Shown: positions 1-64,000, counted from the first letter of the stretch. The stretch is DNA of 64,000 nucleotides from Candidatus Poribacteria bacterium (GCA_963663765.2 CAXXUA010000005.1:1408001-1472000); one strand, 5' to 3'. Translations and numbers: made by a program. Notes: generated by a model from the sequence alone, not told the origin.

Positions 1-2
1 CA

Positions 3-587
3 ACGTTTTATAATAACACTGATAATTCAGGAACTTTTGCTTTTGGTAATATAACCGGTCTCACTGGATCTATTGCTGGGACAACTTATACAATCAAAGC
101 TATCGCTTATGCGTTGGACACAACAGTCAATCCGACTTCGGATACCGATAGTTATGAAGTGACAGTATATGAACCGCTCTATACGTATGATGTAGACGGT
201 AAAACGACACCGGATATCCCTGATGTATATGGTTACGCAGAAATTACTCGACACTACCGGTCCGGTGACGACATCATTTTTGATTATTATGCTGATGCAT
301 TCTATACTGGAAATGATGAGGATAAGGAGTATTCGGTGAGTACCGAAATCAAAAACACGATTCACGGGTTAGACGATGCTACACCTCAAGGGGAAACTGG
401 AACCTTAGACATAGATAATTTTTGGTTTAGGTATGGCGGTACCGATGGCGGCACCATCTCTGCATCACTTAGCAGCGGAATAGGTGGTACAGAATACAGG
501 TGTGAGGCTTATGTCAGGATCAAGGTGGTGGATGGTGATGATAGGGACGACTACTTTATAAACTATCAAACAGATTATACGAAATAG
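3..587 (+). CDS. Hypothetical, probably secreted protein (5' end outside window)
   Basis: The frame of ORF 114..587 is open back to the window edge; T/D/G/Y-rich, beta-type composition. Confidence 0.6.
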   Translation, partial: TFYNNTDNSGTFAFGNITGLTGSIAGTTYTIKAIAYALDTTVNPTSDTDSYEVTVYEPLYTYDVDGKTTPDIPDVYGYAEITRHYRSGDDIIFDYYADAFYTGNDEDKEYSVSTEIKNTIHGLDDATPQGETGTLDIDNFWFRYGGTDGGTISASLSSGIGGTEYRCEAYVRIKVVDGDDRDDYFINYQTDYTK

Positions 588-597
588 TAGTTATTAA

Positions 598-645
598 TCG
601 TTTTATCTGTGAAGGGGATGCATTTTCCCTTCACAGATAAAACGA
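598..645. terminator. 19-bp perfect-stem hairpin (terminator or regulatory)
   Basis: TCGTTTTATCTGTGAAGGG ... CCCTTCACAGATAAAACGA between two genes, directly before the next RBS. Confidence 0.55.
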
Positions 646-658
646 AGGGAGTCTATAC

Positions 659-1687
659 ATGCGTTTTCTAATTACAAGTTGCTGCCTTATATTACTGCTG
701 CTTACACAAACACACACTTATGCCAAAATACTTTTTGTGGCAGACGATTCCTTGACAGGTAGAAGACTTAATGTCATGGATGATGATGGCAGTAACGTCA
801 AGTTACTCTCCCACCAAGCGGGTTCATATTTTCCGCGTTGGTCTCCAGATGGGAAACAGATTGTATTTGGAAAACGATCTGAGAAAAATTCAAACGATTT
901 CAACATCTTCATCATGAATGCGGATGGAACAGATATAAGCCAACTTACCACCATTCGTGATAATCACCCCTCGTTTTCACCCGATGGAAAATCTATTGTT
1001 TTCAATAGGGATGAAGTCGCTCCAGATGGACGTAGCTTCAAACCTTATATCTGTTTGATGAATCTTGAAAACGGAATAGTTAAAAAGATCGCCAATGTCA
1101 ACGCTAATACTCCTTCTTTTTCTTCAAATGGAAAACACATTGTGTTTTCGGAGGTTCCTACCTTTGGAAAGAGCGGTGGAAATATCTGGATCATGGGTAC
1201 TGATGGGCGCGGTCTACGTGAACTTTTGCCACCATTATCACAAGGCGTGCCAATCATTAGCCGGTGGTTCCCGGCAATTTCTCCAGATGGCAAGCAGCTA
1301 CTTTATTTTCAGGACGAAGTTATACCTCATGTGGTAGATGGTGTAAGCCACCTTATCCCTCAAGCCTATCGCTACTTTATTTACGATCTCATAACTGGGC
1401 AGTCTCAAGAACTTAATATACCGAAAGACTATAAATGTGCGAGATTTGATTGGATGGATGGGAATAGATCGATTGTGTTCAGCGCATTTCAGGTAAAATT
1501 AAATGAGGTGCAGACTGAAACGGAAAATTACAACATCTATAAGTATAATATTTGGACAAAAAAGATTATAACCCTAAAAGATGATATGGTGGATAGTTTT
1601 TTGTTTCCAGATTGGATCAGTGATGATGTGTTATCAGTGACCCCACACAGCAAAAAAAAAGTAACATGGGGCGAGATAAAACAATAA
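659..1687 (+). CDS. Secreted TolB-like/PD40 beta-propeller protein
   Basis: Signal peptide; repeated P-x-W/F-S-P-D-G-K motifs; C-terminal SVTPHSKKKVTWGEIKQ tail. Confidence 0.85.
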   Translation: MRFLITSCCLILLLLTQTHTYAKILFVADDSLTGRRLNVMDDDGSNVKLLSHQAGSYFPRWSPDGKQIVFGKRSEKNSNDFNIFIMNADGTDISQLTTIRDNHPSFSPDGKSIVFNRDEVAPDGRSFKPYICLMNLENGIVKKIANVNANTPSFSSNGKHIVFSEVPTFGKSGGNIWIMGTDGRGLRELLPPLSQGVPIISRWFPAISPDGKQLLYFQDEVIPHVVDGVSHLIPQAYRYFIYDLITGQSQELNIPKDYKCARFDWMDGNRSIVFSAFQVKLNEVQTETENYNIYKYNIWTKKIITLKDDMVDSFLFPDWISDDVLSVTPHSKKKVTWGEIKQ

Positions 1688-1712
1688 ATCAAACAAATTA
1701 ACATTAAGCATA

Positions 1713-1748
1713 GGCAGGTATCGTTAGGATATCTGCCATTTTTATTTT
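1713..1748 (+). terminator. Rho-independent terminator
   Basis: GGCAGGTATC...GATATCTGCC stem followed by a T-tract after the 1687 stop. Confidence 0.7.
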
Positions 1749-1952
1749 CTAATGGAATACCTCTTATCGGAGGGAATCAACACAGGAATGGCATACTTTA
1801 CGCTATTTGACATAAACTATAGGAGTATATATCAGATGATATTCAATGACATTGAGTTCTTGCTCACTATGAGTTAAAAATAAAATTGTTGTCAAATTAC
1901 GAATCTCGTGTTAAAATGTTAGATATCACTCAATCTTAACGGAGGTTTACCC

Positions 1953-3176
1953 ATGCGTTTAACACGTGTCCTAACCACTTTGTTTTTATCACTATTTCTT
2001 ATCGGTTTCTTTTTGCCATCATCTTCGGATGGTTTTATTGAACGTGAGTTCACAATCCGAGAGATCCTTGATGCCTGCACAAATATTGTTTTCGGTGAAG
2101 TGAAAACTGTCAATACCACACGGTTGCAAGCAATCATCAAGGTCAATGACGACGTAAAGGGCAAAAGTTATCTTAAAGAAATCAAAATGAACTTTGCCAC
2201 TGGACAATATCTCAAAAATTCCACTCCCCAAAAGATGGTCAGGTTACTAAAACCCGGTATGCCGATTATCGTCTTCTACCGTCAACAATATGGTATTGAT
2301 AGCATGTGTTTTATTGATAACACATGGTTCCAAATGCGTGGATATAAAGGTAGAAGCGGCAGTTCATGGTGGAGTTTTACTCACATTGACCCGATGATGA
2401 ATCGAACTTTTGAGGGTAAGACATTAGCATTTCAAAAAGTTGTTCGTGACATGTTAGACGGCAAGATGTGGGTGGGTGTTCCCAAAAATGCCGTTAAAAT
2501 GCTGGTGTTGACTGGAAATAGTACCTCACCCACCTGGGGACAAACCCATGTTCATACCAACTCCATGACCTACGAATACCAAGCGATTCGCGATGTTAAG
2601 AAGGTTGACAAGCGACCTATGGCTTATGAATCCACCAAATTGAGCACACTCCCAAACTTGAAAGATGCCGATATTTTATGGCTCGGATATGAAGAAATAT
2701 CAAGCTTCGGTCGACACCTACTTACAAAAGACACTGAGAAAAAAATAAAAGAATTCGTCAAAAACGGTGGTATTGTCATTGTTTCCGGTCAGGACAGTAC
2801 ACCCATCAAACCTTGTAGCGTTGGATGGTTAGATGGCAATTTGAAAGGCGTTGAAAGTCCACCTGAAAGGTATTTTATCGTTACGGACAAATCCACACAA
2901 CTCTTTACAAGACCCAACATCGTCCAATCAGGCAAAATCTTTACTGATGATGCGTGGGTAAATTGGAAAAAAGATGACAAGGTATTTGCCACTACCCAAG
3001 AAAGAAAGGAACTTGTAATCGGGGCAAGATCTTATGGAAAAGGACTTTATATCATTACCAGTCTCCGCAACGATAACCAATATACAGTTTCAATGAACAA
3101 ACCACTCTTGGAAAACATTATCAATTATGCTGTCAATCAGATAGATAAAATGAAAAAACAAGTCAACACCGACTAA
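1953..3176 (+). CDS. Secreted hypothetical protein
   Basis: 407-aa ORF, GGAGG RBS, N-terminal signal peptide; C-terminal half looks class-I-GATase-like (IKEFVKNGGIVIV). Confidence 0.75.
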   Translation: MRLTRVLTTLFLSLFLIGFFLPSSSDGFIEREFTIREILDACTNIVFGEVKTVNTTRLQAIIKVNDDVKGKSYLKEIKMNFATGQYLKNSTPQKMVRLLKPGMPIIVFYRQQYGIDSMCFIDNTWFQMRGYKGRSGSSWWSFTHIDPMMNRTFEGKTLAFQKVVRDMLDGKMWVGVPKNAVKMLVLTGNSTSPTWGQTHVHTNSMTYEYQAIRDVKKVDKRPMAYESTKLSTLPNLKDADILWLGYEEISSFGRHLLTKDTEKKIKEFVKNGGIVIVSGQDSTPIKPCSVGWLDGNLKGVESPPERYFIVTDKSTQLFTRPNIVQSGKIFTDDAWVNWKKDDKVFATTQERKELVIGARSYGKGLYIITSLRNDNQYTVSMNKPLLENIINYAVNQIDKMKKQVNTD

Positions 3177-4405
3177 TGAAATTTTGCTATTACTAATGTA
3201 ACGTCATCATGCAGAATTTCTCCCCGCTGATATGTTTCAAGGTCAACCAAAATCGCATCCTTTATTTCAGTTGGTGTTAGATGTCTTTTTTCAGAGATAA
3301 GGTTTTTCAGTCTTTCATGTCCATATATCTCTTCCTTTGCATTGCAAGCTTCTGTGATACCATCCGAATAAAGCACAAGTAGGTCATCGGGTTCCCATGT
3401 CGTTTCAGAACTCTGGTAGTGTGTCACCGTTTCCCTATCCGGTAATGCAATACCAACAGGAGTAAATTGCGATTCCAATTCTATGAACCTTTTGCAATTT
3501 GCTCGGTAAAGTAACATCGCTGGGTGTCCCGCATTAGCGAATTCAAGTCGATTATCCTGATGAACAATCACATAACAACATGTCATATAGATAAAGGTTT
3601 GTGCATAATCCTCTGTAACACGACTGATAGCCTTCATCACTTCAGACACTGATGCGTCAAACCGAATTTGCGTTTGTATGCAGCTTTTTGTCATCGCCGC
3701 AACCATAGCAGAATGAAATCCGTGTCCCATCACATCCCCGATAAAGATCCCTACCTGTTTGTTAGGTAGATACAGATAGTCGTAGTAATCACCCCCAACA
3801 CTATTTGTCGGTTGACAAAACCCAGCAGAAGTTAAACAAGGATGGTTAATTTCTTTGTTTGGTAGTATTGATTGTTGCACCTCAGCAGCAAGCCGCATTG
3901 ACTCCTCTTGTGCGACCTCCTTTCGCATCGCACTCATCTGTATTTCAAGGTCATGCCGAATTTTATTATTTAGAACTCGAAACATACCTCTACCAATTTG
4001 GGGTTCCCGTGCCAATGCGTTAAAAAAGTCTTCCTGAGAAATACGCAGAAGGTCCGTCGGTGTGGCAGTTTTTATCGTCGCGCTTCTCAGTTTATTGTCA
4101 ATCAGTGCAACTTCCCCAAAACAATACCCTTTCTCCTTAAAGGACAAAACTTCCATGTCTGATTTGATAATGCTAATTTCACCATCAACAAGCAAGTAAA
4201 GCGAATCACCTTCATCTCCTTCTTCAAAAAGGATATGGTCTGCAGGATATGCCACCTCTTTCGCGATAGCACAAATTGATTTCAGATCCGCTATTGAGAG
4301 TTCCGCAAACAGTTCTGTGTTTTTTAAAAACTGTAATTTCTGTTCAACTAACATCACCGCATGTGTCCTTTGGATTTCACTGTATCTGAAGTAGTTATGT
4401 CTCAC
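3173..4405 (-). CDS. cNMP-binding domain + PP2C/SpoIIE (RsbU-like) phosphatase
   Basis: FGEVALIDNKLRSATI cNMP motif; VGGDYYD, GDVMGHG, LYSDGITE, DDVT phosphatase motifs. Confidence 0.9.
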   Translation of the reverse strand: MRHNYFRYSEIQRTHAVMLVEQKLQFLKNTELFAELSIADLKSICAIAKEVAYPADHILFEEGDEGDSLYLLVDGEISIIKSDMEVLSFKEKGYCFGEVALIDNKLRSATIKTATPTDLLRISQEDFFNALAREPQIGRGMFRVLNNKIRHDLEIQMSAMRKEVAQEESMRLAAEVQQSILPNKEINHPCLTSAGFCQPTNSVGGDYYDYLYLPNKQVGIFIGDVMGHGFHSAMVAAMTKSCIQTQIRFDASVSEVMKAISRVTEDYAQTFIYMTCCYVIVHQDNRLEFANAGHPAMLLYRANCKRFIELESQFTPVGIALPDRETVTHYQSSETTWEPDDLLVLYSDGITEACNAKEEIYGHERLKNLISEKRHLTPTEIKDAILVDLETYQRGEILHDDVTLVIAKFH

Positions 4406-4497
4406 TAACTGGGATGTGTTTTACAAGACATATTTATAATGCATCGTGGTATTATACTCATCTACTGAGGATTTGTCAATTCCCTTTTACGAAAAGG

Positions 4498-4617
4498 CAG
4501 GGCTATTCAGTTTTCCTAATTTTTGGATTTTTCCAAAAAGAACCCCGCGGTAGGAGCGACCTCCCGGTCGCGATTTTCTCAGAAAACGACTAAAATGCCT
4601 AATACTGAATAACCCTG
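4498..4617. mobile_element. 120-bp MITE (CAGGGCTATTCAG termini) with internal REP-like hairpin
   Basis: TIRs CAGGGCTATTCAG/CTGAATAACCCTG; 9-bp TSD ACGAAAAGG; near-identical copy at 35148-35267. Confidence 0.85.
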
Positions 4618-4624
4618 ACGAAAA

Positions 4625-5644
4625 GGGTGTGTAAAGTTTTTGCACAGAGGTACAAACTTTTGTTCTCTTTAATCCCGTAGGGACGCAATGTTTATAGAAA
4701 GACGTTATCACATCCCCTCTCTTTAGTTCCGTAGGAACGACATAGAAGGATAAACATATCGTCCCTACCAAATCAACGCCAAATGCGCGTATGGCATTTG
4801 TCGGGACTAAAAAGACGTGGGGATATGTATTTCTATAAACATATCGTCCCTACGGGACTGAAGAATATGGTTAATATTAACAATATTTCTTTATATTGAC
4901 ACCTAATGAAGTTTGACAATCAAAATCGGTAGTTGAATTCGTAGGGGTTGGGTTCCCCAACCCGTTTGGTTTTTGAGTTTGCGTAGGGGCGTGGAAACCA
5001 CGCCCCATAAGCGTCAATTTAAGGATTTTGACCTCTTGTGGGAGGGGTTTTCAACCCCGATTTGACAGAAAATAAACATAAAATCGGGGTTGAAAACCCC
5101 TCCCACAAGAGAAAATGCAACACTACTTCTTAAATTGACGCCTATGGGGCGTGGCAACCACGCCCCTACGAATACACAAAATACACAACTTGAACGTCAA
5201 AACTCATTAGGGCTCTGTGCCCCGCAATCTCTCATTTAATCATTGTGGGGCGGGCACAGAGCCCCGCCCTACAATGAAGAATGAGTAGTTTCCTTGTTTT
5301 CGTTCAAACATGTCGGGATCCAGTTGATCAATGAGAGGTTATCAATCCCAGTCCCTATCTGATTTCAAAAGGGATCGAAAGGTCTCAAATCACGATACCC
5401 TACCTTTGAAACCCACATTATGACTGGGTACCAACATTTTCAAGGCATCTTTGGTATCGGAAAAAGCGATAAAATCGTAGTTTTTGTTTCCTTTTTCTTT
5501 GAAAGGTTCGTTCAAGTTCTGTGCTACCTTTTGAGGTATTATTTTCTCAATGCGGGTATGGGTTTGTGTGTGCTCATAGTTGGTATGGTTTTCCACATTC
5601 ATTGGACAAAAACAAGGTAGTTTGTGCAAAAACTTTACACACCC
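4625..5644. mobile_element. Composite non-autonomous element (GGGTGTGTAAAGTTTTTGCACA termini) with nested MITEs and REP hairpins
   Basis: 22-bp TIRs; core shared with 42947-43690. Confidence 0.75.
5006..5146. mobile_element. IS231-like (IS4 family) MITE with REP doublet
   Basis: CATAAGCGTCAATTTAAG...CTTAAATTGACGCCTATG; 19-bp flanking duplication GGGCGTGG(A/C)AACCACGCCC. Confidence 0.8.
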
Positions 5645-5857
5645 TGCTCCTACCTGTGCAAGTGTGTAATTAATTCCATAATCTACCATAAATCACCCTG
5701 GCGAAAATCTCATGTATAATTTTTATGACAAACATGCTAATATTCAAATAAGATAATAAGTTTCAGTCATGAAATAAACACAATAGCTCATCTGTGAGAG
5801 GAGTTTATCTGAAATAAAATGAGCATTATTAATGAGCATTATTAATAGATACCCAAA

Positions 5858-6478
5858 ATGGAGAACAATATGATCTCAGTTTACAAAATCAAACCTTTGT
5901 TCCAAAAATTGCTCAAACCACTGCTTAATATGCTATATAAAATGGGCTTTACTGCAAATAGTATTACATGGATTGCAATACTATTATCTGCCACGATTGG
6001 GGTGTTATTCTGGTTTTATCCTAATGGATTTATGCTATGGATTTTTGCCCTAGCCTTATTGGTGAGAATGGTATTGAACGCACTCGACGGCATGATGGCA
6101 AAGACGTATAATATGACAAGTGTTTCAGGGGAAATATTGAATGAACTTGGTGATGTTGTTTCGGACGCCGCCATGTTTATTCCTTTGATAAAACTAACTG
6201 GTGTGAATATAAGGTATGTGCTTTTGTTTGTATTCCTCGCTACGTTGAATGAATTCATTGGTGTATTGACAAAAGCAGCGACGGGTACAAGAAGATATGA
6301 TGGTCCCATGGGTAAGAGCGATCGCGCATTAGTTTTAGGAATTACCTGTTTGCTGTTCTTCTTTTTCTCACAGATACAGGTCGCTTTCAATTATATTTTC
6401 ATCGGAATGAGTTTCTTATTAGTGCTTAGTTCAGCAATTCGCATAAAAAATGGACTCGCACAAATTGGAGGTGAATAA
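5858..6478 (+). CDS. CDP-alcohol phosphatidyltransferase (YnbA-like)
   Basis: LNALDGMMAK..GEILNELGDVVSD motif; YDGPMGKSDRA. Confidence 0.85.
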   Translation: MENNMISVYKIKPLFQKLLKPLLNMLYKMGFTANSITWIAILLSATIGVLFWFYPNGFMLWIFALALLVRMVLNALDGMMAKTYNMTSVSGEILNELGDVVSDAAMFIPLIKLTGVNIRYVLLFVFLATLNEFIGVLTKAATGTRRYDGPMGKSDRALVLGITCLLFFFFSQIQVAFNYIFIGMSFLLVLSSAIRIKNGLAQIGGE

Positions 6479-7449
6479 TGGATCTTCTCATCATAGATCA
6501 TTTAAGAGAACAAAGGGAAATTGCTATAGTCATTGGGTTGATTTTCGGCATTCTGGTTTTTGCGTCTATCCTATTTTGGATTATGAAAAAGGTAAAACCG
6601 AAAGCCGACTTTTCCGAACTAATAATGAGAACCAAATCTTGGTGGGTCATGGCGACTATCTTTGTCTTGGCAACCATTTTACACTCAATTATCACCTACG
6701 TTTCGTTAGCGTTACTGTCCTTTTTGGCATTAAAGGAATTATCATCAATCAGCAAGAATGTCAGAGATGTTGACCGAAAAGTCCTAATTTGGTGTTTTCT
6801 CAGTATACCAGTTCAATACTATCTCGCTTACATCGGTCAATACGGTCTATTTCTCATCTTTATTCCTGTGGTGATGTATCTTTGGATAGCTTTTATGTTG
6901 GTGATCATAGGTGAAACGGAAGATATCAGCCGATCAATGAGCGTGCTACCAAGCCAATTGATGCTGACAGTATTTGGTGTGAGTCATTTGGCTTTTCTGG
7001 TGTCTTTGCCAAATATTGAGGGATTTGATGCAGGTGGAAGAGCACTCTTGTTGTTCATAGTCTTCATCACAGAAATGAATGATGTTTTTCAGTTCACTTG
7101 GGGGAAATTGTTAGGTAGATTTAAGATCATCCCTAAGGTAAGTCCAAATAAAACATGGGAAGGATTGATAGGTGGTGTCATTACAACTGTGGTAGTCGGA
7201 TATTTCTTGCGTTTTTTGACACCATTTTCTGAAATACAAATACTCATCACATGTGGATGCATTGCAATCATCGGTTTCATTGGGGATGTGGTTGTTTCAG
7301 CGATAAAAAGAGATATAGGACTAAAAGATACAGGCGATACAATTCCTGGGCATGGCGGCATCTTAGATAGAATAGATTCGCTGGCGGTTACAGGACCGAT
7401 CTTTTTTCATATCGTCTATTATTTGCATTATAATACAATTCCTGTATAA
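6478..7449 (+). CDS. Phosphatidate cytidylyltransferase (YnbB/CdsA-like)
   Basis: SPNKTWEG, SAIKRDIGLKDTG, PGHGGILDRIDS motifs; coupled to the upstream gene. Confidence 0.9.
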   Translation: MDLLIIDHLREQREIAIVIGLIFGILVFASILFWIMKKVKPKADFSELIMRTKSWWVMATIFVLATILHSIITYVSLALLSFLALKELSSISKNVRDVDRKVLIWCFLSIPVQYYLAYIGQYGLFLIFIPVVMYLWIAFMLVIIGETEDISRSMSVLPSQLMLTVFGVSHLAFLVSLPNIEGFDAGGRALLLFIVFITEMNDVFQFTWGKLLGRFKIIPKVSPNKTWEGLIGGVITTVVVGYFLRFLTPFSEIQILITCGCIAIIGFIGDVVVSAIKRDIGLKDTGDTIPGHGGILDRIDSLAVTGPIFFHIVYYLHYNTIPV

Positions 7450-7492
7450 TACCATTTTCATGTGATAATGTCTCATTATCAGCGGAAATCTG

Positions 7493-7612
7493 CAGGGTTA
7501 TTCAGTTTTCCTAATTTTTGGATTTTTGAAAAAGAAACCCCGCGGTAGGAGCGACCTCCTGGTCGCGATTTTCTCAGGAATCGGGTAAAATGGGTAAAAT
7601 TGAATAACCCTG
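7493..7612. mobile_element. MITE copy (CAGGGTTATTCAG family), next to a truncated TA-MITE (7449-7492)
   Basis: Same TIRs and internal GTAGGAGCGACC hairpin as 4498-4617. Confidence 0.75.
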
Positions 7613-7690
7613 CGTGTGAACGGTATAAGTTGCTTAAGCCGTGATTTTGTGGTAACATAATTCAAAAGGAATGATAGAGGTGGAATATAA

Positions 7691-8692
7691 ATGAATGAAA
7701 GTTATCGTGTTGCGATTGTCGGTGCAACAGGGGCAGTCGGCAACACTATGTTAGAACTTTTAGAAGAACGTTCTTTTCCTGTTGGAAGTCTAAAACTACT
7801 GGCATCTCACAGATCCGCAGGTGAAATCTTGACTTTCAAAGGGGCACACATCACTATTGAAGAGTTGACGCACGACTCATTTGATGATGTAGACCTTGTC
7901 TTTTCATCTGCAGGTGCATCCGTAAGCCGAGAATTCATCCCAACTGCGGTTAATAAAGGCGCGTTAGTTATTGACAACACAAGTGCTTTCCGAATGGATA
8001 CTGACACACCGTTAGTCGTGCCAGAAGTGAATATGGATGCCGCACAAAAACACAATGGACTCATCGCAAACCCAAACTGTTCAACTATACAGATGATGGT
8101 CGCACTCAAACCGATTTACGATACCGTCGGTATCAAAAGAATCGTTGTATCTACCTATCAGAGTGTTTCCGGTAAAAGTGGACGTGCAGTGAACGAACTG
8201 ATTTTGCAAACAACTGAGGCATTAGAAGGTAAACCTGTCACCCTTGATATGTTCCCGCATCAAATGGCATTTAATGTCGCTTTTGATTGGCCCTTCGCTG
8301 ATACAGGGGACAGTGAAGAAGAGGTGAAAATGGTCAACGAAACACACAAAATTCTATCTGATGATACCATCGGGGTTTCCGCAACGACTGTCCGCGTACC
8401 TGTTTTCTTTGCACATTCTGAATCCATAAATCTTGAAACACACGAAAAACTTACACCTGCAGAAGCACGTAAGTGTCTTGAAGATGCGCCAGGAGTACAA
8501 CTTATTGACGACCCAGATAATTTTAACTACCCCATGGCGATTGATGCCGCAGGTAAAGATGATGTGTTTGTCGGACGCATTCGAGAAGACCTATCAATTC
8601 CGAACGGATTAAATATGTGGGTTGTCGCTGATAATCTCCGTAAAGGTGCAGCCTTAAATGCTATCCAGATCGCTGAAAAACTCCTGCTATAG
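7691..8692 (+). CDS. asd: Aspartate-semialdehyde dehydrogenase
   Basis: GATGAVG, ANPNCST, STYQSVSG, DNLRKGAALN. Confidence 0.97.
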   Translation: MNESYRVAIVGATGAVGNTMLELLEERSFPVGSLKLLASHRSAGEILTFKGAHITIEELTHDSFDDVDLVFSSAGASVSREFIPTAVNKGALVIDNTSAFRMDTDTPLVVPEVNMDAAQKHNGLIANPNCSTIQMMVALKPIYDTVGIKRIVVSTYQSVSGKSGRAVNELILQTTEALEGKPVTLDMFPHQMAFNVAFDWPFADTGDSEEEVKMVNETHKILSDDTIGVSATTVRVPVFFAHSESINLETHEKLTPAEARKCLEDAPGVQLIDDPDNFNYPMAIDAAGKDDVFVGRIREDLSIPNGLNMWVVADNLRKGAALNAIQIAEKLLL

Positions 8693-8725
8693 ATAAACGC
8701 TTTATTTAGTAGACCTAATCATAAG

Positions 8726-9859
8726 ATGGAATTAAACCGAGAAACTATACCTCAATATCTGCGCGAACATCAGTCTGAGATAGGCTTTTTTGATAAGGAT
8801 ACAGAGTTACATGTTGAGGAAATCGGTGATGGCAATCTAAACTTCGTTTATCGGGTTTATGATGCAGCGCAACCGGAACGGTCACTTGTCTTGAAACAGG
8901 CACCTCCATATATTAAGATATTAGGTCCTGATTATCCATTACCTCCTGAACGTTTGACTTTTGAATCCCGATCGCTTGAGATATACAATCAACTTGCAAG
9001 TGAGACAGTACCAACGCAATACTATTTCGATAGTGATGCTGCAGTTATTGTGATGGAATATCTCAAAGGTTACCGTCTGCTACGAGATGAACTCATTGCG
9101 GGACATGTGAATCAGACCATCCCTGAAAAGATTGGCAAACTTATGGGGAGTGTACATAGTCAAACTTATATCAATAATCTTGAAGATTCCGAAATTGATA
9201 AGTACCGACAAGATTTTGCTAACACTGTCATGCAATCCATCACAGCAGATTACGTTTTCACATTCCCTTTTATGGAACATGAAACAAATTTCTATACAGA
9301 TGGGTTAGAAACCACAGTAGATCAACTGAAATCAGATGAATCTTTTAGACAACAAGCCGATACGCTAAAGAGCATTTTCCTTGAAGTACAACGTGGCGTA
9401 ACACACGGCGACCTTCATACCGGTAGTATTATGGTCAATGGTGAAAATGCTAAAGTGATTGATTCGGAGTTCGCCTTCTACGGTCCCGTAGCATTTGATG
9501 TAGGACTGTTTTGGGCAAATTATCTGTTATCTTATTATTCTCATACTGATGACATCAAAACACAGTCGCAAATAGTTGCTGCAATTATTCGGTCTTGGGA
9601 AACCTATACAGAAGCGTTTATGATGGATAAATCGCTAAAGTCTCGCACCTTACATACGATTTTCCACGAAACTGTTGGGTTTGCAGGTATGGAGATGTTA
9701 CGACGAGTTATCGGCGCAGCGCATGTTAAGGACATTGAAAACATTAAGAATATGAATCGGAAATTATGTATAGAAACTGCAATACTCAAATTCGGTCAAA
9801 CACTTGTAAAGGATCATAATATCATCTTTAATGTTGGAGAGATGATAGAATTATTGTAG
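8726..9859 (+). CDS. mtnK: S-methyl-5-thioribose kinase
   Basis: EIGDGNLNFV, KQAPPY, HGDLHTGS, IDSEFAFYGP, EMLRRVIG. Confidence 0.93.
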   Translation: MELNRETIPQYLREHQSEIGFFDKDTELHVEEIGDGNLNFVYRVYDAAQPERSLVLKQAPPYIKILGPDYPLPPERLTFESRSLEIYNQLASETVPTQYYFDSDAAVIVMEYLKGYRLLRDELIAGHVNQTIPEKIGKLMGSVHSQTYINNLEDSEIDKYRQDFANTVMQSITADYVFTFPFMEHETNFYTDGLETTVDQLKSDESFRQQADTLKSIFLEVQRGVTHGDLHTGSIMVNGENAKVIDSEFAFYGPVAFDVGLFWANYLLSYYSHTDDIKTQSQIVAAIIRSWETYTEAFMMDKSLKSRTLHTIFHETVGFAGMEMLRRVIGAAHVKDIENIKNMNRKLCIETAILKFGQTLVKDHNIIFNVGEMIELL

Positions 9860-9919
9860 AATGACTTTCTTCTGAAAGTGAACAACCAACACAACAACTA
9901 AGTAATACCACAAAATAAA

Positions 9920-10783
9920 ATGAGAGACTACTACGAAATACTCGGTGTCAAACGAAACGCCTCAGCAGATGAGATCAAAAAAGCATACCGTAAATTAGCA
10001 GTGAAATATCATCCAGATAAGAACCCTGGCGACAAAGCTGCTGAGGAGAAATTCAAAGAAGCATCTAATGCCTATTCGGTGCTATCTGATCCAGATAAGC
10101 GGCGAGTCTATAATACGCGTGGTCATGCTGGTGTTCACGGGATGGGTTTTGAAGGGTATACCAATGTGGAGGACATCTTCACACACATCAACTATAACGA
10201 TCTTTTTGGACGCGCAGCTCACGGAGGTTTTGGGGGCGCGTTCAGCGATGTCTTCGGTCCTCAACACCGAACGACACACACATATCGTGGACGAGATCAA
10301 CACCTAAACCTAACTATATCCTTCGCTGATGCAGTAAACGGAACTCAGAAAGACGTAAGAATCAGAGGAAAAAACATCACATTAAAAATACCCCCCGGGA
10401 TCAAAGACGGCCAAACGCTTCGCCTACGTGGACACGGTGAATCTATGGGCGCAGGACCAGCAGGAAACCTTTTAGTCAAAATTTCTGTTCAACCGCATCC
10501 ATCCTTAACACGCGATGGACTGGACTTGGTTACAGATGCCAAAGTGCCTATGACAACGGCAGCGTTAGGTGGCATCGTTCAAGTGCAAACGCTAACAGGA
10601 AATGTAAAGATCAAAATACCAGCAGGGGCACAACCCGGACAGCAGTTACGCCTACGTGGACAAGGCATATTAGACACATCCGGCAGAAATGGCGACCTAC
10701 GAGTCCGAATTGACGTGGAAATTCCAAAGTCATTGTCACGCAAACAGAAAGACCTACTAAAACAGCTTGCGAAGACACTATGA
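9920..10783 (+). CDS. DnaJ-class chaperone (CbpA-like, no Zn finger)
   Basis: J-domain with HPD, G/F region, DnaJ_C domain; no CxxCxGxG repeats. Confidence 0.93.
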
Positions 10784-11694
10784 CAAATGAAATTGCCAAT
10801 CCTGACGCAACATCACAATTGCCTGGACAATTTGACATTGTGACAAAGCATATTGTCCGCCAGAATCCTGATGAATGTATTAAATTTTGTCTTGGTACGC
10901 CAGATGCAGAAGCGATAGAAATACTTGAAACGGAGCAGCCGATTGTCAAATGGTTTCGAGCTGACAGTTTCATACACGCAAATGTTCACGGTGAAGAAGC
11001 CATTGTCCATCTGGAATTTCAGACACACGATAGCACAGAAATACCAATGCCGTATCGGATTGCAGGATATGCGGGGTTAGGGATACGGACGTATCAATTG
11101 CCAATATATTCACACGTAATTTATCTTCATCCTAATGCAGGACAGAACGATCCAGGAAAATACATCCAAGATTTATCAGGATATGAAGCCACAATCAAGT
11201 ATAAGGTCATCAGACTAAGTCAAATAGAAGGGCAAAACATTTTAGAAGCAAGACTGAAAGGACTCATTCCTTTCGCTCCATTGATGAAACCACCAGAGAA
11301 AATGGATTCCAAGACGTGGTTACGGCAATGTGTTGATGTCGCACAGACCATTCCAATGGACGAAGCGGACAAACCAGACTATCTTGCCTCTATGGCTATT
11401 TTGTCTGACATGATATTAAATTTTTTTGATATACGTAATATTTTTTCGGAGGAAACCATGCAAGAAACATCCTTTGCACAATATTTTACTGAAAAAGCCG
11501 AAAGAAAGGCTAACATTGAAAACATACTTAATGTGTTAGAATTTCGTTTTCAAACTGATGATGTGGAAACGTTGAAACCTATAATTGAAAACATTGAAGA
11601 ATTACAAAAGCTAAAGCAGTTGCATCAAGAGGCACTTCAAGTATCAAACCTTGATGGGTTCAAACGCATCTTAGCATCAAATGGAACTGGGTAA
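10780..11694 (+). CDS. Rpn/YhgA-like PD-(D/E)XK nuclease (recombination-promoting nuclease / putative transposase family)
   Basis: [34 protein letters not shown] motifs; internal GGAGG-ATG at 11448-11460. Confidence 0.85.
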
Positions 11695-11697
11695 ACC

Positions 11698-11934
11698 ATG
11701 CAAGAAACATCTTTTGCGCAATATTTTACTGAGAAAGCTGAAAGAAAAAATAGCATTGAATTACTTCTTGATGTGTTAGAAGTGCGTTTTCAACACAGTG
11801 ATGTGCAATTATTGAAACCTACGCTTGAGAATATTGAAGAAAATCAACGTCTTAGAGAGTTGATGCGTCAGGCAGTTCAAGTGCCAAGTCTTAATGAGTT
11901 CAAACGCATCTTAGTATCAAATGGAACTGGGTAA
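11698..11934 (+). CDS. Stand-alone Rpn C-terminal module, copy 2
   Basis: Begins [17 protein letters not shown], identical to the Rpn internal-start segment; 78 aa. Confidence 0.75.
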   Translation: MQETSFAQYFTEKAERKNSIELLLDVLEVRFQHSDVQLLKPTLENIEENQRLRELMRQAVQVPSLNEFKRILVSNGTG

Positions 11935-11938
11935 AACC

Positions 11939-12175
11939 ATGCAAGAAACATCTTTTGCACAGTATTTTACTGAGAAAGCTGAAAGAAAAAATACCATTGA
12001 ATTACTTATTGATGTATTAGAATTTCGTTTTCAAACTGACGATGTGGAAACGTTGAAACCTATAATTGAAAACATTGAAGAATTACAAAAGCTAAAGCAG
12101 TTGCATCAAGAGGCACTTCAAGTATCAAACCTTGATGGGTTCAAACGCATCTTAGCATCAAATGGAACTGGGTAA
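11939..12175 (+). CDS. Stand-alone Rpn C-terminal module, copy 3 (chimeric)
   Basis: ATG at 11939; 5' part like copy 2, remainder identical to the Rpn C-terminus. Confidence 0.75.
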   Translation: MQETSFAQYFTEKAERKNTIELLIDVLEFRFQTDDVETLKPIIENIEELQKLKQLHQEALQVSNLDGFKRILASNGTG

Positions 12176-12178
12176 ACC

Positions 12179-12412
12179 ATGCAAGAAACATCTTTTGCGC
12201 AATATTTTACTGAGAAAGCTGAAAGAAAAAATAGCATTGAATTACTTCTTGATGTGTTAGAAGTGCGTTTTCAACACAGTGATGTGCAATTATTGAAACC
12301 TACGCTTGAGAATATTGAAGAAAATCAACGTCTTAGAGAGTTGATGCGTCAGGCAGTTCAAGTGCCAAGTCTTGATGAGTTCAAACGCATCTTAACATCA
12401 TATAGGAATTGA
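12179..12412 (+). CDS. Stand-alone Rpn C-terminal module, copy 4
   Basis: Nearly identical to copy 2 except the last residues. Confidence 0.75.
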   Translation: MQETSFAQYFTEKAERKNSIELLLDVLEVRFQHSDVQLLKPTLENIEENQRLRELMRQAVQVPSLDEFKRILTSYRN

Positions 12413-12517
12413 ACCTTACCAAGAAAGGTTTACTACAACAACTCACAATAACACTATGAAGACATTTTGCCGATGCTTCAATCGGTTTTGGTATAGATGG
12501 CATAAAAGGGAGAGGTA

Positions 12518-12673
12518 ATACCATTTTCATGTGATAATGTCTCATTATCAGCGGAAATCTGGTAGGAGCGGAAATCTGGTCGCGACCGTGAGGTCGCTCC
12601 TACCGAAGAGAGTAACCCCCTGCCAGTAAACAGTAGAATTCCTTAATGAGACAAGATTTATTTGAATTGGTAT
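12518..12673. mobile_element. TA-flanked MITE (IS630-like) with REP doublet
   Basis: ATACCATTTTCA...TGAATTGGTAT flanked by TA; paralog at 17149-17364. Confidence 0.75.
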
Positions 12674-13007
12674 TATTCATGTTGTAGGTCCGATTTGGCA
12701 AGGAGGGAATAGAAGTGAACCTGAATCGTTAGCCGACTGCTATAAGAATAGTCTACACCTTGCAGCAGAAAATGGAATAAGGTCTATCGCTTTTCCTGCA
12801 ATTAGTACTGGCAACTTTAGTTATCCTATTGAACAAGCAACGTCTATTGCCCTGAATACCGTGAAAGAGTTTGTTGAACAAGCACATCAGAAAAACAAAA
12901 TGGTCCCAGAACGTATTCAGTTTGTTCTGTTTGATGAAGAATCTTATAACTGCTATGTCAAAGAACTTTCAAAACTTGGAATTGGTTTATCCTGTCTGAT
13001 TGGATAA
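12672..13007 (+). pseudogene. 5'-truncated macrodomain (YmdB-like ADP-ribose-processing) gene
   Basis: Hand translation IIHVVGPIWQGG..LADCYKNSL..SIAFPAISTG.F.YP..IQFVLFD; N-terminal half missing at the MITE junction. Confidence 0.8.
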
Positions 13008-13068
13008 CCATCATTAGCAGAATCTTCTAAAACACCACCTTTTTTATACTTAAAGTTAAGGAGAATTA

Positions 13069-14256
13069 ATGATCTCACTATCACAACGAAGTCAAAATGT
13101 AACACCCTCATCAACCTTAGCCATCACAGCAAAAATCAACGCATTGATCGCTGATGGCGTAGATGTCGTCAAATTCGGAGCAGGCGAACCCGACTTTGAT
13201 ACACCCGACTATATCAAAGCCGCCGCTATTGAAGCACTTGATGCAGGTTTCACCAAATACACACCTGTCCCTGGTATCCCCGAACTTCGTGAAGCAATCG
13301 TGGACAAATTCCAGAATGACAACGGACTGAGTTATACAACCTCACAAGTCATCGTTTCCTGCGGAGCAAAACACACGCTTTACAACATCATGCAAGCGAT
13401 CTGCGATCCGGGAGACGAGGTCATCTTCGCCGCACCCTATTGGGTGAGTTATCCGCAGCAAGTCAAGTTAGCAGGAGCAGTGCCACGTGTGATTGATACC
13501 ACAGCAGAACAGAACTTCTGCATGCAACCCGATCAAGTTGAAGCAGCGATAACCCCAAAAACAAAAGCGATCCTCATCAACAGTCCGAGCAATCCGACAG
13601 GCACTACTTATGACGTGGAAACGCTCAAGCAGATAGCCGAACTCGCTGTCAAACATCAGGTCTATCTCATCTCCGATGAAATCTATGAAGCACTGCTCTA
13701 CGACGGTGCAACACATCAGAGTCCCGCATCATTCAACGAAGAGACGAAAGCGATTACCTTCGTTGTCAACGGTGTATCCAAAGCATATTCCATGACTGGT
13801 TGGCGTATCGGGTATACTGCAGGTCCCGAAGATGTCGTTTCAGCGATGTCCCGCATTCAATCACATAGCACTTCAAATCCGACCTCCATTGCGCAAAAAG
13901 CTGCTGTTGCCGCACTCAATGAACCGCAAGATGCTGTTGAAGAGATGCGGAAAGCATTTGAAGAACGCCGCAATGTGATATGCCAACGTTTTGACGATAT
14001 TGACGGTGTCAGTTATGTCAAACCTCAGGGAGCATTCTACATCTTTCCCGATTTTTCCGCACATTATGGCAGAACGCTTGACGGTAATAAAATTGAAGGA
14101 TCAATGGATATAACCGATTATCTACTCGGTTCAGCAGGTGTCGGCGTTGTACCGGGTGACGGGTTCGGTGCGGATAACAATTTGCGCCTCTCCTTCGCCA
14201 CCTCTTTGACAGAGATCAACCGCGGATTAGATCGTATCAAAAAGGCATTGGAATAA
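13069..14256 (+). CDS. aspC: PLP-dependent class I/II aminotransferase (aspartate aminotransferase-like)
   Basis: GAGEPDF, NSPSNPTG, SDEIY, SKAYSMTGWRIG. Confidence 0.9.
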   Translation: MISLSQRSQNVTPSSTLAITAKINALIADGVDVVKFGAGEPDFDTPDYIKAAAIEALDAGFTKYTPVPGIPELREAIVDKFQNDNGLSYTTSQVIVSCGAKHTLYNIMQAICDPGDEVIFAAPYWVSYPQQVKLAGAVPRVIDTTAEQNFCMQPDQVEAAITPKTKAILINSPSNPTGTTYDVETLKQIAELAVKHQVYLISDEIYEALLYDGATHQSPASFNEETKAITFVVNGVSKAYSMTGWRIGYTAGPEDVVSAMSRIQSHSTSNPTSIAQKAAVAALNEPQDAVEEMRKAFEERRNVICQRFDDIDGVSYVKPQGAFYIFPDFSAHYGRTLDGNKIEGSMDITDYLLGSAGVGVVPGDGFGADNNLRLSFATSLTEINRGLDRIKKALE

Positions 14257-14502
14257 GTTCATGCTATCTTGGTGGAGGCTTTTGTAAACCCGATATGCAA
14301 TACCTCTTTTTAGTCAAGCAATCAATCATGTCTTGTATATTTATATAATGAAGATTAAGAATTAATTCCAGTAATTTGACATTGTTGTCCAGATCGCTTA
14401 CATGAGGATAAATAATTAATTTGGTAATCAAATACTCCTCTTATATGCTAATTTATAAGGAATAGAACCTATTATGGATTGTTACGACCTCTGTTGCCTG
14501 AA

Positions 14503-14646
14503 CTAGTGCTTAGTCAACATACTATTGTCGGTCTCGATTCGGAGATCGCTCCTACAGAAGTCTTGTGTATTGTGTGTATTGTAGGAGGGAACTCCGATTC
14601 CCGACTACTTTTTAGACCTATCAATAAACACTTGACTAAGCACTAG
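14503..14646. mobile_element. MITE (CTAGTGCTTAGTCAA termini) containing divergent GTAG hairpins
   Basis: 15-bp inverted ends including CTAG; internal GTAGGAGGGAACTCCGATTCCCGA. Confidence 0.7.
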
Positions 14647-15041
14647 GATTTACAGGAGTTATCTCATCCAATCCTATTCCAAAAGAGAGTATAAACGCAT
14701 ATCAAAAACCCTTGATGAGGTAAATCCTGAAAATCTGTAAATCCTGAAAATCCTGGTTCAGACAAAGAAAAGGTATGAATGCCATTAAGGCATTCCCCGG
14801 GGCGTTCCTACCTGTGCAAGTGTGTTATTAATTCCATAATTTACCATAATCTAATACATTATACGAACAAGATATTACCGAATTAATAAATTAATCTTCA
14901 TCAAATAAACGTAACAACGATTGAATTACCTCACTAACTAAAAGGAAACATTTTATTTTGTCTAACCTATCCAAAGACCAAAGAAGAAATCACAACTCTT
15001 ATTGATATAACCAATAAAAAATAAAAAAAGGAGACCCTATC

Positions 15042-16751
15042 GTGACACAACCTAATCTTGTTTTCGTTATAACAGACGACCAAGGCTACGGTGATTTAGG
15101 ATGCACCGGAAACCCAGTCATAAACACCCCAAACCTGGACGCACTGGCAGGAGAGAGCGTCCAACTCCGAAACTTGCATGTCGGACCAACCTGTTCACCG
15201 ACACGCGCAGGCATCATGACAGGCAGATACTGCAACTCAACAGGGGTGTGGCATACCATCGGCGGCAGATCGCTGCTCCGTAGTGATGAGGTCACGATAG
15301 CGGATATCTTCAGACGCAACGGATACAAAACCGGCATGTTCGGTAAATGGCATCTCGGTGACAACTACCCGTTCCGTCCACATGATCGCGGTTTTGAAGA
15401 AGCACTCTATCACGGCGGCGGCGGAATCAGTCAAACACCCGATTACTGGGGTAACGACTATTTTGACGACACCTATTTTGACAACGGTTCTGAACAACCT
15501 TTTGAAGGGTATTGCACTGATGTTTGGTTTCAACAAGGTATGAAGTTTATTGAGAGGAACAAAGAACGACCGTTCTTCTGCTACATACCTACAAACGCAC
15601 CTCACGGTCCCTTCCGTGTCCCCGATGCTTATAGTGAAGTATACCGAAGGAAAGGGGAACCTGAATCGCGTGCATGTTTCTACGGCATGATCACCAACAT
15701 TGACGACAACATGGCACGTCTCCGACATCACCTAAAAGTACTCGGACTTGAAGAAAACACTATCGTAATCTTCATGACAGATAACGGCACTGCCAATGGC
15801 TGCGACTTAGATCAACAAGGGCACGTCAAGGCAGGATACAACGCTGGTATGCGTGGTAAGAAAGGGTCTCCTTATGAAGGCGGACACCGTGTACCGCTCT
15901 TTATGCATTGGCCCGGTGGCGGTTTCTCAGAAAAGAAAGAGGTAGACGAACTCACAGCAAATATAGACCTACTCCCAACATTAATTGACCTTTGCGATTT
16001 AGAAGTGTCCGATAACTCCCGCTTCCACGGCAAAAGTATCGCACCACTGCTTGAAGATAAATTAGTAGAATGGGAAGACCGTGTAGTTGTGACTGACTCC
16101 CAACGCGTCGAAAATCCTGTTAAGTGGAGACAAAGTGCAACGATGACGAAAAAATGGAGACTTATCAACGGCACAGAACTCTACGACATACAAGCAGATC
16201 CCGAACAACGGGAAGACATCGCTGATGCACATCCCGCTGTAGTCGCAGAACTACGCGATCATTATGAGGTATGGTGGGAACTCGTTTCTGAACGGTTTGA
16301 TGAAGATTGTCCAATTGTCATCGGCACACAGAACGAACAACTTGCATGTATCACCACACACGATTGGCACGGCAGCGGAAACGCATGGAATCAAGGGTCT
16401 GTACGTAATGGGATGCAATGCAACGGGTATTGGGCAATTGAAGTTCCCGAAGATGGTGAGTACAGTTTTGAACTGCGCCGTTGGCCCCGTGAAGAAAACA
16501 GAGCCATCACGGAAGGCATACCCGGAGAAAAGATTGACCTATATAACGGTGGACGCGCATTAGCTTTGAAAACCGCACAAATACAAGTCGCCGACCAGAC
16601 TGCATCACAAGATATAGAACCTGACGCTGTCGGTGTAACCTTTACATTCAACCTCCAGGCAGGACAGACAAGACTCGAAACTCAGTTCTCTGATGAATCT
16701 GGCGACTTATCACTCGGTGCATATTATGTCTATGTGAAACGTGTGATTTAA
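15042..16751 (+). CDS. Arylsulfatase (Cys-type, formylglycine-dependent)
   Basis: TDDQGYGD, CSPTRA, GKWHLG, NAPHGP. Confidence 0.95.
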   Translation: MTQPNLVFVITDDQGYGDLGCTGNPVINTPNLDALAGESVQLRNLHVGPTCSPTRAGIMTGRYCNSTGVWHTIGGRSLLRSDEVTIADIFRRNGYKTGMFGKWHLGDNYPFRPHDRGFEEALYHGGGGISQTPDYWGNDYFDDTYFDNGSEQPFEGYCTDVWFQQGMKFIERNKERPFFCYIPTNAPHGPFRVPDAYSEVYRRKGEPESRACFYGMITNIDDNMARLRHHLKVLGLEENTIVIFMTDNGTANGCDLDQQGHVKAGYNAGMRGKKGSPYEGGHRVPLFMHWPGGGFSEKKEVDELTANIDLLPTLIDLCDLEVSDNSRFHGKSIAPLLEDKLVEWEDRVVVTDSQRVENPVKWRQSATMTKKWRLINGTELYDIQADPEQREDIADAHPAVVAELRDHYEVWWELVSERFDEDCPIVIGTQNEQLACITTHDWHGSGNAWNQGSVRNGMQCNGYWAIEVPEDGEYSFELRRWPREENRAITEGIPGEKIDLYNGGRALALKTAQIQVADQTASQDIEPDAVGVTFTFNLQAGQTRLETQFSDESGDLSLGAYYVYVKRVI

Positions 16752-16761
16752 ACATTGCACC

Positions 16762-16904
16762 CATAGGTGTCAACTTAAGGAATTTTACCTCTTGTGGGAG
16801 GGGTTTTCAACCCCGATTTTATGTTCATTTCCACTCAAATCGGGGTTAAAAACCCCTCCCACAAGAGAATATGCCAACACTTTTTTCTTAAGTTGACACC
16901 TATG
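16762..16904. mobile_element. IS231-like MITE
   Basis: CATAGGTGTCAACTTAAG...CTTAAGTTGACACCTATG; 20-bp duplication TGTGATTTAAACAT(TG/CA)CACC. Confidence 0.85.
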
Positions 16905-17148
16905 TGTGATTTAAACATCACACCCGATTACCTTCTGGGACAGCAGCCATGTTGTCCCAGAATAACCCAGCCTACATGCACAAAATCGTGCAGACATTCC
17001 CTTTTTCATTGTTCAGTTTAGTGCAATTCAACCCTTAAAACTATAGATTTATTGGTATATATCCCCATTCATGACTGGCACAGAAATTGCTCAAACTATA
17101 GTAACGTGAGTTCGGAAATAAAGACACGTGAACTGGATGTCCAAACTA

Positions 17149-17364
17149 ATACCATTTTCATGTGATAATGTCTCATTATCACATGAAATCTGGTAGGAGC
17201 GACCTCCCGGTCGCGACCGTGAAGTCGCTCGTACCGAAGCAGCGGAAATCTGGTAGGAGCGACCTCCCGGTCGTGACCGTGAGGTCGCTCCTACCGAAGA
17301 GAGTAACCCCCTGCCAGTAAACATTAGCATTCCTTTATGAGACAAGATTTATTTGAATTGGTAT
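17149..17364. mobile_element. TA-type MITE with two REP doublets
   Basis: Same ends as 12518-12673; internal GTAGGAGCGACCTCCCGGTCGCGA doublet duplicated. Confidence 0.75.
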
Positions 17365-17437
17365 AACAGTTTGAACTACAAAGACTTTTACCGAGCTCAC
17401 GTTATAGTAGATAACCAATCCAAAGGAGTATATACCA

Positions 17438-17809
17438 ATGAAGACATTACAGCTGATCGCAATAATAGTGTTGTGCTTGCTGATAGGATGTGCCACACAA
17501 GTGACAACAGAAGAACAGTTGTCACATACAGATGAACCATCAACACAGCGTGGTATGCATACGTGGAAAGGACAACACATCTCAAAAGTTATCAAAAAAT
17601 GGGGACAACCGCAAAAGGTGGTTGAACAAAAAACTGGTGGTCAGATATATACTTGGAAATTTAACGTGCCGATAGCAGCCTACCCCGATGCACGTTTTCG
17701 ACGGAAAAAAGACACAATAATACCAACCATCCACCTTTATACGCGTGCAGATGGGATCGTTTATCATTGGATATCTGATGCAGGTTCACGAGCAGTGCGA
17801 CCTCGGTAA
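17438..17809 (+). CDS. Small lipoprotein
   Basis: AGGAG RBS; LLIG-C lipobox; W-x-G..WG-x-P motif. Confidence 0.75.
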   Translation: MKTLQLIAIIVLCLLIGCATQVTTEEQLSHTDEPSTQRGMHTWKGQHISKVIKKWGQPQKVVEQKTGGQIYTWKFNVPIAAYPDARFRRKKDTIIPTIHLYTRADGIVYHWISDAGSRAVRPR

Positions 17810-17813
17810 TAAT

Positions 17814-17966
17814 CAGGACTTATGCATTCCCCTTAATAAGGGGAGCAGGGATCCCATAGCGATAGCGTATGGGAGGGTGGGGGTTAAATAGTGCAATATT
17901 TCAGTGTTTTTTAGCCTTTTTAACCCCCTTATCATGGGGACTTTAAGAGAAAATGCGTAAGTCCTG
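17814..17966. mobile_element. MITE, CAGGACTTACGCA family
   Basis: CAGGACTTATGCA...TGCGTAAGTCCTG. Confidence 0.7.
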
Positions 17967-18036
17967 ATTATAAATGTCACAACATCTGCAACTGTTTGCA
18001 AAACGCTTGGTTGCGAATCATTCCCAAAGTCAAACG

Positions 18037-18789
18037 CTACTGCTGCTTCAACTTCCCCCAAACCAGAGGAAGTTTATCTACAGCTTCCACAGCAAATACT
18101 GTCTGATAGATCCCGTTATTCATGATACTCTTGATCTCATCTTTAGATAGAGCAGCGTTGAAGAGACCTACCTCATCCATAATACAAGCAGACTGGAAAC
18201 TGGCACCTTTGTCAGTAGCAAGCCATGCAGTCTGATTCTCATCTACAAGTTGGAACTTCGACACCGCTTCCGAGACCTTTTCTTCACCATTGACATATAT
18301 CTTTGCCGTTGTTCCATCGTAAGTGTTCGCAACATGATACCACGTCCCTGCTTTTACAACGACACCACTGCTAACATTCCAGACATTGCTCCAACTACGC
18401 AGCGTGTTTGATCCCTCTTTATAGGGAACATAACGGTTATTACTCTGATCGTGTATAGAGAAATAGTTTTGCTGTCCTGATAAATCGGTGAACTGAAGCC
18501 ACAAGATGAAACTCATCTTATCCGTCACGACCCCTTTACCGAACGGAATAGTGACAGTACCACCCTTCTTAATGTCAAGAGCACCATCAACTTCACCATC
18601 AACCCAGTCTGATTGTGTGATTGTTCCATCATATCCGTTCCCCGATGCATCTTCTGCAACATCATCCTTGCCGTCGTCAAGTAGCCAAATGCCCACAATC
18701 TTCTCAGGATCAATCTGTGAATGACTAAAACTGACAAATATTCCTATTGTCATTATTGTGAAAAGAAGTGAAAAAACCTTTATATACAT
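18037..18789 (-). CDS. Secreted LamG/concanavalin-like domain protein
   Basis: Signal peptide; WYHVANTYDG..IYVNG, MDEVGLFN; tail AVEAVDKLPLVWGKLK. Confidence 0.88.
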   Translation of the reverse strand: MYIKVFSLLFTIMTIGIFVSFSHSQIDPEKIVGIWLLDDGKDDVAEDASGNGYDGTITQSDWVDGEVDGALDIKKGGTVTIPFGKGVVTDKMSFILWLQFTDLSGQQNYFSIHDQSNNRYVPYKEGSNTLRSWSNVWNVSSGVVVKAGTWYHVANTYDGTTAKIYVNGEEKVSEAVSKFQLVDENQTAWLATDKGASFQSACIMDEVGLFNAALSKDEIKSIMNNGIYQTVFAVEAVDKLPLVWGKLKQQ

Positions 18790-18961
18790 ATGTTGCTCCT
18801 TGTGTATAATACCATTTCTAATTTTCCCAAACCCTGTAGGCGCGTTTTGTAAACGCGCCGGACTTCACTGCCAAATTACCGAAATATTTTCTTAATCTTC
18901 ATCCAGTTTGTGTACTAAGATGCACAATCCAACAAATTATGCTACTATGTGACAACTTAGG

Positions 18962-20380
18962 TCAATTTAGTGTTGCTGTCCTTAGAATAATCCGATCCTC
19001 TGTCCAGTTGTCCCGATACCACGTGCATGCTTCAAAGGTGTCATTGACTGCATCCATGCGTTGCTTCAACATCTCACGAAAATCGTCTCGTAACCCTGCG
19101 GATGCAGCATCATCTGCTAAATTACGAGTTTGGAACGGATCCGCCAGATTATCAAAGAGTTTCTCACAGCCATCAGGACGGTGAACAGCATAAGTATACT
19201 GTTTTGTTCGGAGGGAACGCCATTCATAACCATCTTCCCATTTGGCAGTACACCCCATCCCTTGCATAAATGCAGCAACCGGTTCATCAAACGACTGGCT
19301 AAACGCTGCACGACTCATATCTGTCCCCTCAACATCTGTAGGAATCGGTAAATCCATCATTGACAGCAATGTCGGCATAATGTCCGGCGTATTTAAACAC
19401 GCGTCAGCAACATGCCCACTTGGAATTTGGTTATCCCATCTAACAAGAAAAGGAACACGAACCGCTTCCTCATAAAAAATGTTTTTCGCCCTACGTCCCT
19501 GTGCCCCGAACATCTCTCCATGATCAGAGGTAAACACAAAAATTGTATTCTCGCGCAATCCAAGTTCTTCAATGGCAGTCAGCAACCTACCGATATTCCA
19601 ATCAAGGTTTGTCGTCATAGCATAATAGACGCGCATCCATGCAGGCAGATTCGCACGGTGTTGTGTGTTCATCATCGCCCACCCATCACCATAAGGGTCG
19701 TTTTCTTCACGGTAATTCAGCGGATATGGAAAGTCAACATCACGGAACATTTCATAATATTCACTCGGAACGTTATTCTCTGTCCACGGATCGTGCGGTG
19801 TGCCAATTGAAAGGAAAAGCGAAAACGGATCGTCTTCCTTTGATGCACGTTGAAGATATTCTATTGCTAAATCTGTCTGCCCATCAGGTTCATAACCAGG
19901 TATCGTAATTCTCTCTGGACTGTCTTTATGATAATATGTGTCATAATAGGTGTGATGGAAATTGTACGCTGACCATTCACCATCAAAACCCAGGCGATGC
20001 GGTCCTGGTGGAATATACGAATTCACAGGATCGTGATGTTTACCTAACTGATTTGCCCACAAGTGCCACTTCCCGATATAACTTGTCTGATAACCTTTGC
20101 GATGCAATACGTGTCCGAAACAGTCATGGTTCGGGTTCATGCGGAGTTCATTGATCGCCATGCCAGTACTACTTGCATATTTGCCAGTGAAAAGCGATGC
20201 ACGATACGGCGCACACATCGGACTCCCTGAAACTGCATTACAGAAATTAGCACCCTCTGTAGCCAGTCTATCTATATTCGGGGTCCGCGCACGAGAATCA
20301 CCCGCATAACCGCACGACTGATAACGAAGTTGATCTGCAAAAACATAAACCAGATTCGGATGTTTTTTTGTTACCGCCAT
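18962..20380 (-). CDS. Sulfatase
   Basis: ADQLR, CAPYRA, GKWHL, SDHGE. Confidence 0.93.
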   Translation of the reverse strand: MAVTKKHPNLVYVFADQLRYQSCGYAGDSRARTPNIDRLATEGANFCNAVSGSPMCAPYRASLFTGKYASSTGMAINELRMNPNHDCFGHVLHRKGYQTSYIGKWHLWANQLGKHHDPVNSYIPPGPHRLGFDGEWSAYNFHHTYYDTYYHKDSPERITIPGYEPDGQTDLAIEYLQRASKEDDPFSLFLSIGTPHDPWTENNVPSEYYEMFRDVDFPYPLNYREENDPYGDGWAMMNTQHRANLPAWMRVYYAMTTNLDWNIGRLLTAIEELGLRENTIFVFTSDHGEMFGAQGRRAKNIFYEEAVRVPFLVRWDNQIPSGHVADACLNTPDIMPTLLSMMDLPIPTDVEGTDMSRAAFSQSFDEPVAAFMQGMGCTAKWEDGYEWRSLRTKQYTYAVHRPDGCEKLFDNLADPFQTRNLADDAASAGLRDDFREMLKQRMDAVNDTFEACTWYRDNWTEDRIILRTATLN

Positions 20381-20622
20381 GTAAACTTCCTATTGTTAGA
20401 ATTGACTTTTGATAAGAATACATCATCTACCCTTGTTTGTCAATAACAAATTAACCAGAAGACAGGACTACTTGGTCTTCCTAATTTTGATTTCTATAAA
20501 CAGTCTCCTTATGGTAGGAGCGACCTCCTGGTCGCGATTTTCTCAGAAAAACAGGTTAAATTAGATCTTTTTAATCCAATTACACAGTAATGTTATTGGA
20601 AATCCCAATAATCAAACATTAA

Positions 20623-20787
20623 CAGGACTAACGCACCCAACGGTAGGCGCGCTTTGTAGGCGGGGAATGCCAAAAGGCATTCATACCGTTGATTTCTTGA
20701 TTTGGCGCTGGAAACCGAAAAAATGCTGAAAATTACACCATTTTCGTCATAATTCTTCATCAAATCATGAAAACTGCGAAAGTCCTG
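20623..20787. mobile_element. MITE, CAGGACTTACGCA family
   Basis: TIRs plus 5-bp TSD ATTAA. Confidence 0.75.
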
Positions 20788-21369
20788 ATTAAATACAAAA
20801 CATACCAAACACCCATATAATGTATAATACAACTATGAAAATCCATGATTCAACATCACTACTCAAAAAGGACTTTATAACAAGATTTATATGTCAGAGA
20901 GAAATACCATTTCAGAATACCGTAGACACAAAAAACACCGAAAAAAACCGTACCAAAAAACGAAAAATAAATCGAAAATAACTACAACAATATCTCCGTT
21001 TAACCTATACAAATACTGGACGTATAACCAATTAACAAAACCGTACCACAAACCGAAAAAGCCGTACCAATTGGTACGGCTTTTCTGAAGTAGAATATTC
21101 TTATGAATTCTCAAGAAAATCGCAAACAATTTACATGCATTCTTCACAAAAAAAGACCAACAACAAAATGCAAAGATGCCAGATAAAACAGATATACAAA
21201 AAACTTAGAATTAATATTTTTGTTTTCGAAAAATATCCCTTTCAGACCTTACTACGACTGGGATTAAAGCCAATGTACTAACAAAATATTGGTTGGATAT
21301 TTCTATTTTCGCAACGAAATAAAAATATGTCCTTTACACAACTTTTCACAACCATCAATCTGATTCTTA

Positions 21370-21397
21370 TTGACATTTTCCCTTAACCTGCTATACT
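21370..21397 (+). promoter_or_regulatory. Putative sigma70 promoter
   Basis: TTGACA-16 bp-TATACT with extended TG, upstream of 21563. Confidence 0.5.
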
Positions 21398-21562
21398 TTT
21401 GACAATAGAAAACTTTCAGACAGCATCGTTTTGAAACATACTGGTGAACTTTAGATTTATTGAGACAGAAGGTAATAAGATTGGAAGGTGAATCAACAAC
21501 CCCACAAGCGGTGGAGGGAAGGTTTCTAATAGATCCGAATCCTTCTCAAAAAACAACGTGTA

Positions 21563-22534
21563 ATGATGTTACAACAGCAGAATAAACACCTTTACCCGAT
21601 GGGATGGGTAAATATTATAGACTATGCGTTTAGTCTGTATCGGGGACATTTTCAGAGTTTTCTCGGTATTGTAGCGATGTACGCGGGAATAGATGCGTTA
21701 CGAGAATGCGTGCTACTACTCTTATGGAAATATGAAGTCTATCACTTAATAGATGAGTTATTCTCTAGCCTACTTATGACATTAGTAATAGGTATGTTTA
21801 TTGTTTGCTCAAGTGAAATCTATCTTGATAAAACTATCACATTTCGTGAAATTCTACGAAGGTTCGGTTCCCTATTTTCTCGATACTTGCACATTTCATT
21901 TGTTTACCTGATACCTATTTCACTCTGGGAATTGTTATCAGAGATAAATAAGAATCCTTCTCTATTGGCTTTGCTCTTACTGCTTTTGAGTATCCCTTTT
22001 CTATTCTATTATTATATTGCTTGGTGCTTGTATGGTCCTGTCGTTATTCTTGAAACTCCTATGTCGCATCATCCACTCACATGGAGTCGGTATTTAGTAA
22101 AAGGGGCATGGTGGCGAATCTGTGGTACAATCATCGCCGTTTACTTTATCATGGCCGCGATCGAATTGATACTCAATATCTCCATCATGTTAATATTTGC
22201 GTTATCAGGATATGGTGAAGGAACATGGTTTGACATGATGCAATCAATCATTGCATCTGCATTTGAATCGGACAGGGACAAATCACTCACACTATCGTTC
22301 ATAATAAGCGCGTTTCTGGACGTTGGTATTTCTGCTGTTATAACCACACCGATTTACGCAATCAGTGTGATGCTGATCTATTTTAATAGAAAGATTGAGA
22401 CCGAAAGATTTGATATTGTCCCAGAAAACTCTCACGACTCACTACTGAAAAGTAATACCAATTCTGAATCACAGAGGACGCAGAGGACACGGATTACACA
22501 GATAAGCCCAACTGAGGTGGTATTGCTTAGTTAA
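21563..22534 (+). CDS. Integral membrane protein (GDPD membrane-anchor-like)
   Basis: About 6 hydrophobic helices; SRYLVKGAWWRI and IYFNRKI..E.FDI motifs. Confidence 0.7.
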   Translation: MMLQQQNKHLYPMGWVNIIDYAFSLYRGHFQSFLGIVAMYAGIDALRECVLLLLWKYEVYHLIDELFSSLLMTLVIGMFIVCSSEIYLDKTITFREILRRFGSLFSRYLHISFVYLIPISLWELLSEINKNPSLLALLLLLLSIPFLFYYYIAWCLYGPVVILETPMSHHPLTWSRYLVKGAWWRICGTIIAVYFIMAAIELILNISIMLIFALSGYGEGTWFDMMQSIIASAFESDRDKSLTLSFIISAFLDVGISAVITTPIYAISVMLIYFNRKIETERFDIVPENSHDSLLKSNTNSESQRTQRTRITQISPTEVVLLS

Positions 22535-22725
22535 TGCTTCTTCTCATGCAATGCAATCTAATGCTGCTGTCTTATTCACGAAATCCGCGATTCTGTCAGC
22601 GAAAAACTGTACACACCCAGCGGAAAGGGAAGAACAAGATTTTGGTTAGATCTAATGTGTTTTACAATTTATCGGTTTTAATATTTTAATATAAGACTCA
22701 CTCATACATCCGGGAGGAACAGCAC

Positions 22726-25700
22726 TTGCCAATTTCACATAACTTACACAACGACTCTTACAAACAAATAAAACGAACAGTTACTTATCTTCTAACAATC
22801 CTACTCGCGCTCGGTATATTCGCGTCCATCAGTCACGCTCAGCAACCCCATATAGTTTTCGTCGTGGGTGAAAATGAATACCGTTCCGAAGTAACGATGC
22901 CAGCATTGGCAAAGGTATTGGCAGACCATTACGGTTTTCGAACCACTGTACTTCTTGATGATGTAATTCAGGGCGGCGCAGGCAACAACATCAACGGACT
23001 TGAAGCACTTGAAACCGCTGACCTACTCGTCCTATACCTACGATTCCGACAACTCCCGGATGACAACCTTGAAATGTTACAAAAATACATTGACCGCGGA
23101 GCTCCCATCCTCGCTTTCCGTACAACAACACACGCCTTTAATTATAGAAACTCCGATCCGCGAGCGGAGTTTTGGAACAGTTTCGGTGCACGTGAACTCG
23201 GGGCACCATGGATACATCACTATGGACATGGAGCAAGTACCGATGCCACAACCATCGGTGAGCACCCTATCCTCACAGGTGTGAGTCCAGAATTCCACGT
23301 CCGTTCCTGGACTTATCATGTTAGACCTAACTACCCACCGAAAGACGCGCAGATATTAGTACAGGGACGACCCGTATTTCCAGATGGAAAGCGAGGGGAC
23401 GAAAAGACACTCAATCCAATCGCATGGACACACACCCACACTGGAGGCGGACGTGTCTTTACAACAACGATGGGACACCCAGAAGACTTCAACGTGGTTG
23501 ACTTTCGCAGACTTGTAGTTAACGGTGTCTACTGGTGCCTCAAAAGCAAAGCACCGCAACGATATGCTCCCGGATGGCGCGCAAAAACAGGACAAAAGTG
23601 GCGAGATATGGACTACGGACCCTACATTTCTACTGCCGTTGCCGCACATCCAAAAAACATTACATACAAAGGTATTATTATCCCACTTACGCCAGATCAC
23701 ACTGGCGGGACAGTCGTATTTGACACAGACCTATTACGTTACTCCGCAGGGTGGATAGGTGGACTAATTGACTACGCAGATGTTGAATTTAACGGATGGC
23801 ATCAAAGTTACCCATCTATTGAAGGCGATCTCCTATGGGAAAACAAGGTGGGACCAGGTTGGGCAAAGGACGGCAGCTTTGAGGATACAAGAACCGTGCC
23901 TTTCGGTCCCCTACCCAGAGATTGGGCACATTGGAAAGGGTTGTATCTTCACAAAAACAATGTTATTCTGTCTTATACAGTTGGCACGCGTTCAGTCCTC
24001 GAATCCCCATCGCTTGAGAGTGGAGACAAAGGGAACGCTTTTGCACGCACGTTCCACCTCGGTCCCTCCGCATCAAGCACCCTTGTTCGTGTTGCAACAA
24101 TCCCTGACGGTAAAGCATCCTTATTGCCTGATTTTTCACGTGGTACCGCTGCTGCCCTATGTCTGCCAGATACAGAACCCGGTACTCCAGGCAGTCTACT
24201 TGCAGCTTTGATTGACGCACCAGATGGCACAAAGTGGGAAACAGCACAGGACGAACTCCGTATCAAGTTCCCACCGTCCGACAAAGCATTCACCGCAAAA
24301 ATTTTGATTACACCTACTCATCAGGATAAACTCAACTTATCCACATGGACACAATTCGTGGATACCTCAACGCCAGCAACTGATTTAACAACACTGATCA
24401 ATGGCGGACCACAACGTTGGGAAGAAAAAGTCGTCATGACAGGACAAACCGATATACAACGAAAACGTAGGGTGGAAACGCTAAAAATTGAACCAGGAAC
24501 AACGAAGATGCACTTTGAATTAGATGGATATCTACCGAATGTGCTTTCACTGGACAATCTAACACCTGCCCCTGACGGGGTTGGCAACGCAGATCAATAC
24601 ATTGCAGTCCTAGTCCCATCTGAAAAGAACTCAGAGCCTGATGGTGCACAATTACAGAAGAACGATCCAACCTTGATCGGACACTGGGGTTTTGACGAAG
24701 GCACAGGTTTAAACGCAGCAAGCACAACACAAGGAAAGTCAACAATCGTTCTTGATGATGTTCGTTGGGATGCTGGACGACAAGAAAATTGCCTTGTATT
24801 TGATGGAGACGCAGAAGCTCGTTTTGATGAAAACTTTGATCTCGATTTTGACACCTCTGACCTAACTTTTGCTACATGGATCAACACTGAAAAAGACGGT
24901 TCAATTTTCTCTGAAGCACTTGAGGAACCAGAATGGGTACCAAATGGCAAAACTTTCTTTATCCGAGGCGGATATTTAGCGTTTGATGTCGGATGGGTCG
25001 GTGTCATCAGCAACACTTCAGGAAATGCAAAACCTGTAAATGACGGGGTTTGGCATCATGTCGGATTAACATGGAAACATCAAACGGGGGTAGTGACACT
25101 CTTTTTGGACGGAGAGGTTACCGCAAAAGGCACGCTTAAGCCAGAAGAAGCATTGGAAGATGACATTTGGAGACTCGGATTCACCTCAGAAAATTTCCCA
25201 GAGAATTCCCCCAGACTTGATGGGAAACTTGATGAGATGTATCTATACAATCGCGCACTCTCCTCCAAAGAAATGAACAGTCTATACCAACGTTTGCTGG
25301 AACCACCCGTGATCGCAGTGGCACTGGTCGATCCGATCGAGGGAGCAAAATGGACAATTGACTCTAACCGAGTTTACATCAATATGTCTACAGACAAAAC
25401 CGCATCGATGCTTACATGGGATGGTCGTAAATCGCAGCTCGCAGAATTTGCACGGTTAGCAGCAAACGGAGGAGTCGACCCAGCACAACCGTTTGCAATA
25501 GATAAAATCAACTGGCCTACTCAAAATCCATGGGATTCTTGGATACGTTTCGGTGGGTTAGACTTCTTCCCTGATGGAAATCGTGCTGCGCTTTCCACAT
25601 GGAACGGCGATGTCTGGACAGTCACCGGACTCAATGATACATTGGAAAAACTTGAGTGGCAACGTATCGCAACCGGACTAAACCAACCGCTCGGACTAAA

Positions 25701-26847
25701 AATCGTTGATAATCAGATTTACGTCGTCGGACGCGACCAGATCACACGACTCGTTGATCTCAACGAAGATGGCGAAACCGACTTCTACGAAAACTTCAAC
25801 AACGACACCTACAACAGTGAACATTTCCACGAACCATGTATGGATCTGCAGACCGATGCAGAGGGTAACTTCTACTACATGAAAGCCGCACGACACGCAC
25901 TGAAGGCACAACACCCACACCACGGCACACTCATCAAAGTGACACCCGATGGGGAAAAGTCCACCGTCATTGCTTACGGATTTCGAGCCTCAAATGGACT
26001 CGGCATCAGTCCCGGTCCTATATTCTACGGTACTGATCAGGAAGGATTCTGGATGCCGGCTAACCGAATTAACCGTATCGCTGAATCTGGCAAATTCTAC
26101 GGCAACGCGTGGGGTTGGTACCCATCTGATCAACCGCCAACTACCTATGAACCACCGCTCTGCTGGGTCGCTCCATTCGTTGACCGATCCCCCGCTACAC
26201 TGGTTTGGATTCCAACCGATACTTGGAGTGAAATGGAAGATTCAATACTCTCGGTCAGTTACGGAACAGGGAAAGTATATGCTGTCCTTCAACAAGAAGT
26301 CAACGACAACGTCCAAGGTGTCCTCACCGATCTCGGTGTGGAACTATCCACAGGTGTGATGCGCGGACGATTCCACCCAATCACTAAAGAACTCTACATT
26401 GCGGGACTATTCGGATGGTCTTCCAATAAACAGGAAGATGCTGGTTTCTATCGGATACGCATGACTGGCGCACCACTCCGCACACCAAAATCGTTCCGCG
26501 CTGTCCACGAAGGCTTAATCGTCAGTTTCTATACTCCTCTTGAACCAAAATCCGCAGCAAAAACAGAAAACTGGAAAGTACAAAGTTGGGAATATCGCTG
26601 GACAGAAAACTACGGTTCACCGCAGCTAAAACGTTCCGGTGAAAACGGTAGAGACACGCACACCGTTGAATCTATGACCCTATCAGAGGACGGTAAAACT
26701 GCTTTCCTAAAAATACCGACCATAACACCTACAATGCAGTTACACGTTGAAATCAAACTCAACTTTGCAGACGGTGTGCCGCTGGATTGCTATTTGCACG
26801 GCACAATACATGCCCTTGAAGACACACAAAACACGGAGGATCAATAG
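22726..26847 (+). CDS. Large secreted multidomain protein (ThuA-like + LamG + C-terminal beta-propeller-like)
   Basis: 1373 aa; GENEYRSE..GGRVFTTTMGHP ThuA-like; WHHVGLTW..LFLDG LamG; ATGLNQPLGL propeller. Confidence 0.8.
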   Translation: MPISHNLHNDSYKQIKRTVTYLLTILLALGIFASISHAQQPHIVFVVGENEYRSEVTMPALAKVLADHYGFRTTVLLDDVIQGGAGNNINGLEALETADLLVLYLRFRQLPDDNLEMLQKYIDRGAPILAFRTTTHAFNYRNSDPRAEFWNSFGARELGAPWIHHYGHGASTDATTIGEHPILTGVSPEFHVRSWTYHVRPNYPPKDAQILVQGRPVFPDGKRGDEKTLNPIAWTHTHTGGGRVFTTTMGHPEDFNVVDFRRLVVNGVYWCLKSKAPQRYAPGWRAKTGQKWRDMDYGPYISTAVAAHPKNITYKGIIIPLTPDHTGGTVVFDTDLLRYSAGWIGGLIDYADVEFNGWHQSYPSIEGDLLWENKVGPGWAKDGSFEDTRTVPFGPLPRDWAHWKGLYLHKNNVILSYTVGTRSVLESPSLESGDKGNAFARTFHLGPSASSTLVRVATIPDGKASLLPDFSRGTAAALCLPDTEPGTPGSLLAALIDAPDGTKWETAQDELRIKFPPSDKAFTAKILITPTHQDKLNLSTWTQFVDTSTPATDLTTLINGGPQRWEEKVVMTGQTDIQRKRRVETLKIEPGTTKMHFELDGYLPNVLSLDNLTPAPDGVGNADQYIAVLVPSEKNSEPDGAQLQKNDPTLIGHWGFDEGTGLNAASTTQGKSTIVLDDVRWDAGRQENCLVFDGDAEARFDENFDLDFDTSDLTFATWINTEKDGSIFSEALEEPEWVPNGKTFFIRGGYLAFDVGWVGVISNTSGNAKPVNDGVWHHVGLTWKHQTGVVTLFLDGEVTAKGTLKPEEALEDDIWRLGFTSENFPENSPRLDGKLDEMYLYNRALSSKEMNSLYQRLLEPPVIAVALVDPIEGAKWTIDSNRVYINMSTDKTASMLTWDGRKSQLAEFARLAANGGVDPAQPFAIDKINWPTQNPWDSWIRFGGLDFFPDGNRAALSTWNGDVWTVTGLNDTLEKLEWQRIATGLNQPLGLKIVDNQIYVVGRDQITRLVDLNEDGETDFYENFNNDTYNSEHFHEPCMDLQTDAEGNFYYMKAARHALKAQHPHHGTLIKVTPDGEKSTVIAYGFRASNGLGISPGPIFYGTDQEGFWMPANRINRIAESGKFYGNAWGWYPSDQPPTTYEPPLCWVAPFVDRSPATLVWIPTDTWSEMEDSILSVSYGTGKVYAVLQQEVNDNVQGVLTDLGVELSTGVMRGRFHPITKELYIAGLFGWSSNKQEDAGFYRIRMTGAPLRTPKSFRAVHEGLIVSFYTPLEPKSAAKTENWKVQSWEYRWTENYGSPQLKRSGENGRDTHTVESMTLSEDGKTAFLKIPTITPTMQLHVEIKLNFADGVPLDCYLHGTIHALEDTQNTEDQ

Positions 26848-26914
26848 CACTTCCATTTTCGCAAAATTTACATGGACAGGAAGGCATCAACGAATCTATA
26901 GCTTTCAACTTTAG

Positions 26915-27300
26915 CAGGACTTACGCACCCAACGGTAGGCGCGCTTTGTAGGCGGGGAATGCCAAAAGGCATTCATTCCGTTGGTTTCTTGATTTGGTGC
27001 TTTGTAAGCGCACCCTGGATGGTAGGCGTGCTTTGTAAGCGCGCCCCCACCTGCACTCCCCTGCAGTCGTGCTTTGTAAGCGCTCCCCGATGGTAGGTGT
27101 GCTTTGTAAGCGCGCCCCCCACCTGCACTCCCCTGCAGTCGTGCTTTGTAAGCGCGCCCCCCACCTGCACTCCCCTGCAGGCGTGCTTTGTATGCGCCCC
27201 CCACCTGCACTCCCCTGCAGGCGTGCTTTGTAAGCGCGCCCCGATGGTAAGCGCGCTGGCACATCAAGTCTCAACAGCGCGCTTACAAAGCACACCTACC
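26915..27300. repeat. Tandem REP-like satellite (about 8 copies plus one inverted copy) starting at a CAGGACTTACGC end
   Basis: G(T/C)AGGCGTGCTTTGTAAGCGCGC units with short C-rich linkers. Confidence 0.85.
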
Positions 27301-27558
27301 GTGTGAGAAAAATTTATTACCGAATTAATGAATTAATCATCATAAAGTTTGTGCTACAAATTGTCCAAATAATTATATGTTTTACTATAATCGGGGTTGA
27401 AAACCCCTCCCACAAGAGAAAATACCAACACTTTTTTCTTAAATTGACGCTTATGGGGTTGGGTAACCCAACCCCTACGTTTCGTGCCGCATGTGCAAAT
27501 AGTTACGAGTTTCACTATAATTCACTCCCACAAAAGGTCAGAATCCCTAAATTGACGC

Positions 27559-28980
27559 TTATGGTGTTTTCCGCCATTCTCCCGCAGTCACTTTATCAAT
27601 GAGGAGCCGCGCTTGTTGACTCTCGCGCACCTGCTTCTCAATCTCAACCGGATCCCATTCTGCTAAAAGTTGCGATTCCAACTCACTGCATATTGGCTGA
27701 TACCTCGCTGCATTAGCAAGATTGTAAAACTCATCGGGGTCTTCAGATATATCGTAGAGTTCACACGGATCGCTAAGACTATAGTTGAATTTGTATCTCC
27801 CTTTCCGTAGCATCGCCATAGGACGTTCAACCCCGTGAGCAAGATATTCGGAGAAAGCAAAATCTTTCCAATCCGTTGCTGTGCCTTGTATCAACGGCAT
27901 CAGACTATCACCATCAAATTGACTCAATATATGTCCGCCTGCAATGTCAACCAATGTTGCTGTCAAATCAACAAGTGAAACCACTTCATCAAGACGTTTA
28001 CCTGTGGGAAACTGATCAGGGAACATGACTTGAAGCGGCACGCGAGCAGATGCTTCATAGAAGTTTGATTTACGCCACATACCGTGTTCACCATTCATCT
28101 CTCCGTGATCACTGGTGTAGATAACAACGGTATTCTCTAACTGACCCGTCTCCTCAAGTGTCTGTATGAGTCTTCCTATCTTCTCATCAAGGTAGGTAAT
28201 AAGTCCGTAATACCCCGCACGTGCGCGACGAACTAAGTCCTCTGGGAAGTCAACACAACCGAACATGCGGCGCATGCGTTGGTAAACTGGATGCTGATTT
28301 TCAAGATGCCCATCTGGAATGTTGGGTAGATCGATCTCATCAAGTGGATAGAGATCCCAAAACCTTTGCGGCACAACAAGCGGAAAATGAGGTGCGATGA
28401 ATGACACATTAAGTGCCCAAGGTTGTTCATGTCTTGCAGTATCACGGAGATATGCAATTGCTTCTGTTTCCGCAAGGTCATCAACCTCAATTTCTTCTGT
28501 TGTTCCGGAACCTGCTTGTGCGGGTCCCTGCCACGGACGCTGCGCTACTGGTGTGCCATTTCGCCAATCCGTGAGTCCATGTTTTCTTTCCGCATGTAAA
28601 TCTCGGGCAAGTTGAGAACGAAAACCGTGCAACTGATCCATTCCGCCAAAATGTTGTTTTCCAGAAAGCACAACATCATACCCCGCATCGCGTAGAAGAT
28701 GTCCCCACGTGACAGCATCCGGACGCAACGGAGCAGCGTTGTCCCACGCACCAATCTTATGAATATACCGACCCGTCATAAAAGACATCCGTGACGGCAT
28801 ACAGAGCGGTGAATTGCAGTAAGCATTTGTGAAGGTGACACCATCTTTCGCGAGTCTGTCCATGTGTGGGGTTTGAACGAGAGGATGACCATAAGGTCCG
28901 CTGTACATCGGCGCATGTTCATCGGACATGATGAGAAGGATATTAGGAGGTTGGTTTGTGGACATGGTATCTAATTCCAA
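27559..28980 (-). CDS. Sulfatase (choline-sulfatase-like)
   Basis: SDEH, CMPSRMS, GKQHF, APHFP, SDHGE. Confidence 0.92.
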   Translation of the reverse strand: MELDTMSTNQPPNILLIMSDEHAPMYSGPYGHPLVQTPHMDRLAKDGVTFTNAYCNSPLCMPSRMSFMTGRYIHKIGAWDNAAPLRPDAVTWGHLLRDAGYDVVLSGKQHFGGMDQLHGFRSQLARDLHAERKHGLTDWRNGTPVAQRPWQGPAQAGSGTTEEIEVDDLAETEAIAYLRDTARHEQPWALNVSFIAPHFPLVVPQRFWDLYPLDEIDLPNIPDGHLENQHPVYQRMRRMFGCVDFPEDLVRRARAGYYGLITYLDEKIGRLIQTLEETGQLENTVVIYTSDHGEMNGEHGMWRKSNFYEASARVPLQVMFPDQFPTGKRLDEVVSLVDLTATLVDIAGGHILSQFDGDSLMPLIQGTATDWKDFAFSEYLAHGVERPMAMLRKGRYKFNYSLSDPCELYDISEDPDEFYNLANAARYQPICSELESQLLAEWDPVEIEKQVRESQQARLLIDKVTAGEWRKTP

Positions 28981-29043
28981 TGTTGAAGTAGGTGGATACC
29001 GTATCAGTTAAATTCTTGCATGTAGCCAATCCAAATATACAAT

Positions 29044-31462
29044 TTATTGTGCAAATAGGTGTTGTTCAATTCCACGTTTTGGTTGGAACGGATTTTTCGT
29101 TTTAAATTGGATCTGGTTTTGGTCTCTCTGCTGTTCAATATTTTTGATCATTACTTCAGAGAAACGACGATCAATGCTAGTTGTAGGTTGAAATAGACTT
29201 TCCTCAATAGGTTGATATTGAGACTTTCCCTCTTGTTGTGTTAACATTACAGCAATATCTCTTGGTAATTTAACATCAGTTTTCTCTTCAAAACCTATGA
29301 CATTTCCATAATCGAAATTAAAAGCGGCAGAAATATCTATACCTTTGTCAGATGCAATCGTTAAGTCTGATTTAGCTTTCTGCCACTCTTGTTGGTGCAA
29401 CCAAACCTCTGCACGCTTGTAATATGCTTGGGCATAATCAGCTCTGAGTTGTAAAGCGGTATTATAATCTGCAAGTGCCATATCAAAGTTACTTAGACTG
29501 CTATAAACCTTTCCACGATTATAATACAATTGTTCCCAATGTGGATTGACTTGTATCACTCGTGTGAAATCTCCAATAGCACTATCAGCATCACCTTTGA
29601 TAGCGAAGGCAATGCCGCGATTGAGATATGCTGGAACATAATTAGGTTGGAATTGGATGACCATATTATAGTCTGCAATTGCTTTGTCATACTGACGAAT
29701 TTTACTATAAGCAATTCCACGGTTAAAGTAACATAGAGTATGGTCCCTCGTTTCTTCAAGAACTATAGAATAATCTTTGATTGCTTTGACGAATTCTCCT
29801 TTGCTGCTATTTACGTTTCCTCGCTCAAAATAAGCACCTACATTAATAATAGGAACTAAATTAATCGCCTTTGTACAATCTGCAATAGCAAAGTCTAACT
29901 CATTTTTCTTGTGGCAAACTATATCGTGAATTAGCCTATTGTGGATAGATATACCACGTATTAGGTATGCATCGGCAGCTTTCGGATTACGTTCTATCGC
30001 ACTATTACAGTCAGCGATAGCAGAGTCAAAGTCACCTTTGAGACTATAAGCAGTTGCGCGAGTGATATAAGGATCGGCAGCATTAGGACTGAATTCCATT
30101 AATTTTTCACAGTCCGTGATAGCAGAATCAAAGTTGCCTTCAAGTAAGTGAACGTGTCCGCGCATGACATAGATATTGACATAATTAGGCTCTAATTCTA
30201 ATGCTTTTGTATAATCTTCAATCGCCAAAATGCCTTTGCCTTTTTTATTGTATGTGATGCCGCGAAGGACATAAGCATATGCATAATCTGGTTTAAGTCT
30301 TATAGCCTTGCTATAGTCCGTAATAGCGAAGTCAAACTCACCTTGGTCACTATAGGCATTACCGCGAATGACATAAGCATCAGCAAGATCAGAGTTAAGT
30401 TCTATCGCTTTATCACAGTCTTCAATTGCCAAATCAAACTCGTTTTTATTCACATAAGCGTGCCCGCGATGGTAATATGCCTCTGCGTAGTCAGGTTCAT
30501 GCCGAATCGCCTTCGTGAAATCTTCAATTGCCTTATCAATATCACCTTTAGCACCAAGCGCCATTCCACGACCAAAATACGCCCTTGCAGGTTGCCGAGT
30601 CCAAAAAATCGCATCGGTATAATCCTTGATTGCCAGATCAAACTTACCCAACTTATGGTAAACCTCGCCTCGGTAGATGTAGGGCATAGCAAAACCGGGG
30701 CTCAGTTCAATAGCTCTACTAAAATGCTTAACAGCTTCTTCATAGTGAGCCATCTTTGCTTTGTTAGCCACTTTCTGAATCTCCCTTCTGCTGTTGTGAT
30801 AAACCTTTGTAAGCCATTCTATAGGTTTCCAGCTTAAGTTTCTGATGTCGAATAAATCTGTGTACATCATTGTAAACGGATTCGGTATAAACACCGTGTG
30901 CACTTTTTAGATATTCTTGTATCGGTATTTTTAGGTTTGCTGGAATATTGATAACATCGTCTTCGTTAGGTTGAATATAACCCATAGGATGTCTAACAAA
31001 TACACTCTTCTGTGCAATGACACGATTCATTGGTTCATACGGACTTTTAATGTAAGAATCTATTAGTTCTTTTTTGTGTGTGATAACTCTACCGTCATTA
31101 TTAAGAGAACTGTTACTTGCCATATAAAGTGCAATTAGATAGTCTTCTGAAAAATCTATTAAATTGGTTTTGCCACCGTAATATTGGATTTCTGCAAGGC
31201 ATTCAATTTCACTATATGTTTTACGTATAAAAGGTTTGGCAATTTCCAACATTTCCCGTTGGACTTCCTTTATCTCAAATTGTTCATCTTCAACATCAAA
31301 TTCTTCATCATCCAGAAAGACACGATATAAGTTTGAAGAAACCTTACCATAATATGGTTTTTCCTGATAATGTTCAGGTTCGCCACGATAGAGATGTTCT
31401 CCAGTAGTCGCTTTTTCTTTAATTTTCTTGATTATTCCATTCACTGTACGAGGTTTGTGCAT
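29044..31462 (-). pseudogene. FRG-domain + multi-TPR fusion, split by a frameshift near 30770
   Basis: FRG motifs (LYRGE, QYYGGKTNLIDF, RVIAQKSVF) in 30764-31462; many TPR repeats in overlapping frame 29044-30903. Confidence 0.75.
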
Positions 31463-31612
31463 TCACTTCACTTAACATCACTAAATTTTACTTGTTCCAA
31501 AATGATACCATGTATTACATAAGACTGCAAACGCTATTGGATGCGAATAGAGACACTGTGATACAGATGTTGTATGGAATTACTCTAAATGAGAGGACCT
31601 AATTTCTAAAAT

Positions 31613-31834
31613 CTTACTTTCCGCACTTGTTTTGAGATATTTTTATAATATTAGCATAAACCCGCGTCAAACAAGGATTCGCACACAATAATGGAGATCT
31701 CGTGTTCTAAATTTTGAGACTGGATTCAACTTGTTTTTGAATCTTTAATATTGAAAATGTTTGCTGAACTTAGGCTACGTAAGGGTTTATCACATTAATA
31801 TCAAAAAACGCAAATTTAAAGTGCGGAAAGTAGG
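31613..31834. mobile_element. MITE (IS1634-like ends)
   Basis: CTTACTTTCCGCACTT...AAGTGCGGAAAGTAGG; 6-bp TSD TAAAAT. Confidence 0.75.
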
Positions 31835-31858
31835 TAAAATGTAATGTAAATTTAGCAT

Positions 31859-32193
31859 TCAAACAGTAATCGCTTTTCGCACACATTCTTTCACTGCATT
31901 ACAGTCAGAATCTGACAAATGCCCAATGACTGCCAGCAGTTCTCTCTGTGGTAGTGTCACAAGGAAAGTTCTGAACGCACTCGGTTTTCGAAGACCTGCT
32001 GTTGCCCAATCCGCTATCAAATGGTCTGTCAGTGTTGTCGCTACTCCCAAATTGGTAGTGATTGCACCAAGAATTACATCTCTGTGGAAAGCATGATAAT
32101 CTAATGTTGAAAGAACTACTGCCGGTCGTCTTTTTACCCCCATTACACCAGGAAATCAGCAATCACAACATCTGCTGGTTTCACGGAGATCAT
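31859..32193 (-). pseudogene. PemK/MazF-family toxin with a 1-nt deletion near the 5' end
   Basis: MISVKPADVVIADF/PGVMGVKRRPAVVLS..GAITT..GLRKPS..IGHLS; frameshift near 32152. Confidence 0.8.
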
Positions 32194-32900
32194 TCATCCC
32201 ACTCCTTATCTCCTTCAGCATTCCACCACCCAGTAGGATCAATGCTTGACATGTTATCAGTAGGCATCCATGGTTCTCGGAATATTTCTTGCCAATCATC
32301 TGGAAGATACATTAAATCTTCTTCTATTTTAACTCCCATAAACAAGAACCAATATTTCTTTGTAAGTTTTACAAGGTAATCTATACATTCATTTACTTCT
32401 TTCAAATCTGGTTCACTTTTCGGTGGTAACATGTCATGGTGAGCAATACATTTGTCAGCGACACCCTCCACTTTATTACTAATTACCTTTAGATGATATA
32501 GGTCTTGTTCGACTCTTCCAGGATCAATATAGTCTTCATCAATCCCTGAGAACTCCTGTGAAAAAATGATATTGGCTTCAACCCGTTTAGCAGAAGAAAA
32601 TAAATTCACAAAACGTATCCTTGAAAGCAATTGAGGGGTATCTTTCATTTCATATAGCAGTTTAACAAGTGAGTTATCATCATTTTTCTTGAGTTGTCTA
32701 CGTATTGTGATTATTGTGTTCCCTACATAGGAATCCCATATAAAATTGACAAATGGATTGTTCTTATGTTTTTGAAGATTGATATTATTATTGACAATCT
32801 TTCTTAAGTCCGATAAGATTTCTTGATGTTCAGCAAGCATTGCAACATCATTACGGATTTGATGCAACCACATGTTCCAATTCTCAAATCGCTGTTCCAT
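32190..32900 (-). CDS. AbiU2/HEPN-like protein with acidic Trp-rich C-terminal tail
   Basis: Helical; NSLVKLL and ADKCIAHHD (R-x4-6-H-like); ATGA overlap with the mazF-like gene. Confidence 0.6.
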   Translation of the reverse strand: MEQRFENWNMWLHQIRNDVAMLAEHQEILSDLRKIVNNNINLQKHKNNPFVNFIWDSYVGNTIITIRRQLKKNDDNSLVKLLYEMKDTPQLLSRIRFVNLFSSAKRVEANIIFSQEFSGIDEDYIDPGRVEQDLYHLKVISNKVEGVADKCIAHHDMLPPKSEPDLKEVNECIDYLVKLTKKYWFLFMGVKIEEDLMYLPDDWQEIFREPWMPTDNMSSIDPTGWWNAEGDKEWDE

Positions 32901-33239
32901 ATTCCTAAATCCTTAAGGTATAATAACTGGTTGTTTTGTGTGTTGGACTAACCATTCACTGTACGAGGTTTGTGCATTCACTTCACTGGGAATAACAAAT
33001 TCAACCTATTTCATAATAATACCAAATCTCCTGATAGAATGCAATGAGTTTGACAACACAAAAAATGCAATTAAATGTGGAAATTTTAATCGCAATAGGG
33101 TAACATATTAACATATTGATTCACCTGAAAGGGAGTTTAATCTATCAAAATTTGCTAATCAAAAACGTGGATTTTCAATTGCATTTACAAGAATCAACAC
33201 AACAATTGGAAGAAAACTGTGGTGGTAAACATATCTAAT

Positions 33240-33361
33240 CAGGACTTACGCACCCAACGGTAGGCGTGCTTTGTAAGCGCGCCGGAACCCAAAAAATTGC
33301 TGAAAATTACATCGTTTTCGTCTTAATTCTTGATTGGATCATGAAAACTGCGTAAGTCCTG
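33240..33361. mobile_element. MITE, CAGGACTTACGCA family, carrying one REP hairpin
   Basis: 13-bp TIR; 5-bp TSD CTAAT. Confidence 0.85.
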
Positions 33362-33399
33362 CTAATATATCTTACTTTTTACAAGTATAAGGAGTTATC

Positions 33400-33729
33400 A
33401 TGGCTGAAAGTACTTTTGAAATTACAGATGATACATTTGAGGGAATGGTGATCGCATCCGATACCCCAGTAGTTGTTGACTTTTGGGCAGAATGGTGCGG
33501 ACCATGCAAAATGATCGCACCCACACTGGAGGAACTTGCCTCCGAAAACGCAGACACTTTCAAAGTCGGAAAGGTCAATGTTGACGACAACCGTCAAACA
33601 GCAATGAAATATAGCGTACGCAGTATTCCAACACTGCTTGTTTTCAAAGATGGAGAAGTCGCAGACCAAATTGTCGGCGCAATGCCGAAAGACGCACTTA
33701 AGAAAAAAATCTTGGACGCACTCAAATAG
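33400..33729 (+). CDS. trxA: Thioredoxin
   Basis: WCGPC active site. Confidence 0.97.
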   Translation: MAESTFEITDDTFEGMVIASDTPVVVDFWAEWCGPCKMIAPTLEELASENADTFKVGKVNVDDNRQTAMKYSVRSIPTLLVFKDGEVADQIVGAMPKDALKKKILDALK

Positions 33730-33858
33730 TAATTGTTCAAGGCAATTTCGTAAACCTTCCGCTATTTAGAAGCAGCACAGCCGAAGCACAATCGCTTCGG
33801 CAGGCTTCTGCGGGATTTCCTCATCACAATTTCCTTCCCTACTCAATAACACTGCCTT

Positions 33859-35145
33859 ATGTTTTGGCGACTTGTATACAACACACTTGCCCTTCCCGCA
33901 ATGTACATCGGCTACCATATCGCAGCGTTTTGTAATAGCAAAATCCGTGAAGGTATTCACGGACGAAAACAGGTATTTGAGAAACTAACACAACAACTTA
34001 AGGATGCCCGTAAAATTGAGAAAACCGCATGGTTTCACTTTACCTCGGTGGGAGAATTTGAACAGGCAAAACCGCTTATTGAAGCGACTTATCAAGATAC
34101 ACGTATCGTTCTAACCTTCTTCTCACCGTCGGTCGCACCTAATGTAGAAACATATCCTTTTGCCGACGCAGTCGTTTATCTTCCCTTTGATACACCTCGC
34201 AATGCTGAACGTCTGATACAACTCATCAAACCAACATGCCTAATCTTCTCCAGATACGACATCTGGCCCAATCTTGTTTGGAAAGCATCCAAATATAATA
34301 TCCCGACGATTGTTATTGCTGGCACGCTGCATGCTGGTTCCAAACGACTTTCCAAACTCGGAATGTCATTTTGTAAACGCGTACATCGGTATATCACACT
34401 GCATTGTGCCATTTCAGAGGAAGATGCCACCAGATTCCAAAAACTCTGCACTTCAAAACATCAGGTCGTTGTCACTGGAGATACCCGCTACGAGCAGGTC
34501 TACCGACGTGCAATGTCGGTAGAAACTGACAAAGAGTTATTTCAGGGACAACGGACTATCAAGCGAACCATATTCATCGCTGGAAGCACTTATGCAGATG
34601 ATGAGAAGGTTGTCTTCGCAACGTATCAGATACTTCGTGAAAACATGCCTAAACCTCTACCACACTTGATTTTAGTACCACATGAACCGACACCAGAACG
34701 GGTTGAGGAAATTATCGCCGAATTAAATCAGCACAAATTTACCTATACTCGCTTCTCAAAACTTACCAGTGATACGGATTTGAAAGATGTGGATGTCCTT
34801 ATTGTTGATGTCGTAGGGATGTTAGCGAAACTCTATTATTTAGCAGATGTTGCATTTGTTGGTGGGAGTTTTCATGGTAGCGTTCACAATGTAATGGAAC
34901 CCGCTGCAATGGCAAAACCTGTCATTTTCGGTCCAACTATCAAGAATTCTCACGAAGCTTCTATATTGTTAAAGAAAGGTGCTGCCAAACTCGTACATAC
35001 ACCAGAACAGATGGCAACAACTATCACAACATGGTTGACAAACGAGGAAGAGGGAATCGCTACCGGCAATATCGGTAAGCATCTAATTGAGGAGAACCTC
35101 GGTGCAGTTGAACGCACATTATCACATCTGCGGAAATATATGTAA
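33859..35145 (+). CDS. waaA: 3-deoxy-D-manno-octulosonic acid transferase
   Basis: WFHFTSVGE, YLPFD, AGST, FVGGS..HNVMEPA. Confidence 0.92.
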   Translation: MFWRLVYNTLALPAMYIGYHIAAFCNSKIREGIHGRKQVFEKLTQQLKDARKIEKTAWFHFTSVGEFEQAKPLIEATYQDTRIVLTFFSPSVAPNVETYPFADAVVYLPFDTPRNAERLIQLIKPTCLIFSRYDIWPNLVWKASKYNIPTIVIAGTLHAGSKRLSKLGMSFCKRVHRYITLHCAISEEDATRFQKLCTSKHQVVVTGDTRYEQVYRRAMSVETDKELFQGQRTIKRTIFIAGSTYADDEKVVFATYQILRENMPKPLPHLILVPHEPTPERVEEIIAELNQHKFTYTRFSKLTSDTDLKDVDVLIVDVVGMLAKLYYLADVAFVGGSFHGSVHNVMEPAAMAKPVIFGPTIKNSHEASILLKKGAAKLVHTPEQMATTITTWLTNEEEGIATGNIGKHLIEENLGAVERTLSHLRKYM

Positions 35146-35147
35146 GG

Positions 35148-35267
35148 CAGGGCTATTCAGTTTTCCTAATTTTTGGATTTTTCCAAAAAGAACCCCGCGG
35201 TAGGAGCGACCTCCCGGTCGCGATTTTCTCAGAAAACGACTAAAATGCCTAAAACTGAATAACCCTC
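35148..35267. mobile_element. 120-bp MITE (CAGGGCTATTCAG family)
   Basis: 9-bp TSD TATGTAAGG; near-identical to 4498-4617. Confidence 0.85.
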
Positions 35268-35320
35268 TATGTAAGGACTTTCCGCTTGTCCTTACATATT
35301 GGACATGCTAAACTGAGTAC

Positions 35321-36226
35321 ATGAAAGTCTTTATACAGATTGGACACGGCATCATCGGTGCTGTTGTAATTGCCTTTCTCAGCATTTGGCAAGCAGGAAG
35401 TTACGGTGAAGCAAGACATACAATCAGCATCATCGGTGCAATAGCAATCCTCATCGCAAGCCTCTATTTACTGCGCAGCCGATGGATACGTTGGGGGAGT
35501 CGGCAGGTATGGCTAAAATACCACCAACGTCTTGCCTCTCTTGGTCTGTGTCTTGTACTGTTGCACTCTGCATTTCAACCCCTTACTTGGCATTCATGGT
35601 TAACGTTCTTACTTGCATTGTCAAATTTAGGCACAGGAATTGCCGTGAGTCTAACCGCACGCAATGTGCGTAAGTTACTGCTGAGGTGCCACCTTGTACT
35701 TGCCCCGATCCTATTGATTAGCATTGTCTTTCATGGACAGGCAAAACTTGATCATGATGACTTCTTTCCCTTGACAGATGTTCACGATGTGCCTTGTGCA
35801 AAATGCCATACTTCTGAACCCCTACTTTTCCATGTAGAGACAATACATCAACAGGAATTGGACACATCCGATACTATTCCTGAAGTCATCCATTGGTGGT
35901 TCATGCAACACGACACAGAAATATCTAAAACTGCAAGAGTCATCGTCAAAGAAATTGGCAATACATGGAGTATCATTGATAAAGAGAACAACCATAAATA
36001 TCATGCCAAAAAACGGGAAGACCAAATCGCACTTTATGCTGATACGTCATACAGCAGCTACACCTGCATCACATGCCACGAACATAACACACCAGAACTG
36101 ATATCAGCACATGAACTCCACGGAGTTAGCGATTTCCACAGGTGCCTTGTTTGCCACCAAACTGAAATTAACGGAATACGATATGGAAGGCAAAAGGTTA
36201 ATTGGGAATATGACCCCAATTGGTAA
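35321..36226 (+). CDS. Membrane-anchored triheme cytochrome c
   Basis: About 5 TM helices with His residues; CAKCH, CITCH, CLVCH. Confidence 0.8.
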   Translation: MKVFIQIGHGIIGAVVIAFLSIWQAGSYGEARHTISIIGAIAILIASLYLLRSRWIRWGSRQVWLKYHQRLASLGLCLVLLHSAFQPLTWHSWLTFLLALSNLGTGIAVSLTARNVRKLLLRCHLVLAPILLISIVFHGQAKLDHDDFFPLTDVHDVPCAKCHTSEPLLFHVETIHQQELDTSDTIPEVIHWWFMQHDTEISKTARVIVKEIGNTWSIIDKENNHKYHAKKREDQIALYADTSYSSYTCITCHEHNTPELISAHELHGVSDFHRCLVCHQTEINGIRYGRQKVNWEYDPNW

Positions 36227-36238
36227 ATGTATAAAAAC

Positions 36239-36431
36239 TATGGTAAATTATGGAATTAATTACACACTTGCACAGGTAGGAGCGACCTCCCGGTCGCGAC
36301 CGTATGGAGACCATGTATCAAAACAGTCGTGACCAGGAGGTCGCTCCTACCAAAGAAAAGATTAGGATACTTATATGACAGCTAATATGGTAAATTGTAG
36401 AAATGTAAACTTATTTTCAAATTTCACCATA
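36239..36431. mobile_element. MITE with REP doublet (TATGGTAAATT ends)
   Basis: Inverted ends; GTAGGAGCGACC doublet; partial reverse copies at about 5645-5690 and 14806-14849. Confidence 0.6.
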
Positions 36432-36514
36432 AATGCAAACGTTCATACGCAAAAAAGGCCTGAATCCAACCATTGCTCGGACTCAAGCCAAAAACCAATT
36501 ATAAACTGTCCATA

Positions 36515-37300
36515 TCAGCGTGACTTAATATCACCCCAAGTTGTAGCGAGTTTGTCTGTCGGTTCAACAGACAAAAAATCACCATTCATTACCTTATTGA
36601 TTTCTTCTTCTGACAAAGCACGAGAAAATATATAGTACTCATCCATCATGCCTATAAACCAGCGATCCCCTTTGTGTGAACCTATACCAGCAGAGACACC
36701 CCAGTTATCCGCAAGTGGATTGCCACTTCCCGCCATTGAGTGAGTTTCTTCACCATCAATATAAGTTTTTACTTCATTTGCTTCACTATCATAAGTTCCT
36801 GTAAAATGTACCCACTCATTCGTGTCAATGACTGGTCCTGGTTGGATTTTGAAAACATCTGCTCCCGCAATATTACGATGGAACCATCTGAAACCAGCAG
36901 GACGTATTTCGGCATGAAAAAGACCACTTGCCTGACCAGTACCTAACGCGTCAATTAGTTGTTGCACCCCACTTACACCAGTATGGTTTACCCAAACAGC
37001 AAGGGTAATCCCATCAATCGGTACGTTTTTAAACTCTGGTCCGTTCATATCAATGTAAGTGCTGCCATTTAATTCAATCGCTTTTCCTATCTGTCCATTA
37101 ACATATTTGGTAGTCCCTACAACCATACCATCGTTTCCTTGAATTGATCCATCTTTGACAGTATCCCCATCATTGTCAAAACTATAGTAGACTGATAGTG
37201 TAGGGTCATTTAGATCCGCTTGAACAGAGAGAAATGGCAACACCATAAACACCAAAACAGTAAAAATAACCTGAATCCTTCTAATATTACTACAACGCAC
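36515..37300 (-). CDS. Secreted LamG domain protein
   Basis: GTG start after AAGGAG; WVHFTGTYD..YIDG; tail SVEPTDKLATTWGDIK. Confidence 0.88.
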   Translation of the reverse strand: MRCSNIRRIQVIFTVLVFMVLPFLSVQADLNDPTLSVYYSFDNDGDTVKDGSIQGNDGMVVGTTKYVNGQIGKAIELNGSTYIDMNGPEFKNVPIDGITLAVWVNHTGVSGVQQLIDALGTGQASGLFHAEIRPAGFRWFHRNIAGADVFKIQPGPVIDTNEWVHFTGTYDSEANEVKTYIDGEETHSMAGSGNPLADNWGVSAGIGSHKGDRWFIGMMDEYYIFSRALSEEEINKVMNGDFLSVEPTDKLATTWGDIKSR

Positions 37301-37391
37301 TTTTCTACTCCTTTTTATATTAATAATAATTGAAAATGGCTTGAATCCAGAAGACACCGAATCCAAGCCTGTATTTATGCATGTTTGTTAT

Positions 37392-38174
37392 CTAACGATG
37401 CGATTTAATGTTACCCCAAGTGGTCGTCAGCTTGTCTTCTGGTTCTACAGATGTTAGAACACCGTCCATAATATCTGTAATTTCACTTGCTGACACAGCA
37501 CGATTGAATATGAAGTACTCATCTAACATCCCAATAAACCAGCGGTCGTTCTTATGGTGACCAATACCTGCTGAAATATCCCAGTTATTAGAGCAAGTTC
37601 CGGTACCAGTCTCTGAATGAGTCTCCTCACCATTCATATATGCTTTCACTTCACCACTTGTACTATCATAAGTTCCCGCGAAATGCACCCATTCATTGGC
37701 AGGAAGAATGGGGCCGGGGTTGATTTGAAAAACCTGATTGCCTGTTTCATTTCTATGGAAGAACCTAACCCCACCGGGACGAATTTCTACGTGGAAAAGT
37801 CCACTCCCATGGTCTGTAGTGAGTGCGTCAATCATTGTCTGCGGAGTCGTAGAACCAGTATGGTTAACCCAAAACGCAAGTGTGAAACCTTCAACTGGAC
37901 CATTCGTAAACTCAGGTCCATTCATATCTATCGACGAACTCCCATCAAAAACAGCAGCTTTACCATAGACACCTTCATCCCTAACAACATTTCCTACAAT
38001 CATACCGTCGTTGCCATTGGTAGAACCATCAACAATGGTATCATCGTCACCTTCAAAACCGTAGTAAACAGAAATCGTTGGATCACTCAGATCCGCTTGA
38101 GCAGAAATCCCCCCTGCTACTATAATGACTATAGCAGCAATGGCGATATAAGACTTTGTAAAACCTAAACGCAT
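37392..38174 (-). CDS. Secreted LamG domain protein (tandem paralog)
   Basis: ATG after AAGGAG; WVHFAGTYD..YMNG; tail SVEPEDKLTTTWGNIK. Confidence 0.88.
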   Translation of the reverse strand: MRLGFTKSYIAIAAIVIIVAGGISAQADLSDPTISVYYGFEGDDDTIVDGSTNGNDGMIVGNVVRDEGVYGKAAVFDGSSSIDMNGPEFTNGPVEGFTLAFWVNHTGSTTPQTMIDALTTDHGSGLFHVEIRPGGVRFFHRNETGNQVFQINPGPILPANEWVHFAGTYDSTSGEVKAYMNGEETHSETGTGTCSNNWDISAGIGHHKNDRWFIGMLDEYFIFNRAVSASEITDIMDGVLTSVEPEDKLTTTWGNIKSHR

Positions 38175-38449
38175 TCTTACTTCTCCTTTGTAAAAGACTA
38201 CAGAGACACCCATAGTCCTAATTATATTTTAGGTAAACTACACATTAAGCATCTCACATTAAGAAAAACTTTTTAAATCTATAGTATCAGATTTAGTATT
38301 TTGTTTGTATAATATCAATTACATTGTTTTGTGTCAATAAAATATTTTAGAAATAACGCAAAATTGAACTGTTTTTCCTTGACAAACAATATTGTTTATG
38401 TTAATATAATATTTACTTAATAATTGTTTTATGAATATTGATCTAAAAA

Positions 38450-38590
38450 TAGGACTTACGCACCCAACGGTAGGCGCGCTTTGATGAAGATTAATTTATT
38501 AATTCGGAAAATAAAACATTTCTCCAAAGGTAGGCGCGCTTTGTAAGCGCGCTTGTACTCAGAATAACCATCAATATTGCGTAAGTCCTG
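38450..38590. mobile_element. MITE, CAGGACTTACGCA family
   Basis: TAGGACTTACGCA...TGCGTAAGTCCTG with REP hairpins. Confidence 0.7.
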
Positions 38591-38624
38591 TATAAAATCA
38601 CAAAAATAAAAAGAAGGAGAATTA

Positions 38625-39527
38625 ATGCAACCACAATTACCTGATGCACGCAACGAAAATATTCTCATCCACGTCGGTGGAGAATTGCTGCCCCGCGAAG
38701 ATGCAAAAATATCGGTCTTTGATAGCCTTGCACAAGGTGGAGACGGCGTATGGGAAGGATTACGCATCTATAACGGAAAAATCTTCGCACTGGATGCACA
38801 CTTAGACCGATTGATAGACTCCGCACACGCAATGGCATTTGAAGGAATACCCACACGCGATGAAATCAAAACCGCTATTTTTGAGACACTCCAAGCGAAC
38901 GGTATGCGCAATGAAGTACATATACGACTCACACTCAGCCGAGGCAAAAAAGTTACCTCCAGTATGAATCCAGAGGCTAACCAATACGGCACATGTCTTA
39001 TTGTCTTGGCAGAATGGAAAGCACCCATATATGCAAGCACCGGTGTCCGGTTGATTACCTCTGCAATTCGTCGGAACCCAGCACAGTGTGTCGATTCAAA
39101 AATACATCATAACAACTTGATTAACAACATCCTCGCAAAAATTGAAGCAAATGTCGCAGGCGTTGACGATGCAATCATGCTTGACATTTTCGGTTTCGTC
39201 TCTGAAACAAATGCTACAAACATATTTATTGTCAAACGCGGACAAGTACTCACACCCCATGCAGATAGTTGCCTACCCGGTATTACACGCGGAAACGTCA
39301 TCCACCTTGCAAATAAAGCACAAATTCCATTAGTAGAGCGAAATGTATCACTGACTGAAGTCTACACTGCCGATGAAATGTTCACGACTGGCACAGTCGG
39401 TGAGTTAAGTCCAGTGTTAGAGGTAGATGGCAGGCAGATTGGCACAAAAGAACCAGGTCCGATGACAGCACGTTTGCAAGAACTATATGCAGAAATGACT
39501 GCAAGTGAAGGTGTGCCGATACCATAA
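38625..39527 (+). CDS. Class IV PLP aminotransferase (branched-chain/IlvE-like)
   Basis: GDGVWEGLR, HLDRL, ETNATNIF, LPGITR, ADEMFTTGT. Confidence 0.88.
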   Translation: MQPQLPDARNENILIHVGGELLPREDAKISVFDSLAQGGDGVWEGLRIYNGKIFALDAHLDRLIDSAHAMAFEGIPTRDEIKTAIFETLQANGMRNEVHIRLTLSRGKKVTSSMNPEANQYGTCLIVLAEWKAPIYASTGVRLITSAIRRNPAQCVDSKIHHNNLINNILAKIEANVAGVDDAIMLDIFGFVSETNATNIFIVKRGQVLTPHADSCLPGITRGNVIHLANKAQIPLVERNVSLTEVYTADEMFTTGTVGELSPVLEVDGRQIGTKEPGPMTARLQELYAEMTASEGVPIP

Positions 39528-39530
39528 CCT

Positions 39531-40655
39531 CTATTTCTGCACTTTTTGGATAGCATCCAAGAGAACTGCATCGCCGTCTGTAATCACCAATTCTACTGCC
39601 AACACAACTATCGGTAATTCCGTGCTAAAAGATATTAACTTTTGCTCGTCTTTTTGTGTTGTAATCACCAACTCAGCATTACAACTTTGCATCCGTTTCT
39701 GAATTTCATGTACATCAGTTTCGGTATAGACATGGTGGTCAGGAAATGCAAATAGTTCTATTGAAGTTGGATCATATTGTTTGAGTGTCGTAACGAAACC
39801 GTCAGGATTACCAATACCACATACCGCAAGCAGTCGTTTCCTCATCAGGGTTGTCAAGGGTAATACCTCTCGTTTCTCGTTCTGATTTAGCCAATACAAT
39901 GATGTCGGTTGGTGCACACTCTGCAAAATAGGTGTATTCGGTGCTAAACGAGTCAATTCCGTCTTCAATTCTGTGATGTTTATGTTGTCTGCATCTGTCC
40001 GGGTGAGTAAAATGATGTCGGCACGTTGTAATGCAGATATTGGTTCTCGCAACATACCTATAGGAAGCAATGCACTTGTGCCATAAGGTTGTGTCGCATC
40101 AATTGTTACGATGTCAAGATCACGTGCAAGTTGACGATGTTGAAATCCATCGTCAAGAATTAATACTTCGCTATCAAAACGTTCCAGAGCAGCTTTTCCT
40201 GCTAAATAACGTTGTTTTCCTACGACTATCGGTATGTCCGAAAGTTGACGTGCAAGCATGTCCGCTTCATCGCCGCTTTCTTCACTACTACAAAGTTGGT
40301 TTTCACCATCAGAAACAATCGTTACCGCATCATTGCTGCACCGTTTATAACCAGAGAGGACCAACGCAACCCGATGACCTTTACTATATAGGAGTTTAGC
40401 AATGGCATCGGTTGCTGGTGTTTTTCCGGTTCCACCAACGACAATATTTCCTACGCTAATCACGATGCATGATAACTGCTTCTGTTTAAACAAACCAAGC
40501 GTATAGCAATAGTTACGTCCCAAGATGATCGCGCAATAAAGCCAACAAAAAGGGGTAAGCAGAATCCGAAAGAGTGATGGAAGAAACCCGCGCTGTCTTG
40601 TAGTTATGAAATCATAAATTGCACGTTTCATAAGGTGTGTTTTATGCCGATGCAA
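39531..40655 (-). CDS. lpxK: Tetraacyldisaccharide 4'-kinase
   Basis: SVGNIVVGGTGKTP, LDDGFQH, FPDHH, TTQKD. Confidence 0.95.
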   Translation of the reverse strand: MHRHKTHLMKRAIYDFITTRQRGFLPSLFRILLTPFCWLYCAIILGRNYCYTLGLFKQKQLSCIVISVGNIVVGGTGKTPATDAIAKLLYSKGHRVALVLSGYKRCSNDAVTIVSDGENQLCSSEESGDEADMLARQLSDIPIVVGKQRYLAGKAALERFDSEVLILDDGFQHRQLARDLDIVTIDATQPYGTSALLPIGMLREPISALQRADIILLTRTDADNINITELKTELTRLAPNTPILQSVHQPTSLYWLNQNEKREVLPLTTLMRKRLLAVCGIGNPDGFVTTLKQYDPTSIELFAFPDHHVYTETDVHEIQKRMQSCNAELVITTQKDEQKLISFSTELPIVVLAVELVITDGDAVLLDAIQKVQK

Positions 40656-41781
40656 CCTGCTCTAATACTAATTCTGCCGTTCTATTTGCTGCACCAGACT
40701 CACCCAACTTTTTGTGAACAGCATTGAGGGATTCTCGTTGTCTGTCAAGTTTTTCTGGATTGCAGAGAAGGTCCACCGTAGCATTGGTAAGCAAATCGGG
40801 GGTAAGTTCTGATTGAAGAAGCTCGGGAACAATGCGATTACCAGCAATGAGATTTGGTAAACCGCTGTCATCTAACGGGGTTAGGACATTGATAATACGC
40901 CAATTTATCCACGAAGTACTATAAAGTATGATCATCGGGGCACCGATGCAAGCCGCCTCAAGGGTAGCAGTTCCAGAAGTAATCAGCATCAACGTTGCAG
41001 CACGCATCGCTGCATAAGTTTCATCCTTTACGATCTTTATATTTGGAATACCTTCAACACCTTCCTGAAAGTCACCAATCAGTTCTTCAGAGATACCTGG
41101 TGCAAGTGGAAGAACCCAGTCTACATCAGGAAAGAGCAACGAAATATTGGCAGCTACCTTTAACATAACGGGGAAAATACGTTGCACTTCGGAACGTCTG
41201 CTTCCGGGCATCAAACCGATAACACGTGCGTCTTTGTGCAATCCTAATTTCTGACGTGCCTCTGTGGGAGTCAGTTCAATGTTTGCAAAATCAACCAACG
41301 GATGTCCAACAAATTCCGCTGTCGCACCAGCATTTCTATAAAACTCTGTTTCAAATGGGAAGATAGAAGCAATGACGTTTGCAGACTTACTAAGCTTTTT
41401 TGCTCTGCCACCGCGCCATGCCCACGCTTTCGGTGGAATATAATAGACGACAGGGACACCTTGTTTACTCGCATACTTCGCTAATGGCATGTTGAATTCA
41501 GCAAAATCTATAAGCAGAAGCACATCAGGAGGTCGTTGACGTAATCTCTTTCTTAGTATTGACTGTTTTTTTAGGAATTTGGGGAGAACTGCAATGGCAT
41601 CAACAAAACCCATCACAGCTGAATCACGGATGTGAATATCAAGAGACACACCCACTGCTTCCATCATGTCACCACCCATACCGAAAACAGATATTTCTGA
41701 ACAAAGCGATTTGAGTGCTTGGACGACATGGGAAGCATGCAGGTCACCAGAAGGTTCACCTGCAACAATCATTAATTCCAT
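40642..41781 (-). CDS. lpxB: Lipid-A-disaccharide synthase
   Basis: AGEPSGDLH, WAWR, FVGHPL, PGSRRSE, SGTATLE. Confidence 0.96.
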   Translation of the reverse strand: MELMIVAGEPSGDLHASHVVQALKSLCSEISVFGMGGDMMEAVGVSLDIHIRDSAVMGFVDAIAVLPKFLKKQSILRKRLRQRPPDVLLLIDFAEFNMPLAKYASKQGVPVVYYIPPKAWAWRGGRAKKLSKSANVIASIFPFETEFYRNAGATAEFVGHPLVDFANIELTPTEARQKLGLHKDARVIGLMPGSRRSEVQRIFPVMLKVAANISLLFPDVDWVLPLAPGISEELIGDFQEGVEGIPNIKIVKDETYAAMRAATLMLITSGTATLEAACIGAPMIILYSTSWINWRIINVLTPLDDSGLPNLIAGNRIVPELLQSELTPDLLTNATVDLLCNPEKLDRQRESLNAVHKKLGESGAANRTAELVLEQVASA

Positions 41782-41827
41782 TGAAATGGTGCTATAAAAA
41801 GCACGTGTTGCACACCTATAATTGTGA

Positions 41828-42871
41828 CTACGGCATTAAACCCGGTGATTGAAGTCCATCCGTTTCGTCATAGCCGAACATAAGATTAAGGTTTTGCAAC
41901 GCGGCACCCGCCGCACCTTTGCCAAGATTATCCAGTGCTGCCATCGCAACAACGCGGCCTGTTCGGTCATCAACTTCTATTCCGACATCACAATAGTTAC
42001 TACCGAGAACAGATTTTGTCTGCGGATAAACCTCTTTATCAAGAACACGGATGAAAGGTTCATCTTCATAATAGGAAGCGTATATTTCAAGCAGGGATTC
42101 TGTATCAAGCGGTTCAATCAAACTGCCATAGACCGTACTCAGAATACCACGTGTCATCGGAACTAAATGTGGTGTGAAAGTTACAGAAACAGATTCACCC
42201 GCAACAGCACTTAACTCCTGTTCAATCTCTGGTGTATGGCGGTGTTTTCCAATGTTATACGCAACAACATTTGACTCACGATTCGGGAAATGCGTCGAGT
42301 CTTTCGGTTTTGGTCCTGCTCCTGATATACCTGATTTAGAGTCAATGATAATAGTGTCTAATTGGATGAGTTTATTGTTCAACAAAGGCATCGTGGCAAG
42401 GATAGCGCTACTCGGATAGCAACCCGGATTCGCAACAACTTCTGCCTCCCGTATCTTTTCACGGTATCGTTCTGGCAAACCGTAAACAGCATTCGGGATA
42501 AGCTCAGGACTCGTATGCTCAACATGGTACCAGCTGCTATAGGTTTCTGCATCATTTAGACGATAATCTGCACTGAAATCAACGAGACGTAGACCTTGTG
42601 CAACGATCTGCGGTGCAAACGTCATCGCAACTTTATGTGGCACGGCTAAGACAACAACGTCAACACGTTCTTTGAGTGAGTCAATGTCCAACGCTTCAAA
42701 AGTCAGATCAATGAAACCCCGCAGATGTGGCAAGACACTGTCAACACGCTGTCCGGCATAAGTTTCGGATGTCGCAAGTGCCACGCGCAATCCACCGGAA
42801 TGGTTGACCAGAAATCTCACCAACTCACTACCGCCATAACCTGATGCACCAACAATACCTATTCTTGTCAT
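41828..42871 (-). CDS. argC: N-acetyl-gamma-glutamyl-phosphate reductase
   Basis: GASGYGG, ANPGCY, SGISGAG, DNLGKGAAG. Confidence 0.97.
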   Translation of the reverse strand: MTRIGIVGASGYGGSELVRFLVNHSGGLRVALATSETYAGQRVDSVLPHLRGFIDLTFEALDIDSLKERVDVVVLAVPHKVAMTFAPQIVAQGLRLVDFSADYRLNDAETYSSWYHVEHTSPELIPNAVYGLPERYREKIREAEVVANPGCYPSSAILATMPLLNNKLIQLDTIIIDSKSGISGAGPKPKDSTHFPNRESNVVAYNIGKHRHTPEIEQELSAVAGESVSVTFTPHLVPMTRGILSTVYGSLIEPLDTESLLEIYASYYEDEPFIRVLDKEVYPQTKSVLGSNYCDVGIEVDDRTGRVVAMAALDNLGKGAAGAALQNLNLMFGYDETDGLQSPGLMP

Positions 42872-42946
42872 CTTTCTTACCTGTTTGTTTATTCTTACAC
42901 AGATAGTTTAGCAAATAAATTCATTAAAGTCAATGTTTTATGAATG

Positions 42947-43690
42947 GAGTGTGTAAAGTTTTTGCACCATAGACGTCAATTTAAGAACAGGACTTACGCC
43001 CCCGATGGTAGGCGTGCTTTGTAAGCGCACCCCCCGATGGTAGGCGTGCTTTGTAAGCGCGCCCCATAAGCGTCAATTTAAGGATTTTCACCTCTTGTGG
43101 GAGGGGTTTTCAACCCCGAATTTATGCGCTTTTACACTCAAATCGAGGTTAAAACCCCTCCCACAAGAAAAATTACAACAATATTTTCTTAAATTGACGC
43201 CTATGGGTGTGTAAAGTTTTTGCACAGAGGTACAAACTTTTGTTCTCTTTAGTCCCGTAGGGACGCAATGTTTATAGATAGACGTTATCACATCACCTCT
43301 CTTTAGTTCCGTAGGAACGACATAGAAGGATAAACATATCGTCCCAACGGGACTAAAAAGACGTGGGGATATGTATTTCTATAAACATATCGTCCCTACG
43401 GGACTGAAGAATATGGTTAATATTAACAATATTTCTTTATATTGACACCTAATGAAGTTTGACAATCAAAATCGGTAGTTGTATTCGTAGGGGTTGGGTT
43501 CCCCAACCCGTTTGGTTTTTACGTTTGCGTAGATCATGTGTGGAAACCACGCCCCTACGAATACACAACTTGAACGTCAAAACTCATTAGGACTCTTTGT
43601 CCGCAATCTCTCATTTAATCAGTCGCGGCGGGGCAAAGAGACTGCCCTACAATGGAGAGTGGGATGTTTGTGCAAAAACTTTACACACCC
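42947..43690. mobile_element. Composite non-autonomous element with nested IS231-like MITE (42968-43205)
   Basis: G(A/G)GTGTGTAAAGTTTTTGCAC...TGCAAAAACTTTACACACCC; 9-bp TSD TTATGAATG. Confidence 0.8.
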
Positions 43691-43820
43691 TTATGAATGT
43701 ATGTATGAATGTATGAATGTGTAAATATTTCGACAATTGAATGTCTCTGAAACATACAATTGGACTACTTATGATGAATTGGTGTTACGGTCAATGCGGT
43801 TTCCTAATCCATATTGTCAC

Positions 43821-44780
43821 TTACTTGCTTCCAAGAAGATGAATCAAAATTGCTTTCATGCTATGCAGACGGTTCTCCGACTGCTCAAATATAATTGACC
43901 GCGGATCATCAAGCAACTCATCCGAAATCTCATAACCGCGATGTGCTGGCAAACAATGCATGATGCGACAATCAAGACCATCAAGCAGTGACAGGTTCAA
44001 CTGATACGGTAACATCATGTTGATACGACGTTCCCGCTCCTCAGCGAAGTTCGGATCTGCAAAAAATTCCATATCTATCCAAGTATCTGTATAGACAACA
44101 TCACTTTCCGCAATGACTTCTTGCAGTACCGATACACTATGATCGGCAACTATGGAAACTGCTTTATAACAACCTTTCTGCTCTGCTTCAGACAACAGTT
44201 CTTCATCAACAGCCGCAGGATTAATTTCTGGTGCAATAACAGACACTTCAAGTCCAACCTTCATACCGGCCGCAATTAACGAGTTGCACACATTGTTATG
44301 CACACCGATAAAACAAACCTTCACACCATCCAACATACCGATATGTTCTTGTATCGTCATCAAGTCTCCAAGTGCTTGGGTCGGATGGTATCTATCGCAA
44401 CACCCATTAATTATAGTAACTGAAGATGCTCCGGCTGCATTGCAAATATCAGCATGTTTCAGGAAACGCGCTAAAATACCATCAACGTACGCAGACAGAA
44501 CGCGAATTTCATCGTTGAGATCAGCCAAACCAAAATTCGTTGTTCGCCAGTCTAAATACAGCGGATACCCACCCAGTTGCACAATACCTATTTCACCAGC
44601 ACAACGTGTCCGTGTAGAGGTCTTTTGAAAAAGCAACGCAAGACTTAACCCGCTCGCAGCGTGCCTGTACTTTTCGGGACAATTCTTGATCTTAATACCG
44701 TTTTCTACCGTTTCGAGAATCTCCGTTTCTGACCAATCTTTAAGTGTAACTAAATGCATATCTGCCTCCACAGTGGTCAT
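43821..44780 (-). CDS. argF: Ornithine carbamoyltransferase
   Basis: STRTR, HPTQ, YTDTW, MHCLPAHRG. Confidence 0.92.
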   Translation of the reverse strand: MTTVEADMHLVTLKDWSETEILETVENGIKIKNCPEKYRHAASGLSLALLFQKTSTRTRCAGEIGIVQLGGYPLYLDWRTTNFGLADLNDEIRVLSAYVDGILARFLKHADICNAAGASSVTIINGCCDRYHPTQALGDLMTIQEHIGMLDGVKVCFIGVHNNVCNSLIAAGMKVGLEVSVIAPEINPAAVDEELLSEAEQKGCYKAVSIVADHSVSVLQEVIAESDVVYTDTWIDMEFFADPNFAEERERRINMMLPYQLNLSLLDGLDCRIMHCLPAHRGYEISDELLDDPRSIIFEQSENRLHSMKAILIHLLGSK

Positions 44781-44885
44781 ATATTCTGTTATTGTTTAGA
44801 CTTGGGGTAAAAAAGGAAATGGTAATTATAATCTACAATTCGTGCAATGTCAAATGTTTTTTACATGGTTATTCAGTTTTAAGAA

Positions 44886-45966
44886 CAGGACTTACGCAAA
44901 AACTGTAGGCGTGCTTTGTAAGCGCGCGACCAACTGCACTCCAATTGCAGGCGTGCTTTGTAAGCGCGCCACCCAACTGCACCCCAATTGCAGGCGTGCT
45001 TTGTAAGCGCGCCACCCAACTGCCCCCAACTGCAGGCGTGCTTTGTAAGCGCGCAACCAACTGCCCCCCAATTGCAGGCGTGCTTTGTAAGCGCGCCCCG
45101 CACTCACCCGCACTCCCCTGCAGGCGTGCTTTGTAATCGCGCCCCCAACTGCAGGCGTGCTTTGTAAGCGCGCCCCGCACTCACCCGCACTCCCCTGCGG
45201 CGTGCTTTGTAAGCGCGCCCCCTAACTGCACTCCCCTGCAGGCGTGCTTTGTAAGCGCGCCCCATAGGCGTCAATTTAAGGATTTTCACCTCTTGTGGGA
45301 GGGGTTTTCAACCACGATTTTTTAGTGCATTTCCGCTCAAATCGAGGTTGAAAACCCCTCCCACAAGAAAAATGACAACAATATTTTCTTAAATTGACGC
45401 CTATGGTGCTTTGTAATCGCGCCCCGCACTTAACCGCACTCACCCGCAGGCGTGCTTTGTAATCGCGCCCCTCAACTGCAGGCGTGCTTTGTAAGCGCGC
45501 CCCCTAGCTGCACTCCCCTGCAGGCGTGCTTTGTAATCGCGCCCCCCAACTGCAGGCGTGCTTTGTAAGCGCGCCCCCCAACTGTAGGTGTGCTTTGTAA
45601 GCGCGCCCCCAACTGCAGGTGTGCTTTGTAAGCGCGCCCCCAACTGCAGGCGTGCTTTGTAAGCGCGCCCCTCCCCTGCAGGCGTGCTTTGTAATTGCGC
45701 CCCCCAACTGTAGGTGTGCTTTGTAAGCGCGCCCCTCCCCTGCAGGCGTGCTTTGTAATCGCGCCCCCCAACTGTAGGCGTGCTTTGTAAGCGCGCCCCC
45801 AACTGCAGGCGTGCTTTGTAAGCGCGCCCCCAACTGTAGGTGTGCTTTGTAATCGCTCCCCCAACTGCAGGCGTGCTTTGTAAGCGCGCCCCCAACTGCA
45901 GGCGTGCTTTGTAAGCGCGCCGTTGCCAATACTGTGTTTATCGGCGCACTTATAAAGCACGCCTAC
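44886..45966. repeat. Tandem REP-like satellite (about 25 copies plus one inverted copy), interrupted by an IS231-like MITE at 45263-45405
   Basis: 23-bp hairpin G(C/T)AGGCGTGCTTTGTAAGCGCGC with short repetitive C-rich linkers. Confidence 0.9.
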
Positions 45967-46584
45967 CGAGATGGGGTATTTAGCACTTGACTTTTTCTTA
46001 AGTTGACACCTATGGGGTCTCTGTGTCCCGCCACAACTAATTAAATAAGAGATTGCGGGAACAGGACCCATAGGTGTTGTCATCATAAGGAAATATTGTT
46101 AATATCAACCATACTCTTCAGTCCCTACGGGACTAAATGGTTTTCTTGCTAAGTATTTATTGTGTGTTTCCATTGACGATCTACTACTTAGACAGATGAC
46201 TACTGGGTTCATCAGCATTGGACTTTTATTTTACGCTAAAATTAATTGCCGAAAGAACCACTAAAGAGAACAAAAATTTGTACCTCTGTGCAAAAACTTT
46301 ACACACCCGTTACATGGTTATTCAGTTTTCAATTTATTGTGTAATTCTATCACAGTCGTTAGTCCTTGTGTTAACTTGTTTTTGGGTGTTAACTCATTCT
46401 TTGTCTGAACCAGGATTTTCAGGATTGCCAGATTATCAAGATTATTCTCATCAAATACTATTTCAAAAGAGAGCATAGACACATATCAAAAACCCTTGAA
46501 GAGGTTAATCCTGAAAATCCTGGTTCAGACATCTACAAAAAACAACATATATCAGACTAATAGAGTAAGGAATTATATAATTAT

Positions 46585-46613
46585 TTGACTTTATTGGTAA
46601 GATATGATATAAT
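46585..46613 (+). promoter_or_regulatory. Sigma70 promoter of the cys operon
   Basis: TTGACT-17 bp-TATAAT with extended TG; GGAGG RBS downstream. Confidence 0.7.
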
Positions 46614-46656
46614 TATTGTCACCAAAATAGGTAGGGGTTAATTAGGAGGGAAGTAC

Positions 46657-47094
46657 ATGCATTTGTCAGCTAAACTGAAATATGCAGTGTGTGCAATGTT
46701 AGAACTCGGTTTACAGTATCATAACCAATTCATCTCGGTCACGACGTTAGCAGAAAAACGGTGTATTCCAGGTCCATTTTTAGAGAAATTACTATTACAA
46801 CTCAAACACGCGGGATTAACAACAAGCCGTCGTGGACCTGATGGTGGATATAGTCTCGCACTGCCACCTGAGAAAATCCGCATAGGCGACATCTTTTCCG
46901 CTGTAGAGGGACCAGTCAATTTCACTAAAGGATTTGAAACACAAGAATCTACTGAAATAGGGGAATTCTTTGCTGAGATAGAGAAAGACGTACGCGAGGC
47001 ACTAAATACAAAAACCTTGCAGGAACTCTGTTCCCACGCAAGGAAATGTAAGCAAATGTCGCAACCACCACATCAGCATCCGTTCTTTATATGA
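46657..47094 (+). CDS. cymR: Rrf2-family regulator, CymR-like
   Basis: SRRGPDGGYSLA; lacks the IscR three-Cys cluster; ends ...FFI; overlaps cysK. Confidence 0.75.
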   Translation: MHLSAKLKYAVCAMLELGLQYHNQFISVTTLAEKRCIPGPFLEKLLLQLKHAGLTTSRRGPDGGYSLALPPEKIRIGDIFSAVEGPVNFTKGFETQESTEIGEFFAEIEKDVREALNTKTLQELCSHARKCKQMSQPPHQHPFFI

Positions 47095-48041
47095 AAATCG
47101 CTAAAAACCTGACAAAACTCATCGGAAATACACCGACGGTACGCTTGAACGCGCTTCCAGAGAAACAAGGCGCAACCATCTACGCTAAGTTGGAATCCTA
47201 CAACCCAGGCGGCAGCATAAAAGACCGTATCAGTTTAGGCATGGTCCTTGATGCTGAACAACGGGGTGTCCTCAAACCCGGTGATACTATCGTTGAACCA
47301 ACCGCAGGTAACACAGGAATCGGTCTCTCTATCGTTGGAGTCGCACACGGATACCGTGTCATCTTGACAATGCCAGAATATGTTAGCAGTGAAAAATATG
47401 CACTACTCTCCGCATTCGGAGCAGAAATCATACTGACACCAGAACACGGCGGCATGGCAAGCGCAATATGGGAAGCAGAAGAAATACTACGACGCAATTC
47501 ACGCCATTATATGCCAAACCAATTTACGAATCCTGCTAATCCAAAGATTCATCGTGAAACAACTGCTGTGGAAATCTTAGATACGATTGGAAAAAATATT
47601 GACTATTTAGTCGTCGGTGTAGGAACTGGCGGAACATTAACAGGGGTTGGAGAAGTGCTAAAGGCACATAACCCCAAAACAAAGATTATCGCTGTTGAAC
47701 CTCTTGTCTCTTCTGTCCTTTCTGGTGGCATCCCAGGACCAACGCGAATTGATGGGCTTGGCGCAGGAATGGTTCCAGAGGTATTAAATGTGGACATCAT
47801 CGATGATGTCATCGCAGTTTCTGAAGAAATCTCATATCAGACTATGAAAGACATTTCAATGAAAGAGGGATTGTTAGTCGGAATGTCATCCGGCGCAAAT
47901 GTATATGCCGCTGTACAAGTCGCAAAAGAATTGGCTCCAGACAATACTGTGGTTACAATCCTACCAGATACAGGGGAACGATACTTTAGTTTAAGTCGGT
48001 ATTTCGAACTTGAAACCGATATAATGGATACACTCACATAA
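47091..48041 (+). CDS. cysK: Cysteine synthase A
   Basis: NPGGSIKDR, EPTAGNTG, GVGTGGT, PDTGERY. Confidence 0.95.
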   Translation: MKIAKNLTKLIGNTPTVRLNALPEKQGATIYAKLESYNPGGSIKDRISLGMVLDAEQRGVLKPGDTIVEPTAGNTGIGLSIVGVAHGYRVILTMPEYVSSEKYALLSAFGAEIILTPEHGGMASAIWEAEEILRRNSRHYMPNQFTNPANPKIHRETTAVEILDTIGKNIDYLVVGVGTGGTLTGVGEVLKAHNPKTKIIAVEPLVSSVLSGGIPGPTRIDGLGAGMVPEVLNVDIIDDVIAVSEEISYQTMKDISMKEGLLVGMSSGANVYAAVQVAKELAPDNTVVTILPDTGERYFSLSRYFELETDIMDTLT

Positions 48042-48069
48042 AGAGAGAACAAATAGGAATTATTACCGC

Positions 48070-48828
48070 ATGACCCTTCAAATTCAAAATGCTGCAATGA
48101 TGAAATTGAGACAGCAGCTAAACATGACAGAAAATCCGCAAGAGATACTCTTTTCTCTCTTTAAGCGATTCAAAGATCGAGCAGCAATAGTTACAAGTGG
48201 ACAACTCTCAGGAATGGTGCAAATCCATCTCGCCGCTGAAAATAAACTCCCTTTTCGTGTCTGCACTATTGATACGCTCCGACTCTTTCCAGAAACTTAC
48301 GCTTTTTTTGATCAAGTTGAAAAACGTTACGGTATCCAAATCGAGCGCATCCAACCGGACACTACTGTAGTCAACAAAATGGTCACAGAACACGGTGAAT
48401 TCCTGTTTTTCGACAGCAAAACTAAACAGAAACTATGTTGTGATATCCGAAAGATTAAACCTATGCAGCAGCTTTTAGATTCATTAGATGTTTGGATAAC
48501 TGGATTACGAAGAGACCAATCTAATACCCGACAAAATTTTCAAAAGGTGGAAATCTTATCATCTACAACACGGCCTATTCTAAAGGTTAGTCCATTAATT
48601 CACTGGACTACAGAACAAGTGTGGGAATATGTACGTGAAAACGATATACCCGTGAATCCACTATTTACTCCGGATGCACACGGACAATACTTTGAATCAC
48701 TCGGATGTATCACCTGCACTACAAGAATCCGACCAGGTGAACCAAAGCGAGCAGGAAGATGGCGATGGCAAAACGCTATAGACAACGAAGATAACAATAA
48801 AGAGTGTGGATTACATTACGCTATATAA
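48070..48828 (+). CDS. cysH: APS/PAPS reductase (Fe-S type)
   Basis: CCDIRK, GLRRDQS, SLGCITCT, RAGRW, ECGLH. Confidence 0.93.
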   Translation: MTLQIQNAAMMKLRQQLNMTENPQEILFSLFKRFKDRAAIVTSGQLSGMVQIHLAAENKLPFRVCTIDTLRLFPETYAFFDQVEKRYGIQIERIQPDTTVVNKMVTEHGEFLFFDSKTKQKLCCDIRKIKPMQQLLDSLDVWITGLRRDQSNTRQNFQKVEILSSTTRPILKVSPLIHWTTEQVWEYVRENDIPVNPLFTPDAHGQYFESLGCITCTTRIRPGEPKRAGRWRWQNAIDNEDNNKECGLHYAI

Positions 48829-48873
48829 CAAAAAAACAAGATAGTGGATTTTTCCGCTATAATCTTATATGAA

Positions 48874-48991
48874 CAGGACTTACGCAAAAACGGTAGGCGT
48901 GCTTTGTAAGCGCGCTGGAAACCTATAAAAATACTGATAATTATATCATTTTCATATTCTTGATTTAATCAAGAATAATGCGTAAGTCCTA
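48874..48991. mobile_element. MITE, CAGGACTTACGCA family
   Basis: TIRs; 5-bp TSD ATGAA. Confidence 0.85.
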
Positions 48992-49037
48992 ATGAAAAAA
49001 CACGGTGTCAGAAATCTGACCCAACAATGGAGGAAAC

Positions 49038-49313
49038 ATGGCTGTTATAGTTCGTATCCCAACGCCGCTAAGACGGTTGACACAGAACCTCGCAGAGGTC
49101 GAAACTGAAGGTACTAATATACAAACCATCATTGAAAATTTGGACACAAATTATCCAGGAATGAAAGAACGGATTTGCGATGATGCCGGTAAAATACGCA
49201 GATTCGTAAATATCTACCTCAACGACGAGGATATCCGTTTTCTTGATGGAATAGAAACATCTGTCACAGATGGTGCAGAAATCTCAATAATACCCGCAAT
49301 CGCAGGCGGCTAA
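49038..49313 (+). CDS. MoaD/ThiS/CysO ubiquitin-like sulfur carrier
   Basis: RIPTPLR..FVNIYLNDEDIR..IPAIAGG (C-terminal GG). Confidence 0.92.
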   Translation: MAVIVRIPTPLRRLTQNLAEVETEGTNIQTIIENLDTNYPGMKERICDDAGKIRRFVNIYLNDEDIRFLDGIETSVTDGAEISIIPAIAGG

Positions 49314-49740
49314 ATGCTTATGCCATTGCTAATTGATAATGCCTCTTTTTTGAGCATCAAACTTTATGAAGATTAATTTATTAATTCGGTAATAAATATT
49401 CCTACACGGTAGGCGGGGAATGCCTAAATGGCATTCATACCCGGGAAATGCCTAAATGGCAATCATACCGTTGATTACTTGATTTGGTGCTTTGTAAGCG
49501 CGCTGTTGGAACTTGAAGTGCCGGCGTGCTTACAAAGCACACCTACCAGGGTGGGTTAGATAAAATTACCTAACTGACATTTTTCAGATTAGCAGAGAAT
49601 CCGCTAAATATCACTACAACGAGGGTTTTGAACCATCAAAATGCGAATATTTTGAGAAGTTGACTTGATTTTATACACATGAAATGTCATCCTATATTAT
49701 AAAATTTCACTTTATTTGATTATATTTAGGAGGACAACTC

Positions 49741-50337
49741 ATGAATCATCAGATTATCACATCTTTACAGTTTTTTCAACATCTTCTTATTTCTCGTTTT
49801 CGTCGTATTAGATCACAAATCATTGACACTTTACTTTTGTTATCCGTTTGTCATCTTTTTGGTCTGTATAATCCGAACCAAGTTGCGGATGCGTTGACAT
49901 ATCCAAAAACGGGTTTTTATCGTGATCTTCACTCAATGAGCCAGTATCACTGGAAACGCTTGAATGTGCGGCTCGGGTGTGCTATGGCACTTGATTTGAT
50001 CAAAGATACTGAAGCCAAGAGTGCTTCAACACAATCGCGTCGGTGTATTACCATCAGTGTAGATGACAGTAATGTGGATAGATATGGAAAAACAATAGCT
50101 TACTGTTCAAACTGGTGGTCTAAAAAACACAATAACACCATTTGGGGGCAGAACATATTAGGCATCACGATCAAGATTGGTGATGTGGTAATTCCACTCA
50201 ATACGCGCCTTGTTTCAAAACAAGGGCGTGGTAATACAAAGAAACCGGTTCTTTTTGTTGCCATGATGGAAGAAGTGTTAGATTTCTTTGATGCACAAGA
50301 CCAAGACAAGGAAATTGATAACATGTTGTTTATATAA
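49741..50337 (+). pseudogene. DDE transposase N-terminal fragment (IS4/IS701-like)
   Basis: ISVDDS first Asp; WSKKHNNTIWGQNI; truncated. Confidence 0.7.
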
Positions 50338-50650
50338 TATTTTGGTCGAATACAGCACGATAATAATGTATATTTGTTGTTGACAAATGGGTTGATGTTA
50401 TATTGTTTTCCAGGTGTGTTTAGGTTTTGATAAGGTGAGTTATCAAAATGTAATATAGCATAGATCTAAGGGAAATATAAAATAAATCAACAGAAAAGAA
50501 TTCACAAATGCCAGAACGCGGTGCAATCTCAAGGTATAAGGAAACTGACCGTTCTGAAGTCTAAAAAGTTTACGTCTAACTAATTAGCAGCCAACAATCT
50601 GTAGTGCGAAACCTAACAATCACTACTAATTAGTCGTGTGAATTCCGCTG

Positions 50651-53600
50651 CTACGAACGTTGTTCTGGAAGTGCATACACACCTCGACGCACCTTTGTGA
50701 TTTCACCGATTTTGCTAAGTCGGTCAAGTTCATTATATATCCCTTTTGGGGTGCCTTCAATCGCTGCGATCACTTCAGCCGCTTGTTTCTCACCATCGGC
50801 GAGGAGAGCAAGGATCTGTTCACGGTATGTTACTCGTGGGATATTCCCACCGCGAAGTTGCTGCAGCAAACTGTTAGCTATCCGTGGTGAACAGCCTAAA
50901 ATACGTTCTATCTCTATTCTGCTGGTTTCCGCTGTAATATTTTCACGGTCTTTTTCGTATTGTTGACGTGTCTTAATTGTTTCGGCAAGTTTACCAATAC
51001 TCCCAGCAATCTCAAAATCTTCCCAATCAAAAAGTATCGTTTGGTGTCTATCAGTGATGTCAGGAATTTCAAGGCTACTGATTAACACAACCTTTTTGTT
51101 TGGTAAACGGTTCAACCCAGCAAGTCCAACAATCCGTGTGAGCAATTCTGTAATGTGCTGTATGTATATTCGTTGTATTCGTGGGTCTTTATAGTATTGA
51201 AAAGTTGCCTCTGCTTCGTAGCAGAGGGGTTCTTCATCATTTCCATATAACATTTGTGCATGCAGCCAAAAGACAGTCGGCTCTGTGTAGGGTGTTCCGA
51301 CGATCCAAACGACATCTGCTGCTTCAAAAGCAGCTTCCAAGTTATTCAACTTTTTAAATTCAGTTAGCAAGCAGACATTCTCTTTCTCTGCAACATCCTG
51401 CAATTGCTCTATAGCTCCATAATACGTTATGATAGCGTGCTTGACATTTGGATCCCTATCAATCTCTGCACAGATGCCGATCAGGATCCGTTCTCCCATT
51501 TTTGAGAACCCGTTTACATCCCAAGTCTTGTCGTAGTCTAACATTGTTCTGATTGAATGAATACCCGTGCGGATCTGAAAGACGGTGTTACCTTCAATCC
51601 ACGGTGTCGGGGTAATACGAATAACCTCAATGTCTTCATCAGGGAACGTTCTGTTGAAATCGGTGTTATTTTGAACTGCGGACATTAAAAGGAGTCGTTT
51701 GACTTCAGGATGTATCACGGGAGGTATCCAAAACTCCAGAACGTCAGTATGTAATACAATAGGCGCGTCAGTATCGCGTTTATAATGTGCGAAGAAACGT
51801 TTGAGTTGATGCCAGAGTGTCCACTCTGGATTGGGGTTGACTGACGAAAGTTTCTGAATGTGTTCAACTGTGGTTATGTTCAATATACCGAGTCGGTGCG
51901 CTTGTTCAATTGACAGGGGTATATTTAAGTCTTCGTTAACACGAAAGTTATTCAGTTGGACAACAGGGAGCTGCGCTGTGTTAAGTTTTTCTGCGGTGTT
52001 ATTCTCAAGTGGGATGTAGGCGGTAGCACCCCCTTCAAATTCAACCTTATAACGTGCTAATTCGTCACCGCTCTGCTTATCTATGAATCCCTGTTCAATC
52101 ACTCTCCCTTTATGTATGACCCTGCACATCTGCTCGGTAATTTCTTGTTCATACGGATCAAACGCATGCATCACCGTGCGGATGCGATTAACCAATAGGT
52201 CATCAGGTTCCGGCTTCGTTTCTAATGCGTTGCGTAATGCCTGCGCAAAATTTCCTAATGCCTTACCTTTCCAATCAGTAAACCAAGTCTCTAATTGATG
52301 CTTTGATATACCACAGCACTCAAACACACCTCTTATATTTACTTCATTAATTATACATAATGGTTCTCTGTCATTGATTGGATCAAGAATTTTTTCTAAC
52401 ATTGTCGCGGAGTTCGGGTCCAAAAATATCCGCTCATTTCCAAATAATTGTGTATTTGCTTGTTGTAATGACTTAGGTTGAGAGAGGAAGCCAGTTTTCT
52501 GACAATCTGTATAAACCGGGCATTGAGGACAGAGAATTTTCGTTGCGTTCATACCCTTTTTTGAGAGTGCTAAGAACCGCTCTGGGTCCTCACAAACATT
52601 CCCGTGTTGGAAAGGCGTTTTCATCCGAACATCAGCAGGTATTTCTTTGATCTGATCCCACAGGTAACTTACATTTCTCCAGCGCGTAATTGATGGTAGC
52701 TTGTGCTTTTGATAATGTTGTATCATGGCTTCTATTGCCCAGAAACCTGAGCTGAAAACGACTGGACCGGCATTCAGGATATACTTTTCTAATTCATAGT
52801 TGTTCATTGCTTGGGTTTCACCGGAAAGTGCAATAATACGCGCATCGCTGGTGAAAATACGTTGAATCTGCTGAATGCTTTCATCAAGCATTTCATAATT
52901 CTTTTGTGTTGCGTCTATCTTTTCAAGAACTGGTGCGGGTCGCTTAATTGCCAATGGACTTAATTTGCTTTCCCTTATAGCCAGTATCTTTTCGTTCACA
53001 GGCATCCCTGTTTCGGGTAAAGGTGGCAGAATACCTGTATCGTCCCATACATCCGTAATGAGTGTGTCTTCCGTGGGTATCCCGAGATTGGGCGAAGTTG
53101 CGCGTATCCAGACTGTCCGATCCTGTTCCCATAATAACATATATTCATCACCTTGCTGTGTTCTCCAATAGTGATAATCTCCATTTTGTTTGATATACGT
53201 ATATCCGCGTTTTAAGAACGCCTCTTTTGCGAGATCTAATTTTCGTGAACCGAAAGAGAAAGAAAAGACGTGAACCTTCTGTGTATCAGGGAACGACACC
53301 TTTGGAGCAGATGTATTCGGGTGGTGGAGTTTCTCGCGAAGCACATCAGTTGCTGCAAAGAGTATCTCTTTTGATATGATCGGTGGATTCAAGAGATCAC
53401 CGGTGACAATCTCATATCGTGCGTCCCAGGTGCTATGTCCTGTATCCCCAAGCACTTTGAGGTAGACATTTCGCTGGAAATCGTTTTGCGATATCTGTGT
53501 GTCTGTGTAGACATAAAACCGGTCCGCTTCTGTGTTTGGGTGTAAATAGTCTGGCACTCTACAGGAGAAACGTAATCCGCCCGATTTTGTGATTACCAAT

Positions 53601-54043
53601 AGTGGGTTGACAACTGCCTTGCATAACACTTGAATACACGTTAACACATCATCGGGTACATCACATATCGCTTGGTATGAAAATTCCAAATCGTGCCAGT
53701 GTGCATCTCCGCGTTGCGAAGGAATACCCGTATATACCTGAATACCCCACGATGTGTGCCATAGTCGCATACCCCAGTCTTTCCAATTCTGTCGTGTCAG
53801 GAACCGTTCGCCTCCAAAAGAGTGTGGCAGGTGATCGTGTTGATGTGCTAAGCCTATCGGCATAAGGGAGATATCAGCTTGCTCAAGGTCATAAAGATTG
53901 ACAGGGTATCTACGGGCACAAAACACTGTGAAATGGTCGAAAAGTCCTTTGTAGATCGCTGGGGATACGCGGGTCTTTTTCTGTCGCAGTGGCTTCTCGT
54001 AGCGTTTGTGGCAACGTTGAATGAGGTTTTTTAAGGAGTTCAT
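50651..54043 (-). CDS. Large hypothetical protein: degenerate primase-like N-terminus, Cys cluster, helicase-like C-terminal part, wHTH
   Basis: 1130 aa; DLE..TKSGGLRF; C..CPQCPVYTDC; ADVVWIVGTP; terminal GEITKVRRGVYAL. Confidence 0.6.
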   Translation of the reverse strand: MNSLKNLIQRCHKRYEKPLRQKKTRVSPAIYKGLFDHFTVFCARRYPVNLYDLEQADISLMPIGLAHQHDHLPHSFGGERFLTRQNWKDWGMRLWHTSWGIQVYTGIPSQRGDAHWHDLEFSYQAICDVPDDVLTCIQVLCKAVVNPLLVITKSGGLRFSCRVPDYLHPNTEADRFYVYTDTQISQNDFQRNVYLKVLGDTGHSTWDARYEIVTGDLLNPPIISKEILFAATDVLREKLHHPNTSAPKVSFPDTQKVHVFSFSFGSRKLDLAKEAFLKRGYTYIKQNGDYHYWRTQQGDEYMLLWEQDRTVWIRATSPNLGIPTEDTLITDVWDDTGILPPLPETGMPVNEKILAIRESKLSPLAIKRPAPVLEKIDATQKNYEMLDESIQQIQRIFTSDARIIALSGETQAMNNYELEKYILNAGPVVFSSGFWAIEAMIQHYQKHKLPSITRWRNVSYLWDQIKEIPADVRMKTPFQHGNVCEDPERFLALSKKGMNATKILCPQCPVYTDCQKTGFLSQPKSLQQANTQLFGNERIFLDPNSATMLEKILDPINDREPLCIINEVNIRGVFECCGISKHQLETWFTDWKGKALGNFAQALRNALETKPEPDDLLVNRIRTVMHAFDPYEQEITEQMCRVIHKGRVIEQGFIDKQSGDELARYKVEFEGGATAYIPLENNTAEKLNTAQLPVVQLNNFRVNEDLNIPLSIEQAHRLGILNITTVEHIQKLSSVNPNPEWTLWHQLKRFFAHYKRDTDAPIVLHTDVLEFWIPPVIHPEVKRLLLMSAVQNNTDFNRTFPDEDIEVIRITPTPWIEGNTVFQIRTGIHSIRTMLDYDKTWDVNGFSKMGERILIGICAEIDRDPNVKHAIITYYGAIEQLQDVAEKENVCLLTEFKKLNNLEAAFEAADVVWIVGTPYTEPTVFWLHAQMLYGNDEEPLCYEAEATFQYYKDPRIQRIYIQHITELLTRIVGLAGLNRLPNKKVVLISSLEIPDITDRHQTILFDWEDFEIAGSIGKLAETIKTRQQYEKDRENITAETSRIEIERILGCSPRIANSLLQQLRGGNIPRVTYREQILALLADGEKQAAEVIAAIEGTPKGIYNELDRLSKIGEITKVRRGVYALPEQRS

Positions 54044-54403
54044 ATTGTCTCAACCCTTCGGTAAAGTAGTTAATACATCCTACCACAAATTCAGAATTTA
54101 TTCCATTTGGGCTGAACCTGAGGTGTGTAATATCTTGCACAAAATTTCTCAATATCTATTGTAGGTCAAGGTCACTGGTTTTACGCGTCATGATATGTAA
54201 CACGAAACAAGGACGGACACTAAATTATTTAACTTGTTTTTTTTATTTTAATATCGTATAATTCCATATTAAGTTTAACATATATATATTATGTTAATAA
54301 CATATATAGTTTCTTAATATGTAATAAATTAATGTGGTTTCAAAAAAACGAAAATAACCCAACAAAACATAACACATCAATCCAATAGATAAGGAATAAT
54401 CGC

Positions 54404-56893
54404 ATGAAATACAATAGAAAATACATTCACATTCCCTTCATTTTGGTCCTGCTATTTTTCTGCACATGGACTCCGCAGCAAACCTTTTCCGAACAAACCA
54501 AAATACAGATAAATGATGTCTTAGTCAAAAAAGCAAAAGCATCTACAGTCCGAAGAAAATACATTCACATTCCCTTCATTTTGGTCCTGCTATTTTTCTG
54601 CACATGGACTCCGCAGCAAACCTTTTCCGAACAAACCAAAATACAGATAAATGATGTCTTAGTCAAAAAAGCAAAAGCATCTACAGTCCGAATTATTGCT
54701 GGAATTACTGCTGGTGATTTAAGGTCAATCTGGTCTGGCACTGGGTTTTTCGTCAGTCCTGACAAGATTGTGACAAATCTCCATGTCATCATAGAACCAG
54801 GGTCGATTTTCGCAAAACAGGACGATAATGATACAATCTGGGTAATTGAAGGCGTTTCCGCCTATGATATGAAACACGACCTTGCTATCCTAAAAGTTAC
54901 GAGAGAAGGAATTCCACTTCCACTGGGAGATAGCGATACTATAAAAACTGATGACCCCGTTTACGCTTCCATGTATCCCAGTGGGAAACAATATACGATA
55001 ACAGCCGGTATTATACACAAATCAGAAAAAGAATTCCTTGTGACATCAGCAGAGAGTTTTAAAGGCAGCAGCGGTTGTCCCATGCTAAATGACGCAGCTG
55101 AAGTCATCGGAGTTAATTTCGGCGTAAGAGGCAATCACACTCTCGCCATCCCTTCAAACATTCTCAAAACATTACTCTCTCAGGAAAAAGAAACAGTGCC
55201 ATTAGTCCAATGGTACAAACAAGACGATATCCGTGCTTATGTCATTTTCCAACGGGCTCATGATAAATATGAAACAAATGACTACGAAGGTTCAATCAAA
55301 GATTTTACTGAATTGATAGAGTTTAATCCCAACTTCTTGAGTGCATACTATTTACGAGGAGACTTATACTCCTATCAAGCAGAAATTGAAGCACAACAGG
55401 GAAGAATGGAAAAAGCACATAAACATTTTCAGGATTCCATAGCAGACTATACTGCCGCAATTGAATTAGACCCAAAAGAAGATACTGCATATAGATTTCG
55501 TGGACTTGTCCATACACATTACGGTGAAGCTGAAGCTGAAATACACAACTACAATGCAGCTCAAATACTATATAAAACAGCAATAATTGATTACAATCAA
55601 GCTATAACCTTAGACCCAGAAGACGATGAAAACTATGCTGGACGTGGTAGGACAAAATACCTATTTGCGCAATCCCATGTTGAAGAAAAGAACTTGAACA
55701 CTGCACAAAAACTTTACGAAGAAGCAATTGACGATATAAATGAAGCTATAAGACGAGATCCAAGAGATGTTAAGAACTACAAAAAACGCGGCTGGGCAAA
55801 ATACCTACTCGGAAAACTCCATACTTCACAAGGCAACGATGCCGATGCAAAGAAAAACTACCAAGCAGCAATAATTGATGCTGACAAAGCAATTGAATTA
55901 AACGCCGAAGTAGCATACATCTATCATACGCGTGGAGCAGCAAAGGCTGCACTCAGTGACTATCATGGTGCCATTGAAGATTTTGATGCTGCACTAAATA
56001 TAAAACCTGATGATCAAGACTTTTATACTGACCGTGCCAAAGCAAAAGAAGCACTCGGAAAACTTGATGAGGCAAAAGCAGATTTCACAAAAGCCAAGCA
56101 GGCTATAGGTCAAGGTGTAACCTCTACTAAAGAGATAAACAAAGCAGCAAAAGAGATGGTACGCATACCCGCAGGTGAGTTCCAGATGGGAAGCAACAAA
56201 GTAAACGACGCATCACCCGAACATAAAGTTTATCTTGACGAGTTCCTTATCGATGCTTATGAAGTGACTAATGCTCAGTTCAAAATGTTCATTGACGCGA
56301 ACCCCGATTGGAGTAAAAATAACATTCCGCGCAAATATCATAATGGACGTTATCTAAGGTTCTGGGATGGTGATAACTATCCTAAAGGAAAAGAGAACCA
56401 TCCGGTTGTATATGTGAGTTGGTATGCAGCGATGGCTTATGCAAATTGGGTAGGGAAAAGGTTACCAACGGAAGCAGAATGGGAAAAGGCTGCTCGCGGT
56501 GGCAAAATAGGTCAACGGTATGTGTGGGGTAAACATCGCGATCCCAGCAAAGCAAATTATGGGTATTTTGACACAAATACCTTACCCGTTGGAACTTATC
56601 TACCAAATGATTACGGTCTATATGACATGGGCGGCAATGTTTGGGAATTATGCTTGGATCAATACGACAGAAAGTTCTATAGTCAATCTCCAAAAAAGAA
56701 CCCTATTGCTGGGGATCCCAGTATGCAAGAATTAATGGAAAATTACCTGACGATTCGTGCTCCCCGAGTATCCCGTGGGGGGTCGTGGAACACACCAGGT
56801 CCAGCAAAAACCGCAGACCGTGAAAGCAATAGACCACATAATACCAATGGCTGGCAGGGGTTCCGATGTGCTAAAAGCATTCCCACAGAGTAG
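54404..56893 (+). CDS. Trypsin-like serine protease + TPR + formylglycine-generating-enzyme (SUMF1) domain protein
   Basis: TNLHV/DLA/GSSG triad; TPRs; RLPTEAEWEKAARG, GLYDMGGNVWE, GFRC. Confidence 0.9.
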   Translation: MKYNRKYIHIPFILVLLFFCTWTPQQTFSEQTKIQINDVLVKKAKASTVRRKYIHIPFILVLLFFCTWTPQQTFSEQTKIQINDVLVKKAKASTVRIIAGITAGDLRSIWSGTGFFVSPDKIVTNLHVIIEPGSIFAKQDDNDTIWVIEGVSAYDMKHDLAILKVTREGIPLPLGDSDTIKTDDPVYASMYPSGKQYTITAGIIHKSEKEFLVTSAESFKGSSGCPMLNDAAEVIGVNFGVRGNHTLAIPSNILKTLLSQEKETVPLVQWYKQDDIRAYVIFQRAHDKYETNDYEGSIKDFTELIEFNPNFLSAYYLRGDLYSYQAEIEAQQGRMEKAHKHFQDSIADYTAAIELDPKEDTAYRFRGLVHTHYGEAEAEIHNYNAAQILYKTAIIDYNQAITLDPEDDENYAGRGRTKYLFAQSHVEEKNLNTAQKLYEEAIDDINEAIRRDPRDVKNYKKRGWAKYLLGKLHTSQGNDADAKKNYQAAIIDADKAIELNAEVAYIYHTRGAAKAALSDYHGAIEDFDAALNIKPDDQDFYTDRAKAKEALGKLDEAKADFTKAKQAIGQGVTSTKEINKAAKEMVRIPAGEFQMGSNKVNDASPEHKVYLDEFLIDAYEVTNAQFKMFIDANPDWSKNNIPRKYHNGRYLRFWDGDNYPKGKENHPVVYVSWYAAMAYANWVGKRLPTEAEWEKAARGGKIGQRYVWGKHRDPSKANYGYFDTNTLPVGTYLPNDYGLYDMGGNVWELCLDQYDRKFYSQSPKKNPIAGDPSMQELMENYLTIRAPRVSRGGSWNTPGPAKTADRESNRPHNTNGWQGFRCAKSIPTE
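54416..54691 (+). repeat. Exact 138-bp in-frame tandem duplication
   Basis: 54416-54553 = 54554-54691; duplicates the signal peptide. Confidence 0.9.
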
Positions 56894-56945
56894 CGTGTCT
56901 GATCAGCTACCTTCCCAATAATGAAGCATCACATTAAGGGAAAAA

Positions 56946-57050
56946 ATGAGATATTTTGAAACACGAGATCCAGTTTATCCGGAAGACAGTTATGCTGTTC
57001 CACGAACTGATGAACTCGCAGATTTCATTTATCGTATAGAAAAAGGTAGT
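56946..57050 (+). pseudogene. N-terminal remnant of an AAA-type ATPase gene
   Basis: MRYFETRDPVYPEDSYAVPRTDELADFIYRIEKG, cut before Walker A. Confidence 0.45.
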
Positions 57051-57063
57051 TATCAAACGCTAA

Positions 57064-57417
57064 GCGACAAGTCGGACATTCGGTTCTCTTGTGCTTCTCT
57101 TTTTTTTAGATATGGGCAAAATCCGAACGATGCTGGTATTCGGTAAATCCTTACGGGCGTGTGAGATACTCAGGATTTGGTCTCAACACTACGGGATAGA
57201 ACAATTTTGGCGACACCTAAAAATAGATTTGAAACTATCAAAAATAGGATTACGGAATCAGCAAGGGGCGTATGCCAGATTAGGTATAAAAGTGTTGAGC
57301 TATCTCCTATTACAAAATATGAGTCGTTTGCAACACAAAACATTTCATCAAATACAACTTGAACTTACAGAAAAAAGAAAGTTGTTGATAGAACTAAAAA
57401 AGCATTTTCATGAATAA
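57064..57417 (+). pseudogene. DDE transposase C-terminal fragment
   Basis: WSQHYGIEQFWRHLK catalytic-Glu helix. Confidence 0.65.
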
Positions 57418-57581
57418 ATACCAACTAAACACTGATAAACATTGAAATCTCAAGAACTTTGAGAAATATCAGATATCTATTTATTAATCTTCATTTAGTT
57501 TGTGACCTATGCAGCTTTATTTTTAACTAACGGAAATATGACAAATATTTGGTGAATTGTTGAAATAATTATACACTTCTA

Positions 57582-58830
57582 GTAGATAGTCCATACTAAA
57601 AGTTTGTATTTATTTTTTTGTTTCTTAGTATCTTGACAAACAAGAGTTTTTCTCTTATAGTATAGCAAAACTTAAGGAGGAACACAACCTTGACTAAGAA
57701 ATATGTTGTAAAACTCACTGATTCGGAGCGGCAGGAGTTGTTAGATTGTATAAACACAGGTAAAAAAGAGGCGTATAAGATAAGGAATGCTCATATTTTG
57801 CTGAAATCAGATGTCAATGGTCCCGGTTGGACTGATGGGAAAATAGCTGAAGCGTATGAGTGCACTGATAGGACAGTCGCGAAAGTGCGTAAGCGTTTTG
57901 CTGTAGGTGGTTTTTCTCGTGTCTTATTTCGTGCTAAGCGAGAGCATCCTCCCACACCTCGTAAACTTGATGGTGAAGCTGAAGCACGCTTGATAGCACT
58001 GAGTTGTAGCGAACCTCCCGAAGGTGCTGCTAAATGGACTTTACGCCTACTTGCGTCAGAATTGGTAAGACTTGAAATCGTGGAAAGCATTTCTCCAGAA
58101 ACGGTAAGACAGACACTAAAAAAAACGCTTTGAAGCCGCACCTTCAGCAACAGTGGGTGATTCCCCCTGAAAAAGATGCTGAGTTTGTAAAGTCGATGGA
58201 AGAAGTGCTTGATCTTTACCAGAAACCTTTAGATACAGAAATACCTGTTGTGAACATGGACGAACAATCTGTCACGCTTAGGGATGATGTTCGGGATCCG
58301 CATCCTGTGAAACCGGGGCAAGTCAAGCGTGTAGATAATGAGTATAAACGCAAAGGCACGGCAAATATCTTCCTATTCACAGAAGCATTATCGGGATGGA
58401 GGCGTGTGTCTGTTCGGACGCGCAGAAAGGCAGAGGATTGGGCAGAAGAAGTAAAAATACTATTGGATCAGGACTACTCATCAGCAAAAAGTGTGATTTT
58501 AGTTTGTGACAACCTGAATATACACAAACTTTCGACGCTCAATAAAGTGTTTGGAGATGAGGAAGCAAATAGGTTGCGTAAGCGTTTAGAAATCGTGCAT
58601 ACGCCAGTACATGGAAGTTGGTTGAATATAGCGGAAATAGAACTGAGTGTCCTTACGCGTCAATGTTTGTGTCGGCGTATCCCAGATATAGAGACACTCC
58701 ATAGAGAGACACAAGCCTGGCAAAAACGGCGAAATGCAGAGCAAAAGCAGGTAAACTGGCAATTTACAACGGACGATGCACGCGTACGATTAAAACATCT
58801 ATACCCGAACAATTAGAATGGACTATCTAC
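57582..58830 (+). mobile_element. IS630-family insertion sequence
   Basis: TIRs GTAGATAGTCCAT/ATGGACTATCTAC, TA duplication in CTAG; two ORFs; TTGACA-17-TATAGT promoter. Confidence 0.92.
57690..58816 (+). CDS. IS630 transposase (ORF A HTH 57690-58133 + ORF B DDE 58130-58816, probable -1 frameshift)
   Basis: KWTLRLLA..ETVRQTLKK; MDE, CDNLNIH, SWLNIAEIE; A8 run near 58119-58126. Confidence 0.9.
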
Positions 58831-58832
58831 TA

Positions 58833-59941
58833 GAGACAGAAACGGAAGCGCTTCGAAGTAAGCTTGGAGAATCTTATCCTTCAGGTGTCCCACCGACAAC
58901 CAATTCGCGTATATCCTACATACAAAGTGTAACGATTGGACATGAAATCGGACATGGTGTCGGACTTTTCCATCCGTTTGATCCTATCTCAAGCACTAAG
59001 AGACCTGCTATCACTCGTCCACGCTATCATGATCGTCTTAGATATAATTCCGTTTTATGCCAGTATGAGACAGGGCGTATTGATCGCGCACCATCAGAAC
59101 GGCATAGTTATCCACGGTGTCAACAAGGTTTTTCTACTTGGGATTCTGGTACCACAATCATGGATTACGGTTCAGAAACAGCGATAATCGGTTATATTGG
59201 CAGTTCCAATAATCGTTATTCAGGATCATCTGCAGCATACTTAGTGATATTTCTGCAATCTACCACATATCTTAGCAGTATTCATGATGTTGAATATATG
59301 TTTGTGAGTCCAAGCGTTGCAGCAGCACATCTTGCGAAACCGCTACCGAATCCGCGTCGTAAAACTAAACCACAGTGGACATCATCATCAACAGATGACA
59401 CAGGAACAGATACTCAAGGCACAAACACCACACCGCCAGATCAACCGTATGGTTTGTCTTATTCAATTGTAGATGGTCAATTCCGTCTTTTATGGTCCGA
59501 TGATGGCGGTACGGTTACCAGTTTCGAATATCAGTATCGTGAAAATGGTGGAAGTTGGAGTTCGTGGTTATCCGCGGGGTCAAGCACATTTATTGATCTA
59601 CTGAATTTAGTAAACGGAACGACTTATCAGTTTCAGGTACGTGCAATGAATGGTACACTTGTAATTGCTATATCTGATACTTTTGAAGTGAGAGTGCCGA
59701 CAGTGCCAGATGCACCGACAATTACGCGAGTCGACTCAGGCGATGGTCAGGTGAATATAAACTGGACAACTCCAAGTAATAATGGTGGTTCTGACATTAC
59801 TGATTACGAATACCAATATCGTGAGAGCAATGGTGGCACTTGGGAAGCTTGGACATCGTTTGGAGACCTTTTCACCAGCACAAGTGAAGATATTGCGGGT
59901 TAACGAATGGTACTGCGTATGAGTTCAGGTGCGCGCTGTCA
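58833..59941 (+). pseudogene. Truncated Zn-metalloprotease (HEXXH) + FN3 gene
   Basis: HEIGHGVGLFH; FN3 repeats; ORF start lies inside the IS end; frameshifts after 59895. Confidence 0.7.
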
Positions 59942-60286
59942 ATAGCGTGGGGAGAATGCTACACAGCAAAACGCTTGCCCACTGTACGTATTAATGTTAA
60001 AATTAGTGATGATGTGTTATTGAAGGATGAGTCTCTCACAATGGCAAACTGAGTAACTATGTCTATCAGTTAGTCGGTGGGATTCGTTCTGCTATCGAAA
60101 ATTGTGGCACGCCTGATATTGAGTCGTTACGTAGAGATGTCCAATTTGTCCGCATGTCAGGCAGTGGTTATTGAGAAAGTCATCCGCACGATATTGATAT
60201 TACTGAGGAAGCACCGAACTATACAGTTGCGAAGCTGAACACATAAACTGCTATGACTCAACAACTCAAACAATAGGAGAACTACA

Positions 60287-61198
60287 ATTAAACTTCGGAT
60301 TGAACACTTTACTTATTTACTCATACTCGCTGTTTTTTTCTTGGCAGGCTGCAGTGGCTGTGGTGTGAAAAACGCAAAGCATCACGGTGTTGATACAACA
60401 ACAAAGGACCCATTGTTAGGGGATGCTGGAGAAATACCTTTGTCCGCATCACAAACCAAACTTGTTGAACCTCGAACGCCAGACAGTTATCAGGGTGACC
60501 CATACTTTTATAGTCACAACATAATATATGACGAGTGGCTCAGCACAAATGGACACGATGGGCAATATTCTCTCCCGATACTTCCAAATCATATACAACA
60601 GCAAATTCATGATATAAATGTTTGGACTGATGAAGATGGTCAGCTGCGGACGAAAGCGGGACCTATAACAAAAGAAGAACATATACGTTTGGAGCTTGAC
60701 ATCATAGATCGAGTTTTTACGACAGATTTAGATATGGCAAAATATCTTTTCGTTGTTGATTTGTATGACAGAAAATATGTGCAGGAATATGTTCAGAAGG
60801 CACTTGACAAAAATCCGAATGACTATAATACACTTTATGTGTGGACAGAAGCACAAACAGACCCCGATAAGATCGTGGAAGGGTGTCGCAAGTTGTTGGC
60901 ACAAAACCCGAATTCTGCACATGTGCTGTGGCGCATAGGGGTAACACTTGTGTATGATGGGAAACATCAAAACGAAATTGAAGAAGGCATCGGACACCTT
61001 AAAAGGTCAGCAGCAATAACCCCTGTTCTATATAAAGGTGCCGCTTTTATCTATTTAGGGGAGGCGTATCTAAAACTCAAGGATACACTCAAAGCATTGG
61101 AAGCCTACAAGCGTGCCAAAAACATTTACCATACATCGTCTCGTCAACATATTATAGACAGCATAGAGAACAGAATTGAGAAAGGAGAACAGCCATGA
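60287..61198 (+). CDS. TPR lipoprotein (start codon reads ATT)
   Basis: AGGAG at 60275, in-frame ATT-KLRIEHFTYLLILAVFFLAG-C lipobox; C-terminal TPR helices. Confidence 0.7.
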   Translation: MKLRIEHFTYLLILAVFFLAGCSGCGVKNAKHHGVDTTTKDPLLGDAGEIPLSASQTKLVEPRTPDSYQGDPYFYSHNIIYDEWLSTNGHDGQYSLPILPNHIQQQIHDINVWTDEDGQLRTKAGPITKEEHIRLELDIIDRVFTTDLDMAKYLFVVDLYDRKYVQEYVQKALDKNPNDYNTLYVWTEAQTDPDKIVEGCRKLLAQNPNSAHVLWRIGVTLVYDGKHQNEIEEGIGHLKRSAAITPVLYKGAAFIYLGEAYLKLKDTLKALEAYKRAKNIYHTSSRQHIIDSIENRIEKGEQP

Positions 61199-63464
61199 AA
61201 CGAGCATTTTTTATTTCTGTTTATTTTTTCATTTTTTTCAGTTATGTGTCGGCAGACGCACAGAATGCAACTATCACATTAGAATCGGATTCGACGTGGA
61301 TACCGGAATATGGCAACGTTTGTAAAATCAAGGTTAGGATAAACGGCAATACCCCGAATACACATATCACTTTCCAGTTAGAATCATCAAGCTGGCCCGG
61401 CACCAGTATGAACTCTGGTGACAAAACGAACATTTCTGATGACCTCAAATTTCTTCATGCGGAGAACACCGTCACGCAAGGCGAAAAAACCGGACCCAAT
61501 GATGGTGAAGACAATCCTATGTTGGTGGTTACGCCTCTGGGCAGTCCGATCCGAATGATAATTTGAAACGGATACAAGGTCCCGCTCGTACAAATTATGT
61601 ATACATTTATAGCAAACATATTAAAGATTGGCTTGACCAAAGGAATCGATCCAATCAGTATAACGAAGCTGTTAGATTGAGTATCGGACATGAAGTTGCA
61701 CACTGCCTCTCACTTCCGCACGTTATCAGTAGTTCATCCGTAACAAATGAAGTGAGGTTCAGATATAATGAGGGTGGCAGTGGTGGCGGCACCCTTGTCA
61801 TAAAAACCCACGCGTCTGGTGGCGAAAAAAGTCTGATGCGGAGTAACATTTTACATCAACTCGGCTCGAATCCAGGTTTTCCTGCGTTTCACCATTATCA
61901 GTATATGATGATACCGAGCAATCTTGAACCAAATGATATACGTCCGCGTGCTTCCAGCATATTACCTGATTTCAATATAATTTTTGATGAGAGCAATACT
62001 CCTGGTTATCAAAATCAATAAGGGAGCAAACCACAAAGCACTAATCCAAGCAATGGAGGCACAGACACCGTACCGTCAGACCAACCGTATGGTTTGTCTT
62101 ATTCAATTGTAGATGGTCAATTCCGTCTTTTATGGTCCGATGGTGGCGGTACGGTTACCAGTTTCGAATATCAGTATCGTGAAAATGGTGGAAGTTGGAG
62201 TTCGTGGTTATCCGCGGGGTCAAGCACATTTATTGATCTACTGAATTTAGTAAACGGAACGACTTATCAGTTTCAGGTACATGCAATGAATGGTACACTT
62301 GTAATTGCTATATCTGATACTTTTGAAGTGAGAGTGCCGACAGTGCCAGATGCACCGACAATTACGCGGGTTGACTCAGGTGATGGTCAGGTAAATATAA
62401 ACTGGACAGCTCCAAGTAATAATGGTGGTTCTGACATTACTGATTACGAATACCAATATCGTGAGAGCAATGGTGGCAACTGGGAAACTTGGACTTCGTT
62501 TGGAGGCAGTTTCACCCACACAAGTGAAGATATTGCGGGGTTAACGAATGGTACGGCGTATGAGTTCCAGGTGCGTGCTGTGAATGCTATTGGAGAAGGT
62601 GCAGAATCAAATACTTTCTCAGCAACACCTGTACAACCGATCATAATATCACCACCGCCGCAACCTTTTTGGAGTGATATTCCGGATCCGTATACGCTCA
62701 CCGTTGGTGATAGTTTCAGTTTAGATTTGAATAGTTATGTGACAGGTAGACCGACGATAACCAGAAATGGAGGTAAGCAACCTGCTGGATTATCCTTTAG
62801 TAATGGTGTATTGAGTGGGACGGTGTCAAGTGTTGAGAGTAGAGGTATACGTTTCCTTGCAACCAATCTTGGGGGTTCCGAAAATAGCGAATGGATTGAA
62901 ATTTCTGTTTCAGCTGATCCACCACCTCCGGCCCCTGTTTGGAGTGATATACCGGATCCGTATACGCTCACCGTTGGTGATAGTTTTAGCTTAGACTTGA
63001 ATAGTTATGTGACAGGTAGTCCGACAATAACCAGAAATGGAGGTAAGCAACCTGCTGGATTATCCTTTAGCAATGGTGTATTGAGTGGGACGGTGTCAAG
63101 TGTTGAGAGTAGAGGTATACGTATCCTTGCTACCAATCTTGGGGGTTCCGAAAATAGCGAATGGATCGAGTTTAACATAGTAGCAGTTCCGTTGACAATG
63201 ATAGTCCCTATATGGAGTGATATACCGGATCCGTATACGCTCACCGTTGGTGATAGTTTTAGTTTGGATTTAAATAGTTATGTGACAGGAATTCCAATAA
63301 TAACCAAAACAGGTGGTCTTATACCTGCAGGATTGTCCTTTAGTAATGGCATTTTGAGTGGCACAGTGACAACGGCTGAGACTCGTGGTATACGATTTAC
63401 AGCAACCAATGCTGCAGGTGTCACTCTAAGTGAATGGGTAAATTTCACCATTCAGTCCGATTAA
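61195..63464 (+). pseudogene. Fragmented secreted metalloprotease-FN3-Ig-like repeat protein
   Basis: Signal peptide ORF 61195-61566; HEVAHCLSLPH; in-frame TAA at 62019; 2 FN3 + 3 WSDIPDPYTLTVGDSFSLDL repeats. Confidence 0.7.
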
Positions 63465-63635
63465 CGATTTGACATTCTTATTGTGGTTTCACTATGGCGG
63501 CACAATCACCCTTTAGTTTGGATTTGAATGATTATTTGGTAAATGATACAATACCAAGAATACCTTATAGAATTGATATAAACATCCCTGTTTTGATGTT
63601 AGCGTATTTAGTCTAATCGTGAGGTTAATGTTATA

Positions 63636-63932
63636 ATGTACTTAGCAAAAGTAATTGGCAAAGTTGTTTCTGTAATAAAGCATCCTGCGTATCAAAATCG
63701 AACTTTACTGTATGTGCAACCGTTGAGTCTCAGATCAGAATTGGTTCGCACCCCTACAATTGCCGTTGATTATGTTGGGGCAGGTGAGGGGGATACGGTG
63801 ATAGTGGGGGCTGGCCCGGGTGTTGCACAAGAGGTATTTGGGATAGAATACGCACCGATCCGTGAACTTGTCATGGGGATTGTTGACCATTTTGACGTGG
63901 CGTTTTTGGAGGAAACAAAATGGGAAGAATAA
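63636..63932 (+). CDS. EutN/CcmL bacterial microcompartment vertex protein
   Basis: MYLAKVIGKVVS..KH..AVDYVGAGEGDTV..GIVD. Confidence 0.9.
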   Translation: MYLAKVIGKVVSVIKHPAYQNRTLLYVQPLSLRSELVRTPTIAVDYVGAGEGDTVIVGAGPGVAQEVFGIEYAPIRELVMGIVDHFDVAFLEETKWEE

Positions 63933-64000
63933 ATAAGAAAAACCTTTACTTTAGTATATGTTTATTTATTTTCTGTTTGAATCTTAGTGCTTGCCGTCTT

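Follow-up and report, generated by a model that had tools for sequence, protein, structure and literature searches.

Why would a nuclease-like bacterial gene be followed by several separate copies of its own 3′ end? The question is raised by a locus of a sponge symbiont, Candidatus Poribacteria, lying in a stretch of 64,000 nt (the window). Within the gene, referred to here as L, the motif GGAGG-AAACC-ATG occupies positions 11448-11460 in frame, exactly where an earlier sequence-only reading had located it inside an Rpn ORF. As that reading also stated, the last 78 codons recur as three separate intact ORFs beginning at 11698, 11939 and 12179, with a period of 240-241 nt borne out by ORF reading and Tandem Repeats Finder (Table 1). 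We read L as a divergent Rpn-like PD-(D/E)xK toxin with a nested RpnS-type antitoxin (S) and three RpnSs-like copies, functions that we infer from its sequence and relatives. As a whole, the explanation in which L would be a nuclease, S would be nested within it and the three copies would supply extra antitoxin has in our estimation a probability of about 60%.

Table 1. Features of the L locus, in positions of the window.
Feature	Position	Strand	Basis or remark
DnaJ/CbpA-like J-protein gene	9920..10783	+	Pfam DnaJ 1.2e-29, DnaJ_C 2.7e-42
L gene, 304 aa; N domain residues 1-226, C-terminal helical domain 227-304	10780..11694	+	ORF
Predicted active-site residues of L	10834..11058	+	Family alignment, RpnA correspondence
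D19 (predicted active site)	10834-10836		
D62 (predicted active site)	10963-10965		
E79 (predicted active site)	11014-11016		
Q81 (predicted active site)	11020-11022		
R93 (predicted active site)	11056-11058		
Internal Shine-Dalgarno (SD) GGAGG	11448-11452	+	Sequence
AAACC spacer (5 nt)	11453-11457	+	Sequence
In-frame ATG (codon 227)	11458-11460	+	Sequence
U1 (type A), nested S frame, 78 aa	11458..11694	+	Identical to L C-terminus
U2 (type B), stand-alone S copy, 78 aa	11698..11934	+	ATG 3 nt past L stop (TAA ACC ATG)
U3 (mosaic), 78 aa	11939..12175	+	ATG 4 nt past U2 stop
U4 (type B), last unit of array, 77 aa	12179..12412	+	
Terminator-like hairpin, then T-rich run	12469..12486	+	57 nt past U4 stop; consensus scan
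162-bp interspersed repeat with GTAG-tagged REP hairpin	12516..12677	.	Adjoins array, outside the system
Macro-domain gene remnant, last 107 codons	12684..13007	+	Pfam Macro 5.3e-18, profile positions 62-118 only

On its upstream side, the L start overlaps the stop of the J-protein gene as ATGA, judging from the sequence, and a DnaJ-like gene is the conserved upstream neighbour at the syntenic loci L039, L041, L042, L043 and L053. The hairpin downstream of U4 is a possible end of the transcription unit; terminator and promoter scans of the window did not rise above shuffled sequence (terminators: 3 sites versus 2.4 expected). The 162-bp repeat yields 643 blastn HSPs in the genome, approximately 200 of them full-length and some 570 over the hairpin core, and a read-depth spike coincides with it in four of four runs. 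At the syntenic locus of L039 the macro-domain gene is intact, encoding 565 aa with OB-fold, HSDR_N and Macro domains.

The identification of L as an Rpn nuclease was to be verified by an HMM search, and it is this part of the sequence-only reading that failed: PF04754, PF12784 and PF14261 do not match the L gene, no Pfam or NCBIfam family matches the 304-aa protein at E <= 0.1, and the Pfam, NCBIfam and PADLOC rows obtained for L and its units are at chance level. Genome-wide, PF04754 matched six other genes (1.8e-32 to 3.3e-25) and none of the 18 genes of the L family, and among 43 members of the family a single one gave a weak match (E 0.059). PF12784 found one unrelated weak match in the genome. 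With PF14261 (DUF4351) at E <= 1, nothing but tails at canonical loci was recovered, none of which reached the cut-off, with the units unmatched, and PF11103 (DUF2887) recovered nothing in the genome at E <= 1. A search at E <= 0.001 yielded 545 homologues of L, all of them without a recorded Pfam domain; in species genomes, 513 stretches of the family were confirmed, for the most part in MAGs of Poribacteria and Latescibacterota. One homologue carries the JGI name 'predicted transposase YdaD'.

The Rpn identity nevertheless stands on signature residues, fold, HMM matches to E. coli RpnE and YpaA and a conserved internal SD and ATG. It has been established that RpnA displays the signature residues D11, D63, E82, Q84 (Q replacing K) and R94 (Kingston 2017). 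D19, D62, E79, Q81 and R93 of L correspond to them, so that the RpnA-type D..D..ExQ..R signature is present; in an alignment of 43 family members D62, E79 and R93 are invariant, and D19 and Q81 are kept in 90% or more. In the AF2 model of L (pLDDT 86.8, pTM 0.80), D62 opens the strand 62-69, and E79 and Q81 lie within the strand 72-81. A wide VIA-align search with the modelled N domain returned NucS (2vld_B) as best match, with Z 8.4 and rmsd 3.1 over 102 aligned residues, followed by the PD-(D/E)xK nucleases VC1899 (7.1), AF1548 (6.6), R.BspD6I (6.4), and Can2 and Card1 (about 6); these further matches span residues ~10-165 at Z 5-7.1, and the Z values are moderate. Foldseek gave no match of L at E <= 0.001, its top weak rows being restriction-type nucleases. 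As modelled, the N domain adopts the PD-(D/E)xK (restriction-endonuclease-like) fold.

The family HMMs provide a bridge to E. coli, since the N-domain HMM matches RpnE (16.0 bits, E 6.2e-07) and the C-module HMM matches YpaA (14.3 bits, E 4.5e-06), each E-value referring to two sequences tested. The alignment covers residues 55-114 of RpnE, signature core included, with a local two-residue shift at ExQ. The ESM Atlas clusters nearest to L are named 'Rpn family recombination-promoting nuclease' (score 0.97); among them are cyanobacterial 'Rpn family recombination-promoting nuclease/putative transposase' clusters of 284-315 aa with DUF2887 and DUF4351, a kinship that protein-language-model features offer as a lead. 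PDB sequence-profile rows for 4d0o (query A1) and for the designed repeat protein 7udk and 2fjl (query A2) were discarded as spurious.

How L relates to the canonical Rpn/YhgA-like proteins (PF04754 Transposase_31, DUF4351-type tails), of which the same genome encodes six, can be specified further. The canonical genes share with L a nuclease core, a conserved middle and a variable tail; their tails carry (GIEQ)n or (EEGR)n repeats, of which (GIEQ)n also occurs in L-family paralogs, and they too are followed by up to two stand-alone tail copies, e.g., at C15:339748-340559 and C15:455918-456599. The L family is, however, a separate sequence family, with a D-to-E spacing of 17 rather than 19 residues. 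The comparison by hhalign of the L N domain with the six canonical N domains is weak (E 0.04, probability 1.3%). The good E-values that the C-module HMM gives on canonical tails are owed largely to the GIEQ repeats; a repeat-free tail HMM returns E 0.056-8 on canonical C-termini. Ranked below the orphan C5:651541 in that search are seven distinct non-family frames, six of which sit at canonical Rpn loci.

The internal start is a feature of the family at large. Of 58 related L genes, 57 have ATG as junction codon and 44 have the GGAGG; Glu at -3 from the junction is encoded by GAG in 56 of 58, compared with 869 GAG to 850 GAA (about 50%) elsewhere in those ORFs. As read from sequence, S, the C-terminal 78 residues, is probably also produced separately from GGAGG-N5-ATG, a predicted internal start. 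The stand-alone units lack this GGAGG. Four-residue repeats of the (GIEQ)n type lie 10-20 residues past the junction Met in 13 of 17 further paralog copies of this genome and also in many orthologues, and none are found in L or its four units. For RpnS proteins, four-residue repeats in variable number have been described at 8-20 residues from the Met at which translation begins, 'where they have been inserted' (Zhong 2023, PMC10400941).

The four units follow one another at regular spacing, the anchor AAACCATGCAAGAAAC recurring at 11453, 11693, 11934 and 12174, and Tandem Repeats Finder resolves the array both as period 240 × 4.0 copies (81% matches, score 1243) and as period 481 × 2.0 copies (96% matches, score 1770). 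The invariant head of 17 residues noticed earlier is indeed identical in all four. What does not hold is the description of a library of variant modules or a diversified array, as there are only two body types, in the order A-B-A'-B and of equal length. U1 and U3 share 220 of 237 nt and U2 and U4 share 225 of 234, compared with 175-191 of 234-237 between types; at the protein level, 25 of the 78 residues distinguish U1 from U2. By its column pattern U3 is a mosaic, B-like over the first ~75 nt and A-like thereafter. All codon differences between U1 and U3 fall at codon 34 or earlier, their 3′ 150 nt differing at one site, which together with the mosaic indicates that the L 3′ end and a cassette have recently exchanged sequence. 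U2 and U4 are the same through codon 65, with seven changed positions, all at the array end (last ~40 nt), where the 3′ end of U4 (SYRN*) is similar to that of the gene in G016, a sister species, and to the last unit of L042. The identity of U2 and U4 over 65 codons and the 96% agreement of the period-481 copies indicate that the expansion is recent. Single unequal crossovers would yield three or five units or the wrong order, and A-B-A'-B therefore needs at least two events, the order of which is not uniquely reconstructible from the column patterns.

Could a single unit have been inflated to four by the assembler? That such arrays are hard to assemble is indicated by the related locus L044, from a short-read MAG, whose array is interrupted by a stretch of N. 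Here, however, the unit-specific junctions recur in independent contigs of runs from three studies. Logan contigs of runs X1 and X2, from two studies, cross the U2-U3 junction (11863-11992 and 11723-11992) and the U3 mosaic (11964-12070), and X2 also crosses U3-U4 (12041-12232), in every case with 0 differences. In X6, from a third study and another host label, one contig spans 11813-12203 with 8 differences and 2 gaps. An assembly artefact is thereby practically ruled out. Within the array a single joint was detected, going back 241 nt in one contig of X7 at depth 2; any tandem repeat produces such a joint.

The X6 strain is about 2% diverged; all its frames are open, none of the 14 listed changes creates a stop, and both indels lie within the 3-4-nt stop-start gaps. 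These observations bear on whether the array is selectively maintained. One alternative would grant that B may have a role and regard the U3-U4 pair as a recent neutral tandem duplication that is to be lost again. Unequal crossing-over readily occurs in such repeats, the two 481-nt periods are nearly identical as described above, and copy number varies at the syntenic locus: no downstream copy in L041 and G016, one in L039, L040 and L042, two in L043 and three in G020. In the comparison with relatives that had been proposed, syntenic loci have 0-3 copies, and a stand-alone copy is absent from 72 of 80 related loci. On the other side stand the persistence of the array in three studies, including the diverged strain with its open frames, the confinement of between-strain indels to stop-start gaps, and an array of L plus three S in G020 that arose separately, with a different junction. 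In G020, L carries three repeats, followed by units with one, two and none, and there is an 18-nt gap with a degenerate SD. We regard the neutral alternative as rather unlikely. Between species, dN/dS amounts to 0.12-0.28 for the first downstream copy and 0.08-0.18 for the nested copy, and to 0.18-0.28 when the orthologous downstream copies of L039, L040 and L044 are compared with U2; by these ratios, U2 is under purifying selection. U3 and U4 are too recent for any selection test.

Exchange of C-termini by recombination, as the sequence-only reading had proposed, is also apparent between species. In G016, the closest species, the L N domain is identical at 211 of 226 aa and the C-terminus is of the B type (65-66 of 74 aa to U2/U4, 49 of 74 to U1), with no array; the N domain of G029 likewise continues into B, and in G027 an A head is combined with a B tail. 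Could the units then be kept mainly as donors for recombination that replaces the L 3′ end? In such a cassette reservoir, one event would swap the oligomerisation or specificity helix of the toxin and the nested antitoxin together. Besides the U3 mosaic and the fusions, this would account for the G020 units that depart in repeat number from their L, for four nonsynonymous X6 changes in U2 and U3 that yield the residue present at the same codon in another unit, and for the published loss of rpnSs where the N domain became fused to the rpnSs region (Zhong 2023, PMC10400941). Nevertheless, these are evolutionary outcomes that distinguish species and do not demonstrate programmed or frequent switching. 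A junction of the N domain with B was not seen in four runs, all of them as contigs, which drop rare variants. The units, moreover, have their own starts and bear the marks of purifying selection as proteins, neither of which a silent donor needs; no dedicated recombinase or inverted repeats are apparent, and the window holds only two cassette types. On balance, we consider a reservoir function doubtful.

The same layout suggests a parallel with the orphan C-terminal modules of polymorphic toxins (CdiA-CT, Rhs) and the silent cassettes of antigenic variation, in which tandem variants lie downstream of a full-length gene and share a conserved 5′ 'head' where recombination can replace the resident C-terminus. 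Polymorphic-toxin orphan modules are toxic, each is followed by its cognate immunity gene, and they usually lack a start of their own. The units described here, on the contrary, have ATG starts and 3-4-nt gaps, with no interleaved or immunity genes, and the module would be an inhibitor or oligomerisation domain instead of a toxic one; the likeness is one of genetic layout only, and the orphan-cassette assignment is not sustained.

A further proposal was that the small proteins could neutralise several Rpn paralogs or incoming alleles; cross-neutralisation or anti-addiction would then be their role and not action on the adjacent L. The genome offers many potential targets: 18 L-family copies, three of them 5′-truncated and one with an in-frame stop, and the six canonical PF04754 Rpn genes. 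Four other L-family loci of this genome have one stand-alone copy each, and the stand-alone copy behind F09, in the C4 cluster, corresponds to the C-domain of F07 and not to that of F09. Furthermore, at all other loci examined (L039, L040, L042, L043, L053, G020, F06, F09, F10, F11 and E. coli rpnE/ypaA), the first helices of the stand-alone copy and the adjacent L differ in length by four residues or a multiple thereof. Against such a role at this locus, all four units are closest to the adjacent L: U2-U4 are 68-72% identical to adjacent units (U4 97% to U2) and at most 48% identical to any other locus of the genome. The best outside match of U2, at 48% (C4:494335-494532), belongs to a paralog with four GIEQ repeats, compared with none here. 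Service to other paralogs thus appears very improbable. The expectation that duplication boundaries are anchored at the start was only partly borne out, as they lie near the start in most loci (0-30 nt upstream of it in four other loci of this genome), but the partial copies at C4:253834-255329 have a boundary deep within the N domain.

We favour the reading in which the copies are extra antitoxin. In this model, L would be a DNA endonuclease, and S, made from the internal GGAGG-N5-ATG as an RpnS-type small protein, would bind the identical helical domain of L via its long first helix and hold the nuclease inactive, by analogy with E. coli RpnL/RpnS; L/S would constitute a toxin-antitoxin or defence module within a single gene. 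U2 to U4 would be RpnSs-like stand-alone copies of S; an old type B copy, common to related species, would have given rise to the A-B-A'-B array in this lineage through gene conversion and unequal crossing-over. Given that only 3-4 nt separate each ATG from the stop before it, termination-reinitiation is the most likely way in which the copies are translated. They could act as extra antitoxin in trans, because their first helix has the same length as that of L, without four-residue repeats, and the same homology would make them recombination partners of the L 3′ end. At other loci, where copies are mismatched in repeat number, the published one-repeat mismatch experiment predicts that they would not neutralise their neighbour, so that an extra antitoxin dose may not be the general role (Zhong 2023, PMC10400941). 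Nuclease activity and toxicity of L, translation of each unit and binding are properties that we infer.

It has been reported that RpnS is a three-helix bundle with a long first helix through which it dimerises, as in RpnA-S, PDB 7TH0 (Zhong 2023, PMC10400941). The AF2 model of U2 (pLDDT 88.9) comprises a long helix at residues 6-30, helices at 49-61 and 65-74, and two short turns. Foldseek returned no match of U2 at E <= 0.001, and the VIA-align matches were helical bundles of a generic kind, with a designed fibre on top (Z 8.2); neither these searches nor sequence profiles listed 7TH0 for the C module or U2. Co-folding of L with U2 weakly favours binding, with a score of 0.33, compared with 0.00 for the best of three controls; the runs agree in at least 72% of contacts, with a partner pLDDT of at least 76. 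Of 80 solved complexes, 58 attain the co-fold mark, as do 2 of 110 mismatched pairs; at scores of 0.60 or under, it is attained by only 7 of the 80 solved and by both passing mismatches. A like dimer (RpnA-S, PDB 7TH0) is already solved, and the pass may reflect this likeness.

The nearest counterparts are E. coli RpnE/RpnE-S/YpaA (RpnE-Ss) and RpnC/RpnC-Ss, in which a PD-(D/E)xK gene has an in-frame internal SD and ATG for a variable C-terminal helical domain and is followed immediately, in the same orientation, by a stand-alone copy of this domain that arose from it (Zhong 2023, PMC10400941). U2-U4 have this RpnSs trait, as small same-strand ORFs directly downstream that are most similar to the S of L itself; the view that they are copies of the nested small ORF thus agrees with a published arrangement (Zhong 2023, PMC10400941). 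Like the L family, RpnE/YpaA has four-residue repeats in the first helix. Here, by contrast, there are three tandem copies in place of one, with two sequence types and a mosaic, and the N domain escapes recognition by PF04754. In addition, the copies follow after gaps of 3-4 nt and lack a strong SD of their own, whereas ypaA is preceded by AAGGAG, 12 nt past the rpnE stop, and their helix length equals that of L, whereas YpaA has one repeat more than RpnE.

The toxin/nested-antitoxin principle of Rpn proteins was worked out in E. coli, where the published account has no more than one additional antitoxin copy, and one downstream RpnS copy and N-domain fusion to it have already been described (Zhong 2023, PNAS, PMC10400941). 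In the literature on RpnS/RpnL, DUF4351, and Rpn in Poribacteria or sponges, we found none that deals with RpnS copies in arrays; multi-copy cases may figure in Fig. S1B, Fig. S3 and Dataset S1, the supplementary material of Zhong 2023. What this locus adds is that the extra copies can expand to arrays of up to three, which recombine with one another and with the toxin gene. The same build, with a conserved internal start, four-residue repeats and stand-alone copies, recurs in a large family unrecognised by Pfam, NCBIfam and PADLOC, and Rpn-type modules are therefore under-counted. An unlikely extension is that S arrays form a standing library, homologous recombination at the invariant head re-tailoring pairing helix and nested antitoxin at once and so resetting the self-recognition code of a defence toxin. 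If true, cassettes would be switched, for instance, to escape phage mimics or cross-inhibition among many paralogs, and such switching would be captured at different moments by the graded series of G020 (3; 1, 2, 0) and by G016 with its A-to-B replacement. The copies beside the toxin nearly always differ from it in repeat number, which questions a simple 'more antidote' view, and the arrays provide a natural allelic series for testing RpnL-RpnS specificity and the hypervariability of Rpn tails.

The long gene, L, encodes an N domain (residues 1-226) followed by a C-terminal helical domain (227-304), and its last 78 codons constitute a nested unit, U1, that recurs downstream as the stand-alone ORFs U2, U3 and U4. 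The sequence-only reading had described this arrangement, with a start inside the long gene and three ORF copies behind it, and both the coordinates and the anchor AAACCATGCAAGAAAC, present at 11453, 11693, 11934 and 12174 of the window, confirm it; its interpretation was borne out in part. The ATG of every stand-alone ORF comes 3 or 4 nt past the preceding TAA. The modules had been regarded as a set of variants; they are indeed intact, separate ORFs, but of only two body types, A and B. Nucleotide identity is 220/237 (U1/U3) and 225/234 (U2/U4) within types versus 175-191 in cross-type pairs, and Tandem Repeats Finder reports a period of 240 (4.0 copies, 81% matches) as well as one of 481 (2.0 copies, 96% matches), so the array order is A-B-A'-B rather than four variants. 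By its column patterns U3 is a mosaic, B-like over the first ~75 nt and A-like thereafter, while the differences between U2 and U4 are confined to the last ~40 nt, U4 retaining a distinct terminal end.

Coordinates of the array, its surroundings and the related genes
Feature	Position	Strand	Basis or remark
L gene, 304-aa ORF	10780..11694	+	ORF call on window
Internal GGAGG, AAACC, ATG	11448-11452 (GGAGG); 11458-11460 (ATG)	+	in frame within L ORF
U2, 78-aa ORF	11698..11934	+	ORF call on window
U3, 78-aa ORF	11939..12175	+	ORF call on window
U4, 77-aa ORF	12179..12412	+	ORF call on window
Terminator-like hairpin	12469-12486		scan not above shuffles
162-bp interspersed element with GTAG-tagged REP hairpin	12516-12677		blastn of G000 (the window's own genome)
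Macro-domain gene remnant, last 107 codons	12684-13007		Pfam Macro, profile positions 62-118
L130, two tandem L genes	G020:C1:1878000-1885000	minus	sister species
Six canonical Rpn genes of G000	C3:462893-463504; C5:202155-202781; C3:296927-297526; C5:1265815-1266405; C15:458265-458861; C15:338379-338996		PF04754

The tandem array is real DNA. Sequencing data were mapped over it, as had been proposed, using Logan contigs only, for which unit number per molecule and rare variants lie beyond resolution, and unit junctions were present in contigs of three studies. The U2-U3 junction (11863-11992; 11723-11992) and the U3 mosaic (11964-12070) occur in X1 and X2, runs of two different studies, and the U3-U4 junction (12041-12232) in X2, all with 0 differences. 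In X6, which comes from a third study and carries a different host label, one contig over 11813-12203 shows 8 differences along with 2 gaps, and the gaps (11933, 12173) both lie in stop-start spacers. The 14 listed substitutions in U2-U4 introduce no stop codon, and four nonsynonymous ones change a residue to that at the same codon in another unit.

L had been taken for an Rpn nuclease, yet no Pfam, NCBIfam or PADLOC model recognises the protein. Its family comprises 545 proteins at E <= 0.001, almost all unnamed and several from Candidatus Poribacteria; one homologue (a JGI entry) carries the name 'predicted transposase YdaD'. There are 18 copies in G000 (6.35 Mb, 15 contigs) and 513 confirmed stretches in species genomes, of which the 80 retained derive from Poribacteria, Latescibacterota, two Gemmatimonadetes MAGs and one Caldilineaceae MAG. 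The family reaches 42-51% identity in the MAGs carrying the latter three labels as well as in Poribacteria (loci L077-L118), and a single Latescibacteria genome, OY282377.1, is the source of 10 of the 80 loci.

In a 43-sequence alignment D62, H77, E79, M90, R93 and Y97 are invariant, and D19 and Q81 nearly so. The predicted active-site residues of RpnA, whose mutation abolished or altered activity, are D11, D63, E82, Q84 and R94 (Kingston 2017); order and spacing are alike, the D-to-R distance being 31 residues in both. In the AF2 model of L (pLDDT 86.8, pTM 0.80) D62 opens one strand and E79/Q81 lie in the next. Foldseek on this model returned no match at E <= 0.001; by structural alignment, the best matches of the N domain are PD-(D/E)xK nucleases, led by NucS (2vld_B, Z 8.4, rmsd 3.1 over 102 residues), VC1899 (Z 7.1), AF1548 (Z 6.6) and R.BspD6I (Z 6.4), followed at Z 4.9-6.2 by Can2, Card1, Cap4, SdaI, PaqCI, XisH, BstYI and FokI. 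In a targeted test of two sequences, the N-domain HMM of the family matched residues 55-114 of E. coli K-12 RpnE (16.0 bits, E 6.2e-07) and its C-module HMM matched residues 2-50 of YpaA (14.3 bits, E 4.5e-06). ESM Atlas neighbours (score 0.97) are clusters from cyanobacteria that bear the name 'Rpn family recombination-promoting nuclease/putative transposase', and DUF2887+DUF4351 occurs in some of them. Against kinship count the weak hhalign score to the N domains of the six canonical Rpn proteins of G000 (E 0.04), the single PF04754 hit among 43 family members (E 0.059) and the lack of any PF11103 match in G000 at E <= 1. From signature residues, fold model and HMM matches we conclude that L is a putative, divergent Rpn-like nuclease outside the Pfam family as now modelled.

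The C-terminal small module is, judging from its sequence, RpnS-like. RpnS, a small protein whose translation begins inside the gene, binds RpnL, the toxic nuclease, and inhibits it; the four-residue repeats of RpnS begin 8-20 residues past the initiating Met, within a long first helix (Zhong 2023, PMC10400941). The L-family paralogs have the junction motif SEE[TI]MQES in common, and 13/17 further G000 copies show such repeats, of the (GIEQ)n type, soon after the junction Met. The same GIEQ/EEGR repeats are found in the tails of the canonical Rpn proteins of G000 (PF04754 E 1.8e-32 to 3.3e-25); L and U1-U4 have none. The AF2 model of U2 (pLDDT 88.9) has a long helix (6-30) and then a small helical bundle, and PDB 7TH0 was not among the matches listed by PDB sequence-profile, Foldseek and VIA-align searches. 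Of 58 parsable related L genes, whose kinship makes the counts non-independent, 57 have ATG and one has GTG as junction codon; GGAGG precedes it in 44, and another 6 have a four-base core. At -3, Glu is encoded by GAG in 56/58, against an ORF-wide GAG:GAA of 869:850; this synonymous-site bias argues for a functional, conserved internal ribosome-binding site and not merely Glu-Glu conservation.

Stand-alone copies are recurrent. At syntenic loci of other Poribacteria species (DnaJ-like gene upstream, aminotransferase or macro-domain gene downstream) there are none in L041, one each in L039, L040 and L042, and two in L043; the array of L044 is interrupted by an N-gap. At least one same-strand downstream unit was found in 8/80 related loci (L039, L040, L042, L043, L044, L053, L062 and L067), with a maximum of two, and U2 has a match at E <= 1e-12 in 21/31 genomes of the genus sample, the window's own included. 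In the sister species G020, an L with 12 repeats precedes one unit with 3, and a second L with 3 repeats precedes three units with 1, 2 and 0; the 18-nt gaps keep a degenerate SD (GCAGGAAACT). The L of G003 has ~18 consecutive GIEQ-type repeats, the longest run among the loci examined (L131, G003:C1:5412000-5418500, 1598-2041), and two units ~1.1 kb farther downstream. Canonical Rpn loci of G000 also have their own downstream tails, up to two per locus (C15:339748-340559; C15:455918-456599). Duplication had been expected to be anchored at the start codon. This holds approximately for four other L-family loci of G000, each with one unit, where homology begins 0-30 nt upstream of the ATG, but not for L004/L017 (C4:252778-255329), in which two partial tandem copies (251-aa and 213-aa frames; C4:253834-255329) lie behind a full L; both copies start within the N domain, are missing the catalytic D/ExQ part and retain the internal SD+ATG and an S module with 4-6 GIEQ repeats. 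Since in L039 the nested unit is A-like and the downstream one B-like, the two types are old. Between species, the downstream copy has a dN/dS of 0.12-0.28 and the nested copy one of 0.08-0.18, with dS near saturation.

In G016, the closest relative, the L N domain is identical to that of the window at 211/226 aa and 632/678 nt, and its C-terminus is B-type (65/74 aa to U2, 66/74 to U4, 49/74 to U1). The 3' end of this gene looks like that of U4; there is no array, and the next gene is the aminotransferase. Given that A and B are ancestral, the G016 array most likely collapsed through recombination between heads, the same kind of event as in E. coli (Zhong 2023, PMC10400941). In G029 a B body is fused to the N domain, and G027 has an A-head/B-tail mix. 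These joints and the U3 mosaic show that sequence is exchanged between the units and the 3' end of L; the proposed C-terminus swapping is supported as exchange rather than as a programmed switch.

L and the DnaJ/CbpA-like gene ahead of it overlap at the start codon of the one and the stop codon of the other (ATGA, 10780-10783); this neighbour is kept in L039, L041, L042, L043 and L053 and replaced in L040 and L044 by a large Ser/Thr-kinase-like, repeat-rich ORF. A consensus scan of the + strand found no promoter-like or terminator-like site within the array. The REP element has 643 blastn HSPs in G000 (~200 full length, ~570 hairpin core), and contig depth over it spikes by orders of magnitude in 4/4 runs. 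It lies at the truncation point of the macro-domain gene, which is intact at L039:5247-6941 (565 aa, OB-fold + HSDR_N-like + Macro). The slot between DnaJ-like gene and aminotransferase varies among species.

In the favoured mechanism, L would be a toxic Rpn-type endonuclease kept inactive by S from the internal start, and U2-U4 would be RpnSs-like proteins (separately encoded S copies), translated by reinitiation, that pair with the L tail as extra inhibitor; they could do so because they have the same length as that tail. Co-folding, which had been suggested as a check, scored 0.33 for L with U2 (best control 0.00), weakly supporting binding. At all other loci examined, the first helix of the stand-alone copy differs from that of the adjacent L by multiples of four residues, E. 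coli rpnE/ypaA included, where YpaA exceeds the RpnE tail by one four-residue repeat. One repeat added to RpnC-S or RpnC-LS alone abolishes neutralisation (Zhong 2023, PMC10400941), and by this mismatch test such copies would be non-cognate. This mismatch at the other loci is the main doubt about the extra-inhibitor role and leaves a real share of the odds to stand-alone units serving as a reservoir of recombination donors for the L 3' end. That U2-U4 neutralise several other paralogs, as the sequence-only reading had also suggested, is improbable at this locus: elsewhere in the genome the best match reaches 48% identity and has four repeats versus none.

It has been reported that plasmid-borne Rpn protects against phages, and that rpnE, and in some strains rpnC, is followed by a second S copy (ypaA in the case of rpnE) that clusters with its upstream gene (Zhong 2023, PMC10400941); the second copy is also mentioned in Koonin's commentary. 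A single stand-alone S copy and its fusion are therefore already published. RefSeq labels E. coli K-12 ypaA (L134 7817-8002) a pseudogene and rpnE 'inactive ... nuclease-like'. Literature searches on DUF4351, RpnS/RpnL and Rpn with Poribacteria or sponge symbionts, which did not extend to the supplements of Zhong 2023, found no paper on arrays. What appears new here is a multi-copy, recombining array of putative RpnSs in an Rpn-like family missed by current models.
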